Source of the DNA: Clostridia bacterium
GTDB taxonomy: Bacteria > Bacillota > Clostridia > CAKSNL01 > HGM11501
Direction of reading: 5' to 3'
Length of the DNA: 64,000 bases
Assembly (NCBI GenBank): GCA_045545475.1
Contig: JAZQAZ010000008.1
Span: 1 to 64,000, forward strand
The notes under the pieces were generated by a model. It was not told the DNA's origin. It ran no database searches and saw nothing but the letters and a program-made list of their open reading frames with translations. Positions 1 through 64,000 of the stretch are shown here, in pieces (the first letter of the stretch is position 1; the number at the start of each line of letters is the position of its first letter). Made by a program: the position numbers and the translations under genes.

Positions 1-141
1 AATAATCTTCCTCTTTGGGAGAGAAGACTTGTTGAAGGTCCTTACATCCACCATGTAACAGAAATTGAAGGAAGTCTTACAAAGGTTTTAGTTGAGACTA
101 TGAAATACTTCCCCGATGTAAAGGTTGAAGTTATTGAATAA
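1..141 (+). CDS. 3' end of L-fucose/L-arabinose isomerase-like protein (runs off window start)
   Basis: Frame 1 reads NNLPLWERRLVEGPYIHHVTEIEG...VEVIE*; W-E-x-x-L-V-x-G-P-Y-I-H-H recalls the C-terminus of clostridial fucose-isomerase-family proteins; lies directly before an aldolase. Confidence 0.55.
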   Translation, partial: NNLPLWERRLVEGPYIHHVTEIEGSLTKVLVETMKYFPDVKVEVIE

Positions 142-151
142 GGAGAAGAAA

Positions 152-973
152 ATGAAATATACATTAAAAGAAATACTTGATCTTGCAGAAAAAGGCGGTT
201 TTGCCGTTCCTGCCTTCAATGTTTACAATCTTGAAACATTAATGGGCGTTGTAAATGCAGTAAAGGAAACAGGTGCTCCCGTTATTGTTCAGATGTACAG
301 CAGACTTTTCAATACCGGTACAGGTAAGTTTATGGCTCCCGTTATACTTGACGTTATGAATGATGTAAAAAGTCCGGTTTGCTTTCATCTTGACCACGGT
401 GCAGGCCTTCCCGAGTGCATAAGAGCTATGCGCTATGGTGCAACCGGCGTTATGATTGATGCATCCACACTTCCTATAGACGAAAATATCGCCGAAACAA
501 AAAAGACCGTGGATATTGCCAAAGAAGCTTCTGTAAGCGTTGAGGGTGAGCTTGGTCACATCGGCTCCACAAAGGACGAGGTGTGGGACTCCTACACAAC
601 AGTAGAGGATGCCGTAAGATATGTTAATGAAACAGGCGTTGACGCTCTTGCAATTATGGTTGGGACAGCTCACGGAAAGTATGCTAAGGCTCCCGTTCTT
701 GCAATTGAAAGAATTGCCGAAATCCATAAAAATACAAAGGCTCACCTTGTTCTTCACGGCGGATCCGGCGTTCCGGATGATCAGATAAAAGCGGCAATTG
801 ATGCAGGTATCAGAAAGATTAATTTCGGTACAGACGTTTGCTGTTCCTTCATTGAAGCATATAAGGGACTTGATCCTTACTCTGCTCCTCTTGACGTGGT
901 TATGGCAAAGGCGAGCGAAGCGGTAAAGGCATTTGCGATTGAAAAAATCAAGCTCCTTGGAGCATGTAAATAA
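152..973 (+). CDS. Class II fructose/tagatose-bisphosphate aldolase family protein
   Basis: AVPAFNV, HLDHG, VEGELGHIG, GTAHG, LVLHGGSG and KINFGT motifs; AGGAG RBS before ATG at 152. Confidence 0.93.
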   Translation: MKYTLKEILDLAEKGGFAVPAFNVYNLETLMGVVNAVKETGAPVIVQMYSRLFNTGTGKFMAPVILDVMNDVKSPVCFHLDHGAGLPECIRAMRYGATGVMIDASTLPIDENIAETKKTVDIAKEASVSVEGELGHIGSTKDEVWDSYTTVEDAVRYVNETGVDALAIMVGTAHGKYAKAPVLAIERIAEIHKNTKAHLVLHGGSGVPDDQIKAAIDAGIRKINFGTDVCCSFIEAYKGLDPYSAPLDVVMAKASEAVKAFAIEKIKLLGACK

Positions 974-975
974 CA

Positions 976-1233
976 TTGATAAAAAGACTCTGCGTTTGTG
1001 TATTTGGTTTTTTAGCAACCTTTATTATATACGGCGAAATAATAAACCCGGCATCCGTTATTATGTGGCATAGTAAAATAAATTGGGATATGATTGAAGC
1101 CGCCTATATTATGGGAATACCGTTTGATTTAATCCATGCACTCGGAACTGCATTTTTCTTGTGGTTTATATCCGAACCTATGATAGATAAGATTGAAAGA
1201 ATTAAAGTTAAATATGGTTTGGTTGAAAGATAG
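976..1233 (+). pseudogene. C-terminal fragment of an ECF transporter S component
   Basis: Hydrophobic segment ending G.PFDLIHA...FFLWFISEPMIDKIERIKVKYGL typical of ECF S-component C-termini; no RBS or N-terminus; begins 2 nt after the aldolase stop. Confidence 0.65.
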
Positions 1234-1247
1234 CCATAAATAAGTAA

Positions 1248-1282
1248 AAGCACGAAAGTTGAAATATCATACTTTCGTGCTT
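1248..1282. terminator. Hairpin, probable bidirectional terminator
   Basis: AAGCACGAAAGT / ACTTTCGTGCTT perfect 12 bp stem between convergent gene ends. Confidence 0.65.
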
Positions 1283-1285
1283 GTT

Positions 1286-1516
1286 TTATTTTAGATTTAT
1301 AATATTGAGTTCTTCTTTTCTTGCATAATCAAATGCTATTCTTGTTCCGCTTTTGGGTTGATAATACATACTATCCTTCAAAAATGATAGATGCAGGAAA
1401 AGCAGCTTATGTAGAGCGAAATTACGAAATGATAAATAATAGCAGGTATTGTAGATGTTATTATGATGAAAATTATATGCCACCAAGACGAAAAAACAGT
1501 AGAAGAGATTTAACAG
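1286..1516. pseudogene. Scrambled remnant of a small SLOG/DUF1273-like hypothetical gene; two pieces in opposite orientation
   Basis: Plus 1366-1516 encodes TYYP...AGKAAYVERNYEMI...YYDENYMPPRRKNSRRDLT; minus 1365-1286 encodes YQPKSGTRIAFDYARK...IINLK*; the two join in frame as RRDLT-D-YQPKSGT. Confidence 0.6.
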
Positions 1517-1853
1517 TACATAATGATCCGTATAGCTCTGAATATTTCTAAATTTAGTATATAGTTAAGTCTGAACCTCGGAGAAAAATCCGGGGTTCTT
1601 TTTTGGAAAAAATTAATAAACTGATTAGATTTGTGATTTTTAAATCGTTATTAACTAATGAAGACACTCCAAACGTTCCTTGAAAATTTAATATAATCCT
1701 CCGCAAATGATACAGGTTATTGGATAGTATGCTAAGAAAAGAGCGTGCCCGGTTTGAAATTTACATAGTAAAGCCTGATAATACATGGTCTATACGAGCA
1801 TAGGAACTGTTGCGGAGTGATTAGCAAATAATTTTATTAGGAGGGTATATGAA

Positions 1854-2077
1854 ATGGCTAATGATATACTTTATACAGTAAAGAAGTTTCAGAAATTATA
1901 CATACTAATAAAGCTTATGTATATGAACTAATTAAGGCGGGGTTGCTGCCGGCATTGAAACTGGGTTCGTATAAAATAAGAAAAGAAACACTTGAAATTT
2001 TTTTGAAAGACCACGAAGGGTATGACCTGACAGATCCAAATGATATTGTCAAGATAACAGTAAATAATACTGAATAA
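1854..2077 (+). pseudogene. Excisionase-like HTH DNA-binding protein with one frameshift
   Basis: AGGAGG RBS; restoring one base near 1880 gives MANDILYTVKEVSEIIHTNKAYVYELIKAGLLPALKLGSYKIRKETLEIFLKDHEGYDLTDP...; LYTVKEV and L.A.K.G...I are typical Xis motifs. Confidence 0.75.
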
Positions 2078-2085
2078 CAATATGG

Positions 2086-2133
2086 TTTTGACACTCAGGT
2101 ATGTACCCTTTGCTTTTGTCACCATTTTGACAC
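2086..2133 (+). repeat. Three TTTTG(A/T)CAC direct repeats, candidate integrase arm-type sites
   Basis: TTTTGACAC 2086-2094, TTTTGTCAC 2114-2122, TTTTGACAC 2125-2133, between the xis remnant and the putative att site. Confidence 0.5.
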
Positions 2134-2282
2134 CCCAAATTGCTGTAAAGTTAAATTATTCGAAGTTACAATAAATAAAAGGATGTACTGAGTAATCGGG
2201 TAAATGGGCGACAATAGCCCATTTTATCGGGGTTTGCAGGTTATAATGAGTAACAATAAGGAACAAAAAGATTTCGCAAATT

Positions 2283-2354
2283 GGAAACGGTAACAACCCC
2301 ATGGTTGGTATGACCGTTGCTGTTGCAGTTGCTATCGAAGAAGCTTGCAAATAA
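2283..2354 (+). mobile_element. Putative att junction: displaced 3' end of the GGGtGRT-family gene
   Basis: Encodes GNGNNPMVGMTVAVAVAIEEACK*, recognised as the GGGtGRT protein C-terminus, with no upstream coding sequence; adjacent to xis and arm-like repeats. Confidence 0.65.
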
Positions 2355-2550
2355 TTCTCAGAATTATTTGCAATGAAATTTGCCTTTGCAAATGAAATTC
2401 GCCCCGCGATTGAAATGTTAAAACATAAAATGCACCGCTGAACTGTTGTTCTGCGGTGCATAATCATATGGGGCAAATTTTATTTCATTTGGATCAAAGC
2501 GAACATATTTCATGACTGAAGGTCATTTCAAGTACGAAGTACATTTCACG
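2345..2550. repeat. REP/BIME-like palindromic intergenic element
   Basis: 14 bp perfect inverted repeat 2345-2373; TGAAAT x3 on the left, ATTTCA x4 on the right; central ATGCACCGC/GCGGTGCAT stem 2430-2461; mini-hairpins such as GTAC-GAA-GTAC. Confidence 0.55.
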
Positions 2551-2630
2551 AAAAACAATGCGCAAACATTGGCAGACCGCAAGTGACAGAGGAAGATATT
2601 CCTACATACTTTTGAAAAATTGATAAAAGT

Positions 2631-2656
2631 AAATATCCACCCGTTGGTGGATATTT
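2631..2656 (-). terminator. Intrinsic terminator after the XRE gene
   Basis: AAATATCCACC-CGTT-GGTGGATATTT hairpin right after the stop. Confidence 0.65.
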
Positions 2657-2657
2657 T

Positions 2658-2861
2658 TTATGCCTTAAATTCTCTCTCAACCAAATAGTCTAATGTTACC
2701 TTATAAAGATCCGCAAGCTTGATTGCCGCCCAAAGGGGAAGCTCACGCTCGCCACGTTCATACCTCTGATAAACTGTAAGCTGCATATTTAATAACTCTG
2801 CAATTTCTTTCTGAGTTTTATCGTTGTCCTCTCTTAAATCCCGCACACGTCTATAAAACAT
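2658..2861 (-). CDS. XRE/Cro-C1 family HTH transcriptional regulator
   Basis: 67 aa, RVRDLREDNDKTQKEIAELL...YQRYERGERELP...LADLYKVTLDYLV; AAAGGTGG RBS. Confidence 0.92.
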   Translation of the reverse strand: MFYRRVRDLREDNDKTQKEIAELLNMQLTVYQRYERGERELPLWAAIKLADLYKVTLDYLVEREFKA

Positions 2862-2908
2862 AATTTCATACCACCTTTATATTAGTGTATGAAATTATTA
2901 TATAAAAA

Positions 2909-2952
2909 AACACCGTTTGGTGTTGACAAATAACACCAAACGGTGTTATAAT
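2909..2952 (+). promoter_or_regulatory. SigA-type promoter overlapped by two palindromic operators
   Basis: TTGACA 2923-2928, 18 bp spacer, TGnTATAAT ending 2952; AACACCGTTTGGTGTT (2909-2924) and its exact reverse complement AACACCAAACGGTGTT (2932-2947). Confidence 0.8.
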
Positions 2953-2983
2953 ACTGATAACTATAAATGAAAGGATGGTATAT

Positions 2984-3787
2984 ATGAAAAAAATATTTTG
3001 TTTGCTTTTAGTGGTAGGTATGCTTTTATCAGGGAATATAGCAGAAGTTTGTGCCGGAGGGGTTATCATGTATTCTTTGGATGGCAGAACTTGCGTTGTA
3101 AATGAATCTGAAGTTTATGCTTACAAGATGGTTGGATGGTACAATGGAAAACCTGTAACAATGTATTCGGATGACGGCAGAGCAATTATTGTGGGGGAAA
3201 GAGAAATAAGCGATTATGAAAAGGTCGGTTGGCACTACAAAGTTACTATGTACGCTCCTGATGGCAGAACAGCAGAAGTCCCCTATGCTGATGTACAAGC
3301 ATGGAAAAACGTCGGATGGTATACGGAGCCTGTTGTGGTGATGTATTCTTTGGATGGCAGAACGGTAACTATAGCAGAGTCGGAGATTGAAGCGTATAAA
3401 GCTGTCGGCTGGTATACAGAAGAAATGTATAATGCATATTATTTTTATCCTACAGATGTCATTTCGGAAAAAGTTCCTAGGTTTGATATAGCGGTGGGAG
3501 GAACGTTATATAATGAGGAGGCTCCGTCAGATTCAAAAAGTTCTCCTGATTATTGGTATAGAGCCGATTTTGAAAAAGCAAGAGCGTATCAAAATTTATT
3601 GAAGAACTCTGGATGGGAACAAGATGGATTGACTGATTTTAATTATGAAACAAAAATAGTTAATAATACTGTGAAGAAATCTGCAAGATCGTTTAGTGTT
3701 TTCTTTGTAAAAGGAAAGGTTAAGTTACATTTTTATTATTCATACAAAACAGGGAATGTATGCGTAAGCTATTATAACAGGTATTGA
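2984..3787 (+). CDS. Secreted protein with four ~31 aa MYSxDGRT...VGWY repeats
   Basis: Signal-peptide-like MKKIFCLLLVVGMLLSG; four tandem repeats visible in protein and DNA; unrelated C-terminal domain. Confidence 0.8.
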   Translation: MKKIFCLLLVVGMLLSGNIAEVCAGGVIMYSLDGRTCVVNESEVYAYKMVGWYNGKPVTMYSDDGRAIIVGEREISDYEKVGWHYKVTMYAPDGRTAEVPYADVQAWKNVGWYTEPVVVMYSLDGRTVTIAESEIEAYKAVGWYTEEMYNAYYFYPTDVISEKVPRFDIAVGGTLYNEEAPSDSKSSPDYWYRADFEKARAYQNLLKNSGWEQDGLTDFNYETKIVNNTVKKSARSFSVFFVKGKVKLHFYYSYKTGNVCVSYYNRY

Positions 3788-3921
3788 TAAGGTTTTTCAC
3801 AAATGTTTAACTTGGGGGAGGGCTTTTTTGCCCTCCCGTTTTCATATGGTTTATGTATTTTTTTGATGGTGTGTCAGCAAGGAGAGAGGAAATCCGCTCT
3901 TTCTATGTTGACAGCGATAAA

Positions 3922-3956
3922 ACAAAAAACACCACCCATCGGGTGGTGTTTTTTGT
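3922..3956. terminator. Bidirectional intrinsic terminator
   Basis: ACAAAAAACACCACCC-ATC-GGGTGGTGTTTTTTGT between convergent genes. Confidence 0.75.
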
Positions 3957-3960
3957 ATCT

Positions 3961-5274
3961 TTATCCCTCGATACCGTCGGGAATTTCTATCTTTCTTGGT
4001 TTAATTTTCTTTAATACCTGTTTGTCTAAATAGATTATAAGAAGCACTGTTGCAAGGCAGGCGATTAATGATAAAAACTGCTGTGCATAAATGGTCAATC
4101 CGAAAATCTTTCCGCCAAGAACCTGATGATGCTGAAGCTTTTTGAAAATGGGAGTCATTAAAAGTGTTGTTAAAAAGCCGCATATTCCGTAAATCGTCTG
4201 CTTTACGGCAAGTGCATCGCTCCTCTTGTCAGGATCGACATAGTCGTATATAAGATTAATTTCGCCGGAGTTTATTCCGCCCATTGCCGCAGCCTGAAGT
4301 ACGGAATAGATGGGGAAGACGATAAAACCATTAGACGGGTTACAGAAGGCGGCAACAAGGAAAGAAAGCGCTGCAATACCGTAGCATATTTTAAGCATTT
4401 TCGCAAAGGAATATCTGTCCGCATACTTTCCGAAAACGAAGGAGCAGGGAATACGGGATGCCGCATTTAAGATTGAAATTACGGTTATGAAAATCATGGG
4501 GAAGCCAAGCTCTTTAACCTGATATGTACCAAAGAAGGAAACAACGATGTGGTTTGAAATTGTCCAGAAAACGCTGGTCATAATAACCTTTACAATGTCA
4601 CGGTTGGTTAAAATGTTCTTAAAGCGTGTAACGGTGGGAGTGGGCTTTGTATTTGTTACAATGGGTTCTTCTTCTTTTGCAAATGCAATTGAAAGCGTGT
4701 GAGAAACCATTAAAACAAAAATAGTAATTGCACAGATAACGAAAGCCATTTTCATATTTTCGGCTTCTTCGTAATAGTCTATGACAAGTCCCATTATAAA
4801 CTGGAAAACAAAACCGGAAACTAAAGAAACCGCTTCCTTGACGGAAGTGAATATTCCTCGTTTATTGTCAGCCACCTGACGCATATAAAGCCCTGTTTTA
4901 GGCGCGAAAATGATATTTGAAATAAAGTAACCGCTTAAAAGGAAAATGATGAATAGACCTGTTTTAAGCGTTCTTCTGAAGTTGAAGAAGGGAACTAAGT
5001 ATAAAGCCATAAAGCACAGCTGATTTATTATGTGCATTACGGTAACCTTCCACTTTACTCTTTTTCCGCTTTTGAAAAAAGCAATTGATAAAAGCTGAAA
5101 GCCATATCCTAATGCAACAAAGGATGAAAGGATTGCGGTTAAGCTGTCAGAAAAGCCTAAATTGGTTGTAAGCTTTGCAAGATAGGCACCGGTAATTAAA
5201 ATGGAAATGAGATATTCAAGACCTGCTTCTGCTATATATAAAACATTTGTTTTGTTAAATAAATTTTTAAACAT
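3961..5274 (-). CDS. MFS transporter
   Basis: About 12 hydrophobic segments; FGKYADRYS motif-A-like loop; GGAGG RBS before ATG at 5274. Confidence 0.85.
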   Translation of the reverse strand: MFKNLFNKTNVLYIAEAGLEYLISILITGAYLAKLTTNLGFSDSLTAILSSFVALGYGFQLLSIAFFKSGKRVKWKVTVMHIINQLCFMALYLVPFFNFRRTLKTGLFIIFLLSGYFISNIIFAPKTGLYMRQVADNKRGIFTSVKEAVSLVSGFVFQFIMGLVIDYYEEAENMKMAFVICAITIFVLMVSHTLSIAFAKEEEPIVTNTKPTPTVTRFKNILTNRDIVKVIMTSVFWTISNHIVVSFFGTYQVKELGFPMIFITVISILNAASRIPCSFVFGKYADRYSFAKMLKICYGIAALSFLVAAFCNPSNGFIVFPIYSVLQAAAMGGINSGEINLIYDYVDPDKRSDALAVKQTIYGICGFLTTLLMTPIFKKLQHHQVLGGKIFGLTIYAQQFLSLIACLATVLLIIYLDKQVLKKIKPRKIEIPDGIEG

Positions 5275-5360
5275 TTCGTCGCCTCCGAAAGGTATTATAT
5301 TGCCCGGGAAATTAAAAGTCAACAACTATTGAAATGAAAGTCTTTCGAAAATGAAAAATA

Positions 5361-5391
5361 AAAAAATTCTGTCCATAGGACAGAATTTTTT
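5361..5391 (-). terminator. Terminator after argH
   Basis: AAAAAATTCTGTCC-ATA-GGACAGAATTTTTT. Confidence 0.75.
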
Positions 5392-5401
5392 GCTTGCTTT
5401 T

Positions 5402-6778
5402 TTATAATTTTTCGACAAAAGCTTTTGCTTTTTCAACTGCATTGCGGGCAAGACCGGGAGCACCCAAGGTTTTTCTTTCCTTTACGCAGGTGGTAAGGGA
5501 AATTGCCTCGTAAAAGTCTTCCTCAATAATTTCGGAAAAGCCCTTAAGTACGGATAGGGGAATGTCATCAAGTGCCGAGGACTGCGTGATTGCATAAGCA
5601 ACCATTTTGCCGATTACGGCGTGGGCATCACGGAAGGGCATACCTTTTTTTACAAGATAGTCAGCCGCATCCGTTGCATTGGTGTAACCGCCCGAAGCTC
5701 CCTTTTCCATGTTTTCCTTTTTAACAGTCATTGTGTCAATCATATCGGTGAAAACAGGAAGGCAAAGTTTAACGGTGTCAACAGCATCGAAAATCGCTTC
5801 CTTATCTTCCTGCATATCCTTGTTGTAGGCAAGAGGAATACCTTTCATCATAACAAGAAGAGTGGTTAAATCACCGTATACACGGCCGGTTTTTCCTCGG
5901 ATCAATTCTGCAACATCGGGATTTTTCTTCTGAGGCATAATACTGCTTCCTGTGGAGTGAGTGTCAGCCATTTCAACGAAGGAAAATTCGTGGCTGCTCC
6001 AGAGGATAAGCTCCTCGGAAAAGCGGGATAAGTGCATCATAATTATGGAAAGGCTTGATGCCAGCTCAATTGCAAAATCACGGTCGGATACGCCGTCGAG
6101 GGAGTTTTCGCAAACGCCGTCAAAGCCTAAGAGGGATGCGGTAAATTCTCTGTCAAGGTCATAGGTTGTGCCGGCAAGAGCTCCGGAGCCTAAGGGTGAG
6201 AAGTTCATTCTCTTAAGGGCATCGGAGAGTCTTCCGAGGTCGCGCTTAAACATCTCATAGTATGCAAGAAGGTGATGTGCAAAGTTTATGGGCTGTGCCT
6301 TCTGAAGATGGGTATAGCCGGGCATGATGGTTTCTGTATGTTCGTCTGCAAGCTTTACAAGCACTTTCAGAAGATTTTTAAGCATATAGGTAATTTCTGT
6401 GCCTTCAGATCTTAAATAAAGACGGATGTCGAGAGCAACCTGGTCATTACGGCTTCTGCCTGTGTGAAGACGCTTTCCCACCTGACCGATTCTGTCGGTT
6501 AAAATCTTTTCAATATTCATATGTATGTCTTCAGCATCAATTAAAAATTCAACCTTACCCTCGTCAATATCAACCTTTATTTCCTTTAAGGTCTTAACGA
6601 TTAACTCAGCATCTTCGGCGGGAATAATTCCCTGCTTTCCCAGCATAGTTGCGTGGGCGATGCTTCCTTCAATGTCAGATGCATACATTCTTTGGTCAAA
6701 GCGGATGGAGGAGTTGAAATCGTCCACCTTTTTATCGGTTTTGGCACTGAAACGGCCACCCCATAATTTTTCTTCCAT
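5402..6778 (-). CDS. argH: Argininosuccinate lyase
   Basis: [35 protein letters not shown] signatures. Confidence 0.97.
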
Positions 6779-6835
6779 AATATCAGCCTTTCTGAAAATA
6801 AGGGTGCACCGAGTGGTACACCCTTAAGCGTTTTA

Positions 6836-8059
6836 TTATTTGTTTTCCTTGTTTGCTTTTTCCATCATCATAGCACGAACCTTTAAGGGAAGACCGAAGA
6901 GGTTTATGAAGCCTTCAGCATCCTTGTGGCTGTAAAGGTCCTTACTGTCGCCGAAGCTTGCGATATCTTCGTTGTATAAGGAGTAGGGGCTCTTAGCACC
7001 TGCAGGTGTAATGCTTCCCTTGTAGAGCATAAGACGAACTTCACCTGTAACTGTTTCCTGAGTGGAATCAACGAAAGCGGAAAGTGCTTCACGAAGAGGT
7101 GTAAACCAGTTACCGTCATATACAAGCTCGGAGAACTTAACAGCTGCCTGAGCCTTGAAGCTCTGTGTCTGTCTGTCGAGGCAGAGATATTCAAGTTCCT
7201 TATGAGCTGCATAAAGGATGGAACCGCCGGGAGTTTCGTAAACACCACGGGATTTCATACCAACAAGTCTGTCTTCAACGATATCAACAAGACCTACGCC
7301 GTAAGCACCGCCGATTTCGTTAAGCTTTTCAACTAGCTGGACGGGACCTAACTTTTCACCGTCAACTGCTACGGGAACACCTTTTTCGAAGTTGATTGTA
7401 ACATACTTAGGCTCATCGGGTGTCTTCATGGGAGGTACGGTAAGCTTTAAGAGGTTATCGTACTGAGGCATATTTGCAGGATCCTCAAGATCCATGCCTT
7501 CGTGGCTGATGTGCCAGATGTTTCTGTCTCGGGAATAAAGGTCAGACTTTGTAACAGGAATTTCAATTCCGCGTGCTTCTGCATAGTCAATTGCATCTTC
7601 TCTTGATTTGATGTCCCAGATTCTCCAGGGAGCGATAATCTTAAGGTCGGGAGCAAGAGCTTTTACTGTAAGCTCGAAACGAACCTGGTCATTACCCTTA
7701 CCTGTAGCACCGTGGCAGATTGCAACTGCACCTTCCTTACGTGCAATCTCAACAAGTCTCTTTGCAATAATGGGACGAGCGTGAGATGTACCAAGGAGAT
7801 ACTTACCTTCGTAAACCGCACCTGCTTTAAGTGTGGGGAAGATAAAGTCACGAACATATTCTTCTCTTAAATCTTCTAAGTAAAGCTTTGATGCACCGCT
7901 CTTTAATGCACGCTCCTCAAGGCCTTCTGTTTCCTTACCCTGTCCAACGTCACCGCATACGCAGATTACATCGTAGCCGTAATTTTCTTTAAGCCATGAA
8001 ATGATGATTGATGTATCGAGACCACCCGAATACGCCAATATAACTTTTTCTTTTTCCAT
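6836..8059 (-). CDS. argG: Argininosuccinate synthase
   Basis: [34 protein letters not shown]. Confidence 0.97.
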
Positions 8060-8245
8060 CTTGAAATTCCTCCCAAATGTGGTATAATATATTTGTGTGC
8101 TTATTGGTCATATCAAATGACCGATTTGCTATATACTATTATACACATATTGGTGAATAAATCAAGTGTTTTATGCAAAAATATTTCCAACAATTTATAA
8201 AAATGCAAAACTTGCACATTAAACATCAGTAAAAATGGGATTCTG

Positions 8246-8263
8246 TTTGTATAAATATACATA
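8246..8263. promoter_or_regulatory. Candidate ArgR (ARG) box
   Basis: TTTGTATAAATATACATA fits WNTGNATWWWWATNCANW and lies upstream of argG. Confidence 0.55.
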
Positions 8264-8300
8264 AACGGTGTAAATTAATGAAAGAAACGGTAAAAAAATA

Positions 8301-8798
8301 ATGATTATACTAGGAATTGACCCGGGAATCGCCATTGTGGGAACCGGGGTTATACAGTATGAAAACAATAAATTTAAGGTGCTTTATTACGATGCTGTAA
8401 CTACAAAGGCACATACACCTTTGGAGGAGAGGATAAAGCTTGTATACGAAGGTGTCGGACAGCTTATGGATTATTATAAGCCGGATGCACTTTCGATGGA
8501 AGAACTTTTCTTTAACAACAATGCCAAAACTGCATTTTCCGTAGGTCAGGCAAGAGGAGTTATCCTACTTGCGGCGGCAAATAGAAACATTCCCATTTTC
8601 TCATATACGCCCCTTCAGATAAAACAGGCAATTACCGGATACGGCAGGGCGGATAAAAACCAGGTACAGCAGATGGTAAAGTCCTTCCTTAATTTAAGGG
8701 CTGTGCCCAAGCCCGATGACGTGGCGGACGCTCTTGCGATTGCTGTGTGTCACGCTCATTCCTATGGATTTAACTCACTTTTAGATAAGTATAAATAA
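8301..8798 (+). CDS. ruvC: Holliday junction resolvase RuvC
   Basis: ILGIDPG, EELFFNNN, GQARGV, PDDVADALAIA. Confidence 0.96.
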   Translation: MIILGIDPGIAIVGTGVIQYENNKFKVLYYDAVTTKAHTPLEERIKLVYEGVGQLMDYYKPDALSMEELFFNNNAKTAFSVGQARGVILLAAANRNIPIFSYTPLQIKQAITGYGRADKNQVQQMVKSFLNLRAVPKPDDVADALAIAVCHAHSYGFNSLLDKYK

Positions 8799-8809
8799 GG
8801 AGATTTGTT

Positions 8810-9403
8810 ATGATTTCTTTTGTACGCGGAACTCTTTTTTCGAAAGACGAAAATTCGGTAACAATAGATGTGGGTGGTATCGGCTTTAAGGTGCAGATTC
8901 CAATTCGTGACTCTGAAAAGTTAAGAATTGGTGAGGAAGCCTTCTTAAATACATACTTTGCCGTAAGGGAAGACGCAATGGATTTATATGGCTTTATTAA
9001 TAAGGAAGACCTTTCTATGTTCAATAAGCTCATCACCGTAAGTGGTGTCGGCCCCAAGGCGGCAATAAATCTTCTTTCGGCGTTTACATCAGGCGAGCTT
9101 GGAACGGCAATAGTTTTATCAGACAGTAAGAAAATTGCAACAGCTCAGGGCATAGGTGCAAAGACGGCACAGAGAATTATTCTGGAGCTTAAGGATAAGA
9201 TTTCGGATGAGACATTGACAAGCGGAATCGTCGGAGGCGAAGAACCCGCTGTAAATGCTGCAGTTGATAAGGAAGCGGTAAGTGCACTTATGGCACTTGG
9301 CTATACCGCATCTGAGGCGCAAAGTGCCATAAAGAAGGCGGGAAGCAAAGCTACTGTTGAAGAAACGGTAAAGGCAGCACTTGTTGCCCTTATGAAATTT
9401 TAA
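8810..9403 (+). CDS. ruvA: Holliday junction branch migration protein RuvA
   Basis: VREDAMDLYGF, VSGVGPK, GIGAKTAQRIILELKDK, ALMALGY. Confidence 0.96.
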   Translation: MISFVRGTLFSKDENSVTIDVGGIGFKVQIPIRDSEKLRIGEEAFLNTYFAVREDAMDLYGFINKEDLSMFNKLITVSGVGPKAAINLLSAFTSGELGTAIVLSDSKKIATAQGIGAKTAQRIILELKDKISDETLTSGIVGGEEPAVNAAVDKEAVSALMALGYTASEAQSAIKKAGSKATVEETVKAALVALMKF

Positions 9404-9421
9404 CGGAGAGGAGGCCTTTTG

Positions 9422-10453
9422 ATGGATTTTGAAGAAAGACTTATAACAAGTGAGCTTACGGAAGTTGATAAGGATACAGAATCGGGACTTCGCCCGAGGA
9501 GTTTAGATGAATATGTAGGTCAGGAAAAGGCAAGGGAGAATCTCTCTGTTTATATCGAGGCGGCAAGAATGAGAAAGGAAGCTCTCGACCATGTGCTTCT
9601 CTACGGCCCTCCGGGACTTGGCAAAACTACACTTGCAGGAATTATATCAAACGAGCTTGGAGTTAATATGAGAATTACATCGGGCCCCGCAATTGAAAAA
9701 CCGGGTGACTTGGCTGCAATTCTTACAAATCTTTCAGAGCATGATGTATTGTTCATCGACGAAATTCACCGTCTTTCAAAAAGCGTTGAAGAGGTTTTAT
9801 ATCCTGCTATGGAGGATTATGCAATTGATATTATAATAGGAAAGGGCCCATCTGCACGCTCTATAAGACTTGATTTACCAAGCTTTACCTTAATCGGAGC
9901 GACTACAAAAGCAGGAAGACTTACGTCGCCCCTGCGTGACCGTTTCGGAGTTCAGCTTAAGCTTGAGCTTTATAACACGGAAGAGCTTAAGAGAATCGTT
10001 ATGCGTTCGGCAGATATACTTAAAATAAAAATATCGGAGGACGGAGCAAGGGAAATTGCTTCCCGTTCAAGAGGAACCCCCAGAATTGCAAACAGACTTT
10101 TAAAGCGTGTCCGTGACTTTGCCCAGGTAAAGGGTAACGGCGACATAACAGAAGATATTGCAGATATTGCTCTCGGAAGACTTGAAATTGACAAAATCGG
10201 TCTTGATGCCGTGGATAAACGTATGATTACAACAATTATCGACGTGTTTAACGGAGGACCTGTGGGGCTTGACACATTGGCTGCAACAATTTCAGAGGAC
10301 GCCAACACCATAGAAGATGTATATGAGCCTTATTTATTGCAGCTTGGATTTTTAAACAGAACTCCAAGAGGTAGAGTGGTAACTCGTCTTGCTTATGAAC
10401 ATTTCGGGATTAAGTATGGCGGAGAGGATTCTCAGTTAAAAATTGAAGAATAA
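9422..10453 (+). CDS. ruvB: Holliday junction branch migration helicase RuvB
   Basis: [40 protein letters not shown]. Confidence 0.97.
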
Positions 10454-10456
10454 TAT

Positions 10457-10492
10457 AAAAACCTTTCGCATAAGTTTATGTGAAAGGTTTTT
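10457..10492 (+). terminator. Terminator after ruvB
   Basis: AAAAACCTTTCGCATAA...TTATGTGAAAGGTTTTT stem followed by a T run. Confidence 0.7.
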
Positions 10493-10510
10493 TATTTTTT
10501 TACAAAGGGA

Positions 10511-11077
10511 ATGGAGCTTATGGATAATAGACGCACGCTGACGAGTCCTGTGATTACAATAGTCGTAACACTTATTGCTGTTTTTGGCATAATAATCGGT
10601 GTACTTGCTTCTAAGGATAGCTTTGGTTCTTCAATATTAAGTGAAACAGAACTTTTTTCAGATGATTTTTATATTACATTAAAAAATGCTTTTTTGATGA
10701 AATTACTGTGGAGCATTCCTTTGATACTCGGAGGAACGAGTATATTTTTTATACCTCTTTCTCCAGCATCTTTATTTCTTAAATGCTTCAGCTACGGATA
10801 TACTGTCGGAGCCATAACAAAACTCTATGGTAGCGAAGGTTATTTTCTTTTGTTGGCAGGTCTTAGCTTGCATAACTTTCTTTTTACGGCAGTTTCGGTT
10901 ATATATTCATCTTACGGAATTAATAAAACACTGGAATGTTTCCTTAACAGAAGAAATTACGATTATTGTTTAAGGAAGAATAAGCTTTTTGTCATCGTGA
11001 CAGTTGCTTTTCTGATATTTGATTTTTTCTTGGCTGTAGGTGAAGCGTATATTTCATTCTTTCTTTATGATATATAA
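10511..11077 (+). CDS. Membrane protein, SpoIIM-like
   Basis: 188 aa, about 5 TM segments, LKCFSYGYTVG and HN motifs resembling SpoIIM; next to gpr. Confidence 0.5.
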   Translation: MELMDNRRTLTSPVITIVVTLIAVFGIIIGVLASKDSFGSSILSETELFSDDFYITLKNAFLMKLLWSIPLILGGTSIFFIPLSPASLFLKCFSYGYTVGAITKLYGSEGYFLLLAGLSLHNFLFTAVSVIYSSYGINKTLECFLNRRNYDYCLRKNKLFVIVTVAFLIFDFFLAVGEAYISFFLYDI

Positions 11078-11991
11078 TCGATTATATCCTCATAGCTTAA
11101 ATTCTGGTGTATACATAAGTTCAATCCTCTTGATAAAATGGCAGAAGCACGCATTACTATTGCATCGATATTTTTAGGAGTTACCATCATGTTTCCGGAG
11201 TTTTTACCTAAATAAGCAGAGATGATTTTTTCGGAATTATGGTTATCGGATTCAACATCGAAATCTGATAATATGTCTTTCATGGCATCGTATAATACCG
11301 CAGAGGAATCGCAAACAGTCGGAATTCCCAAAGCTATTACCGGAACGGAAAATGTTTCTTCGTTTAAGGCGTTTCTTCTGTTATTAACACCGCTTCCGGG
11401 ACTTATTCCGCTGTCGGAAAGCTGAATAGTTGTGCCGACATTTGAAGAACTTCTTGATGCGAGGGCGTCAATTGCTATGATATAATCGGGTTTGATTTTT
11501 TCTTTAACCGCTTTTATGATTTCGGCAGTTTCTATCCCAGTTATCCCAAGTACACCGGGATTTAAGGCACAAAGAGAGGAAAGAGGGATAAAGTCTCCGT
11601 AGTTTTTTATATGCCTTGTCACAATTAAAGAGGAAAGAGTTAATGGTCCTATGGAATCAGGTGTAACTTTACTGTTTCCCAGTCCCGCTACGAAAGTAAG
11701 CGGGTCTTTTTTTGTTTTCGGGATGAGAGATGCAAGCTCCTTTGCGAGAACAAGGCTTAATTCTTTTGTATAAAGGCCGGTGGAAATGTGGGGAGAATGA
11801 ATGGTTATATATTTTCCTTTGGGCTTTTTTATCATCGATGCGGCTTCTTCTGATTCTACAGTAACCCTTGTTACGGAATAAATATCACTTTTATAAGATT
11901 CGGCTTTTATTCCGGGGATTTCCGCTAAGCGGTTTCTTTTCAGGTAAAAATTTCTTGATTCAAAGGCAAGGTCTGTTCTTATTTCTTGCAA
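11065..11991 (-). CDS. gpr: Germination protease GPR
   Basis: IRTDLA.E, GLGN..VTPDSIGP, PGVLGITGIET, IAIDALASR, GI.PGSGV.N.R, VTPK.ID; probable TTG start after AAAGGA. Confidence 0.92.
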   Translation of the reverse strand: MQEIRTDLAFESRNFYLKRNRLAEIPGIKAESYKSDIYSVTRVTVESEEAASMIKKPKGKYITIHSPHISTGLYTKELSLVLAKELASLIPKTKKDPLTFVAGLGNSKVTPDSIGPLTLSSLIVTRHIKNYGDFIPLSSLCALNPGVLGITGIETAEIIKAVKEKIKPDYIIAIDALASRSSSNVGTTIQLSDSGISPGSGVNNRRNALNEETFSVPVIALGIPTVCDSSAVLYDAMKDILSDFDVESDNHNSEKIISAYLGKNSGNMMVTPKNIDAIVMRASAILSRGLNLCIHQNLSYEDIIDYIS

Positions 11992-12155
11992 AATAATCGT
12001 TCCTTTCAATTTATGGATTTTTTCGTAAATATGCATTAATTATTTGCAAATATTTCTTTAAATATACTGAAAATACACCTTGCACTTTTTTTGTTTATTT
12101 GTTATAATATGAGAGGTACTGTATAATAATAATGTTTTTTGTAGGAGGAGTACAA

Positions 12156-13259
12156 ATGGAAAGACGTATGGTAGGCGAACTCGGCATCATTGCAATGCGC
12201 GGTTGCGAAGAAATGGCTGAAAAGATTGACAAGTATCTTAAAGAATGGAGAAAAGATTCTCCCGATACTTATATTTTGAACCACAGCTGCCCCAGATTCG
12301 GAACAGGTGAAGCAAAGGCTCTGATTAATCACTCTGTAAGAGGTTATGACATATTCATAGTTGCGGATATGTTCAACTATGGTGTTACATATAAAATGTA
12401 CGGCATGGAAGTTCCTATGAGCCCCGACGATCATTTTTCAGATCTTAAGAGAATCATCGGAAGCCTTGGCGGTAAGGCAAGAAGAATCAACGTAATTATG
12501 CCTATGCTTTACGAAGGAAGACAGCATAAGAGAAGCGGAAGAGAATCTCTTGACTGTGCAATTATGCTTCAGGAACTTATACATATGGGAGTATCCAATG
12601 TATTTACATTTGATGCTCACGATGCAAGAGTACAGAATGCAATTCCCTATAACGGATTTGAAGATATAAAGACATCTTATCAGATGATAAAGGCTCTCAA
12701 AAGGGCTTGTCCCGACATCGAATTCAACAAGAAAAAGATGATAATCGTATCTCCCGACGAAGGCGGAATGAGCCGCTGTATCTTTACATCAACCGTCCTT
12801 GGCTTAGAGCTTGGTATGTTCTATAAGAAGAGAAACTATTCCATCATTGTTGACGGAAGAAACCCCATCGAAGCTCACGAATATCTTGGTAACAGCGTTG
12901 AAGGAAAGGACATCATCATTATCGATGATATGATTTCCTCCGGTGACTCCGTAATCGACGTTGCAAAGCGTCTTAAGGAAAGAAAAGCAGGAAGAATTTT
13001 CGTATTCGTTTCCTTCGGTCTTTTCACAAACGGACTTGAAAACTTCGATAAAGCATATGAAGAAGGTCTCATCACAAAAATCTTCACAACCAATATGGTT
13101 TACAGAACAGAAGAACTTAAGAAGAGAGACTGGTACTGTGAAGTTGATATGTCCAAGTACATCTCCTATATTATAGATACCGTAAACTACGATAAATCTT
13201 TAAGCGAGCTTTTAGATCCTGCAGACAGAATCAAGAAGTTCCTTGCAAAGCATCAGTAA
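12156..13259 (+). CDS. prs: Ribose-phosphate pyrophosphokinase (clostridial type)
   Basis: RFGTGEAK, LYEGRQH, FDAHD, VSPDEGG, IIIDDMISSGDS. Confidence 0.92.
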   Translation: MERRMVGELGIIAMRGCEEMAEKIDKYLKEWRKDSPDTYILNHSCPRFGTGEAKALINHSVRGYDIFIVADMFNYGVTYKMYGMEVPMSPDDHFSDLKRIIGSLGGKARRINVIMPMLYEGRQHKRSGRESLDCAIMLQELIHMGVSNVFTFDAHDARVQNAIPYNGFEDIKTSYQMIKALKRACPDIEFNKKKMIIVSPDEGGMSRCIFTSTVLGLELGMFYKKRNYSIIVDGRNPIEAHEYLGNSVEGKDIIIIDDMISSGDSVIDVAKRLKERKAGRIFVFVSFGLFTNGLENFDKAYEEGLITKIFTTNMVYRTEELKKRDWYCEVDMSKYISYIIDTVNYDKSLSELLDPADRIKKFLAKHQ

Positions 13260-13260
13260 T

Positions 13261-13671
13261 AATAAAAAATACGGCAGACTTTCGGCGCCCTCACTTAGGG
13301 ATTATTCGTTTCAAAAGCATAATTTTGGCACATAACTGTGTTAAAAATCCCCCATATCCGCCAGGATAATGGGGGATTTTTGCCTATGCGAAGGAAATTT
13401 TCTTAGACATCTTAATATGCCGTGAAAATTTCCGAGCAAAAAACTTGCCCTCGATGGGCAAGTTTTTTCTCATAGTTCTGCACTTAAAATAATGTTTTTG
13501 AAATGCTTCGCAGTTTTGGGTTAGAGATTTTTTTCGATTTAAGACAAAGCATAAAAAATCCCGATATACTTGCGTATTTCGGGATTTTTTTGCGCCTTAT
13601 TAACGGAAAATATCAAGCCAAAACCGATTCATCCCCAAGCGAGGACGCCGTTGTCTGCCGTATTTTTTATT
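13261..13671. mobile_element. MITE-like or structured non-coding element with long terminal inverted repeats
   Basis: 19 bp perfect terminal IR AATAAAAAATACGGCAGAC (13261-13279 / 13653-13671), extending imperfectly to ~45 bp; several internal hairpins; no ORF. Confidence 0.6.
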
Positions 13672-14510
13672 TACCATAAATCTTCTTCTGCTACTTCGCT
13701 TATGTCTCCTTCCTTAAAGCCTGAAGCCTTAAGGTAAGGCTCAACCAAATCTCTCACATCGTGGAAATCTGCGTGGAAGTCAGAACCAAATGTAACCTTT
13801 ATGCCCATTTCAAACATTTCTCTTAAGAAATCGGCATACTGATGACGGAATTTTTCAGTCGTTACATAATCAGTGAAGAAACCTTTGTTGCACTCGATGT
13901 ACTTGCCGTTTTCCTTAAGGGCACTTCCAATATCCATATGCATGGAATGGGGGATAACAGAAAAATCCTCATACCATATGTGTTCCGGGTGATACCAGGG
14001 ATGTCCCAAGATTGTAATGCGCTCATCTGTTGCCATAAAAAGCTGCTGGCGGTACCATTCCTTGGCACAAACCGAAATGTCTTTCTGATAAACGTGTGCT
14101 CTCGGTGAATCAACTCTCCAATGGGAAGCGCCGACGGCATAGCGGATGCCGAGTGAAAGCATTTCCTCCTTGGTAAGTGCAAGCTCGATCGGATAAGGTG
14201 TTCCCTCTTCAGGAGGAACATAGCCATCACGACTTCCGTTGTGAAGTGCTGCATAGTCATATTCGGGCTTTGCAATGGGCGTAAATTCAACACCAAGCAC
14301 CAGGTGAGGATATTTTTCGTTTGCAGCTTTAACAGCCTCAGCTGACCTTTTTATGTCGCTTAAAAACTTATTATCATTATAATTTGCGTGGTCTGCAATA
14401 CCTACACGGCAAAGTCCCTGGGAAAGGGCACTTTCAGCTATCTCAGAAAGTGTATTTGAAGCATCAAAAGAATATTCGCTGTGGATGTGCCAATCTGAAT
14501 TTATAATCAT
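13671..14510 (-). CDS. PHP domain protein (histidinol-phosphatase-like)
   Basis: D.HIHS.YS.D, IADH, GVE, ILGHP, FGSDFH metal-binding motifs. Confidence 0.85.
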   Translation of the reverse strand: MIINSDWHIHSEYSFDASNTLSEIAESALSQGLCRVGIADHANYNDNKFLSDIKRSAEAVKAANEKYPHLVLGVEFTPIAKPEYDYAALHNGSRDGYVPPEEGTPYPIELALTKEEMLSLGIRYAVGASHWRVDSPRAHVYQKDISVCAKEWYRQQLFMATDERITILGHPWYHPEHIWYEDFSVIPHSMHMDIGSALKENGKYIECNKGFFTDYVTTEKFRHQYADFLREMFEMGIKVTFGSDFHADFHDVRDLVEPYLKASGFKEGDISEVAEEDLW

Positions 14511-14649
14511 AAAAAACACCTTTCTTTCATTTTTCTTAAGTTTGATTTTATCGCAAATAAAGCATTTAGTCAAGGAGTTAATCAATTATTTCTTGATTAT
14601 TTTCAAGCTTGGTGGTATAATATTACTACTATTTTCAGGAAGTGATTAT

Positions 14650-15045
14650 ATGACAGATTTAGAAAGAGCAAGAGAGTTTTTTAAGCACGACCGATATGCA
14701 ACAGATGCTACAGGTATTAAGATAGATGAAGTCGGAAAAAACTATGCGAAATGCAGTATGAAAATAACCGATATTCACAAAAATGCTTTGGGACATGTTA
14801 TGGGCGGTGTTGCATTTACTCTGGCAGACTTTGTTTTTGCCATCTCCACAAACTTTGATGCGGAAAATCCTACGGTTACAACGGTCAGTAATATAAGTTA
14901 TCTTTCCGCACCGAAAGGGGATGTTCTTTTCGGCGAAAGCCGACTTATAAAAGACGGGAAGAGAAATTGCTTTTATGAAATCTTAATAACAGATAATGCA
15001 GGTGTTTCTATAGCTGTTGTGAATGTTACCGGCACACATCTTTAA
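14650..15045 (+). CDS. PaaI family (hotdog-fold) thioesterase
   Basis: HKNALGHVMGGVAFTLAD motif. Confidence 0.88.
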   Translation: MTDLERAREFFKHDRYATDATGIKIDEVGKNYAKCSMKITDIHKNALGHVMGGVAFTLADFVFAISTNFDAENPTVTTVSNISYLSAPKGDVLFGESRLIKDGKRNCFYEILITDNAGVSIAVVNVTGTHL

Positions 15046-15063
15046 TGAAGGAAGGACTAAAAG

Positions 15064-15912
15064 ATGAAAAAAGGACTTGTTATGGAAGGCGGCGCAATGA
15101 GGGGACTCTTTACTGCAGGGATACTTGATGTCTTGATGGAAGAAGGTATAACGATGGACGGAGCAATCGGAGTTTCAGCCGGGGCCGCTTTCGGATGCAA
15201 CTTCAAATCCGGTCAGATCGGAAGAGCACTTCGCTATAATAAAGAATATTGCAGGGACAAAAGATACTGTAGCTTACATTCGCTTATAACTACAGGGGAT
15301 TTGTATGGGGCTGAGTTTTGCTATAAGACGTTGCCTGAAGAATTGGATCTTTTCGATAATGAAGAATACGAGAGTAATCCTATGGAGTTTTATGTTGTAT
15401 GTACGGATGTTGTAACAGGCCAGCCGGTGTATAAAAAGTGCGACAGCTTCAGAGGGAATAACCTTGAATGGATAAGGGCGTCGGCATCCCTTCCTTTAGT
15501 CTCGAGAGTTGTGGAAATTGACGGATATAAGCTGCTTGACGGCGGAATTTCCGATGCCATACCACTTAAGCATTTTGAAAGCCTGGGGTATGATAAAAAT
15601 CTGGTTATCCTTACACAGCCCGAGGGGTATGTTAAAAAGAGAAACAGCATAAACGGCGTATTTAAGGTGGCGCTTAAAAACTATCCGAAGCTTCAACTCG
15701 CCATGGAAAGACGCCATATAATGTATAACGAAGAACTTTCCTATGTAGATGAACGAGAGAAAAAGGGTGCGGCACTGGTATTAAGACCAAAGGAGGCACT
15801 TCCTGTGAAGCGTACTTCGAAAAATCCCGAACTTCTGCAAAAAACATATGATTTGGGAAGAGAACTTGCAAAAGAAAAACTTTCAGAAATTAAAGCCTTT
15901 TTGTGTAATTAA
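15064..15912 (+). CDS. Patatin-like phospholipase family protein
   Basis: EGGAMRGLFTAG, GVSAG, LDGG motifs. Confidence 0.92.
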   Translation: MKKGLVMEGGAMRGLFTAGILDVLMEEGITMDGAIGVSAGAAFGCNFKSGQIGRALRYNKEYCRDKRYCSLHSLITTGDLYGAEFCYKTLPEELDLFDNEEYESNPMEFYVVCTDVVTGQPVYKKCDSFRGNNLEWIRASASLPLVSRVVEIDGYKLLDGGISDAIPLKHFESLGYDKNLVILTQPEGYVKKRNSINGVFKVALKNYPKLQLAMERRHIMYNEELSYVDEREKKGAALVLRPKEALPVKRTSKNPELLQKTYDLGRELAKEKLSEIKAFLCN

Positions 15913-15913
15913 A

Positions 15914-15943
15914 AAAAACGAATGCCGATAGGCATTCGTTTTT
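15914..15943. terminator. Bidirectional terminator (patatin gene / atp operon)
   Basis: AAAAACGAATGCC-GATA-GGCATTCGTTTTT. Confidence 0.8.
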
Positions 15944-15949
15944 CTGTTA

Positions 15950-16210
15950 TTATTTAAATTCAAAGGAGCCTGCAAGCAAGGTCACAGAATCTTTTCCTAC
16001 TGTTAACAAACCGCCTTTTATGTGTGCTTCCTTTATTGTGTCATCTTCAAGATGGATAAAGCAGGGAGATTCAACTAAAGAAGTGACAAATGGAGTATGA
16101 CCGGCCATTACTGCAAGTTCTCCTTCGGTACCTCTGACATCAAGCTTTATAATATCGCCTGAAAACTTGTTGCCGTCAGGTGAAGATACTGTTAAATGAA
16201 AAGTATTCAT
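15950..16210 (-). CDS. atpC: F-ATPase epsilon subunit, N-terminal domain only (86 aa)
   Basis: L.V.SPDG, GELAVMAGHTPFVT, GGLL.V; last gene of the atp operon. Confidence 0.9.
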   Translation of the reverse strand: MNTFHLTVSSPDGNKFSGDIIKLDVRGTEGELAVMAGHTPFVTSLVESPCFIHLEDDTIKEAHIKGGLLTVGKDSVTLLAGSFEFK

Positions 16211-16213
16211 ATA

Positions 16214-18420
<2,207 letters not shown>

Positions 18421-18423
18421 TTC

Positions 18424-19914
18424 TTATACCTGCACTTCCGTAAGAATCTTTTTAAGAGATGCGATATCTTCATCATCAAAGCTTCCGCCTTCAATTCTGT
18501 TAAGCCACTGTTCATGTTCGTTTTCAAGCTTGAAGTAAAGTGCGGATTCGTATTTTTTAACATCTGAAACAGAAACAGAATCAAGATACCCGTTGATAAC
18601 GGCGTAAACTATAGCAACCTGACATCCTACACGGATGGGGGAGTTTCTGCCCTGTTTTAATACTTCAACAATACGCTCACCCAAGGCAAGTCTTTTCTTG
18701 GTATCCGCATCCAGGTCGCTTCCCAACTGTGCGAAAGCCTGAAGCTCACGTTACTGTGAATATATAAGCTTAAGCTCACCAGATACCTTTATCATAGCTT
18801 TAAGCTGAGCGGAACCACCAACTCGGCTTACTGAGATACCGGGATTTATTGCAGGCATAATACCTGAATTGAAAAGCTCGGTTTCAAGGAAAATCTGTCC
18901 GTCTGTAATGGAAATGACGTTTGTGGGAATGTATGCCGAAACGTCACCCGCCTGAGTTTCTATTAACGGAAGAGCTGTAATGGAGCCGCCACCGTATTCT
19001 TTAGCCACACAAGCGGCTCGTTCAAGCAATCTTGAGTGAAGGTAGAATACGTCACCGGGATAAGCCTCACGTCCGGGAGGACGACGAATAAGAAGGGAGA
19101 GGGCACGGTATGCAACTGCGTGCTTGCTTAAATCGTCATAAACGATTAAAACATCTTTGCCCTGTTCACGGAAATATTCCGCCATTGCACAGCCTGAATA
19201 TGGGGCAATATACTGAAGAGGTGCACTTTCTGCAGCTGTTGCAGAAACGATTATGGTATAGTCCATGGCACCGTTTTTAATGAGATTGTTTGCAAGCTTT
19301 GCAACAGATGTGCTCTTTTGTCCTATTGCTACATAGATGCAGATAACACCTGTATTTTTCTGGTTTATTATTGTGTCAATCGCAATTTCTGATTTACCTG
19401 TCTGGCGATCGCCTATGATTAATTCTCTCTGGCCTCGTCCGATGGGAATCATACTGTCAATTGCTTTGATACCTGTCTGAAGGGGAACGTTGACGCTTTC
19501 TCTTTCGATGATGCCGGGAGCTTCAGATTCAATGGGACGAAAGCCGTCGTAGGAAATCGCACCTTTACCGTCAATGGGTTCTCCGAGAGCATTTACAACT
19601 CGACCAAGGAGAGCTTCGCCAACGGGAACGGATAAAACCTTTCCGGTTCTTTTAATGGTATCACCCTCGCGGATGTCGTTGTTATTGGATAAAACTGCAA
19701 CGGATACGGTTTCTTCTTCCAGATTCTGAGCCATGCCTGTTGCACCGTTTGAAAACTCCAGAAGCTCGTTAGCCATGCAGTTCTTAAGACCGTAGACACG
19801 GGCAATGCCGTCACCTACAAGGATAACGGTTCCCGTTTCGTTCAGTTCGACGGACTTTTTATAGTTTTCAATTTGGTTTTTTATAATACTGCTGATTTCT
19901 GCGGGATTGTTCAT
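18424..19914 (-). pseudogene. atpA: F-ATPase alpha subunit interrupted by an in-frame TAA at 18751-18753 (true nonsense mutation or sequence error)
   Basis: [19 protein letters not shown]; the frame continues through the stop as IYSQ*RELQAFAQLGSDLD, where homologues have Q-Y-RELxxFAQFGSDLD. Confidence 0.85.
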
Positions 19915-20438
19915 TTTTTTATCACTTCCTTAAGGTCTTTGAGGCCTTTTTTTATGCTGCCGTCAATAAGCAGATCTCCTGCGACAATTTTTATGCCGCC
20001 AATCAGAGCCTCATCCGTTTCGTAAATGGCGTTGATGTTTTTCTGATATTTTACGGAAAGTTTTTCTATAAGCCTGCTTTTCTGATCTTCCGTCAACGGT
20101 ACAGAAGAATAAACCTTTACAGTTTCTGTATTCTTGTGAATTAACAAAAGGTTTGTAAATTCTTCTATGCAAGAATAAAGATTCCTGATACGTCCCTTTT
20201 CTGTTAATAGCTTCAGGAAAGATACTATGTGAGGATGAAAGGATGAAAACGCCTCATCTATTGCTGAAAGTCTTTCTGAAAGAGGAAGAGAAGGGCAGGA
20301 TAAAAAGACTGTATAATCTTCGTTTTCTTCTATAAGCTTTTTTATTTGGGAAAGATTTTCAGAAAATGTATCAAGCTCTCCTGTTTCAAGTGCAAGTGCA
20401 AAGAGCGCCTCGGAATATTCGTTAATTATTTCCTTCAT
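19911..20438 (-). CDS. atpH: F-ATPase delta subunit
   Basis: YSEALF, SSVPL, LIGGIKI..GD..IDGS; operon position. Confidence 0.92.
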
Positions 20439-20937
20439 TGCCTTCACCTATTTTCTCTATAAAGGAATCGATTATATCCTTATGGTCTTCCTGGTTGATT
20501 TCTCGTTCAAGCATTTTTTCAGCAAGCAGTGTTCCTAACTTTACAATTTCTTCTTTCATGCCTTGCTCGGCTTTTTTTACTTCAAGCTCAGCGGACAGTT
20601 TTGCACGGGAAACTATTCCTTCGGCTTCCTTTTTTGCTTCGGAAATAATTTCTCCTTCACGTTTTTGTGCCACATTTACGGCAGACTGAATAAGGCTGTC
20701 CGACTCTTTTTTTGCGTCAAGCAGCTTTTCTTCGTAAGTATCTTTTGCTTTTTTTGCATCATTTGCCGCATCCTCGGCTTCCTTATAGCTTTTATCAATG
20801 GTCTCCTGACGGGATATAAGCATTTTTTTAACAGGCTTGTACAAAAATTTCTTTATCATAAAATAAAGAAGGGCAAGGTTTATTAAAGAAATAAGTACAT
20901 CCCAGAGATTTATTGATATGACTTCTAAATTTTGCAT
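20422..20937 (-). CDS. atpF: F-ATPase b subunit
   Basis: One N-terminal TM, KFLYKPV..ML..R, charged coiled coil. Confidence 0.92.
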   Translation of the reverse strand: MQNLEVISINLWDVLISLINLALLYFMIKKFLYKPVKKMLISRQETIDKSYKEAEDAANDAKKAKDTYEEKLLDAKKESDSLIQSAVNVAQKREGEIISEAKKEAEGIVSRAKLSAELEVKKAEQGMKEEIVKLGTLLAEKMLEREINQEDHKDIIDSFIEKIGEGNEGNN

Positions 20938-20961
20938 TATAAAACTTCCTGTCTTATATTA

Positions 20962-21273
<312 letters not shown>

Positions 21274-21277
21274 TTAA

Positions 21278-22177
21278 TTATATTTTTGCCTGCTTTTTTG
21301 CAAGCTTTTTTAACTTTCTTTTTTCGTATTCGTCCATATCAAAGCCACCCGAAATATTAAGCATTGTGAGCATTGCAAAGATGAATGCCTGAAGGCAGCC
21401 CGAGAATACGTCGAAATATATTGATAATACCGCGGGAAGACCGATTCTTAAGAAGGGGATTTCGCCAAGGAAACCCGGGAGATTTCCGAAAATAAGTGCA
21501 GTAAGACCGGAAAGACCTGCAGCAACTAATGTTGAAATGACAGTACCGGATAAAATGTTTCCGTAGTGACGAAAGCTCATGGATATGGGGGTTGCAAACT
21601 CACTTATAAAGTTTATGGGGGCTAAAAATGCAACAGGCTCCGTAAATCCTTTAAGATAATATAAAGGACCGCATTTCATTTTATAATAGGTAATTAAAAT
21701 GAAGACTAATACCGCCCAACCTGCAACTACATTTATATCAGAGGTGGGAGGGAAAAGCCCTAAAAGTGATAAAAGGCTTGAAAGTGCGGAAAGGGCAAGA
21801 ATTGAAATTATGAAAGGTGAATAGCCCTTGAAATATTCGCCCATGTTTTCAATTACAAGCTTGTCAACCTTTTCTACAATCAATTCCGCAAAATGCTGCC
21901 TTTTAAGCTTTATACGTTCTTCTATTCCGTGAGTCATATAAAGACAGAGAAAGAAAAGCGTTATCATAACAGCAAGGGAGTTTACCTGTGCTTCTGTAAC
22001 TGGCATCGGCTGAATGGGCATATCCAAGGTGAAATAAATCCTTGCACCGGTAACGGTGATTCCTTCTGAAAGGGGCTGAGTTAAAACCTTTAAGACAAGG
22101 CAGCAGATAAGGGGAAGAATCATCATTGCAATATAGAAAATATCAAGTAGTTTAAATTTTGTATTTATGTTTTTCAC
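21278..22177 (-). CDS. atpB: F-ATPase a subunit
   Basis: PPTSDIN, PISMSFRHYGNI, LQAFIFAMLT. Confidence 0.93.
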   Translation of the reverse strand: MKNINTKFKLLDIFYIAMMILPLICCLVLKVLTQPLSEGITVTGARIYFTLDMPIQPMPVTEAQVNSLAVMITLFFLCLYMTHGIEERIKLKRQHFAELIVEKVDKLVIENMGEYFKGYSPFIISILALSALSSLLSLLGLFPPTSDINVVAGWAVLVFILITYYKMKCGPLYYLKGFTEPVAFLAPINFISEFATPISMSFRHYGNILSGTVISTLVAAGLSGLTALIFGNLPGFLGEIPFLRIGLPAVLSIYFDVFSGCLQAFIFAMLTMLNISGGFDMDEYEKRKLKKLAKKQAKI

Positions 22178-22181
22178 CTTG

Positions 22182-22565
22182 TCACTCCTTTCCTTTAATT
22201 AAAGGTCTTATCATAACTGCAATTCTCGGAAAAATAAAGGGTATTACCACAGAAAAAAGATTGAAAATACCTGCAAAGTTTCCGATCAGGGCAACGATTA
22301 AAAGCATAAAAAGCCTTCCCGACTGGGAAAATTGAACTAATTTTTTGGCATCCTTTTCTTCCATAGTAAGTGCTTTCTGAACAGTAAGCCCCATAAGAAG
22401 AAAGTTTCCGACAGATGATGTAAATCCTAAAATATTACCCCATATAAAAGTATGATTCCACATTCCGGCAATTAAAAACACCGCTTGCATCAAAATGCTT
22501 AATATAAAAGTCACCAAAGCGATATATAATGTTTCCTTTTTTACGGTAGGGTCAATTTTAACCAT
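22182..22565 (-). CDS. atpI: ATP synthase protein I
   Basis: 127 aa, about 4 TM segments, first gene of the atp operon. Confidence 0.8.
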   Translation of the reverse strand: MVKIDPTVKKETLYIALVTFILSILMQAVFLIAGMWNHTFIWGNILGFTSSVGNFLLMGLTVQKALTMEEKDAKKLVQFSQSGRLFMLLIVALIGNFAGIFNLFSVVIPFIFPRIAVMIRPLIKGKE

Positions 22566-22622
22566 AAAACATACCTCGTATATAAATTTTAACTATAAAA
22601 CATACCTCGCATATAAATTTTA
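22564..22622. repeat. 31 bp-period tandem duplication covering the atpI RBS
   Basis: ATAAAACATACCTCG(T/C)ATATAAATTTTA starting at 22564 and 22595. Confidence 0.85.
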
Positions 22623-22754
22623 CCCGAAAAAACCAATCTTTACTATTATATAATAAATAAAGGTTTATTGTAAGGGGAAAGGAAAATAATTTGTTAAATT
22701 TGATATTGTTTTTTGCTTTTCCGTGTGCTATATTTATTTTGAGGAGGGATTAGT

Positions 22755-25109
22755 ATGCCGAGAGATGTTATTGTGCTTAAAAGACCTGCATCAAGGGAAA
22801 AGGATATGTGGAAGGAAGCACTTCCCATAGGATGCGGAATAACAGGCGGACTTATACTTGGAGCCATTGAAAAAGAACAGGTTATAATCACGCGCCACGA
22901 CCTTTGGCACAGGTGGGGGAATATACTTCCTGTTCCCGATATAAGCGACAGCTTTAAGCAGATGCGAAAGAAAATTGATGAAGGGAAATATTTAGATGCC
23001 TGTCATATGATGGAAAACGCCCTTCGTGAAAAAGAGTTTTATAAAACAGGAGCTCCGTCGCCGTTTCCTCTTGGCTCGCTGAAGCTTTCCTATGTTACTG
23101 ACGGTGTTACATTTAAGCATTACAGACGGGGGATAGAGCTTGAAAAAGCCTTTGCCTTTGTTTCCTGGACTGATCAGAGAGGATTAAGTAAAAGAGAATA
23201 TTTTGCATCGAGAGAGTCGGGAATTTTATATACGAGAGTAACTGCGGATTTTGATGCTTCCTATGAAATTGATTTTGATTTTTATGACAATCTTGACGGG
23301 ATTTCAAAAAATGAAGCAGAAAGAAGACGGGAAAAGCTTACTAAAGAATTCTCTGATAACGGCATATTTTATGCTGCAAACACCGACGGACAGGATTTCG
23401 GAGCACTCATTTCGGTGACATCTGAAAGCGGAACGGTAAAGAGAAGCGAAAAAGGAATACTTGTTACGGGCAGGGATTTTACGGTGAAGCTTTTAAGCTT
23501 TGCGAAGGTGGACAGGAAAGAAGCTTTCCTGCTGCTTAATGAAAAAATAAATAATTCAAAGGATTTTGACGAAGCACTTAAAGCGCATAGCTTGTTACAT
23601 AAAGAGCTTTACGGAAGAGTTTCAATTTTCCTGACAGAAGATACTGACGAGAGGATTGATTACACCAACGAAGAGCTTCTTGACGAAGCATACGAGGATG
23701 AGGCATCAGACGCCTTTCTTGAAAAAATATGGCGTTTTGGCAGATACCTCTTTATATCTGCTATACACTCCGATGCAAATCCCTTTCCGCTTTACGGACT
23801 CTGGCCCGGGGCGAACGATCTTCCGTGGACGGCTCACGTTTGCAACGAAAATGTTCAGTGTATGTACTGGCACACCCTGACGGGAAATTTATCCGAGAGC
23901 ATAAAAAATCTCATAGACTATTATCATAAGAAAATGCCCGATATGAAAGAAAATGCAAAAAAGCTTTTCGGTTGCCGTGGTATTTTTGTGCCGGTTTACT
24001 CATATCCCGAAACCCTGGACGGAAAAGATTATACCCCGCCTCATCCGATAGTACCAGTAATTCTCAACTGGATTTCAGGCGCCGCCTGGCTTTCAAAGCA
24101 TTTTTATGACTATTTTACATACACAAAGGATGAAGTAACTCTTAACGAAAAAATACTTCCTTTTATGATAGAAACAGTTCAGTTCTACGAAGATTATATT
24201 ACCTATGATAAAAATGGCAGGATGAGAATTTATCCTTCGGTGTCACCTGAAAACTCGCCTGGAAACCTTGTAAAGCTTAATCCGACAGGGGCACTGGGAC
24301 ATCCTTGTCCTGCGGTTGAAAATGCGACAATGGACTTTGCACTTATGAAGGAAGTTATCTGTAACTTGTTAAAGCTGACGGAAAGCGTATATTGCAGGAC
24401 TATTATTCCAAAGGAAAGCATAGAAAACTGGAAAAAGTTGATTTCAGAAATTCCGGAATACGAAATAAATGAGGACGGAGCGGTAAAAGAGTGGATGTCT
24501 CCTGAGCTTTCGGATAATTATGACCACAGACATTTTTCCCATCTTTTCCCCGTATTTCCGGGTTCTGAGGTGACGAAAGAAAATAATCCGACTCTTTTTG
24601 AAGCCTTCAGAAAAGCGGCAGAGCTTCGGATTGAAGGGGCAATGTCAGGGTGGAGCTTTCCGCACCTTGGACTTATTCACACAAGGTTTGGCGAGGGAAA
24701 CGAAGCTCTTGGAAAAATAATAACCATGGCAAAGGGGATAGTTCTTGATAATTTCTTTACACTTCATAATGACTGGCGCCATATGGGAACGGGGATAAAC
24801 GTTGACCATATGACTCCCGTGCAGCTTGATGCCTTGATGGGAACGGTTGCACTTATCCAGGATATGCTGTTTCAGTATAATGACGGTACAATTAATATTC
24901 TGCCTGCAAAGCCTGACAGAATGAAATATGTAAAGGCAGAAAATTTAACATTCCCGGGCGGAAAAGTCTCTTTTGAACTTAAGAACGGAAAACTTGGTTT
25001 TTCCGTAGCATCGGAAGAAAATATGGAAATTACAGTAAAGGTCGGTAGCTATAAAGAAAAAATAAAGCTTACTGAAAAGGGAAGATTTGAAAGGGATTTT
25101 GAGATATGA
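22755..25109 (+). CDS. GH95 family glycoside hydrolase (alpha-L-fucosidase/galactosidase-like)
   Basis: WKEALPIG.G, FGRYLFIS, L.GLW, N.NVQ..YW, PSVSPEN, KEW, HRHFSHLFPVFPG, GWS. Confidence 0.88.
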   Translation: MPRDVIVLKRPASREKDMWKEALPIGCGITGGLILGAIEKEQVIITRHDLWHRWGNILPVPDISDSFKQMRKKIDEGKYLDACHMMENALREKEFYKTGAPSPFPLGSLKLSYVTDGVTFKHYRRGIELEKAFAFVSWTDQRGLSKREYFASRESGILYTRVTADFDASYEIDFDFYDNLDGISKNEAERRREKLTKEFSDNGIFYAANTDGQDFGALISVTSESGTVKRSEKGILVTGRDFTVKLLSFAKVDRKEAFLLLNEKINNSKDFDEALKAHSLLHKELYGRVSIFLTEDTDERIDYTNEELLDEAYEDEASDAFLEKIWRFGRYLFISAIHSDANPFPLYGLWPGANDLPWTAHVCNENVQCMYWHTLTGNLSESIKNLIDYYHKKMPDMKENAKKLFGCRGIFVPVYSYPETLDGKDYTPPHPIVPVILNWISGAAWLSKHFYDYFTYTKDEVTLNEKILPFMIETVQFYEDYITYDKNGRMRIYPSVSPENSPGNLVKLNPTGALGHPCPAVENATMDFALMKEVICNLLKLTESVYCRTIIPKESIENWKKLISEIPEYEINEDGAVKEWMSPELSDNYDHRHFSHLFPVFPGSEVTKENNPTLFEAFRKAAELRIEGAMSGWSFPHLGLIHTRFGEGNEALGKIITMAKGIVLDNFFTLHNDWRHMGTGINVDHMTPVQLDALMGTVALIQDMLFQYNDGTINILPAKPDRMKYVKAENLTFPGGKVSFELKNGKLGFSVASEENMEITVKVGSYKEKIKLTEKGRFERDFEI

Positions 25110-26761
25110 GCATTGCAGGAAAAGAAAATGTTATAAGACTATCTGAATTCGGCGATTTTTCGGACGGAAAGAAAAATGCTTTTGAATCACTTAAAAAATG
25201 CTTTGAAAAATCTTCGGAAAGAGAAAAATCAGTTATTGTTATAGAGCCCGGAGAATATCTTGTTGATTCGGGAGATTCTATACCCCTTTACTCTCATACA
25301 TTGGTTATTGCAGACGGAGCGGAGTTTAAGTTTCCTGAAAATCTTGGAGATAATTTCATACGGAGAATGTTTAGGGGAATAAATGTTGAAGACTTCACCT
25401 GGCAGGGCGGAAGCTTCAAGGGATATGTTTATGATGTAAATAAAAAAGAAAATCTCTGGAAGCCTTATTCCTTTACGGGGTGTATATGTATTTACACCAA
25501 AGAGGGAGGCTACGTAAAAAACATAAGCATAAAAAATGTGACAGGCTATGACGTGGCAGGAACTGTTGTCAGCGTGGAAGGCTTTGAACATAAAAAGGCT
25601 GAAAATATTGATATCAGGGATTGTCGCTTTATTCGCTGTGCCAGATTTATGTGGGACTACGGATATCTGTGGCAGAGGGTGGTTTTTGCAAGCGAATATG
25701 ACGAAGCTTCGGTCTTGAATGCGCTTTCAAATATACCTAAAGAACATATATCAGAAGAACTCACCCTTGATAAGGATGGAGGGATTGTGGCGGAATTTAT
25801 GCCGAAGGCTCTACCTGAAGAAAGGGATGCGGTTACATTTTTCGGAAAAGAAATGCCCGAGGGAATAATTCGCGGAAAGCAATATTTTGTGTTGAATAAA
25901 GGTGTGGAAAATTCACTTTTTATAAGTGAAAAAGAAAACGGAGAGCCTGTAAAAATATCCGCAATGCCACAGAAAACAAAGCTTTTCAGAAATATGTTTT
26001 TCATTTTCCACGACCTCTATTGTCCTTTTGGTGTGCTTGATATGGAAAAAATAAATGTGAGAAATCCGAAAGAGGAAAAGGGCTCTGTCAATGTTGTTTA
26101 CGGAAAGAATATAACAGTTACCGGTTGCCGTGTTTCGGGAGAAGGGGACAGTACACACATCGCAAGAAGCGAAAATGTGGTTTTCTCAAACAATCAGATT
26201 TTAGGCTCAAGAATGGGTGCGTTGTACATAGGATTTTTCTGTAAAAATGTTACGCTTTCGGGGAATACAGTTTACGGAACAAACGGCTCGAGAACCCTTA
26301 GTGTGGAGCGTGGAACAGAGGATATAACAATTGTCGGAAATACCTTTACAGGGGGCGGAAGAGGGTGTTGGTTCAACCGCCCGAAAAACGCCGTTATAAT
26401 GGGAAATATTTTCAGCGAAAACACAGAAAAATGCACTCCTGACATACATACGGGGCGCTTTTGTCACGTTACGGGAGATTTTGAAAAATATCCCGAAATG
26501 TATTTTACATCGGGAGAGAATGACGAAGAATACGGCTCTGTAATTATAAAAGGTAATGTTTTTAAGGCAAAAAAAGGCGCATCTTCAGCCATTTCTTTCA
26601 ACCCGGGAGGAAAAGATATTTTGCTGGAGGGAAATATTTTCAACGGTGATGTATGCGATATCCACGTTGCAAAAGGGTGCGAAATGCCTCATATGATGAA
26701 TAATATCGGAATCGGAGAAGTAGTGGAACAAAAGTTTGTCAATACGGCAAATCAGAGATAA
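25106..26761 (+). CDS. Right-handed parallel beta-helix protein (pectin-lyase-like fold)
   Basis: EFG...DGKK and VIEPGEY N-terminus; repeated N.T..GN.F strands. Confidence 0.75.
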   Translation: MSIAGKENVIRLSEFGDFSDGKKNAFESLKKCFEKSSEREKSVIVIEPGEYLVDSGDSIPLYSHTLVIADGAEFKFPENLGDNFIRRMFRGINVEDFTWQGGSFKGYVYDVNKKENLWKPYSFTGCICIYTKEGGYVKNISIKNVTGYDVAGTVVSVEGFEHKKAENIDIRDCRFIRCARFMWDYGYLWQRVVFASEYDEASVLNALSNIPKEHISEELTLDKDGGIVAEFMPKALPEERDAVTFFGKEMPEGIIRGKQYFVLNKGVENSLFISEKENGEPVKISAMPQKTKLFRNMFFIFHDLYCPFGVLDMEKINVRNPKEEKGSVNVVYGKNITVTGCRVSGEGDSTHIARSENVVFSNNQILGSRMGALYIGFFCKNVTLSGNTVYGTNGSRTLSVERGTEDITIVGNTFTGGGRGCWFNRPKNAVIMGNIFSENTEKCTPDIHTGRFCHVTGDFEKYPEMYFTSGENDEEYGSVIIKGNVFKAKKGASSAISFNPGGKDILLEGNIFNGDVCDIHVAKGCEMPHMMNNIGIGEVVEQKFVNTANQR

Positions 26762-26784
26762 ATAATGAAGGAAGATTTATATAT

Positions 26785-28056
26785 ATGAAAGAAATTCTTT
26801 GTCCTAACGAACAGCAGATTAAATGGGCTGATGCGGAAATAGGCGTAATTATACATATTGATATGCAGACCTTTGAACCGACATACGATTTCAGGAGCGA
26901 CTTTAACTATCAGCCGCCCGCATTGGTGTTTAATCCTGAGTGTCTTGACACAGACCAATGGATTGAAGCGGCGGTTTCGGCAGGAGCGAAATATGCGGTG
27001 CTGGTTGCAAAGCATTGCTCGGGATTTTCGCTCTGGCCCACAAAACAGCACGACTATCATATAGGAAACTCGCCTTATAAAAACGGTAAAGGCGATATCG
27101 TGGCGGAATTTATCGCATCCTGCAAAAAATACGGAGTACTTCCGGGAATTTACTGTTCTGCATCCTGCAACGCCTATTATAAGGTGGATAGCCCCGGTCT
27201 TTGCATAAGCGGCGATAAAGACGAACAGAAGCGCTACAACGATATGGTTATGGGGCAGCTTACTGAGCTTTGGACAAACTACGGAAATCTTTTTGAAATA
27301 TGGTTTGACGGGGGATGCCTTCCTCCCGAAAAGGGCGGACCTCCTATTGCCGAGCTTTTATGCAAGCTTCAGAAGGATGCGATAGTTTTCCAGGGTCCGA
27401 TTAATATGGGTAACGGAATTCGATGGGTTGGAAATGAAAGAGGAGAAGCTCCCTTTGATACCTATGCTACCGTTAATTTTGAACACGAAAGCTTTGACGG
27501 AATGAGTGAGAAAACCGATCGTGGAGGCGACCCCTTCGGAAACGTATGGCGTCCTGCGGAATCGGATGTTCCGAACCGTGATTCAAGACGAAGCTTTCAG
27601 GGTGGATGGTTCTGGCAGGAAGGTCAGGATGATGCTGTATTTACAAAGGAAGAGCTTTTCGAAAAATACCTTTATTCCGTTGGCAGAAACACCAACTTCT
27701 TAATCGGTATGGCAATAAACGACAAGGGACTTTTTTCAGATAAGGATAAGGAAGAGTTCAAAGGCTTCGGAAAAATGGTAAAAGAAGCCTTCGGAAAGCC
27801 TCTTGCAATAATCGAAGGGGATCTTACGGAAGATGAGTATACTTTAACATCTGAAAAAGAAGCAAAATATCTTGTAATATGCGAAGATATAAAATACGGA
27901 GAAAGAATCCTTGCCTATAAAACCGATGTGGGAATTGAGGGAAAGGCGATAGGACGTAAAAGAATTTTGCCCCTCCCGGAAGGTGTGAAAAAACTTACGT
28001 TCACAATTCTTGACAAAAAGGACACCTGCCATATAAAATCAATAGCGTTGTATTAA
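26785..28056 (+). CDS. GH29 alpha-L-fucosidase
   Basis: FNP..LDTDQW, AKHCSGF.LWP, QLTELWTNYG, EIWFDG, IRWVGNE.G, SVGRN.N. Confidence 0.92.
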   Translation: MKEILCPNEQQIKWADAEIGVIIHIDMQTFEPTYDFRSDFNYQPPALVFNPECLDTDQWIEAAVSAGAKYAVLVAKHCSGFSLWPTKQHDYHIGNSPYKNGKGDIVAEFIASCKKYGVLPGIYCSASCNAYYKVDSPGLCISGDKDEQKRYNDMVMGQLTELWTNYGNLFEIWFDGGCLPPEKGGPPIAELLCKLQKDAIVFQGPINMGNGIRWVGNERGEAPFDTYATVNFEHESFDGMSEKTDRGGDPFGNVWRPAESDVPNRDSRRSFQGGWFWQEGQDDAVFTKEELFEKYLYSVGRNTNFLIGMAINDKGLFSDKDKEEFKGFGKMVKEAFGKPLAIIEGDLTEDEYTLTSEKEAKYLVICEDIKYGERILAYKTDVGIEGKAIGRKRILPLPEGVKKLTFTILDKKDTCHIKSIALY

Positions 28057-28326
28057 AAAACTGGCTGTGAAAAATCAATTCGGAATGTCGGCAAGCGCCG
28101 AACCGTGTTTTGGATTTTTTGCAGCCTTTTTTATATTTTCTTTTAACGGAGCGGATGCGTTTGCATTCGCTTTTTAATTTCAAAAAGTGAAATATAGTAC
28201 TAAATTCTGTATTGTGGGACGTTGACTTGAATTTTGCAGCGTGTTAAAATTAAACAGGAAAGGATAAAATGAAAAATGCCGGCAGAATCATTTTGTCCGC
28301 TGGCATCATATAACCTGACTCTTCTT

Positions 28327-29124
28327 TTATTTTTCTCTTTTCTTAACCGCGCCCGGGCTTTTTCCGTGAAATTTTTTAAAGGCTCTTGAGAAAACTGATA
28401 TATCGCTGTAACCAACTAAGTTTGCTGTTTCCGTTACGCTCGTGCCTTTTGATAAAAGGTCATAAGCTTCAGTAAGCCGTTTTTTTAAGCGATAGTCCTG
28501 CATTGTGGTACCGACCTGTTTTTTAAATATCTGGGAAAGATAGTTTCTGTTTAAGTTGTGCCTTTTTGCAATTTCATCAATTGAAATATCGTTCATAAAA
28601 TTATAGTCAATATAGCGAACTACAGTTTTTACGTGATGGCTCTTTACATCGGATGTTATGCTCTGCTTTTCGGAAAACAAGAGGGCATACAACTTATATA
28701 ATAATGAAGTTACAAGCATTTCTGCTTCGGATGATTCTTTTACGGCATCAAGTATTTCAAGAAAAAGGGGAGAAGAAAAATTAAAGATAGCGGGATGATA
28801 GTCAAAACGTGAGGCAAGCTTTCCTGAAAAACCTATCCATATATATTCCCAGGGATCATCAGGATTCGGGAAATAGGTTACAGATTCATCGGGGCGGATG
28901 AGGAAGCAGGAGCCCCCGGATATAAGGTGGGTGCCTGAATTGTCCTTTAAATAGCCGCTTCCTGATTTGACATAATGTAATAAGTAGTATATGTTTCTTC
29001 TGCAGTTTGGCTTCTTGTCCTTTTTACACACCTCATGCCCTACCATAACAGGGAAAAGGTCGGTAAGCTTGGGTTTATTTTCGCACCAGGCAAGAAACTG
29101 ATCCGGTACATCTGCTATAAACAT
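28327..29124 (-). CDS. AraC family transcriptional regulator
   Basis: Cupin N-terminus (LLHYV.SG.G, PWEYIWIGF.G) and C-terminal double HTH (VGYSD...FSRAFKK..G.SP). Confidence 0.93.
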   Translation of the reverse strand: MFIADVPDQFLAWCENKPKLTDLFPVMVGHEVCKKDKKPNCRRNIYYLLHYVKSGSGYLKDNSGTHLISGGSCFLIRPDESVTYFPNPDDPWEYIWIGFSGKLASRFDYHPAIFNFSSPLFLEILDAVKESSEAEMLVTSLLYKLYALLFSEKQSITSDVKSHHVKTVVRYIDYNFMNDISIDEIAKRHNLNRNYLSQIFKKQVGTTMQDYRLKKRLTEAYDLLSKGTSVTETANLVGYSDISVFSRAFKKFHGKSPGAVKKREK

Positions 29125-29276
29125 ATAAAAACCGCCTCCTTTTTACAACTAACATTATATCAAATTTTACTTACATATTGCAATAGTAAATTTAATAAAA
29201 AAATGTTATACTCAAATTATATTTATGATGATTTTTTGAAAATCCATAAAATAAAAAAAGAAAGAGGGAAAAACGC

Positions 29277-31994
29277 ATGAAAAAAATTCTTGCATTGATG
29301 CTTGCACTTATGATGGTTTTATCTGTAAGCACAGTTCTTGCATCAAGCGGCGACATTGTTCTTATGCCGTCGGATGCAACTGAAAACAAGGGCATACAGA
29401 AGGGAAACACAATAAGTGACTTTGCCATCAACGATTATTTCGGTTATAAGGATGTTGACCTTACCGGAATAAATTCTGTTATTCTGGAAGCACATTTTAA
29501 TCCTGTAGGCGGACACAATGGTGAGGCTTTCAGAATTATGATTGACGATCCGGTTGAAGGAAGCTTAATCGGCACAATCGTGTTAAGTAACAGAGGCGGA
29601 GTGTACGATGCCTTCATCAATCCCACAAGCGGAAAGCACAATGTATACTTTGTGGCAAGCTACAACACAGGTGTACCCGAAAACCTTCAGGTTAAGAAGA
29701 TAACCTTCTCAAAGGCGGCATATGAGGATAATGCTTTTGATAACCACGTTGGCGACGAATATATAAAAGACTTTTATGAAGATACCTGGGTTGCAACCGA
29801 CAGCTACGGACGCAAGGTGGCAGACTACGGCGAAGCAGGTCCCGTTAAAGAGGGTGAACGCGAAGTTGGTATGATGTACTGGAACTGGTGGACACCAAGC
29901 GGCAATTCCGAAGCAAGAATAATTTCCGATGTTATAAAGAAGTATCCTGATGCTATGCAGAACCAGTCAAGCCCCGGATGGAGCGGTCTTGCTACATATT
30001 ACTGGGATGAGCCTGCAATAGGCTTCTATTCGGGTAACGACTACTGGGCGCATCGCTATCAGCTTGAGCTTCTTGCAGCAGCGGGAGTTGATGCAATATT
30101 CTTAGACTTCTCCAACGGCGGTGCAATTTATTTGGAGCCTACAAACGTACTCCTTCAGGCTATGCGCGACCTTAAAAAGGACGGAGTAAATGTTCCTGAA
30201 TTTTCAGTTTTCGCTTGGCACGGCGGTCTTTATAACTTAAGACTTATGGAGGCTCTTTATAATAACTATTTCTACTATGAAGACTTCTCCGACGTCTGGT
30301 ACTATATGGACGGAAAGCCCTTAATCTGCGGTCTTCGTGATATGTCTACCGCGAGATCCAACAATCCCAATAAAAAGGACCTTGCGCGAGTTGACCAGAT
30401 TGACTTTATCGAAGAGTTCTTTACTTTCCGTGAAAACGTAAATGCGGCAAAGAATAAGAATGATAAATGGACCTGGTGTGAAGACTTCCCCCAGGGTGCG
30501 AGAAACGGTGTAAGAGAAGACGGCAGAATTGACTTTATGAATGTTACCGTTGCGTTAAACCACTCTTACGGCCCCGAAGCTACAAGCTATGCAATGGGCG
30601 GAGAATATACAATGGGCAGAAACTATTCTCCCGTATTCGGTGAAGACAGAAGCGAAAACGGTGCAAGAGAAGCTCATATGTTCCGTGCGCAGGCAGGAAG
30701 AGTGTTGGAATTCGATCCTCACTTTGTATATGTAGACGGCTGGAACGAATGGACCGCCGCTATTCAGAATCAGTGGGGACAGTTTGCCATAGCCTTTGTT
30801 GATACCTTTGATACCAACGACAGCCGTGACTTTGAACCTACAAAGGGACAGCTTAAAGACGATTACTATAACCTTCTTGTTGACTTTATGAGAAAGCATA
30901 AAGGCGTTCGTCCTGCACCTTCTGCAGGTGAAGCAGGCACAATCGATATCGCAGGCGACCTTTCACAGTGGGATAACGTAAAGCCCGAATTCTTAAACTA
31001 TAAGGGTGTTGACAGAAATTCCGAAGCCTTGTACAGAGTTCACGGCACCGGAGAAAAGCGCCCCGACTATGTAAACGAATCGGGTAAGAGAGTTGTATAT
31101 TCAAAGGCACAAAGAGATGCAGAAAACCTTTACTTTATGGCAAAGACCGTTGAAGGGGAAGATATCGCAGGAACAAACCTTTACCTTAATACCGACAGAA
31201 ACTACTCAACGGGTCTTGAAGGCTATGACTATATCATAGGAAGAGACGGTTCATCCAATGTTGAAGCAATCGGAGTTGACGGTACATACAAAGTTGTTGG
31301 AACTGCAAACATCGTAAGAAGCGGTAACGTAATGCAAATTGCCGTTCCGAGAGCAACAATAGGCGAAACAGGAACCGTTGAAATCGAGCTTAAGTGGGTT
31401 AATGGCACATTTACCGATGTAATCGAGCTTTATGAAATGGGTAATGCTGCTCCCATCGCAAGATTTAACTATCTCTACACAGAAAAGGCCGATGTTACAA
31501 CAACAGCATCCGAAAAAGAAGCATTAAAGGATGCACACGTTTTGGTTGCAGGAAAGACAAAGATGCTTGTTAACGGCAAAATTGAAACCGTAAACGAAAA
31601 GGACACATCGAAGTATGCCTTTGAAATGAACGGAACACTCTATATTCCCAGCCGTGCATTTGAAGAATTACTCGGCTACGGCAGAGGTAAGATTGAATAC
31701 GATTATCTTTCCAATATGTTCTATTACTATCACTTTGACTACAACGAGGACAAATCGGCGGTGGCTAAAACCGACTGGTATTACACAGTTGTAGGCTCAT
31801 ATGAAGCAAGGGCAAACGGAAGACTTAAAACACTTTCCGCACCAGTTATATATGCGGAAAATGACTTCTATGTTCCTGCAAGCATCTTTGTAGAAACTAT
31901 GGATATCTCCGTTACAAACCTGGGTAACGGCGTATATGTAATAGGAAATGCCGATGCATCGGTTGTTAATTCGGCACTTCATTATCTTGACTAA
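29277..31994 (+). CDS. Secreted modular protein: CBM6-like + GH99/GH71-like barrel + C-terminal stalk (copper amine oxidase N-like) domain
   Basis: Signal peptide; GYKDVDL...GKHNVYFV; YYWDEP..GFY, AGVDAIFLD, GWNEW, SRDFEP; NGTLYIP.R and YVP stalk motifs. Confidence 0.65.
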   Translation: MKKILALMLALMMVLSVSTVLASSGDIVLMPSDATENKGIQKGNTISDFAINDYFGYKDVDLTGINSVILEAHFNPVGGHNGEAFRIMIDDPVEGSLIGTIVLSNRGGVYDAFINPTSGKHNVYFVASYNTGVPENLQVKKITFSKAAYEDNAFDNHVGDEYIKDFYEDTWVATDSYGRKVADYGEAGPVKEGEREVGMMYWNWWTPSGNSEARIISDVIKKYPDAMQNQSSPGWSGLATYYWDEPAIGFYSGNDYWAHRYQLELLAAAGVDAIFLDFSNGGAIYLEPTNVLLQAMRDLKKDGVNVPEFSVFAWHGGLYNLRLMEALYNNYFYYEDFSDVWYYMDGKPLICGLRDMSTARSNNPNKKDLARVDQIDFIEEFFTFRENVNAAKNKNDKWTWCEDFPQGARNGVREDGRIDFMNVTVALNHSYGPEATSYAMGGEYTMGRNYSPVFGEDRSENGAREAHMFRAQAGRVLEFDPHFVYVDGWNEWTAAIQNQWGQFAIAFVDTFDTNDSRDFEPTKGQLKDDYYNLLVDFMRKHKGVRPAPSAGEAGTIDIAGDLSQWDNVKPEFLNYKGVDRNSEALYRVHGTGEKRPDYVNESGKRVVYSKAQRDAENLYFMAKTVEGEDIAGTNLYLNTDRNYSTGLEGYDYIIGRDGSSNVEAIGVDGTYKVVGTANIVRSGNVMQIAVPRATIGETGTVEIELKWVNGTFTDVIELYEMGNAAPIARFNYLYTEKADVTTTASEKEALKDAHVLVAGKTKMLVNGKIETVNEKDTSKYAFEMNGTLYIPSRAFEELLGYGRGKIEYDYLSNMFYYYHFDYNEDKSAVAKTDWYYTVVGSYEARANGRLKTLSAPVIYAENDFYVPASIFVETMDISVTNLGNGVYVIGNADASVVNSALHYLD

Positions 31995-32008
31995 GGAGGC
32001 GAAGCGAA

Positions 32009-35000
32009 ATGATTAAAAAGATAATTTCAATAATTTCTGCGGTTTTAATGCTTTTAACCATATGCGTGATGGCTCCATCTTTGGCTTCCGGTGCCGTATG
32101 CTATGTGGACAGCGAAGCAAACACCTTTGAATCATTAGCAGAAGCCCTTAAAGCGGGAGGAGAAATCCACCTTTTAAGTGATGCCGAGCTTGATTGCTCA
32201 TCACATTTTTACAACCTCAATGCAAAGCTTTACGGTCACGGTCATACCGTAAAAGTACTTAACGGCGAATGGCACGTTGACTTAAAGTGCAACCTTGCAC
32301 TTTACGATGTGACAATCGACTTAAATCAGAAGAGCATGGTTGTATCGGGTAACACCACCGTTCTTACAATAGGGAAGGGCACAACCATCAAAAACGGTCT
32401 TGCCAACAACGGCGGTGCCGCAATAATGTATGTTCAGAGTAAAATTATAATGGAAGACGGTGCACTAATCACCGATTGTAAGGCAAACTACGGCGGTGGT
32501 GGTATCCACACCCATCAGGGAACCTTTGAAATGAAGGGTGGTAAAATCACCAACTGCACAGGCGGCGGTGTAAACGTTGCGGCAGGAAGCACATTTATCG
32601 TAAGCGGAAATGCAACCGTTACAGGCAATAAAAAATCTGACGGAAGCACTCTTAACGTAAATGTGCAGACGCCTATAAAGGTAACCGGCACTCTTACAGG
32701 AAGAATCGGCGTAACGGTAAAAGCTGACCTTGGAAATCAGTTTGGTGTAATTGAAGGAACTGCATCCGGGCTTAACGCTATTGTAAGCGATACCGATTCC
32801 TCGTTGGTTGGAACACAGAGCGGCACAAACGTGGTGCTTGGAAACGGAAAGGCGTCTACTCCTGTTGAAACACCCGCAGGAAACACAACACCTGCTACAC
32901 CGTCTGTTCCTTCCGCACCTGCGTATACCGGCGAATACGGAAATACATCAGCAAATTCCAAGGGAAATATTTCCTATGACGGAACAGGTTCTGTGTGCTA
33001 TGTGGGAAGCGAATCCAACACCTTTGACAGCCTTAATGATGCTCTTAAAGCAGGAGGAGATGTCCACCTTTTAAGACACGCTGAGCTTGATTGTTCCGCT
33101 AATTTCTACAACCTTAATGCGAAAATTTACGGTCACGGATATTCAATCAGAATAAGCGGAGAATGGCACATCGACTTAAAGTGTAATGTTGCACTTTACG
33201 ATGTGACAATCGACTTAAATCAGAAGAGCATGGTTGTATCCGGTGACACCACCGTGCTTACAATCGGTAAGGGCACAACCATTAAAAACGGTCTTGCCAA
33301 TAACGGCGGTGCCGCAATTATGTATGTTCAGAGTAAAATCATAATGGAAGAAGGCTCACTCATCACCGACTGTGCGGCAAACTACGGCGGTGGCGGCATC
33401 CATACCCATCAGGGAACCTTTGAAATGAAGGGCGGTAAAATTACAAACTGCACAGGTGGCGGTGTAAATGCGGCATCCAGCGGTACATTCATCGTATCCG
33501 GCGGTGCAACCGTAACAGGAAACAAGTCTAAAGACGGCAGTGCCACACTTAATGTAAACGTACAGAATCCCATAAAGGTAACAGGAGCACTTACAGGTAA
33601 AATCGGCGTAACCGTAAAGGCTGACCTGGGAAATCACGTTGGCCTTATTGAAAATTCGGCATCCGGTCTTACTAATATCGTAAGTGATTTAGATGCAAAT
33701 ATGGTAGGCTCTGCTGACGGTACAAAGGTTGTGCTTGTAAAGAAATCCGAAGCTGTGTCAAGCGGTGAAGCCTTCAAGGAATCAGGCGATGCCTGCTATG
33801 CAGGAAGCGAAACTAATACTTTTGCATCTGTTGACGAAGCCATCCGTGCAAAAGCAGGGGATATATACCTTCTTCGCGATGCAAAGCTTGAATGCTATAA
33901 AAACTATTACGGTGCTTCTGCTGCCATCTACGGTAACGGCCACACCTTAAAGCTTGAAGCAAAGTGGAATATCGACCTAGGAAGTGATATTAAGCTTTAT
34001 GATATCACTGTTGACTTAAATCAGAAAAACATCGGCCTTTCCGGTGCAAAGCTCACATTGGGCAAGGGCACAACCCTTAAAAACGGTCTTGCCGATAACG
34101 GCGGTGCAGTTCTTTTATACTCTGCAGGCGAAGGCAAGGAAGCAATTTTAACAATGGAATCAGGCTCCCTTATCACCGACTGTAAGGCAAACTACGGCGG
34201 TGGCGGTGTCCACGCTCATAACGGTATATTTAATATGATGGGCGGCAGTATTAAAAACTGCGTTGGCGGCGGTATCAATGTACCCAAAACATCCAAGGTT
34301 AAAATTTCCGGAGATGCTGAGGTAGTTGACAACAAGGACTCTAAGGGTCAGATATTCAATGTTTCCGCAAAGGAAGATGCATCGGCACTTACCTTTGAAG
34401 GCAAGCTTACAAAGAAAATCGGCGTAACAAATAACCTTTCAGAAGGCGAAAAAATTGCCAATGCAATTAATGTGGAAGGTGCAGAAAACATAACACTTGA
34501 TCCCAAGGGTGCATATATGGCGAAGGCAGACGGGGATAAGCTTGTATGGGTTAAAAATCCCAACTCCACAGCCAAGGCTCCCACGGAAGGCTATGTTCCG
34601 AAGACCGGCTGGACAATTGAAGTTAACTCAAGAAATGAACAGGCATCAAGAATGATTGACGGTGATAAAAACACCTACTGGCACTCCAATTACAGAGCGG
34701 AAGCAGGCTCAATCGTTGAAAAGGACGACCTTCCTTTTATAATCGACGTTACACTTCCCAAGGCGACACTTGTTTCCGGCGTTGAAATTCTTCCCAGACA
34801 GGACTCCAATTCATCCGGTGTACCAACAAGAGTTAAGTATTATGCCGAGCAGGACGGGGAATGGGTACTTCTCTTTGATGCCACATATCCCAGCGGACAC
34901 GGCGTAAAGAGACAGGCTTTTGTAAGAAATATTGAAGTTACAAAATTCAGAATAGAATTCGTTGAAGCTGTGGCAAACTATGGTACACTTGCTGAAATTG

Positions 35001-35923
35001 ACTTCCTTTCAAAGGATGATAAAAAAGAAACAGTTACCGCAAAAGAGCTTGTGGTAATTGAAGAAAAGGAAGCACTTTATCCTCTTGATAAGAGCCAGGC
35101 ATCCGTTTCATACACTTATGACTGGTGGGGCAATAACCATATAGACAAAGTAATTGACGGCGTGGATGCAACCTTCTGGCAGGTTGGTACTGCAAGAGTG
35201 CCTAATGACTTTGAATTCACAGTTGACCTTGGCGAAGTTAAGAAAATGTCTGCAATTTCATACTTCCCCAGACAGTCTGCAGACATGGACGGTTACTGGG
35301 TTGAATACTCCGTAATGACAAGTATCGATGGCGTTGATTTCATAATTGATGTTGATCACGCAAGAATTGAGGAAAGCGAAAGACATTTCGGCCGTCATTA
35401 CAGCTATTTTGAAGAGCCTATAGAAGCCCGTTATGTAAAGTTCTTTATCCATAAGGGTAAAGGAAATATCGCATCCTGCGGTGAGGTTGACTTCTACGAA
35501 AATTATGAAATCCGTAAGGAGAGACTTGAAGCAGAAGCCGAGGAATACAAACTTGTAATAGGAAGTACGGAGATTACTCATAAGGGCGGAACTGCAAACC
35601 TTGACGTTGCACCTTATATCGAAAATGGAACAACCTTTATTCCTTTGAGAGGATTGCTCGAACTCATGGGTGCTGAAATTGCCTGGGATGGAGAAGTTCA
35701 GGGTGTAACAATCAAGAAGGGCGATACGGAAATTTATCTCCAGATACGCTATAAAAATGTATATGTAACGACTACAAAAAACGGAAAGCTTATGTATACG
35801 CTCCTCGCACCACCCAGAATTACGGATAATCGCACATTTGTTCCGATACGTTTTATTTCAGAACATTTAGGATACAATGTTTCGTGGGACGGTGCTACAC
35901 AGACAGTTACAATAACAAAATAA
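32009..35923 (+). CDS. Large secreted protein: three ~250 aa beta-helix-like repeats + two F5/8 type C (CBM32-like) domains + stalk domain
   Basis: Signal peptide; three GGA/GGG-rich repeats; IDGDKNTYWHS...LPRQ and IDG...TFWQ...YFPRQ; APYIENGTTFIPLR, RTFVPIRFISE.LGY.V.WD. Confidence 0.8.
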   Translation: MIKKIISIISAVLMLLTICVMAPSLASGAVCYVDSEANTFESLAEALKAGGEIHLLSDAELDCSSHFYNLNAKLYGHGHTVKVLNGEWHVDLKCNLALYDVTIDLNQKSMVVSGNTTVLTIGKGTTIKNGLANNGGAAIMYVQSKIIMEDGALITDCKANYGGGGIHTHQGTFEMKGGKITNCTGGGVNVAAGSTFIVSGNATVTGNKKSDGSTLNVNVQTPIKVTGTLTGRIGVTVKADLGNQFGVIEGTASGLNAIVSDTDSSLVGTQSGTNVVLGNGKASTPVETPAGNTTPATPSVPSAPAYTGEYGNTSANSKGNISYDGTGSVCYVGSESNTFDSLNDALKAGGDVHLLRHAELDCSANFYNLNAKIYGHGYSIRISGEWHIDLKCNVALYDVTIDLNQKSMVVSGDTTVLTIGKGTTIKNGLANNGGAAIMYVQSKIIMEEGSLITDCAANYGGGGIHTHQGTFEMKGGKITNCTGGGVNAASSGTFIVSGGATVTGNKSKDGSATLNVNVQNPIKVTGALTGKIGVTVKADLGNHVGLIENSASGLTNIVSDLDANMVGSADGTKVVLVKKSEAVSSGEAFKESGDACYAGSETNTFASVDEAIRAKAGDIYLLRDAKLECYKNYYGASAAIYGNGHTLKLEAKWNIDLGSDIKLYDITVDLNQKNIGLSGAKLTLGKGTTLKNGLADNGGAVLLYSAGEGKEAILTMESGSLITDCKANYGGGGVHAHNGIFNMMGGSIKNCVGGGINVPKTSKVKISGDAEVVDNKDSKGQIFNVSAKEDASALTFEGKLTKKIGVTNNLSEGEKIANAINVEGAENITLDPKGAYMAKADGDKLVWVKNPNSTAKAPTEGYVPKTGWTIEVNSRNEQASRMIDGDKNTYWHSNYRAEAGSIVEKDDLPFIIDVTLPKATLVSGVEILPRQDSNSSGVPTRVKYYAEQDGEWVLLFDATYPSGHGVKRQAFVRNIEVTKFRIEFVEAVANYGTLAEIDFLSKDDKKETVTAKELVVIEEKEALYPLDKSQASVSYTYDWWGNNHIDKVIDGVDATFWQVGTARVPNDFEFTVDLGEVKKMSAISYFPRQSADMDGYWVEYSVMTSIDGVDFIIDVDHARIEESERHFGRHYSYFEEPIEARYVKFFIHKGKGNIASCGEVDFYENYEIRKERLEAEAEEYKLVIGSTEITHKGGTANLDVAPYIENGTTFIPLRGLLELMGAEIAWDGEVQGVTIKKGDTEIYLQIRYKNVYVTTTKNGKLMYTLLAPPRITDNRTFVPIRFISEHLGYNVSWDGATQTVTITK
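32090..34555 (+). repeat. Intragenic triplication of a ~750 bp module
   Basis: Units start near 32090, 32987 and 33785; units 1 and 2 share long identical DNA runs (e.g. GCACTTTACGATGTGACAATCGACTTAAATCAGAAGAGCATGGTTGTATC). Confidence 0.85.
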
Positions 35924-35971
35924 ATATAAAGAAGCTGCGGATAACCGTGGCTTCTTTTTTGCAAAAATATA

Positions 35972-36000
35972 TTGTCAAACTGTGAAAAAAATAGTATAAT
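35972..36000 (+). promoter_or_regulatory. SigA-type promoter of the SPFH gene
   Basis: TTGTCA-17 bp-TATAAT, following a terminator hairpin. Confidence 0.65.
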
Positions 36001-36039
36001 TATCTACTGAGTTGTATACTTGGAAAGGAGATAGAGATT

Positions 36040-37347
36040 ATGGGATTGTTAAAAGCAGGTATCGGAGCACTCGGAGGAGTTTTGGCTGACTCCTGGAGAG
36101 ATTATTTTTATTGCGAAAGTATGGACGCTGATGTTCTTGTGCAAAAGGGCGAAAAGAAGGCGGGGGGCAGAAGCTCTAATAAAAAAGGAACAGATAATAT
36201 TATTTCAAACGGCTCGATTATTAATGTAAACGAAGGTCAGTGCATGATTATCGTAGAATCCGGCAAAGTTGTTGAAGTTTGTGCAGAGGCGGGCGAGTTT
36301 GTCTATGATACTGGAACGGAGCCCAGCGTTTTTTACGGAAACCTTGGCGAAAACATTAAAAAGAGCTTTGCTGAAATAGGTAAGAGATTTACCTTCGGTG
36401 GTGAGCCTGCGAAGGATCAGAGGATTTACTTTTTCAATACCAAGGAAATTATGGGAAATAAGTACGGAACACCATCGCCGATTCCTTTCAGAATTATGGA
36501 TCAGGCAATAGGATTTCCTCTTGATATAAAAATCCGTTGTCATGGAGAATATTCTTATAAAATTACAAATCCCTTGCTCTTCTACACCAATGTCTGTGCC
36601 AATGTGAAAGACTGCTTTACAAGAGATGAAATTGACGGACAGCATAAGTCAGAATTACTTACAGCACTTCAGCCTGCTCTTTTCAAAATATCACAGAATA
36701 ACATTTATTATGCGGCAATTCCGGCTTATACAATGCAATTGTCCGGAGAACTCAATGAACTTTTGTCATCCAAATGGAGAGACAGACGAGGCGTTGAAAT
36801 AGTTGAATTCGGAGTGTCAGGAGTAAATGCTACAGAAGAAGATGAAGCAAGGATTACAGAGTATCAGAGATCTACTGCTATGGGAAGAAATGCTGATATG
36901 CTGAGAGGCCATATGGCAGGAGCAACCGCTCAGGCAATGAATACTGCTGCAGCAAATGAAAACGGAGCCATGACAGGTTTTATGGGAATGGGAATGGCAC
37001 AAAATGCCATGGGTAATATGGCAGGCTTTGCACAGGGGAATCAGACAAATCAGCCCACAATGAATGAGCAGCCTGTTAATAATGGATGGACTTGCTCCTG
37101 CGGTAAAATAAGTACCGGCAAATTCTGTCAGGATTGCGGAAAGCCTCAGCCGTCTCAGGTTATCGGATGGACTTGCGCATGCGGTGAAACGAATCAAGGA
37201 AAGTTTTGCCAGGAATGTGGGAAACCGAAGCCTGCAGGTGCTCCTTTATACAAGTGCGATAAATGCGGATGGATTCCGGCTGATCCTACGAATCCTCCTA
37301 AGTTTTGTCCTGAATGTGGAGACATCTTTGACGAAAACGATAAATAA
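36040..37347 (+). CDS. SPFH (band 7-like) domain protein with C-terminal zinc ribbons
   Basis: NIISNGS.I.V.EGQCM, RFTFGG...KDQR, G.GMAQ linker, W.C.CG..N/S.GKFC..CG x2, C.KCG...PKFCPECG. Confidence 0.85.
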   Translation: MGLLKAGIGALGGVLADSWRDYFYCESMDADVLVQKGEKKAGGRSSNKKGTDNIISNGSIINVNEGQCMIIVESGKVVEVCAEAGEFVYDTGTEPSVFYGNLGENIKKSFAEIGKRFTFGGEPAKDQRIYFFNTKEIMGNKYGTPSPIPFRIMDQAIGFPLDIKIRCHGEYSYKITNPLLFYTNVCANVKDCFTRDEIDGQHKSELLTALQPALFKISQNNIYYAAIPAYTMQLSGELNELLSSKWRDRRGVEIVEFGVSGVNATEEDEARITEYQRSTAMGRNADMLRGHMAGATAQAMNTAAANENGAMTGFMGMGMAQNAMGNMAGFAQGNQTNQPTMNEQPVNNGWTCSCGKISTGKFCQDCGKPQPSQVIGWTCACGETNQGKFCQECGKPKPAGAPLYKCDKCGWIPADPTNPPKFCPECGDIFDENDK

Positions 37348-37408
37348 GGTAAATAAAAGCACCCAATGGGTGCTTTTATAATAATAAATACCGCCGAACG
37401 GCGGTATT

Positions 37409-38248
37409 TTATTTTATTGATTCCTTTCTGTATTTAAGCGGTGATTTTCCGGTTTTCTCCTTGAATATTTTACCAAAATAGGAAACGCCGGAAAAACCGG
37501 TCATTTGAGAAATATTCACTATTGATAAATCGGTTGATAAAAGTAATTGTTCAGCTTTTTTTACTCGCTTATCATTTATATAATCTTTTACTGTGGTTTT
37601 ATAGTTTTCGTGAAACAAGTTATAAAGTACACTTTTTGAAATATTTGTATGGACTGAAATTCCCTGAACAGTCAAGTTTGTTCCAAGGTTTTCGTCGATA
37701 TATGAATTAATCATGGATAGTCTTTCGTCGGTTTTTAAAGTGAGAGTTTTTTCAAGAAGAATGTGTTTTGCTATAATTTCTGCAATACGTGATATGCTTT
37801 CTATTCTGTTTATGTCCGATGGAGGTATTTCGTTAAAGAGCATTTCGGCAACGGCCGGGTTTATACCAAGGCATGCAATATGATTTTTTACGTCTGAGAA
37901 AGAAGTATCACAGCGAATCTGGCCAAACATAATGTATCCTATGACGGTATCCTCAAAAATTATGGGAACTGCAACATCGATTAATCCTGCATGGCAAACA
38001 TGCGGAACCGACACTTTCTTTTCACAGCATTCTTTTAAAATATATTTATCAGACCTAAGACACATTTTTTTGCCGTTTTTTGTTCCCTGAATGGCTTTAC
38101 AGTATAAGTTTTTTTCCCAGTGGAATCTGTCGGTCAAAGGCGTGAAGTCACTCTTTAACAGAACCATATTAATTCCTGTGGCGTTATAAAAGTCGTTAAG
38201 AATTTTATTGGCTTTTTCATAATCGTAATTAATAATCATATATATCAC
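37409..38248 (-). CDS. PocR ligand-binding + AraC HTH regulator
   Basis: DFYNATGI, C..SD, CHAGLIDVAVPI...GYIMFGQ; C-terminal GFS..SYF.KIFK..TG.SP. Confidence 0.9.
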   Translation of the reverse strand: MIYMIINYDYEKANKILNDFYNATGINMVLLKSDFTPLTDRFHWEKNLYCKAIQGTKNGKKMCLRSDKYILKECCEKKVSVPHVCHAGLIDVAVPIIFEDTVIGYIMFGQIRCDTSFSDVKNHIACLGINPAVAEMLFNEIPPSDINRIESISRIAEIIAKHILLEKTLTLKTDERLSMINSYIDENLGTNLTVQGISVHTNISKSVLYNLFHENYKTTVKDYINDKRVKKAEQLLLSTDLSIVNISQMTGFSGVSYFGKIFKEKTGKSPLKYRKESIK

Positions 38249-38390
38249 CGTTTCCGTTATATCATACTAAAGTGCTTTTGTCAATAAATTATCTAGAAAA
38301 GGAATTTAGTTATAAAATTCGGGAAATATACATCTTTTTTTAGCATAAACACTGTGTTAATATGCAGGTAAAAGAAAAGGAGGAATAAAT

Positions 38391-39698
38391 ATGGGTAAAG
38401 CAACGGATTTCCGTTATAACACCGGAGATACAAATGTACCGTGGGCGGCGGTAGGTGAAAATTATAATGCAGAGGATTTAATGGAAATAATAAAGTTCCT
38501 CATGCAAGGAGAAGGAAAAGAATATGAGGAAGCAATTACGGCAATAAAGGATCAGATTGAAAAGCTGGATAAAATTTCCACACCTCCGGGGAAGCTTTCA
38601 CTGGGAAGTAAGGTCGAAGAAGCAGAGAAGAAGTGTAACGAATATCTTGGGACCGAAAGTTCCACTTTTGTTACCAATGCAACGGCGGGATTTGAAATTG
38701 CATATAAATATGCGAATCTTAAAGAAGGGGATGAGGTTATTGTTCCGGCAATAACTTTTGTTGCAACTATGGCATATCCTCTGGCGGTGGGAGCAAAACT
38801 GGTTTTTGCAGATGTTGATCCTGTTACTATCAATATGAATCCTGATGACGTTGCAAGAAAAATTACCGATAAGACAAAAATGATAGTTCCTGTGCATATA
38901 GGAGGCTATCCTGTGGATATGGAGCCTATAATGAAACTTGCAAAAGAACGCAATATTTTAGTGCTTGAGGATGCCGCACATGCATTCGGTGCAATGTATA
39001 AAGGTAAGATGGTGGGCACCATCGGAGATTTTGCGGCTTTTTCCATGCACGAGGTGAAAAATATCACTTCGTTCGGTGAGGGAGGTATTCTTACAACCAC
39101 CGTTCCCGGCTTTGAAAATGAAATGAAGCGTGCAAGATTTTTAGGACTTGATTTTACCTGTCCCATAAAGGATTGGCTTTATAATATTACTCCGATTAAG
39201 GGAAAGGAACATCCTTTTGTTCCGGGAAATGCATCAACTACGGAAATTCAGGGCCTTGGATTGACACTTCAGATTGCAAGAAATGAGGCGATTATTGCAG
39301 AAAGAAAGGCGGCAGCGGAATACCTTAATAAGCGTTTTTCAGAAAATGATGCAATAATTCCGCAGGATTTGGGAAATGCTGAAATTAAGCCTACCTTCCA
39401 TCTTTATCTTTTACAAATAGATCCGGAAAAAGCAGGAGGAGATGTTCAAAAGTTAAAGAAAAAGCTTGCTGAAAAAGGCGTTACCCAGATTGCACATTTC
39501 GGCCCCTTATACCGCTTTAAGATTGTTCAGGACATGGGATATGATTCTGATGAAATTGCAAAAACATGCCCTGTATGTGAAGAGGTATTTTATAAGAGAT
39601 ATACTCATCTGCCGCTTTACGGACTCTCGGAAGAGCAGCTTAAATATATGGCTGATGCTGTTTTATCTTCTGTTTCTGAAATGCAGAAAGGCGATTAA
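38391..39698 (+). CDS. DegT/DnrJ/EryC1/StrS family PLP-dependent aminotransferase
   Basis: GDEVIVPAITFVAT, PVHIGG, EDAAHAFGA, SMHEVKNITSFGEGG. Confidence 0.9.
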   Translation: MGKATDFRYNTGDTNVPWAAVGENYNAEDLMEIIKFLMQGEGKEYEEAITAIKDQIEKLDKISTPPGKLSLGSKVEEAEKKCNEYLGTESSTFVTNATAGFEIAYKYANLKEGDEVIVPAITFVATMAYPLAVGAKLVFADVDPVTINMNPDDVARKITDKTKMIVPVHIGGYPVDMEPIMKLAKERNILVLEDAAHAFGAMYKGKMVGTIGDFAAFSMHEVKNITSFGEGGILTTTVPGFENEMKRARFLGLDFTCPIKDWLYNITPIKGKEHPFVPGNASTTEIQGLGLTLQIARNEAIIAERKAAAEYLNKRFSENDAIIPQDLGNAEIKPTFHLYLLQIDPEKAGGDVQKLKKKLAEKGVTQIAHFGPLYRFKIVQDMGYDSDEIAKTCPVCEEVFYKRYTHLPLYGLSEEQLKYMADAVLSSVSEMQKGD

Positions 39699-39867
39699 AT
39701 CAAAACAAGCTCATCCGCTTCGGATGAGTTTGTTTTTTTATTATGTATACTTGACTTTGATGATTAGATATGGTATCATTTTTTAATAAACAGAAATATA
39801 AAATTAGCGGAATTTATGTTGATTTAAGAAAGTGTTTATTGCGTTATAAGACAGAAGGAGGAATAAT

Positions 39868-40158
39868 ATGTATAAACCAAATCCTATAGATACAAGCGAT
39901 ATAGTAATTCCTGAGGGATTAATGGAGTTAACTGAAAAAATCGCTGAAAATGTTCACGAGAACTGGGCCGCAGGCAGAATTGCCGAAGGGTGGACTTATG
40001 GAGAAAAAAGAGACGATAATAAGAAAACCACACCATGTCTCGTGCCTTATTCTGAATTGTCGGAATCGGAAAAAGAATATGATAGAAATACGGCTATTCA
40101 GACAATAAAGTTGATTGTTGCTTTGGGATATAAATTAGAAAAAGAAAGTGATATATAA
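39868..40158 (+). CDS. Stand-alone RyR (ryanodine receptor repeat) domain protein
   Basis: YKPNPIDTS, EKIAENVHENWA..RI.EGW.YG, P.LVPY..L...EK.YDR. Confidence 0.9.
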   Translation: MYKPNPIDTSDIVIPEGLMELTEKIAENVHENWAAGRIAEGWTYGEKRDDNKKTTPCLVPYSELSESEKEYDRNTAIQTIKLIVALGYKLEKESDI

Positions 40159-40183
40159 ATAAAGTTTGCTTGGGGGATGAAAA

Positions 40184-41080
40184 ATGGGGATTGAGAGTTG
40201 GCTTTTGATTGTCGCTGCAATTGCACCGGCAGTAGTTTTAGGCGGATATATTTTTAAGAAAGACAGGGTAGAAAAAGAACCTTTAAGCCTTTTGGCTTTG
40301 ATTTTTGCCATGGGCGTTTTCTCTTGCTTTCCCGCAATAATACTTGAAGAAATCGGAGAAGGATTGATTCTCGGGTTTATGGGAGACAGTATTAAAGTTA
40401 CAGAAGATGGTATTTACAGCATCGGAACAGGGGCATATTATATATACCAGGCACTGACTGCCTTTTTGGGAGTTGCTCTTATAGAAGAATTTTGCAAATG
40501 GTTTGCGATGAAAGGTGTTACGGCCAAACATAAAGAATTTGATAATATTTTTGATGGTGTTGTATATGGTGCTTTTGCGGCGTTGGGATTTGCTACTCTG
40601 GAAAATATATTGTATGTGCTTAATTACGGTTGGGGTACAGCTTTTACCAGAGCGTTTCTTTCCGTTCCGGGACACTTATCGTATGGAGTTATAATGGGAT
40701 ATTACTATAGCTTGTGGAAAATAGCTGAAAAAGCTAATTCACTGGAAAAGAATCTTAAAATCCAAGGAAAAATTCCTATGTATGCCAAAGAAATTTCGTA
40801 TAAGAAATTTGCATGGCTTAGTGTAATAGTGCCGACATTTTATCACGGAGCATACGATTTATGCTGTTTTTTGGGAAACGAAGCGGCAACATATACTATG
40901 GTTGGACTTGTAATATTCTTATACATATATTGTTTTGGGAAAATCAAAAAGATGTCGAGGGCAGACGGCTCAATAAGGAATTATTATATCAATGTAATAT
41001 TGGAAAAATATCCCGGACTTTCTGCTGATGTGGAAGCATCAGATAAAGAGATTTTGCGGGAAATCATTGAAAAGGCGTAA
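40184..41080 (+). CDS. PrsW family intramembrane metalloprotease
   Basis: D..EKEP, EEFCK, DGVVY, GFATLEN, RA.LSVPGH, HG.YD. Confidence 0.9.
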   Translation: MGIESWLLIVAAIAPAVVLGGYIFKKDRVEKEPLSLLALIFAMGVFSCFPAIILEEIGEGLILGFMGDSIKVTEDGIYSIGTGAYYIYQALTAFLGVALIEEFCKWFAMKGVTAKHKEFDNIFDGVVYGAFAALGFATLENILYVLNYGWGTAFTRAFLSVPGHLSYGVIMGYYYSLWKIAEKANSLEKNLKIQGKIPMYAKEISYKKFAWLSVIVPTFYHGAYDLCCFLGNEAATYTMVGLVIFLYIYCFGKIKKMSRADGSIRNYYINVILEKYPGLSADVEASDKEILREIIEKA

Positions 41081-41097
41081 TGCCGGGAGGATTGCAA

Positions 41098-41937
41098 GTG
41101 AAATTTGCGAAAAGATTTTCTGTTATGACCTTGGGCTGTATACTTCTGGCTCTCGGAGTATATTTCTTTAAGATACCAAACGGTTTTGCAACAGGAGGAG
41201 TAACGGGTATTGCAACTGTTCTTGCGAAAATTATTCCTGTTTCGCCGGCTGTGCTTATCTGGGGCTTTAACATTATTTTAATGATTGTAGGATTTGTCTT
41301 TTTGGGAAAAGAGAGTGGTTTTAAAACGGTTTATTGCTCCATGCTTTACTCTGCAATAACCTATCTTCTTGAACTTATCGTTCCGTTAAATGCTCCGCTT
41401 ACGGATCAGCCGTTTCTTGAACTGTTTTACGCCATGATTCTTACATCCGTCGGATCCGCGATGATTTTTAATGCAGATGCATCAAGTGGCGGAACTGACA
41501 TTGTGGCTCTGATACTAAAAAAATATACTTCGATAGATGTCGGAAAAGCTTTGCTGATAGTTGACTTTTTTGTAGCGGCAAGTTCGTTTGCAGTTTTTGG
41601 AATAAAAACAGGATTATATTCTCTCTTGGGACTTTTTGCAAAAGCGTTCATTGTGGATGCTGTAATAGAAAACCTTAATACGTGTAAGTATTTTGTCGTA
41701 ATAACTGCAAAAAGAGAAGAAATTGCAGAATTTATTATAAAAGAACTTCATCACGGTGCAACGGTAAATACTGTTATCGGCGAATACACAAAAGAAGAAA
41801 AGTCCATGATACATACTGTATGTAAAAGAAGCGAAGCAATTAAACTTAGAAATCGCATAAGGGAAATTGATCCTCATGCATTTATGATAATTACAACCAG
41901 CAGTGAAATAATCGGAAGAGGCTTTAAGAGCGTCTGA
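41098..41937 (+). CDS. YitT family membrane protein
   Basis: GGVTGIA, SSGGTDIVALI, IDP.AF, I.GRGF; GTG start after GGAGG. Confidence 0.88.
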   Translation: MKFAKRFSVMTLGCILLALGVYFFKIPNGFATGGVTGIATVLAKIIPVSPAVLIWGFNIILMIVGFVFLGKESGFKTVYCSMLYSAITYLLELIVPLNAPLTDQPFLELFYAMILTSVGSAMIFNADASSGGTDIVALILKKYTSIDVGKALLIVDFFVAASSFAVFGIKTGLYSLLGLFAKAFIVDAVIENLNTCKYFVVITAKREEIAEFIIKELHHGATVNTVIGEYTKEEKSMIHTVCKRSEAIKLRNRIREIDPHAFMIITTSSEIIGRGFKSV

Positions 41938-41940
41938 GAT

Positions 41941-41967
41941 AAAAAAGCATGCATCGCATGCTTTTTT
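41941..41967 (+). terminator. Terminator after the yitT-like gene
   Basis: AAAAAAGCATGC-ATC-GCATGCTTTTTT. Confidence 0.75.
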
Positions 41968-42050
41968 TATTTATGGGAAAGCAAAATTTGCAAAAAGAAG
42001 GGTTGAAAAACCTTGGACTTAATGATAATATATAAAAAAAGAATAATGAT

Positions 42051-42116
42051 GCAACTTTTAGTTGCGGAATATTCAAGCTTTGGTTGGTTGTAATAATTGA
42101 ATAATTTTGGTAAAAT
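42051..42116 (+). promoter_or_regulatory. Promoter with candidate XRE operators upstream of HTH-glmM
   Basis: Palindrome GCAAC-TTTTA-GTTGC 42051-42065; related CAAGCTTTGGTTG 42074-42086; TTGTAA-17 bp-TAAAAT (42088-42116) with TGn extension. Confidence 0.55.
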
Positions 42117-42147
42117 CCGAGTAGAATAATTAAAAAGGGATGATTAT

Positions 42148-43761
42148 ATGACTATAGGTGAAAAAATTGCAAGCCTCAGACAGAGAGCGGGACTTTCGCA
42201 AGAAGTTCTGGCTGAAAAAATGGATGTTTCACGTCAATCAGTTTCTAAATGGGAAATGGATCAGGCGTTGCCGCAGATTGATAAAGTACTTATGCTTTGT
42301 GAACTTTTCAATGTATCTTCGGATGAATTGTTGAGAGGTAATATTGAAATTGAAAAAAACATAAAAGAACATAACAGATATTTCGGTACAGACGGATTCA
42401 GGGGAGAAGCGAACATCAGCCTCACTTCTGTGCAGGCATATAAAGTCGGACGCTTTCTGGGATGGTATTTTTCTTCTGAACTTTCAGGGTGCAGCAAAGC
42501 AGGATATAAGCCTAAAATAGTAATAGGTAAAGATACAAGACGTTCCAGCTACATGCTGGAGTATTCAATCGTTGCCGGAATAACCGCATCAGGTGCCGAT
42601 GTGTATATGCTTCATGTTACAACAACTCCCAGTGTTTCTTATGTAACAAGGCAGGATGACTTTGATTGCGGCATAATGATAACGGCGTCGCATAATCCGT
42701 ATTATGATAACGGCATTAAAGTAATAAACAGATACGGAGAAAAGCTCGACGATAAGACGACAGCACTGATAGAAGCGTATCTTGACGGGGATATAAAATC
42801 ACTGGGAGTTTCGGGAGAAGATTTACCTTTGGCCAGCCGTGAACATATCGGATGCATTGTGGATTATGTATCCGGAAGAAACAGATATGTTGGATACTTG
42901 ATTTCACTGGCATCAAATTCTTATAAAAATCTTCGTATCGGACTTGATTGTGCCAACGGTGCATCATGGATGATTGCAAAGGCGGTATTCGGAGCACTCG
43001 GAGCACAGACTTTTGTTATCGGAGCGGAACCGGACGGATTGAATATCAATGCCGAGTGCGGTTCAACGCACATAGAGAAGCTTTCAAGGTTTGTTAAAGA
43101 AGAACATCTTGATGTGGGTTTTGCATTTGACGGAGACTGCGACAGATGTATTGCCGTGGACGGAAACGGAAATGTTGTTGACGGAGATGCAATGCTTTAT
43201 ATATTAGGAAAGCGATTAATGGCGAGGGGAATGCTCAATAAAAATACAGTGGTTGCAACTGTAATGTCGAACAGCGGATTTGTAAAATGCCTTAATGAAG
43301 CGGGAATGAAATGTGCACAAACCACAGTAGGAGACAGGTTCGTTTATGAATGTATGCAGGAGAACGATTATAGTCTTGGCGGTGAGCAGTCTGGCCACAT
43401 AATACTTAAAAAATATGCAACTACCGGCGACGGACTTCTTACAGCCATAATGATTTCCGAGGAAATTTGTGACAGTAAGCTTTCTCTGGCAGAACTTGCT
43501 GAGCCTGTTAAGCTTTATCCGCAGTACACCGTAAATGTAAAGGTAAAGGATAAAAATGTGGTTATGAAGGATGAACGTGTATTGGCGGAGGTTAAGAATG
43601 TGGAAAAACTGATTAACCATAATGGAAGAGTACTTTTAAGAATGAGCGGAACAGAGCCTGTTATCCGTGTAATGGTTGAGGCTGAAAGTGAAGAAAAAAG
43701 CATAGAATATGCAGAAATGGTTGCATGCAGTATAATCGAAGGGGGTCACAAAGTTGAGTGA
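42148..43761 (+). CDS. glmM: Phosphoglucosamine mutase with N-terminal XRE-family HTH fusion
   Basis: aa 1-65 XRE HTH (GLSQE.LAE...VSRQSVSKWE....P); then YFGTDGFRG, GKDTR.S, ITASHNP..DNGIK, FDGD.DR, GGEQSGH, R.SGTEP.IRVMVE in one frame. Confidence 0.92.
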   Translation: MTIGEKIASLRQRAGLSQEVLAEKMDVSRQSVSKWEMDQALPQIDKVLMLCELFNVSSDELLRGNIEIEKNIKEHNRYFGTDGFRGEANISLTSVQAYKVGRFLGWYFSSELSGCSKAGYKPKIVIGKDTRRSSYMLEYSIVAGITASGADVYMLHVTTTPSVSYVTRQDDFDCGIMITASHNPYYDNGIKVINRYGEKLDDKTTALIEAYLDGDIKSLGVSGEDLPLASREHIGCIVDYVSGRNRYVGYLISLASNSYKNLRIGLDCANGASWMIAKAVFGALGAQTFVIGAEPDGLNINAECGSTHIEKLSRFVKEEHLDVGFAFDGDCDRCIAVDGNGNVVDGDAMLYILGKRLMARGMLNKNTVVATVMSNSGFVKCLNEAGMKCAQTTVGDRFVYECMQENDYSLGGEQSGHIILKKYATTGDGLLTAIMISEEICDSKLSLAELAEPVKLYPQYTVNVKVKDKNVVMKDERVLAEVKNVEKLINHNGRVLLRMSGTEPVIRVMVEAESEEKSIEYAEMVACSIIEGGHKVE

Positions 43762-44416
43762 TAATATTAAGAATAAAGATTTGTTTGATATCAAAAATTC
43801 TTACATTGCACCGATTTTTGATGACTGCGAGTATCCTTGGGAGATAATATGCAAAATTAAAAGTTATATAGAAAATTTGATAAAAGAAGGAATACCCGGA
43901 TATACATTGCTTAAAGATGGCGTTCTTGTGGGTGAAAATGTTAAAATATACGATACCGTAACGATAGAGCCTCCTGTTGTGATAGGAAGCGGTACAGAAA
44001 TACGCCCCGGAGCTTTTTTGAGAGGAAACGTAATAACGGGAGAAAATTGTGTTATCGGAAATTCAACTGAAATAAAAAATGCTGTATTGCTTGACAAAGT
44101 CCAGATTCCTCACTATAATTATGTAGGAGATTCTGTGTTGGGAAATCATGCACATATGGGTGCCGGTGCGGTTTGCTCAAATCTTAAATCCGACGGAAAA
44201 GATGTGGTGATACACGGAAATGGCAACTATGAAACTCATCTTCGAAAGCTTGGCGGAATTTTAGCTGACGGAGCGGATGTTGGTTGCGGTTGTGTTCTTA
44301 ATCCCGGCACGGTAATCGGGAAAAATACCTCGGTTTATCCGCTTACGGCATTAAGAGGGATTTATCCCGAAAACTCTATAGTAAAAGGACAAAACACAGT
44401 CGTTAAAAGAAAGTGA
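43754..44416 (+). CDS. GlmU-like left-handed beta-helix acetyltransferase, without uridylyltransferase domain
   Basis: YPWE, IRPGAFLRG, GNSTEIKN, PHYNYVGDSVLG, SNLK.D, RKLG, GC..VLNPG; only 220 aa. Confidence 0.82.
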   Translation: MSDNIKNKDLFDIKNSYIAPIFDDCEYPWEIICKIKSYIENLIKEGIPGYTLLKDGVLVGENVKIYDTVTIEPPVVIGSGTEIRPGAFLRGNVITGENCVIGNSTEIKNAVLLDKVQIPHYNYVGDSVLGNHAHMGAGAVCSNLKSDGKDVVIHGNGNYETHLRKLGGILADGADVGCGCVLNPGTVIGKNTSVYPLTALRGIYPENSIVKGQNTVVKRK

Positions 44417-44426
44417 GGATTTTTTT

Positions 44427-45137
44427 ATGAAGTATATTATCGCAAAGGATTATGAAGAATTAAGCCGTAAAGCGGCAAATATCATTGCATCTCAGGTTAT
44501 AATGAAGCCTGATTGTGTTCTCGGCCTTGCAACGGGTTCATCTCCGGTGGGAACATATACGAGGCTTAGCGAAATGTGTACCTCAGGTGATGTGGATTTT
44601 TCTTTGGTTACAAGTGTTAATCTTGACGAATATGAAGGACTTGACGGTACAAATGACCAAAGTTACAGATATTTTATGGATAAGAATCTTTTCGAAAAAA
44701 TAAATATTGATAAGAAAAATACTCATGTTCCAAACGGATGTGCAAAAGACCTGAAAAAAGAAGGCGAGGAATATGACGCCTTGATTAAGAGCCTGGGCGG
44801 AATTGATATTCAGCTTCTGGGTATCGGTCTTGACGGACATATCGGCTTTAATGAGCCTGATGAATTTTTCACCAAAGAAACCCATGCGGTTGAACTTGAT
44901 CCTTCCACAATCGAGGCAAATTCCAGATTTTTTGCTTCAATAGAAGACGTTCCTAAGCGTGCAATAACAATGGGAATGATGTCAATCATGCAGGCAAAAA
45001 AGATTTTGCTTATAGCTAACGGAAAAAATAAAAAGGAAATTCTTGACAAGGCATTAACAGGTCCAATAACTCCTATGGTGCCTGCATCAATTTTACAGCT
45101 TCATCCGGATTTAACTGTAATATATACAGAAAATTAA
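44427..45137 (+). CDS. nagB: Glucosamine-6-phosphate deaminase
   Basis: LGLATGSSP, NLDEY, GGIDIQLLGIG.DGHIGFNEP, PASILQLH. Confidence 0.96.
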   Translation: MKYIIAKDYEELSRKAANIIASQVIMKPDCVLGLATGSSPVGTYTRLSEMCTSGDVDFSLVTSVNLDEYEGLDGTNDQSYRYFMDKNLFEKINIDKKNTHVPNGCAKDLKKEGEEYDALIKSLGGIDIQLLGIGLDGHIGFNEPDEFFTKETHAVELDPSTIEANSRFFASIEDVPKRAITMGMMSIMQAKKILLIANGKNKKEILDKALTGPITPMVPASILQLHPDLTVIYTEN

Positions 45138-45141
45138 ATGT

Positions 45142-45173
45142 AAACTCAGACGCATCAGGCGTCTGAGTTTTTT
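45142..45173 (+). terminator. Terminator after nagB
   Basis: AAACTCAGACGC-ATCAG-GCGTCTGAGTTTTTT. Confidence 0.8.
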
Positions 45174-45199
45174 ACTTAGACAAAATTTTGCTTTTTGTA

Positions 45200-45226
45200 A
45201 TAAGCGTAAGATATCTTTCATAAGTT
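45200..45226 (+). promoter_or_regulatory. Possible SigE-type promoter for spoIIID
   Basis: ATA-16 bp-CATAAGTT resembles the SigE consensus; spoIIID is SigE-dependent in model spore formers. Confidence 0.35.
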
Positions 45227-45256
45227 ATAATAAATAATTTATGGGAGATGCTTTGA

Positions 45257-45538
45257 TTGAGAGAATATATCGAAAACCGAACATTGACTCTTGGCGAATA
45301 TATTGTGGAAAATAAAAGCACGGTTCGCACGGCGGCAAAGAAATTCGGCATTTCTAAATCCACAGTACATAAAGATGTTTCCGAAAGACTCAGAGAAATT
45401 GACAGAGGACTTTTTGAGGAAGTCAGAGCTATCCTTGACGAAAATAAAGAAGTAAGGCATATAAGGGGCGGATTGGCTACAAGAAAAAAGTATTCGGAAA
45501 AAAGAAAAAATAGTATTGTTAAGAAGGAAAAAATGTGA
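45257..45538 (+). CDS. spoIIID: Sporulation transcriptional regulator SpoIIID
   Basis: YIE.R....GEYI.....TVR..AK.FG.SKSTVHKD..ERL, RHIRGG.AT..KY. Confidence 0.95.
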   Translation: MREYIENRTLTLGEYIVENKSTVRTAAKKFGISKSTVHKDVSERLREIDRGLFEEVRAILDENKEVRHIRGGLATRKKYSEKRKNSIVKKEKM

Positions 45539-45568
45539 TATACTGTTAGAAATACACTAAAAGATACG

Positions 45569-46699
45569 GTGATTTTATTGAAACGACGCGGATTTAAGTA
45601 TTTTCTGAATAATTTCGACTGGAGCATTTTTGTTCCTGCATTTTTGTGCAGCCTTTTCGGACTTGCACTTATTTATAGTGCAGGTCTTGCTGCGGGAACC
45701 AGTACCAGAGATATTACGGTGCAATCAATCGCTCTTGCGATAGGCATTCTCGCCATGGCTTTTACGTGTTATATTGATTATGATATTTTGGATGCTTTGG
45801 GATGGGTTATCGGAGGATTTGGCATAGCTGTACTCGTTTTGGTACTTGTAATCGGTACAGGCGGAGAAGAGGTTGGTACCAAAGGATGGATTAATTTGGG
45901 GACTGTCAGCGTGCAACCTTCTGAGTTTGCAAAAATTGCTTTTATAATTTCCATGTCAAGCCATATAACTAAGGTTGAAGAAAAAATTAACGAGCCAAAA
46001 AATTTGTTTTTCCTTTTGCTTCATTTTGGAATTTTTGCGGGCCTTGTGCTTTGTCAGCCTGACTATGGAACGACCATGGTTTTTGCGTTTACATTTATAG
46101 GTATGCTTTTTATGGCCGGAGTGCGACTTAAATATTTCGGTATGGCGATTTTAACGGCTGTTGTTGCGGCCGTTCCGGTATGGACGTTTGTATTAAGTGA
46201 TTTCCAGAGAGCAAGAATATTTACATTCCTGAACCCCGAACTTTCGCCTCTTGATGATGGTTATCAGGTGCTACAATCAATGCTCGCCATAGGCTCGGGG
46301 CAGCTTACCGGAAACGGATACATGAAGGGAAATCAAACCCAGATGGGATATCTTCCGCAAGCGAGAACGGACTTTATCTATTCTGTTGTAGGTGAAGAAT
46401 TTGGTTTTCTTGGCTGTGTTTTGGTGCTTTTACTTCTTCTTTTTATAATTTACAGATGCTTTGCAGCATCTAAAAAGGCTAAAGATACTTTCGGAAGTAT
46501 GTTGTGTATAGGAGTGGGATGTTTTCTTTTATTCCATACGATAGAAAATATCGGTATGTGCCTTAATCTTTTGCCGGTAACGGGAATTCCGCTTCCGTTT
46601 TTCAGTTCGGGAGGATCTAACCTTTTGGCTTCTTATATGGCGATAGGTCTTGTTCTTAATGTTAAGTTCCGCCATAAGGTATATGGACTGTGGTTATAG
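45569..46699 (+). CDS. rodA: SEDS family protein (RodA/FtsW/SpoVE), RodA-like
   Basis: QPSEFAK, QPDYGT, GYQ..QS..AIGSG, TDFIYS..GEEFG, P.TGIPLPF.S.GGS. Confidence 0.85.
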   Translation: MILLKRRGFKYFLNNFDWSIFVPAFLCSLFGLALIYSAGLAAGTSTRDITVQSIALAIGILAMAFTCYIDYDILDALGWVIGGFGIAVLVLVLVIGTGGEEVGTKGWINLGTVSVQPSEFAKIAFIISMSSHITKVEEKINEPKNLFFLLLHFGIFAGLVLCQPDYGTTMVFAFTFIGMLFMAGVRLKYFGMAILTAVVAAVPVWTFVLSDFQRARIFTFLNPELSPLDDGYQVLQSMLAIGSGQLTGNGYMKGNQTQMGYLPQARTDFIYSVVGEEFGFLGCVLVLLLLLFIIYRCFAASKKAKDTFGSMLCIGVGCFLLFHTIENIGMCLNLLPVTGIPLPFFSSGGSNLLASYMAIGLVLNVKFRHKVYGLWL

Positions 46700-46834
46700 A
46701 AAAATGCTTGCACGGCAAGCATTTTTTTGTTGTGATTTTGGCATATAAACGGGGAAGAAAACGGAGTATAATAAGCAATAATACTATTGAAAAAAATGTC
46801 ATTTTGTGTTATGATATATATTGAGGTGGATTAC

Positions 46835-48208
46835 ATGCTGAAAAAATTATTTGCACCGACGGATATGACGGTTGGATCTCCGTGGAAGAGCATACTTATT
46901 TTTACTCTGCCAATGTTAATAGGAAACGTTGCTCAGCAGCTTTATAATACGGTAGACAGTATAGTGGTTGGTAAATATATAGGTGATAACGCATTTGGTG
47001 CGGTAGGAACAGCTATGCCGCTGCTTAATCTTCTTTTGGTACTCTTTATGGGTGTTTCCACAGGTGCCGGGGTAATGGTTGCACAGTATTTCGGAGCTAA
47101 AAGCAGGGAGAAGCTTTCATACACTGTGGGAAATGCCATAACGCTTACGGCAATTTGCAGTATATTGCTTATTGTAATAGGTGTGCCGGGACTAAGACCT
47201 ATGATGAGTCTGCTTAAAGTTAAACCGGAACACTTTGAGTGGTGCTATGATTATCTCATGATTTCCATTATCGGAATCGCCGGAATGGGATATTACAATA
47301 TATTAAGCGGAATTATAAGAGGTATGGGAGACTCGGTATCTGCCCTTATATATCTTCTTGTTGCTGCAGGAACCAATATTGTTTTGGACGTATTGTTTGT
47401 GGCACAGATTGGAATGGAAGTTGGCGGAGTTGCTCTTGCAACAATTATTTCTCAGATTTTATCTTCGGCGTTATGCCTTGTGAAACTCAGCAAAATGAAA
47501 AACAATTTTGATTTCGGATTTAAGTACTTAAAACCCAAGAAAGAGTATATGATGAAAATAATAACTCTTGGCGTTCCTTCAGGCTTAACCCAGGCTATAT
47601 TTTCTTCAGCAATGCTTATTGTGCAGGGACTTACCAACAGCTTCGAAACAAACTTTGTAAATGCAAATATAATTATCATGCGTGTTGACGGTTTTGCGAT
47701 GATGCCGAACTTTTCATTTGGTATGGCTCTTACTACTTATGCAGGACAAAATGTGGGGGCAAAGTTATATGACAGAGTAACAAAAGGTGCGAAGCATGGT
47801 ACTTTGATGGCCTTTGCTTGCTCTGCGATAATTACGGTAGTAATATTGTTTTTCGGAAAAGGCCTCATGGGAATATTTACGGAAACCAAGGAACTTGTTG
47901 ATTTAAGCTATTATCTTATGCTGATTCTTGCTCCGGGTTATCTTGCAGTTGCAATAACTCAGGGACTTTCGGGAATAATGCGAGGTGCGGGAGATACAAT
48001 GACTCCCATGTGGATTTCACTGATTACCACGGTTGCACTCAGAGTTCCTTTGGCTTACGGAATTTGTGAGTTTACAAAGACACCGCTGCTTCCTGAGGGA
48101 AGATATGAATGTATACAGATTTCGCTCCTTGCTTCATGGGTAATAGGTGCGGTTTTGACGGTTATATTCTATGCACGGGGAAAATGGAAAACGAAGGCTA
48201 TAAAATAG
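46835..48208 (+). CDS. MATE family efflux transporter
   Basis: DMT.G, P.LIGN..QQLYNTVDS.VVG, RGMGDS, GQN.GA, RGAGDT. Confidence 0.93.
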   Translation: MLKKLFAPTDMTVGSPWKSILIFTLPMLIGNVAQQLYNTVDSIVVGKYIGDNAFGAVGTAMPLLNLLLVLFMGVSTGAGVMVAQYFGAKSREKLSYTVGNAITLTAICSILLIVIGVPGLRPMMSLLKVKPEHFEWCYDYLMISIIGIAGMGYYNILSGIIRGMGDSVSALIYLLVAAGTNIVLDVLFVAQIGMEVGGVALATIISQILSSALCLVKLSKMKNNFDFGFKYLKPKKEYMMKIITLGVPSGLTQAIFSSAMLIVQGLTNSFETNFVNANIIIMRVDGFAMMPNFSFGMALTTYAGQNVGAKLYDRVTKGAKHGTLMAFACSAIITVVILFFGKGLMGIFTETKELVDLSYYLMLILAPGYLAVAITQGLSGIMRGAGDTMTPMWISLITTVALRVPLAYGICEFTKTPLLPEGRYECIQISLLASWVIGAVLTVIFYARGKWKTKAIK

Positions 48209-48234
48209 TCTTGGTAATATAAAGGAGATAAACT

Positions 48235-49179
48235 ATGGATTATACAAAAGTTACGATATACACAAACAGCGAAGGCGTTGAATTAGTTGGTGCTGCTCTT
48301 TACGACCTTGGAATAGTAGGGCTTCAGATAATGGATAAAAATGATTTTGAAGATTTTATGAAGCAAAATCTTCGTGCATGGGATGTTGTAGATGAAGAAC
48401 TTATGAATTCCATGCTCTCGCAGGAAACACAAATATCTTTTTATCTTGAAAATAATGACGATAAAGAAGAAACTGTTGCAAAGGTAAAAGACGAAATGCA
48501 AAAGCTTTCCCTTCAAGGCTCTTTCGGAAGATTAAAAGTTGAAGAAACCGGAGTCAAGGAAGAGGACTGGGCAAACAACTGGAAAAAATATTATAAGCCT
48601 TTGCGAATAGGAGAACATATAATAATAAAACCTACCTGGGAAAAAGTAACACCCGGCGACAATGATGTGATAGTTGAGCTTGACCCGGGAATGGCATTCG
48701 GAACCGGCGGACATGCCAGCACGCATATGTGCCTTGAGTTTCTTGAAAAAATCGTAAAGAAGGGCGACAGAGTTTTAGATATCGGAACAGGAAGCGGAAT
48801 ATTGGGAATTGCAGCATTAAAGCTTGGAGCAGCAAGCGTCACAGCTGTGGATATTGATCCTCTGGCTGTTAAAATTTCAAAGGAAAATGCAAATCTTAAC
48901 GGATATGCCGAACCGGATTTTACGGTTTTCGAGGGAGACCTTGCCGATAAGGTTTCCGGAGAGTATGATATAGTTCTTGCCAACATTGTGGCTGACATTA
49001 TCTGCGAACTTTCAAAATCTGTTTGCAAATATATTAAACCGGATGGTAAATTTATTACTTCGGGAATTATAGATTTTAAGTCTGATAAAGTGAGAGAAGC
49101 ACTTAGGGAAAACGGGGTAAAGATTCTTGATGAAAAGACAAAAAATGACTGGTATTCGTTCTTTTGCGAAAAAGCATGA
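48235..49179 (+). CDS. prmA: Ribosomal protein L11 methyltransferase
   Basis: EEDWANNWKKYY, DPGMAFGTG.H, LDIGTGSGIL, ANI.A. Confidence 0.95.
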   Translation: MDYTKVTIYTNSEGVELVGAALYDLGIVGLQIMDKNDFEDFMKQNLRAWDVVDEELMNSMLSQETQISFYLENNDDKEETVAKVKDEMQKLSLQGSFGRLKVEETGVKEEDWANNWKKYYKPLRIGEHIIIKPTWEKVTPGDNDVIVELDPGMAFGTGGHASTHMCLEFLEKIVKKGDRVLDIGTGSGILGIAALKLGAASVTAVDIDPLAVKISKENANLNGYAEPDFTVFEGDLADKVSGEYDIVLANIVADIICELSKSVCKYIKPDGKFITSGIIDFKSDKVREALRENGVKILDEKTKNDWYSFFCEKA

Positions 49180-49198
49180 CGCTAAATGAAAGGATTTG

Positions 49199-50542
49199 AT
49201 GACATTGGATATTTTTGACAGTGCGTTTATAGAAAAGCTTAAAGGGGTATATTCAATAAGTCCCGAAACATATGAAAAATATGATGTTAAAAGAGGACTT
49301 CGTAACAAGGATGGCACAGGTGTCCTTGTTGGTTTGACTTCAATAGGTGACGTTCGTGGTTACATAATTGAAGAAAAGGATAAAATAAATGTACCCGGTA
49401 AACTTACTTACCGTGGCGTAAACATGGTCGATATTTATAAGGAAAACGAAAAAAGGGGAAGACATGCTTTTGAGGAAACCATGTATCTTATTCTTATGGG
49501 TGAGCTTCCTACGGATGAAGAGCTTGCGGAATTTAAAAAAATTCTTGCGGACAACAGAGAGCTTCCTCCCGGTTTCACAGAGGATATGATATTGAAAGCA
49601 CCCAGTCCAAATATTATGAATAAGCTTGCAAGAGCGGTGCTTGCATCCTATTCCTATGATAAAAATCCCGACAGCTTATCTCTTGAAAATCTTCTTCGTC
49701 AATCTATTGAGCTTATAGCAAGATTTCCGTCAATGGCGGCGTATGGTTATCAGGCCAAAAAACATTATTATGACCATGACAGTTTGTATCTTCACAGCCC
49801 CAGACCGGATTATGATACCGCTGAAAACATACTTCATATGATAAGACGTGATAACAAATTTACCGAGCTTGAAGCAGAAATTCTGGATCTTCTTTTGGTT
49901 ATTCATGCTGAGCACGGTGGTGGTAACAACTCTACATTTGCAACTCATGTTGTATCCTCAAGCGGAACAGATACCTACAGTGCCATAGCTGCGGCGGTGG
50001 GTTCATTGAAAGGACCTAAGCACGGTGGAGCAAATGCAAAAGTGACGGGAATGGTTGATGAAATTAAAGCTTCCTGTAACTGGAAAGATGAGGGAGAATT
50101 AAAAGATTACCTTGTTAAAATAATACGTAAAGAAGCCTATGACAAGACAGGTCTTGTTTACGGTATGGGACACGCCATTTATACTTTGAGTGACCCGAGA
50201 TCCATGCTCCTTAAAGAAAAAGCAAAAGAGCTTGCATATCACATCGGAAAAGAAAAAGAGTTTGAAATGTATGACAGGATAGAAACTATGACGCCTGAAA
50301 TTTTCAACGAGCTCAGAGGAAATAAAAAGCATCTGTGTGCCAATGTTGACCTTTATTCAGGATTTGTTTACAGCATGCTGGATATACCTGAAGAACTCTA
50401 TACACCTCTCTTTGCCATAGCAAGAGTGCCAAGCTGGTGTGCACACCGTATGGAGGAAATTATTGCGGGCGGAAAGATAATTCGTCCTGCATATAAGAGC
50501 GTAAGTGTTAAAAAATCTTATGTTCCGGTGGAAGACAGATAA
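49199..50542 (+). CDS. gltA: Citrate (Si)-synthase / 2-methylcitrate synthase family
   Basis: HAEHGGGNNST, GPKHGGAN, GMGHAIY...DPR, ANVD.YSG, RP.Y. Confidence 0.9.
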   Translation: MTLDIFDSAFIEKLKGVYSISPETYEKYDVKRGLRNKDGTGVLVGLTSIGDVRGYIIEEKDKINVPGKLTYRGVNMVDIYKENEKRGRHAFEETMYLILMGELPTDEELAEFKKILADNRELPPGFTEDMILKAPSPNIMNKLARAVLASYSYDKNPDSLSLENLLRQSIELIARFPSMAAYGYQAKKHYYDHDSLYLHSPRPDYDTAENILHMIRRDNKFTELEAEILDLLLVIHAEHGGGNNSTFATHVVSSSGTDTYSAIAAAVGSLKGPKHGGANAKVTGMVDEIKASCNWKDEGELKDYLVKIIRKEAYDKTGLVYGMGHAIYTLSDPRSMLLKEKAKELAYHIGKEKEFEMYDRIETMTPEIFNELRGNKKHLCANVDLYSGFVYSMLDIPEELYTPLFAIARVPSWCAHRMEEIIAGGKIIRPAYKSVSVKKSYVPVEDR

Positions 50543-50590
50543 AAAAGGGGCGTGCAAAGCACGCCCTCAATCATATAAGGAAGTGATTGT

Positions 50591-52237
50591 ATGCCTCTTG
50601 ACGGCATAACTTTATGTGCGGTAGTGAAAGAACTGTCGGCTCTTTCAGGTGCTTCGGTTCAGAAGGTACATCAACCTGAACGTGATGAGATTCTTTTGTT
50701 GCTTCATACAAAAAATGGAAATAAAAAGCTTCTTATAAGTGCAAGCCCTCAAAGTCCGAGGTTGCATCTTACAGAGGGGAATTATAAAAATCCTGAAACA
50801 TCACCGATGTTTTGCATGCTTTTGAGAAAACATTTTACGGGAGGAAAAATACTTTCTTTTAATCAGTTGTCGTTGGACAGAGTCGTAGATATTGCGTTTG
50901 AATGTCACAACGAGCTTGGGGATACTGTGCAGAAGCATATTATTGTGGAAATCATGGGACGTAATTCAAATCTTATTGTGACGGATGAAAATTACAAAAT
51001 TTATGATTGTCTCAGAAAAAATGACTTGTCTTTTGAAACAGAACGTATGATGATGCCGGGATTTACCTATTCGTTTCCTGAAAGTAGCGGAAAGTGCGAT
51101 ATAGCGGAAACCTCAGAAGAAGAAATAAGAAACCTGCTTAAAGGTGCTGAGGGTAAAGATTTGATAAATATCTTTACGGGATTTTCTCCGCTTTCAGGCA
51201 GAGAGGCGGAATGCTATGGAGATATAGCAGAATACGTAATCTGGATAAAAAGAAAAATAGAAAATAACGATTTCTCACCAACGCTGGTGTTGGGAGAAGA
51301 TAAGCCCGTTGATTTTTGGTGCTTTGACATTATGGAATATGGCACAGCTTTTAAAATCAAAAAATACTCTTCAATGGGAGAAGCGATGGAAGAGTACTAT
51401 TATGAAAAATCCTTCGCAGAACATATGAAGCAAAAAAACTCTGCACTTACCAAACTTGTAACCAATCTTATCGGAAGAGCTGAAAGAAAGCTGAAACTTC
51501 AGTACAAGGAACTTTCTGAGGCAGGAAAAAAAGAAGAGTTCAAGGTTATGGGGGATCTTATTACGGCAAATCTTTATAAAATCAAAGAGGGAGAAAAAAT
51601 TGCTGAGGTTTCGGACTGGTCAAGCGGAGAAGAGGAGATTTTGCATATACCGCTTGATGAAAGCATTTCACCTGCCGATAATGCACAAAGGTATTATAAA
51701 AAGTACAGCAAGGCAAAACATGCAGAACAGGTTATCGGAGAGCAGATAGAAAGTACACTTAAAGAAACAGAATATTTAAGAAGCGTACTTCAGTCTGTGG
51801 CGGATGCGGAAAATATGGAGGACATTGCCCAGATAAAAGAAGAATTGGCAGAAGGCGGCTATATTAAGGCAGAAGGCGGTAAAAGGAAGAAAGAATCGCA
51901 GTCGAAACCTTTGGAATTTCTGTATGAAGGATTTAAGATATATGTCGGAAAAAATAACAAGCAAAACGATTTTCTTACATTGAAAACCGCAAGAGCCATG
52001 GACATTTGGTTGCATGTAAAAAACAATGCAGGTAGCCATGTGATAATCGAAACAAAGGGAAAAGATGTTGCACCTTCCGTAATAGAATATGCTGCAAAAC
52101 TGGCGGCCACTCACAGTAAAGCAAAGGGAGCACCAAAGACGGAAGTCGACTATACTTTTGTTAAGTTTGTTAAAAAGCCTCAGGGAGCTAAACCCGGTAT
52201 GGTAATTTATACCGATTATAAGACTTGTGTAATATGA
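50591..52237 (+). CDS. rqcH: NFACT family ribosome quality-control protein (RqcH/FbpA)
   Basis: M..DG, P.FCMLLRKH, EIMGR.SN, NAQRYYKKY.K, GKNNKQND.LT, W.H.K...GSHV, KPG.V.Y. Confidence 0.92.
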   Translation: MPLDGITLCAVVKELSALSGASVQKVHQPERDEILLLLHTKNGNKKLLISASPQSPRLHLTEGNYKNPETSPMFCMLLRKHFTGGKILSFNQLSLDRVVDIAFECHNELGDTVQKHIIVEIMGRNSNLIVTDENYKIYDCLRKNDLSFETERMMMPGFTYSFPESSGKCDIAETSEEEIRNLLKGAEGKDLINIFTGFSPLSGREAECYGDIAEYVIWIKRKIENNDFSPTLVLGEDKPVDFWCFDIMEYGTAFKIKKYSSMGEAMEEYYYEKSFAEHMKQKNSALTKLVTNLIGRAERKLKLQYKELSEAGKKEEFKVMGDLITANLYKIKEGEKIAEVSDWSSGEEEILHIPLDESISPADNAQRYYKKYSKAKHAEQVIGEQIESTLKETEYLRSVLQSVADAENMEDIAQIKEELAEGGYIKAEGGKRKKESQSKPLEFLYEGFKIYVGKNNKQNDFLTLKTARAMDIWLHVKNNAGSHVIIETKGKDVAPSVIEYAAKLAATHSKAKGAPKTEVDYTFVKFVKKPQGAKPGMVIYTDYKTCVI

Positions 52238-52370
52238 TGATGAAAACCTTTTTGGCCCTAAACGGCTGAGAAGGTTTTTTTAATTTAACGATTGACAAAC
52301 AATTAACAAGGTGATATAATAATTAATCATTTTATAGTGAATTATTTAACAAATTTTGTGGAGGCAAAAA

Positions 52371-54359
52371 ATGACTAATGTATTATATTTTTCTGTTGTA
52401 TCTGCATTGATAGCTTTGTTTTTTGCGGTTTTCACAGCCATACATATTGCAAAGCAGGATGCAGGCAATGAAAAAATGAAAAAAATTGCAAGATACATTG
52501 CAGATGGAGCTATGGCCTTTATAAAGCGGGAATATTCCGTTATTTTTGTTTTTATGGTTTTATTAGCGGTTGTTATTGCCCTTTTTCTTGGCTTGGGAAC
52601 TTCCTTTTGCTTTGTTTTCGGGGCGTTGAGCTCAATGCTGGCAGGATTTATTGGCATGAAGGTTGCAACACTTGCAAATGTCAGAACGGCAAAAGCTGCT
52701 GAAAAAGGATTACATCCTGCACTTAAGGTGGCTTTTTCAGGCGGAAGCGTTATGGGACTTTGCGTAGTAGGCTTGGGACTTTTCGGAATTTCTTTATCAT
52801 GGATTCTTTTCAGAAACAGTCTTGATGCGGCGAATATTATAACCGGATATTCTCTCGGAGCAAGTTTTATTGCATTGTTCTCCAGAGTCGGAGGCGGTAT
52901 ATATACCAAAGCGGCCGATGTTGGTGCCGATCTTGTGGGCAAGGTTGAAGCAGGAATTCCTGAGGATGATCCGAGAAATCCCGCTGTTATAGCCGATAAC
53001 GTGGGAGATAATGTGGGTGACGTGGCAGGAATGGGTGCTGACCTTTTTGAATCCTATGTGGGTTCTGTAATATCTGTGATTTCGCTTGCAATGCTTGCAC
53101 TGGGTAATGCATCGCAGATTAAAGATGGCTATATTATATATACATTTGCTCTTGCGGCAGCCGGAATACTTTCCTCTGTTATAGGTACTGTTTTTGTTAA
53201 GCTGTTAAAGAAAACTCTGCCTCAGACAGCACTTAATGTTGGAGAATATAGCTCGATGCTTATTTTTGCTGTTGCGGCTTTAATATTAAGCGGAAATATA
53301 CTGGAGTCTTTTAATCCGGCGATAGTTGTAATATCTGGTCTTTTGGCCGGCGGAATAATAGGCAAGGTTACAGAAATTTACACTTCTTCGGATTACGGCA
53401 GTGTAAAGAAAATAGCAGAACAGTCAAAAACAGGATCGGCCACGAACATAATTTCCGGACTTTCTGTAGGAATGATGAGTACAGCAATTCCGATTTTAAT
53501 AATAGGTTTGGCGATTTTTGTGGCAGACTTTTTTGATCCAGAGATGGGAGTGGGCCTTGTTGCGGTCGGCATGCTTGCAACTACCGGAATGACTGTTGCG
53601 GTGGATGCATATGGGCCTATTGCTGACAATGCCGGTGGTATTGCGGAAATGTCAGGACTTTCTTCTGATGTCAGAAAAAATACCGATAATCTTGATGCTG
53701 TAGGAAATACTACTGCGGCTATAGGAAAAGGCTTTGCAATTGGAAGTGCGGCACTTACGGCAATTGCTTTGTTCAAGTCATATTGTGCGGCATCGGGACT
53801 TTCCGGAATTGATATTTCTGAACCTAAGACAGTTATCGGACTTTTAATAGGAGCGATGCTTCCTTTCCTTTTTTCAGCACTTACCATTAATGCTGTTTCA
53901 AAGGCGGCAAATGCAATGATTATTGAAGTTAGAAGACAGTTTAGAAAAATTGCAGGAATACTGGAAGGAACAGCCGAGCCTGATTACGTGAAGTGTGTCG
54001 ATATAAGTACAGGTGCAGCGTTGAAAAGTATGGTGCTTCCTGCAATTTTAGCCGTGGCAGCTCCGCTTCTTACCGGTATGGTTATTGGAGCTGAAGCTTT
54101 GGGTGGCCTTTTAGCAGGTGCACTTGCAAGTGGCGTAATGCTTGCGATATTCATGTCCAATTCGGGTGGAGCGTGGGATAACGCTAAAAAGTATATTGAA
54201 ACCGGCGAAAGTGAAGGAAAGGGCAGTGAGGCACATAAAGCTTCGGTTATCGGAGATACAGTGGGTGATCCTTTGAAAGATACAGCAGGTCCTTCGATTA
54301 ATATACTGATAAAGCTTATGAGCATTGTTGCTTTGGTATTTGCCCCCTTGTTCATGTAG
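52371..54359 (+). CDS. hppA: Membrane pyrophosphatase, K+-dependent, probably Na+-translocating
   Basis: [54 protein letters not shown]. Confidence 0.93.
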
Positions 54360-54464
54360 ATAAAAAGAGCCCTAACAGGCTCTTTTTAATTTGCTCTATA
54401 CCTTGACATTAATTCCGATATTTGGTATAATCAAAAGCAGAATGAAGCGGAAAGAGGGAGTTTT

Positions 54465-55556
54465 ATGAAGACAGTTATGCTGGTTTTCGGCACAAGACCG
54501 GAAGCTATTAAAATGTGTCCGTTAGTAAATGAACTTAAAACAAGAGAAAGTATAAAAACAGTGGTTTGTGTAACCGGTCAGCACAGACAGATGCTTGATC
54601 AGGTATTGGAGGCTTTTTCTGTAGTTCCTGATTATGATCTTTCGATAATGAAAGACAAGCAGACTCTTTTTGATATAACAACAAATATATTAAACGGAAT
54701 AAAAGGCGTACTTGAAGAGGTTAAGCCTGATGTTGTATTGGTACACGGAGATACATCCACTACTTTTGTAACAGCTCTTGCTTGCTTTTATCTTCAAATA
54801 CCGGTTGGTCATGTTGAAGCAGGACTTAGAACATATAATATATATTCACCGTTCCCGGAAGAGTTTAACCGTCAGGCGGTAGGGATTGTTGCAAAGTATA
54901 ATTTTTCGCCTACAGAGCTTTCAAAAGAGAATCTTCTTAAAGAAGGAAAGGATCCTGAAAGTATTTATGTAACGGGAAACACAGCAATAGATGCTCTTAA
55001 GACAACGGTAAGAGAGGATTATACACATCCTGAACTTGAATGGGCCGAAGGTTCCCGTCTTATAACAATCACAGCACACAGAAGAGAAAATCTCGGAGAA
55101 CCGATGCATAATATGTTTCGTGCAATACGAAGAATAATGGACGAGCATCCGGATGTTAAAGCAATTTATCCAATTCATATGAATCCTGCAGTAAGAAAGG
55201 CAGCGGAAGAAGAACTGGGCGGATGTGACAGAATCAGAATTATTGAGCCGCTTGAAGTGCTTGATTTCCATAATTTTCTCGCCAGAAGCTATCTTATTTT
55301 AACCGACTCCGGCGGAATACAGGAAGAGGCCCCTTCGCTTGGAAAGCCGGTTCTTGTAATGCGTGATACCACAGAACGACCGGAGGGAATAGCGGCAGGG
55401 ACGTTAAAGCTTGTCGGAACCGATGAAGCTTTTATATATCAAAACTTTAAAGAACTTCTGGAAAATGAGGAAGCGTATGAAAAAATGAGCAAGGCATCCA
55501 ATCCTTACGGAGATGGATTTGCATGTAAGAGAATTGCAGATATACTTGAAAAATGA
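54465..55556 (+). CDS. wecB: UDP-N-acetylglucosamine 2-epimerase (non-hydrolysing)
   Basis: FGTRPEAIKM, TGQH, HGDT, HVEAGLR, HRREN, TDSGGIQEEAP, NPYGDG. Confidence 0.95.
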   Translation: MKTVMLVFGTRPEAIKMCPLVNELKTRESIKTVVCVTGQHRQMLDQVLEAFSVVPDYDLSIMKDKQTLFDITTNILNGIKGVLEEVKPDVVLVHGDTSTTFVTALACFYLQIPVGHVEAGLRTYNIYSPFPEEFNRQAVGIVAKYNFSPTELSKENLLKEGKDPESIYVTGNTAIDALKTTVREDYTHPELEWAEGSRLITITAHRRENLGEPMHNMFRAIRRIMDEHPDVKAIYPIHMNPAVRKAAEEELGGCDRIRIIEPLEVLDFHNFLARSYLILTDSGGIQEEAPSLGKPVLVMRDTTERPEGIAAGTLKLVGTDEAFIYQNFKELLENEEAYEKMSKASNPYGDGFACKRIADILEK

Positions 55557-55703
55557 AAAATAAATGCAACATTTCTAATGTTGCATTTATTTTTTTGAAA
55601 ATATGTAAAAAAAGTCTTCCATATTTGAAAAAAATGTAGTATAATAATAGTTAGTAAAATTATTTTTTTTAAAATGACATCAGGGATATGAGGAGGGGTA
55701 TTT

Positions 55704-56558
55704 ATGAGTGAGTTTTTCTCGTCTGTATGGATGCATATTACACAATTTTTCGGCATGCTTAAAATCAATGACATTATAGATATGCTTATAATTGCCGTGG
55801 CATTTTACTATATTGGTACATATATGATTGAGACAAAAGCATGGCAGTCTCTTAAGGTGGTAATGGTAATTATAGTTCTTACGCCTATCAGTGCTTTTTT
55901 GCAACTTAATACAGTTAGTTTCTTGTTGGAAAGCGTTTTGCAGATAGGAGCAATCGCTGTTATTATCGTATTTCAGCCGGAACTAAGAAGTTTCCTTGAC
56001 AGATTGGGAAGAGGAACGAATTTGCGTAAAATGTTAAGTCCCGGAATTATGATTGAAAAGGACAGTATTGATTCTATTGTCCGTGCGGTGAGCAATATGT
56101 CCGTTGCGTCCACCGGTGCTCTGATTGTATTTGAAAAACAAAAGAAGCTTGATTCGGTAATAAGCGTAAAAGGAACGGAGATTGATGCGGAAATTTCTCA
56201 GGGTCTTCTTGAAAACATATTTGTTAAAAATACACCACTGCATGATGGTGCCGTAATTATAAAAAATGAAAAAATTGCATATGCCCAGAGTATACTGCCA
56301 CTTTCTGAAAATGCTGTAATAAGCACCGAGCTTGGCACTCGACACAGAGCGGCCATAGGCGTTACCGAAAAAAGCGATGCAATTGCTGTTGTGGTATCTG
56401 AAGAAACCGGAAAAATATCCTATGCGAAGGACGGAGGACTTCACCGAGATATAACCCCTGAAAACTTAAGAGAGGTTTTAACCATTGAATTTTCCGGCAA
56501 GACTCCGGTGGAAAGCGATCTTAAAGGGATCTTTAAGCGAGGTAACGGAAATGACTAA
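55704..56558 (+). CDS. cdaA: Diadenylate cyclase CdaA (DacA)
   Basis: Three N-terminal TM segments, FQPELR, TPLHDGA, GTRHRAA, VSEETG. Confidence 0.95.
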   Translation: MSEFFSSVWMHITQFFGMLKINDIIDMLIIAVAFYYIGTYMIETKAWQSLKVVMVIIVLTPISAFLQLNTVSFLLESVLQIGAIAVIIVFQPELRSFLDRLGRGTNLRKMLSPGIMIEKDSIDSIVRAVSNMSVASTGALIVFEKQKKLDSVISVKGTEIDAEISQGLLENIFVKNTPLHDGAVIIKNEKIAYAQSILPLSENAVISTELGTRHRAAIGVTEKSDAIAVVVSEETGKISYAKDGGLHRDITPENLREVLTIEFSGKTPVESDLKGIFKRGNGND

Positions 56559-57525
56559 AGAACATAAAAATATGAAAAATGCGGAAGAAAAGTCAAGTGG
56601 CGGAAGAAAATTTTTAGGTAAGGCACTTTGTGTATTGCTTGCAGTTATTTTATGGGTTTATGTATCATACGATAAAAAACCCGATACAGCGAAGGAGTTT
56701 ACAAATATTCCTGTTACACTCACGGGAATTGAGGTTCTTGAAAGTAGAAATTTAACCGTTTTAAGCAATGATATGTTCGTTAAAGTTAAACTTTCGGGTA
56801 CAAGAAGCATTCTGTCCAGAGTAAATAAAAAAGATATTAAGGCGATAGTGGATTTATCCGACACGACCTCATTGGGAGAACAGTATCCGATGGTTACAAT
56901 AGCGGGAATTCCTGATGCTCTGAGTGTGGAGGAGAAAAAAATCGTCTCCGGTAAATTGCTTATTGATAACCTGGTAAAGAAAAACCTTGATTTGAATATT
57001 GAGGTTACGGGAAAGATGGCGGACTCGGTTGTTGAAGGAGAAAAAACAGTCAGTCCGACCCAGGTGACCATACGCGGACCTGAAAGCACATTAAAGAGTG
57101 TGACAGCGTGGACAACAGCAGTGGATGTAAGCAAAATTAGTCAAAGCGTAAACACATTTACAACAGGTATTGTGCTGAAAAGTGCAAGCGGAGAAGCGAT
57201 AGATACAGACATGATAACGCTTTCTGAAACATCTGCCACTGTTACAATGAAGTGCAGAGGGAAAAAAGAACTGGAAGTAAATATTCCTGAGATTATAGGA
57301 AGTAAGGCAGGGTATAATATAACTGTTGAAAAGATAGAGCCTGAAACGGTTATGGTTGTAGGCCCAATTGAGGAAATAAGCCTTTTAGGATCTGTTAACG
57401 TTGAGCCTATAGATGCATACAGTGCAACAGAAAATGTAAGAACTGAAATAATCTTGCCTGAAAATACCGAATGTGAAACAACAAAAATAAATGTAAAATT
57501 AAACTTCACGATGGTGGGAGAATAA
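56551..57525 (+). CDS. cdaR: CdaR (YbbR-domain) regulator
   Basis: Single TM (LAVILWVYV) then YbbR-like repeats (P..V...GP); overlaps the cdaA stop. Confidence 0.85.
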   Translation: MTKEHKNMKNAEEKSSGGRKFLGKALCVLLAVILWVYVSYDKKPDTAKEFTNIPVTLTGIEVLESRNLTVLSNDMFVKVKLSGTRSILSRVNKKDIKAIVDLSDTTSLGEQYPMVTIAGIPDALSVEEKKIVSGKLLIDNLVKKNLDLNIEVTGKMADSVVEGEKTVSPTQVTIRGPESTLKSVTAWTTAVDVSKISQSVNTFTTGIVLKSASGEAIDTDMITLSETSATVTMKCRGKKELEVNIPEIIGSKAGYNITVEKIEPETVMVVGPIEEISLLGSVNVEPIDAYSATENVRTEIILPENTECETTKINVKLNFTMVGE

Positions 57526-57639
57526 TAATCCTGTATTAATAAGGGAAAAAGATTAAAATATATATGTATTGGCAAAAAAAGTATTGACAATTAAAGAAAA
57601 AGATTGTATAATATACTTTGCTTGCAGAGAGGAATTTGT

Positions 57640-58128
57640 ATGATTGTTGATATTAGCAAAGTAAAAAATTCTGAAGGCAAGATAACCTTGAACGAAATTG
57701 CTGAATTCGGGACGGTCACTTTTAGTGGCGGAACATATAAGTTTTCAGAAGTTTCTGTTAAAGGTTCAATTATAAATATCGGCGGAAGTCTGGAGCTTAA
57801 AGCAACAGTAACCGGAGAGTACGAAACTCCATGTGCAAGGTGCTTGAAGCCTGTAATGAGCAGCTTTGACGCAGATATTTATGAGGATCTTACCGGGGAA
57901 GATGCAAACGAAGAGCTTATTGTCAAAAATGGCAATGAGTGGAACTTGGCGGAACTTGTCTTAAGTGATATTTTACTTGAGTTGCCGATGGTTGTATTGT
58001 GCTCGGAAGACTGTAAAGGTTTTTGCCCTACATGTGGGAAAAATCTTAACAGTGGGACCTGTTCTTGCGAAAGTGAAGAATGGGATTCAAGATTCGACAT
58101 ATTAAAAAACTTCAAAGCTGACTTATAA
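57640..58128 (+). CDS. YceD/DUF177 family protein
   Basis: C.RCL, LC..DCKG.C..CG.NLN...C.C, D.R...LK; precedes rpmF. Confidence 0.92.
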   Translation: MIVDISKVKNSEGKITLNEIAEFGTVTFSGGTYKFSEVSVKGSIINIGGSLELKATVTGEYETPCARCLKPVMSSFDADIYEDLTGEDANEELIVKNGNEWNLAELVLSDILLELPMVVLCSEDCKGFCPTCGKNLNSGTCSCESEEWDSRFDILKNFKADL

Positions 58129-58146
58129 TTTATGGAGGTGTAGAAA

Positions 58147-58326
58147 ATGGCAGTACCGAAGGGTAAAATCTCTAAAGCAAAAAAGCATTCCAGAAGAGCT
58201 AATTGGAGACTTAGCGTTCCCGGAATGATAAAGTGCGCTCAGTGCGGCGAATATAAAATGCCTCACAGAATTTGTCCTGCTTGCGGTTATTACAACGGCA
58301 AGGAAATCGTAAAGAAAGAAGCGTAA
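58147..58326 (+). CDS. rpmF: 50S ribosomal protein L32 (not in the supplied ORF track)
   Basis: MAVPKGKISKAKKHSRRANW...CAQCGEYKMPHRICPACGYYNGKEIVKKEA*; GGAGG RBS. Confidence 0.96.
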   Translation: MAVPKGKISKAKKHSRRANWRLSVPGMIKCAQCGEYKMPHRICPACGYYNGKEIVKKEA

Positions 58327-58333
58327 GTGAAAT

Positions 58334-58360
58334 AAAAAGAACACCAAAGGTGTTCTTTTT
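58334..58360 (+). terminator. Terminator after rpmF
   Basis: AAAAAGAACACC-AAA-GGTGTTCTTTTT. Confidence 0.8.
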
Positions 58361-58462
58361 TATTTTGGTTTGACATATGGAAAAATAGGGTTATAATATA
58401 CTTATAGAGAAAAAATTTAATGCTTGGAAAATACTAAAAATAAAATGAAAGGAAGCATTAGT

Positions 58463-59536
58463 GTGTATAATCTTTTGGATTACATTAATTGGCGCGGAGA
58501 TTTAAGTTTCTCGGATAATCCCTTTAACGAAGTTGATAATCTGATTTTCACTCAACTTTCATACCTGGATTTTTCGGGGATAGTTTCGGGAAATTTAACA
58601 GAATATATAACTCTCGAAGAGGCATGGAATAAATATAGCAAAATCGGGAGAAGGCCTGAAAGTATTATTTTGCCTGAAGAGATTTACGGAATGTTTAAGT
58701 CTATGGCTCACACTAACCGTTTCTCAAAGATAAAACTGTCCGGATTTGTTTCTAACCATGACGAAGAAACAGAAAAACAGTTTGCGGCACTTTGTATAAG
58801 TTTTGATAAAAAGATATATGTTTCGTTCCGTGGAACAGATGACAGCCTGATAGGCTGGAAGGAGGACTTTAATCTTGCTTTCATGGAATCAGTTCCTGCA
58901 CAGAGAGATGCATCTTCCTATCTTAACAAGGTGATGAAAGATATTTTGTTTCTTCCCGTATATATAGGAGGTCATTCCAAAGGAGGAAATCTTTCTGTAT
59001 ATGCGGCGATGCACTGTAAAAAAATTCATAAAAGAAGAATTAAGAAGATTTTTACAAACGATAGTCCGGGGTTTCTTGAGAAAGTTGTTAACAGTAAAGA
59101 ATATTTTGAAACTGCCGAAAAAATCTTCAGTATTGTTCCGGAGGGTTCAATAATAGGCCAGCTTTTAAGCCATGGAAGGATGGATGACGTTTTCGTAAAA
59201 AGTAAAAGCTCGATGCTGCGTCAGCATGATCCCTTTACTTGGGAAGTTTTGGGAAACGAATTTGTAAAGGCCCCGGGATTGAACGAGCAAAGCAAAAAGG
59301 TGGACAATGTTATCTCCTCATGGCTGTCAAAATTGAATAAAGAGGAAAGAGAAAGTCTTGTTGAAGCTATATTTGAACTTTTCACGGTGACAGAGGCAAA
59401 AAATCTTGCAGATATTATGAATGATAAACTGGGATTTTTAAGAGCATTAGGAAAGCTCAGCAAGGAATCCAGAAAAGATATAGGGAAAAATATTGGGCAA
59501 ATAATTGAAGAAATAGCAAAAATTAAGGCAAGATAG
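58463..59536 (+). CDS. DUF2974 (Mbeg1-like) alpha/beta hydrolase
   Basis: DY..WRGD, FNEVD, FRGTD....GWKED, GHSKGGN, D.PG, QH..F.W; start uncertain (GTG 58463 or ATG 58445). Confidence 0.88.
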   Translation: MYNLLDYINWRGDLSFSDNPFNEVDNLIFTQLSYLDFSGIVSGNLTEYITLEEAWNKYSKIGRRPESIILPEEIYGMFKSMAHTNRFSKIKLSGFVSNHDEETEKQFAALCISFDKKIYVSFRGTDDSLIGWKEDFNLAFMESVPAQRDASSYLNKVMKDILFLPVYIGGHSKGGNLSVYAAMHCKKIHKRRIKKIFTNDSPGFLEKVVNSKEYFETAEKIFSIVPEGSIIGQLLSHGRMDDVFVKSKSSMLRQHDPFTWEVLGNEFVKAPGLNEQSKKVDNVISSWLSKLNKEERESLVEAIFELFTVTEAKNLADIMNDKLGFLRALGKLSKESRKDIGKNIGQIIEEIAKIKAR

Positions 59537-59608
59537 TAATAAAAGTTTTGACTTGTAGGAAAAAAGATGATAGAATAAAATGGTAAATTTAGTATGAGAG
59601 GTCTTTTT

Positions 59609-60736
59609 ATGAAAAAACTTGGATTGGGACTCATGCGTCTTCCGCTTATTGAAGAAAATAATTCGGCTAAAATTGATATTGAAGCCACAAAAGTGATGGT
59701 TGATGAGTTTCTTGAAAACGGCTTTAATTATTTTGATACTGCCTGGATGTATCATTCTTATATGAGCGAAAATGCAGTAAAAGAAGTTCTTACAAGCAGA
59801 CATAAAAGGGATGAATTTCTTCTTGCAACAAAGCTTCATGCAAATTATGTTAAATCTTTTGAAGACAGGGATAGGATATTTGCCGAACAAAAAGAGAAAA
59901 CAGGAGTGTCATATTTCGACTACTACCTTTTGCACGATGTAAGAGAAGCTCATCTTTCTATATATGAAAAATACGATTGCTTCAACTGGCTTTGCGAAAA
60001 GAAAAATGCCGGAGAAGTTAAAAATATAGGTTTTTCTTTTCACGATAATGCCGAATTTCTTGACAAGGTTTTAACTAAGTATCCGTTTGTGGACTTTGTT
60101 CAGTTACAGCTTAACTATCTTGATTGGGACAATGAGTCTATTCAGTCACGAAAGTGTTATGAAGTTGCGGAAAAGCACGGCAAAAAAATAATAGTCATGG
60201 AACCTGTAAAGGGAGGAACTTTAGCTAAACTTCCAAATGAAGCGGAAGAACTTTTGAAATCATATAACTCTGAAGTATCTGTGCCCTCATGGGCATTACG
60301 CTTTGTGGCATCGCTTCCAAATGTTATTATGGTTCTTTCAGGAATGAGTAATTTATCTCAGCTTAGGGATAATATGAAAACTTTTGATAATTTAACTCCT
60401 GTATCAAAGGAGGAAAAAAGACTTCTTAAAGAGGTCGTAGCGATAATTAACAAGGATTCGGTAATCCCGTGTACCGGATGTGCATACTGCATTGACGGAT
60501 GTCCGAAAAGGATTGCTATACCAAAATATTTTGAACTTTATAATGCAGAAATGCAGGAAGCGGAGGGGAAGGGTTGGAGTCCGCAGATTGCATATTATGA
60601 AAATATGATAAAAACTTTCGGAAAAGCCAGCGACTGTATAGGTTGCGGTACCTGTGAAGATGTCTGCCCGCAGAATCTTCCCATAACAAGGTATCTTAAA
60701 TCTATTGCAAAAAGCTTTGAAGAAGTTGAAAATTAA
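59609..60736 (+). CDS. Aldo/keto reductase with C-terminal 4Fe-4S domain
   Basis: LG.G.MRLP, YFDTA..Y, GFSFH, MEPVKGG, LSGMS, CT.C.YC...CP, C..CG.CE..CPQ. Confidence 0.92.
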   Translation: MKKLGLGLMRLPLIEENNSAKIDIEATKVMVDEFLENGFNYFDTAWMYHSYMSENAVKEVLTSRHKRDEFLLATKLHANYVKSFEDRDRIFAEQKEKTGVSYFDYYLLHDVREAHLSIYEKYDCFNWLCEKKNAGEVKNIGFSFHDNAEFLDKVLTKYPFVDFVQLQLNYLDWDNESIQSRKCYEVAEKHGKKIIVMEPVKGGTLAKLPNEAEELLKSYNSEVSVPSWALRFVASLPNVIMVLSGMSNLSQLRDNMKTFDNLTPVSKEEKRLLKEVVAIINKDSVIPCTGCAYCIDGCPKRIAIPKYFELYNAEMQEAEGKGWSPQIAYYENMIKTFGKASDCIGCGTCEDVCPQNLPITRYLKSIAKSFEEVEN

Positions 60737-60760
60737 TAAATTTTTAAGGAGGAATAATAA

Positions 60761-61300
60761 ATGGCAAACAAGTATGCAGGAACAAAGACAGAGAAAAATC
60801 TGGAGGCGGCTTTTGCAGGTGAATCCCAGGCAAGAAACAAGTATACATATTTCGCTTCCAAGGCTAAGAAAGAGGGCTTTGAGCAGATAGCGGCTCTTTT
60901 CTTAAAGACAGCGGACAACGAAAAGGAACATGCTAAAATGTGGTTTAAGGAGCTTAACGGAATCGGCGATACCGCTGAAAACCTGCTCCACGCTGCCGAG
61001 GGCGAAAACTATGAATGGACCGATATGTATGACGGATTTGCAAAAACTGCAGAGGAAGAAGGCTTCACCGAGCTTGCAGCAAAGTTCCGTCTTGTTGCGG
61101 CAATTGAAAAGCATCACGAGGAAAGATACAGAGCGCTTCTTAAGAATGTTGAAACTGCCGAAGTTTTCAAAAAGAGCGAAGTTAAAGTTTGGGAATGCAG
61201 GAATTGCGGTCACATCGTGGTTGGAACGGACGCTCCTGAAATTTGTCCCACATGTGCTCATCCCCAGAGCTATTTTGAAGTTCACGCAGAAAATTATTAA
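60761..61300 (+). CDS. rbr: Rubrerythrin
   Basis: [14 protein letters not shown] diiron motifs, W.C.NCG...CP.C.HP rubredoxin domain. Confidence 0.95.
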
Positions 61301-61301
61301 T

Positions 61302-61336
61302 AAAATAAAAAACGCCCATGGGGCGTTTTTTATTTT
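61302..61336. terminator. Bidirectional terminator
   Basis: AAAATAAAAAACGCCC-ATG-GGGCGTTTTTTATTTT. Confidence 0.8.
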
Positions 61337-62160
61337 ATAACACATTTTGATTTAACATCACCGTCAAGGATGATTTCGCCGTAGGAATCGGCACTTATTA
61401 GTCCTGAAAGAGGGTTCTTCACACTTTCGACGTTTCCCTTTATAGTTGCATTAACGTGGCTACGTTCAAATGAAAGGTCACATCCTGTCATTTCGCAATC
61501 TTCTAATATAAGTCCTTTTGCATAGCAAAGGGGCTGTGTGCCTTCTATGCGGCAACGGATAAGGTGAAGGTTTTCTGAATACCAACCAAGATATTCTCCT
61601 TTTATAACACTGTCTTCTACTGTTACGTTCTTTGCATGCCAGAAAGCATCTTTCGTATCAAGAACGGAATTTTTTACAGTGACATTTTTTACATACTGGA
61701 ATGAGTACTTTCCTTTAAGAGAAAAGTTTTTAAAAGTCAAATCACGACTTTGAAAAAACGGATATTCCCCTTTAAGAAAGGTATCGGTTAAAGAAACGCT
61801 TTTGCACATCCATCCGAATTCGGAAGAGATGATTTGAGAGGATATGACGGAAATATTTCTGCACTCTCTTAAAGCTTTGACTCCTGAAATTTTGCAGTTT
61901 TGGACATTGAGTTTTTTTGAATACCATAATGGAGCACGACAGGTTTCTTTCATTTCGGAATTTTTGATTTCTGCACCTGTAACGTGCCATAGAGGATAAC
62001 GAAGAGCAAAGGTACAATTATCGACAACAATGTTTCTGCATTCCTTGAGGGCAGATTCTCCATCGGAAGGGCCATCAAATATACATTCACTTACTTTAAT
62101 GTTTTTAGTTCCGTATAATGATCTTTCTTCGTCTAATACTAATTTTTCAACTGACTTCAT
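61330..62160 (-). CDS. DUF3737 family protein
   Basis: ER.LY, DGESALKE, LRYPLWH, GKYSFQY, TKDAFW, GEYLGW, QPLCY, DL.FE.S. Confidence 0.88.
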   Translation of the reverse strand: MKSVEKLVLDEERSLYGTKNIKVSECIFDGPSDGESALKECRNIVVDNCTFALRYPLWHVTGAEIKNSEMKETCRAPLWYSKKLNVQNCKISGVKALRECRNISVISSQIISSEFGWMCKSVSLTDTFLKGEYPFFQSRDLTFKNFSLKGKYSFQYVKNVTVKNSVLDTKDAFWHAKNVTVEDSVIKGEYLGWYSENLHLIRCRIEGTQPLCYAKGLILEDCEMTGCDLSFERSHVNATIKGNVESVKNPLSGLISADSYGEIILDGDVKSKCVIK

Positions 62161-62225
62161 AATTAAACCGCCTTATATGTAGTGAATTTATTATACTCTA
62201 TAGTAAAAAATCTGTCAATATTCAA

Positions 62226-62272
62226 TTGACAGAAGGATTTTAATGTGATAAAATATACCCACCCGGGGTATA
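62226..62272 (+). promoter_or_regulatory. Promoter and CsoR operator
   Basis: TTGACA-17 bp-TAAAAT followed by TATACCCACCCGGGGTATA (62254-62272), the C/G-tract pseudo-palindrome typical of CsoR sites. Confidence 0.85.
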
Positions 62273-62289
62273 ATGACGGAGGTGTAAAT

Positions 62290-62586
62290 ATGCATGATTG
62301 TTGTAAGAAAACAAAAATAAGAACAGAGGAAGAATATAAAAGTCTTATAAATCGTTTGAACAGAATCGAAGGGCAGATAAGAGGTATAAGGAAAATGGTG
62401 GAGTCTGATGCTTATTGTGTAGATATTTTGACTCAGGTTTCTGCAGTCAGTTCCGCTCTTCATGGCTTTAACAAAGAAATATTGGAAAGCCACATAAAAA
62501 GCTGTGTGACAGAAGATATTAAAGCAGGCAAGGAAGAAGAAACAGTTTCTGAGCTTCTTGTGACGCTCAGAAAGCTTATGAAATGA
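62290..62586 (+). CDS. csoR: Copper-sensing repressor CsoR
   Basis: RL.RIEGQIRGI..M, YC.DIL.Q, H...CV. Confidence 0.92.
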   Translation: MHDCCKKTKIRTEEEYKSLINRLNRIEGQIRGIRKMVESDAYCVDILTQVSAVSSALHGFNKEILESHIKSCVTEDIKAGKEEETVSELLVTLRKLMK

Positions 62587-62594
62587 GGCGTATT

Positions 62595-64000
62595 ATGAAA
62601 CAGTTTAATGTTACGGGAATGAGCTGTGCAGCTTGCTCTGCGAGGGTCGAAAAGGCGGTATCAAAGGTTGAAGGAGTCACTCTGTGTTCTGTCAACCTTT
62701 TAACCAATTCTATGATGGTTGAAGGCACGGCGGATGACAGGATAATAATTTCTGCTGTAGAAGAAGCAGGATACGGTGCATCTGTAAAGGGAGCAACCAA
62801 AAAAACTGAAACAATTAAGGATGACACAGAAGAAAAAAATCTTAAATTAAGACTTATATCATCTTTGGTCTTTTTGATTGTTTTGATGTACATTTCCATG
62901 GGGCACGTTATGTGGGAATGGCCGTTGCCAAACTTTTTATCAAAAAATCCAATGAACATCGCGCTTATACAGCTTGTTTTGGCAACTGTTATAATGGTTA
63001 TAAATCAAAAGTTTTTTAAGAACGGATTTAAGGGACTTGTAAAAAAAGCACCTAATATGGATACTTTGGTATCTTTAGGTTCTGCTGCATCGTTTGTATA
63101 TAGTATGTATGCACTTTTCGCTATGTCGGATGCGATGCTTAACGGGGATATTAATCATGCTGAGCATTTCCTTCATGAATTGTACTTTGAATCAGCGGCA
63201 ATGATTTTAACACTTATTACCGTGGGTAAAATGTTGGAAGCAAGAAGTAAGGGGAAAACCACAGATGCCATTGAAAGTCTTATAAGGTTGACGCCTAAGA
63301 CTGCGAGTGTTATAAGAGACGGAAAAGAAATTATAATCGAAGCATCGGAAATGTTTGTTGGAGATGTCTTTGCAGTTAAACCCGGCGAAAGTATTCCGGC
63401 CGACGGAATAGTTATTGAGGGAAGCAGTTCTGTAAATGAATCAGCTCTTACTGGAGAAAGCGTTCCTGCTGATAAGAAGGAGGGCGACAAGGTAACAGCC
63501 GCAACAATAAATCAGGAGGGATTTATTTTGTGTCGTGCCACTAAGGTTGGGGAAGACACAGCCCTCGGAGAAATTATACGACTTGTAAGTGAAGCTTCGG
63601 GATCAAAGGCACCCATTGCAAAAGTGGCAGACAAGGTGTCAGGTTTTTTTGTTCCGGTAGTTATGGCTATTGCGTTACTTACCGTTTTTGTATGGCTTAT
63701 ACTGGGAGAAAGTGCAGGATTTTCTCTTGCAAGAGGAATTTCAGTTCTTGTTATAAGTTGTCCTTGTGCTCTTGGGCTTGCAACACCGGTTGCCATAATG
63801 GTAGGAAGCGGAAGAGGAGCTAAAAGCGGAATTCTGTATAAAAGCGCCGCAGCGTTGGAAGAGGCGGGAAGATGTTCTGTTATTGCCCTTGATAAAACCG
63901 GTACTGTTACAAAAGGTGAAATGAAAGTAACGAATTTAAGTCTTGCAGAAGGAATTGCGGAGGAAGAACTTTTGAAGCTTTCCTATGCTCTTGAGGCAAA
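62595..64000 (+). CDS. copA: Copper-translocating P1B-type ATPase (runs off window end; not in the supplied ORF track)
   Basis: GMSCAAC HMA domain, PNMDTL, YFES, TGES, ISCPCALGLATP, DKTGT. Confidence 0.93.
   Translation, partial: MKQFNVTGMSCAACSARVEKAVSKVEGVTLCSVNLLTNSMMVEGTADDRIIISAVEEAGYGASVKGATKKTETIKDDTEEKNLKLRLISSLVFLIVLMYISMGHVMWEWPLPNFLSKNPMNIALIQLVLATVIMVINQKFFKNGFKGLVKKAPNMDTLVSLGSAASFVYSMYALFAMSDAMLNGDINHAEHFLHELYFESAAMILTLITVGKMLEARSKGKTTDAIESLIRLTPKTASVIRDGKEIIIEASEMFVGDVFAVKPGESIPADGIVIEGSSSVNESALTGESVPADKKEGDKVTAATINQEGFILCRATKVGEDTALGEIIRLVSEASGSKAPIAKVADKVSGFFVPVVMAIALLTVFVWLILGESAGFSLARGISVLVISCPCALGLATPVAIMVGSGRGAKSGILYKSAAALEEAGRCSVIALDKTGTVTKGEMKVTNLSLAEGIAEEELLKLSYALEA

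Follow-up and report, generated by a model that had tools for sequence, protein, structure and literature searches.

A phosphoglucosamine mutase fused to an XRE-type DNA-binding domain in Clostridia: a predicted autoregulator of its own operon

The locus

The window, by which we mean the whole 64,000-nucleotide stretch of DNA that was analysed, comes from the draft genome (G000) of a gut Clostridia bacterium, which has 50 contigs and 2.74 Mb and is 95% complete. It carries a three-gene unit in which the first gene, glmM, encodes a protein with a helix-turn-helix (HTH) domain ahead of the enzyme, here called HTH-GlmM (Table 1). The upstream YitT/DUF2179 gene ends at 41937, and the hairpin that follows it delimits the glmM transcription unit on its 5′ side. 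The second gene begins 8 nt before glmM ends. Its product, a left-handed beta-helix (LbH) protein, is a candidate GlcN-1-P N-acetyltransferase, and the gene lies downstream of glmM in most of the fused loci. No GlcNAc-1-P uridylyltransferase was found among the matches to the glmU model; those on contigs C14 and C20 were considered for this role and rejected, since they are GlgC/GlgD and IspD. A search with PF01704 gave a match in none of the control genomes either and carries no weight.

An Rfam scan of the whole window gave nothing at the gathering threshold, and the glmM leader is therefore taken to contain neither riboswitch nor ribozyme. Two gut metatranscriptome runs, both from one study, have only small shares (0.08 and 0.05) as contigs. 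One contig of 308 nt is identical to positions 43896-44203, and neither a transcription start of glmM nor a contig spanning the HTH-GlmM junction was found in those two runs.

Table 1. Features of the glmM region, in window coordinates
Feature	Positions	Strand	Basis or remark
Intrinsic-terminator-like hairpin	41941..41967	+	12-pair stem then T run; ends upstream YitT/DUF2179 gene
Possible promoter P1	42003..42031	+	TTGAAA, 17 nt, TAATAT, TG-extended
Operator site 1 (predicted)	42051-42065	.	perfect palindrome GCAAC-N5-GTTGC, GCAACTTTTAGTTGC
Operator site 2 (predicted)	42073-42087	.	degenerate TCAAG-N5-GTTGG, TCAAGCTTTGGTTGG; CAA-N7-TTG core kept
Promoter P2	42088..42116	+	-35 TTGTAA (42088-42093), 17 nt, TG-extended -10 TAAAAT (42111-42116)
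HTH-GlmM ORF	42148..43761	+	537 aa
XRE-type HTH domain, residues 1-63	42148..42336	+	Pfam HTH_3; predicted five-helix fold; conservation
Flexible linker, residues 64-76 (13 residues)	42337..42375	+	low identity, variable length among fused orthologues
Complete GlmM body, residues 77-537, and stop codon	42376..43761	+	TIGR01455; invariant catalytic residues
LbH acetyltransferase gene	43754..44416	+	resembles only the C-terminal half of GlmU
nagB, glucosamine-6-phosphate deaminase	44427..45137	+	TIGR00502, 264.8 bits against a cut-off of 236.9
Terminator-like hairpin, end of glmM/acetyltransferase/nagB unit	45142..45170	+	terminator scan

Architecture of HTH-GlmM

Pfam HTH_3 matches residues 7-61 (E 7e-14; 52 bits against a cut-off of 23) and the structure model places helices at residues 3-13, 18-24, 29-36, 44-54 and 58-62, with pLDDT values of 87-94 across the block. 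A score above the gathering threshold combined with a five-helix fold assigns residues 3-62 to the XRE, or Cro/C1, type. The model of the whole protein has a mean pLDDT of 93.5, with values below 50 at residues 70-73 of the linker, which is predicted to be disordered.

All four PGM_PMM domains are found by Pfam between residues 77 and 526, and the NCBIfam model TIGR01455 (glmM) scores 497.4 bits over residues 79-527, above its equivalog cut-off of 447.55. The closest solved chains (PDB codes 7ojr, 3pdk and 6gyz) align from residue 76-77 of HTH-GlmM, which pairs with chain residue 3, or 23 in the tagged 3pdk, with E values of 1e-114 to 1e-121. The catalytic motifs are S181-H182-N183-P184 and D328-G329-D330-C331-D332-R333. 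In an alignment of 80 fused and unfused GlmM sequences Ser181, His182, Asn183, Asp328, Gly329, Asp330, Asp332 and Arg333 are invariant, as are Glu413, Ser415, Gly416 and His417 and also Arg498, Ser500, Gly501, Thr502 and Glu503; Pro184 is nearly invariant and Cys331 varies. HTH-GlmM has the phosphoserine loop in this alignment, together with the DxDxDR, GEQSGH and R-x-SGTEP motifs that we take to be the Mg-binding, sugar-binding and phosphate-binding loops, respectively.

The original prediction was of an intact XRE HTH joined in frame by a short linker to a complete GlmM that retains SHNP and DGD.D, and the Pfam and TIGR01455 matches and the alignment bear this out. It had also noted that no Met stands at the usual GlmM start, and indeed the sequence there is E-H-N-R-Y (GAA CAT AAC AGA TAT), with no start codon. 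A Met directly ahead of the K/R/H-Y-F-G-T-D-G start is found in none of the 22 fused orthologues inspected.

HTH-GlmM is the sole GlmM of the source genome, the next match reaching only 98.7 bits, and no second GlmM-level match occurs among the matches listed for the fused genomes G002, G007, G009, G010, G015 and G022. Phosphoglucosamine mutase interconverts GlcN-6-P and GlcN-1-P. Residues 77-537 would constitute the only such enzyme of the cell and are predicted to be active. By the domain and motif data, a single polypeptide unites an intact catalytic part with a DNA-binding one, as in a trigger enzyme.

Distribution, origin and selection

Is the fusion confined to this assembly, and is the HTH maintained? 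A match that starts from residue 1 occurs in 29 of 399 scored Clostridia species genomes, representing 12 GTDB families, so that the fusion is not unique to one assembly. Outside the window's own family the count is 24 of 385 genomes; the GTDB order of the window comprises only 14 genomes. The fusion is present in at least 120 protein clusters drawn from NCBI, ENA, JGI and Logan, and in additional NCBI MAG loci. The best 120 clusters listed, at 77-99% identity, all have HTH and PGM Pfam domains. Most clusters are nameless and one, P0029, has the source name 'phosphoglucosamine mutase'. A search of cluster representatives with residues 1-140 gave no full-length fused protein among the matches. 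At the top stood proteins with repeated HTHs and fused proteins of which only an N-terminal fragment was present; the 50% representative clusters presumably merge fused and unfused forms.

The 29 fused genes form a single clade (SH-aLRT 99) together with L043, a fused gene truncated by its contig, and L034, which has no HTH. On this phylogeny the fusion arose once. Among the fused proteins the HTH has a mean pairwise identity of 71% and GlmM one of 75%, compared with 22% in the linker, and dN/dS values are 0.02-0.15 for the HTH and 0.03-0.07 for GlmM. These comparisons indicate that the HTH is under purifying selection and conserved like the enzyme.

Several other arrangements were inspected and set aside. 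An apparent N-terminal extension of the GlmM of L108 (Faecalibacillus) is a separate upstream ORF, and that of L014 is read as a separate gene, there being a TAA within the frame and an LbH gene directly upstream. In L065, L086 and L089 an unfused glmM is followed by an HTH gene, which was considered as a precursor of the fusion; these genes encode a different, membrane-anchored XRE protein and have no palindrome.

The glmS gene is absent from 19 of the 29 fused genomes. Since the other 10 have it, any replacement of glmS-ribozyme control by the fusion is at most a tendency.

Operator sites and promoters

A GCAAC-N5-GTTGC palindrome and a degenerate copy had been reported just upstream of the -35, and both are found there. 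The centre of site 1 is at about -65 from the inferred P2 start and that of site 2 at about -43, 22 bp from the first, with the right half of site 2 adjoining the P2 -35. Transcripts from P1, if it is used, would have to cross both sites. Ten of the 29 fused loci have a P1-like match with its -10 ending 19-22 nt ahead of site 1; because the region is AT-rich, this is weak evidence.

The source genome has three perfect copies of GCAAC-N5-GTTGC in 2.74 Mb against approximately 1.5 expected. The glmM copy is nevertheless judged to be above chance, as it recurs upstream of the fused orthologues amid unconserved intergenic columns. Among the 29 fused loci site 1 is perfect in 22, matches at 9/10 positions in five and at 8/10 in two, and the columns that flank it are unconserved. 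Of 87 rows labelled as unfused none has the perfect palindrome and two have a 9/10 match. Site 2 at its fixed offset is less well kept, the CAA-N7-TTG-N-TTG pattern being present in 12 of the 29 fused loci; its right half, GTTG[GC]T, is present in 20, ending where the -35 begins. In 23 of the 29 the best promoter match, given by the P2 -35, begins 22-23 nt downstream of site 1. L007 has lost one site, and its lone palindrome adjoins the -35 in unchanged register. In L034, which lies inside the fused clade and has lost the HTH, the best palindrome matches at no more than 7/10 positions.

Across the loci compared, the palindrome strictly co-occurs with the HTH of GlmM, and comparative genomics thereby predicts a cognate operator (at least 8/10 matches in 29 of 29) in the promoter of the gene for the protein that would read it. 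We caution that the 29 loci are not independent, because the fused genes have one origin. In principle the palindrome could have been inherited as part of the promoter, but the columns around it have diverged.

A free-standing paralogue with the same operator

The source genome also encodes an XRE regulator with a zinc ribbon (XRE + Zn_ribbon_2; contig C10, 158067-158828), the HTH_3 domain of which shares 41% identity with the fused HTH over residues 6-64. The two proteins are alike in their HTH_3 domain and in an operator that abuts the -35 in the same register; they differ in that the paralogue has a C-terminal zinc ribbon where HTH-GlmM has an enzyme. Seven such loci were available, one in the source genome and six in five other fused genomes, and all seven have a perfect GCAAC-N5-GTTGC adjoining the -35 of the gene itself. 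That these promoters carry the motif in the same register argues that it belongs to this kind of HTH. From the common motif only, we infer that the two HTHs share specificity. The paralogue occurs in only five of the 28 other fused genomes (E ≤ 1e-15). The nearest HTH in the PDB to that of HTH-GlmM is ImmR of ICEBs1 (7t8i, E 3.5e-8).

How many genes might HTH-GlmM control? A composite pattern of site, -35, spacer and -10 occurs three times in the source genome, at glmM, at the paralogue and at one apparently coding site, and not at all in a reversed-sequence control. Relaxing the palindrome to 9/10 matches outside long ORFs gives seven sites, of which only that of glmM is convincing, and no amino-sugar gene was identified among them. 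One of the seven lies 54 nt ahead of a gene for 190 amino acids. The regulon of HTH-GlmM is probably small.

Proposed mechanism and alternatives

The recurrence of the fusion, the purifying selection on its HTH and the palindrome that travels with the HTH support the trigger-enzyme-like autoregulator originally proposed. Judging from sequence comparison, we put the probability at about three in four that HTH-GlmM is a bifunctional autoregulator of this type, which binds its own promoter and regulates the glmM/acetyltransferase/nagB operon. Two copies of the HTH would recognize the 15-bp palindrome, in which 10 bp separate the centres of the half-sites, a spacing that suits a symmetric dimer. 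HTH-GlmM would thus bind DNA as a dimer; solved structures show that GlmM forms dimers. The strong site at about -65 and the weaker one at about -43, at the -35 of the operon promoter, would by their occupancy set transcription of glmM, the gene for the acetyltransferase resembling the C-terminal part of GlmU, and nagB. HTH-GlmM would then regulate itself in the manner of the trigger enzymes BirA, PutA, NadR and RbkR.

With respect to the sign of regulation we lean towards negative feedback: the core promoter comes close to the consensus, and repressors are what the characterised trigger enzymes of such kind have proved to be. Repression is put forward with reserve, since site 2, centred at about -43, adjoins the -35 without overlapping it, as do the sites of class II activators and that of lambda cI at PRM.

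A more extensive reading, in which HTH-GlmM is both a working mutase and a metabolite-responsive transcription factor, is tentative, and we would give somewhat less than even odds to all of its parts holding jointly. The occupancy or phosphorylation state of the active site (GlcN-6-P, GlcN-1-P, GlcN-1,6-bisP, phosphorylated Ser181) would alter how its two HTH domains engage the tandem operators, so that flux into UDP-GlcNAc is sensed and expression of nagB, glmM and the acetyltransferase route is set. Such a device would replace the GlcN-6-P-sensing glmS ribozyme in the fused genomes without glmS. A promoter-operator-HTH cassette would have been captured from an XRE autoregulator and would have spread horizontally through at least 12 Clostridia families.

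Could HTH-GlmM instead be an activator? A dimer at site 2 might contact sigma region 4 or alpha, with the strong site 1 helping to load the weak site 2. Activators that have to contact RNA polymerase typically keep a strict register, and such a register is seen in the right half-site that ends exactly at the start of the -35 in 20 fused loci, in L007 despite the loss of one site, and in all seven paralogue promoters. Activator-dependent promoters usually have a poor -35, whereas the core promoters here are near consensus, with TTGATA, TTGAAA or TTGACT, a 17 nt spacer and, in many loci, a TG-extended TAnnAT. BirA, NadR and PutA are, moreover, described as repressors (PMC5397151). On balance we regard activation as less likely than repression.

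That the palindrome is read by another regulator such as the XRE + Zn_ribbon_2 protein, with the HTH of GlmM having another role (nucleoid tethering, protein contact) or none, is improbable. The identical palindrome in the promoter of that protein, in the source genome and at six loci of five other fused genomes, means that a second protein that could read the motif exists in G000. However the paralogue is restricted to just five of the 28 other fused genomes, and a perfect glmM palindrome is present where the paralogue is absent, in G007, G009, G010, G015, G022, G089, G146, G176, G198, G269, G299 and G308. Unfused glmM genes have no perfect palindrome ahead of them and L034, which has no HTH, none better than 7/10; this and the purifying selection on the fused HTH also point away from this explanation.

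Still less probable is a role for the palindrome as a hairpin in RNA or DNA that terminates or attenuates transcription from P1. The possible P1 would indeed transcribe it, and the terminator scan lists it as a weak minus-strand hairpin, but the stem has just five to six pairs (six in the scan) and the plus strand has no conserved T run. In L007 and in all seven paralogue promoters the motif is upstream of the -35 and hence outside the transcript of that promoter, and a second copy conserved only in one half-site suggests that a protein reads it and not that it folds. The idea that the fusion is an artefact of assembly, of a frameshift or of a wrongly called start, or that the gene is decaying and its HTH a remnant, finds no support beyond the draft state of the 50-contig genome and is refuted by recurrence across independent assemblies, the frame being open and stop-free in 29 species-level genomes, NCBI MAG loci and at least 120 protein clusters, the junction lacking a start codon in all 22 orthologues inspected, and the HTH being conserved like the enzyme.

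Comparison with known systems

Peptidoglycan and the teichoic and capsular polymers are made from UDP-GlcNAc, and GlmM acts where the route to this precursor begins; in model Firmicutes it is controlled post-translationally or through glmS. If the autoregulator reading is correct, amino-sugar homeostasis would here have a new solution in the form of an enzyme reading its own promoter, and the few trigger enzymes known to carry a DNA-binding domain would be joined by one of cell-wall synthesis. Among uncultured Clostridia of gut and rumen the fusion is common. The system is small enough to be readily tested, with a single protein, a site of 15 bp and, in L034, a control that lacks the HTH by nature, and the operator-promoter module that it shares with a free-standing XRE regulator would make it a model for autoregulation gained by a single fusion event. 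The original prediction knew of no characterised example, and none emerged from literature searches: judged from titles and abstract openings, with subscription journals outside the coverage, no HTH-GlmM fusion and nothing on a GCAAC-N5-GTTGC operator was found.

The nearest functional parallels are BirA (biotin ligase), PutA (proline dehydrogenase), NadR (NMN adenylyltransferase/ribosylnicotinamide kinase) and archaeal RbkR (riboflavin kinase). Each combines an active metabolic enzyme with a DNA-binding domain in one polypeptide and has a cognate palindrome in the promoter of its own pathway or gene, an arrangement predicted for HTH-GlmM. RbkR has tandem sites, autoregulation and, in some lineages, a lost DNA-binding domain, and the known trigger enzymes of this build are described as limited to cofactor and amino-acid metabolism (PMC5397151). 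HTH-GlmM differs from them in its alpha-D-phosphohexomutase fold, its XRE five-helix HTH and its place in the UDP-GlcNAc/cell-wall pathway. In the four enzymes ligands have been shown to control DNA binding, whereas for HTH-GlmM such control is a proposal.

The canonical GlmMs of B. subtilis (7ojr), B. anthracis (3pdk) and S. aureus (6gyz) share with HTH-GlmM the four domains and all catalytic loops. Compared to typical Clostridia GlmM, identity is approximately 43-45% and there are 76 additional N-terminal residues of HTH and linker. The gene neighbours also differ, being the LbH acetyltransferase and nagB rather than those of the canonical cdaA-cdaR-glmM-glmS arrangement.

Other regulators join an HTH to a fold that binds phosphosugars or substrate analogues, namely RpiR/MurR with a SIS domain, NagC/Mlc of the ROK family and BzdR with a shikimate-kinase-like domain. 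To our knowledge the effector domain in these families is generally no longer the working enzyme of the cell. In HTH-GlmM, by contrast, the catalytic residues are invariant and the protein is the only GlmM that the genome encodes.

The HTH-GlmM protein

The 537-residue protein carries an HTH_3 domain at residues 7-61 (Pfam, E 7e-14) and four phosphohexomutase domains spanning residues 77-526. The GlmM body belongs to the glmM equivalog TIGR01455 (NCBIfam), its 497.4 bits exceeding the cut-off of 447.55. Unfused relatives begin with the canonical M-x-K-Y-F-G-T-D-G; at the junction of the fused protein (...LLRGNIEIEKNIKEHNRYFGTDGFRG) this stretch reads E-H-N-R-Y and lacks a start codon. None of the catalytic-loop residues varies among the fused and unfused GlmMs of an 80-sequence alignment. 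The original prediction, an HTH joined in frame to a complete GlmM with no methionine at the usual GlmM start, is upheld by these assignments. An AlphaFold2 model, with an 80-sequence alignment as input, has a mean pLDDT of 93.5, with five helices in residues 3-62, a confident GlmM body and a linker whose pLDDT falls below 50 at residues 70-73. The HTH part was covered by none of the solved structures.

Among the 29 fused proteins the enzyme part has a mean pairwise identity of 75% and residues 1-63 have 71%, against 22% in the linker. Ratios of dN/dS (Nei-Gojobori, eight closer pairs) range over 0.02-0.15 in the HTH and 0.03-0.07 in GlmM, with 0.12-1.06 in the linker, and are rough because dS is saturated or nearly so in most pairs; some GlmM and linker values are undefined where dS was not computable. 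The HTH is kept in orthologues and is not degenerate.

Distribution and origin of the fusion

The fusion is real and is not unique to this assembly. The query matched from residue 1, free of stops, in 29 of 399 scored Clostridia species genomes spread over 12 GTDB families; in a thirtieth the gene is cut by a contig end. The window's own family is represented in the sample by all its 13 other genomes, and with that family left aside the fusion occurs in 24/385. HTH and PGM domains are present in all of the best 120 clusters (77-99% identity; sources NCBI, ENA, JGI and Logan) from a collection of 5.8 billion proteins. Most clusters are unnamed, and the one listed source name (cluster P0029) is only 'phosphoglucosamine mutase'. 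The NCBI labels of fused loci are Acutalibacteraceae, Ruminococcus, Christensenellaceae, Lachnospiraceae, Eubacteriales and Clostridia, all so labelled being metagenome-assembled genomes. One genome of 1.5 Mb (G319) holds two full-length fused copies, on contigs C13 and C24, each 76% identical to the query.

In a GlmM-core tree (maximum likelihood, quick search, LG+G4, 115 sequences, rooted on typical 41-45%-identical GlmMs) a single clade with SH-aLRT 99 takes in all 29 fused genes, the fused L043, truncated at a contig end, and the unfused L034. A single gain and a single loss of the HTH are consistent with this. Within the window's own genus the fused gene is the sole GlmM in five genomes, and five others have a typical GlmM that clusters with the rest of the family. 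Since the genus is split in this way, the fused gene probably came by transfer, replacing the resident glmM. Near-identical GlmM genes (branch lengths ~0.03) are found in G005 (locus L013), which has a typical GlmM too, in Faecalibacterium prausnitzii (L109) and in a genome labelled Barnesiella (L081). These genomes are labelled as different families or phyla, and the likeness seems to reflect bin contamination, not biology.

The predicted operator and its promoter

Coordinates of features of the HTH-glmM operon and of a second palindrome-bearing gene
Feature	Coordinates	Strand	Remarks
Terminator-like hairpin	41941-41967		5' border of three-gene unit
Site 1, palindrome GCAACTTTTAGTTGC	42051-42065		Predicted operator
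Site 2, second element TCAAGCTTTGGTTGG	42073-42087		CAA-N7-TTG core as in site 1
HTH-glmM ORF	42148..43761	+	537 residues
glmM stop / acetyltransferase start overlap	43754-43761		8 nt; acetyltransferase ORF starts with TTG
Terminator-like hairpin	45142-45170		3' border of three-gene unit
XRE + Zn_ribbon_2 regulator gene with palindrome	G000 contig C10, 158006-158828 (locus L127 507-1329)		253 residues; outside window

The palindrome claimed upstream of the fused gene is a conserved feature of the group. In 22 of the 29 fused genes the best site within 300 nt upstream matches GCAAC-N5-GTTGC perfectly; in five it has one mismatch and in two it has two. No perfect copy occurs in the 87 rows labelled unfused that have 200 nt or more of upstream sequence, and two of them reach 9/10. 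Two of the 87 rows (L010, L043) are genes of the fused clade truncated at a contig end, so that their 'upstream' is not real upstream. Anchored alignment reveals only four conserved elements, the palindrome, the second element, the -35 TTG and a -10 extended by TG; neither the N5 spacer nor the flanks are conserved. The centres of the two sites are 22 bp apart and the right half of site 2 directly adjoins the -35. At fixed offset the full site 2 core is present in 12/29 loci and its right half, GTTG[GC]T, in 20/29, and in 23/29 the best promoter match starts 22-23 nt past site 1. L007 lacks about 22 bp, and its lone perfect palindrome adjoins the -35 with the register unchanged. The HTH-less L034 (2230-2420), sister to L048, carries a ribosome-binding site and start of its own, and at the expected operator position only a 7/10 remnant, ACAAT-N5-ATTGC.

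The best-supported reading of these sequences is that the HTH domains of HTH-GlmM would bind the tandem sites and so autoregulate the operon. GlmM is a dimer. A distance of 10 bp between half-site centres is consistent with a symmetric dimer, and with their 22-bp spacing the two sites lie on the same face of the DNA. Control may be negative or positive. Repression would suit a core promoter near consensus and a possible upstream promoter, P1, with a -10 that ends 19-22 nt 5' of site 1 in 10/29 loci, and has BirA, NadR and PutA as precedents (PMC5397151). Activation may instead be indicated by the register, which is held strictly at about -43. That sugar phosphates modulate HTH-GlmM is conjecture.

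Perfect palindromes number three in the window's genome, G000, against ~1.5 expected. The second lies 47 nt 5' of a free-standing XRE + Zn_ribbon_2 regulator gene, adjoining its -35 (GCAACAGAGAGTTGC followed directly by TTGATG, 17 nt and TATAAT), an arrangement kept at 7/7 orthologous loci. This paralogue was found in only 5/28 other fused genomes, too few for it to be what reads the glmM palindrome in general; where both proteins occur, in 6/29 fused genomes, there may be cross-talk between them. The palindrome probably belongs to HTH domains of the HTH-GlmM type. Because the promoter-operator module is common to both genes, it suggests that an XRE autoregulator's promoter-operator-HTH cassette was fused onto the front of glmM. 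A composite pattern of site, -35, spacer and -10 has three matches in G000, at glmM, the paralogue and one apparently coding site, and none in the reversed-sequence control; the regulon so predicted amounts to little more than the HTH-glmM operon itself.

Operon and metabolic context

Between the two hairpins lie HTH-glmM, a gene for a 220-residue left-handed beta-helix acetyltransferase and nagB. The acetyltransferase matches GlmU-type proteins in their C-terminal acetyltransferase part alone. Its overlap with glmM, comparable to few-base overlaps in many fused loci, suggests translational coupling. Upstream (window 40184-41937) are genes for a PrsW-family intramembrane protease and a YitT/DUF2179 membrane protein, the start of the latter and the PrsW stop codon having one base in common; YitT neighbours fused glmM only in the three closest fused loci (L003-L005). 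Just past the operon terminator, a 93-aa ORF (45257-45538, +) may encode a small SpoIIID-type HTH sporulation regulator.

HTH-glmM is the sole GlmM-level match in the 95%-complete G000, the second-best (98.7 bits) being a paralogous phosphohexomutase. In G000 the best glmS match, at 68 bits, stays below the cut-off, and a bifunctional glmU was not found, the best glmU match being the operon's own acetyltransferase; four nagA genes are above cut-off. A GlcNAc-1-P uridylyltransferase was not found among the glmU-like matches of G000, which were rejected as GlgC/GlgD and IspD. The operon covers the steps around GlcN-6-P, with NagB, GlmM and a probable GlcN-1-P acetyltransferase, and on gene content this organism makes UDP-GlcNAc by a non-canonical or salvage-dependent route. 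In the class sample glmS occurs in 10/29 fused genomes versus 274/370 others, a tendency and not a rule, as related genomes are non-independent observations.

Comparison with known systems

In titles and abstract openings outside the subscription journals, we found no relevant literature on an HTH-GlmM fusion or on this operator motif. Nor did we find GlmM, the XRE-type HTH class or the amino-sugar pathway described among trigger enzymes with a fused DNA-binding domain. Such enzymes are themselves a known kind (PMC5397151). For experiments on HTH-GlmM, L034 would make a natural HTH-less control already to hand.
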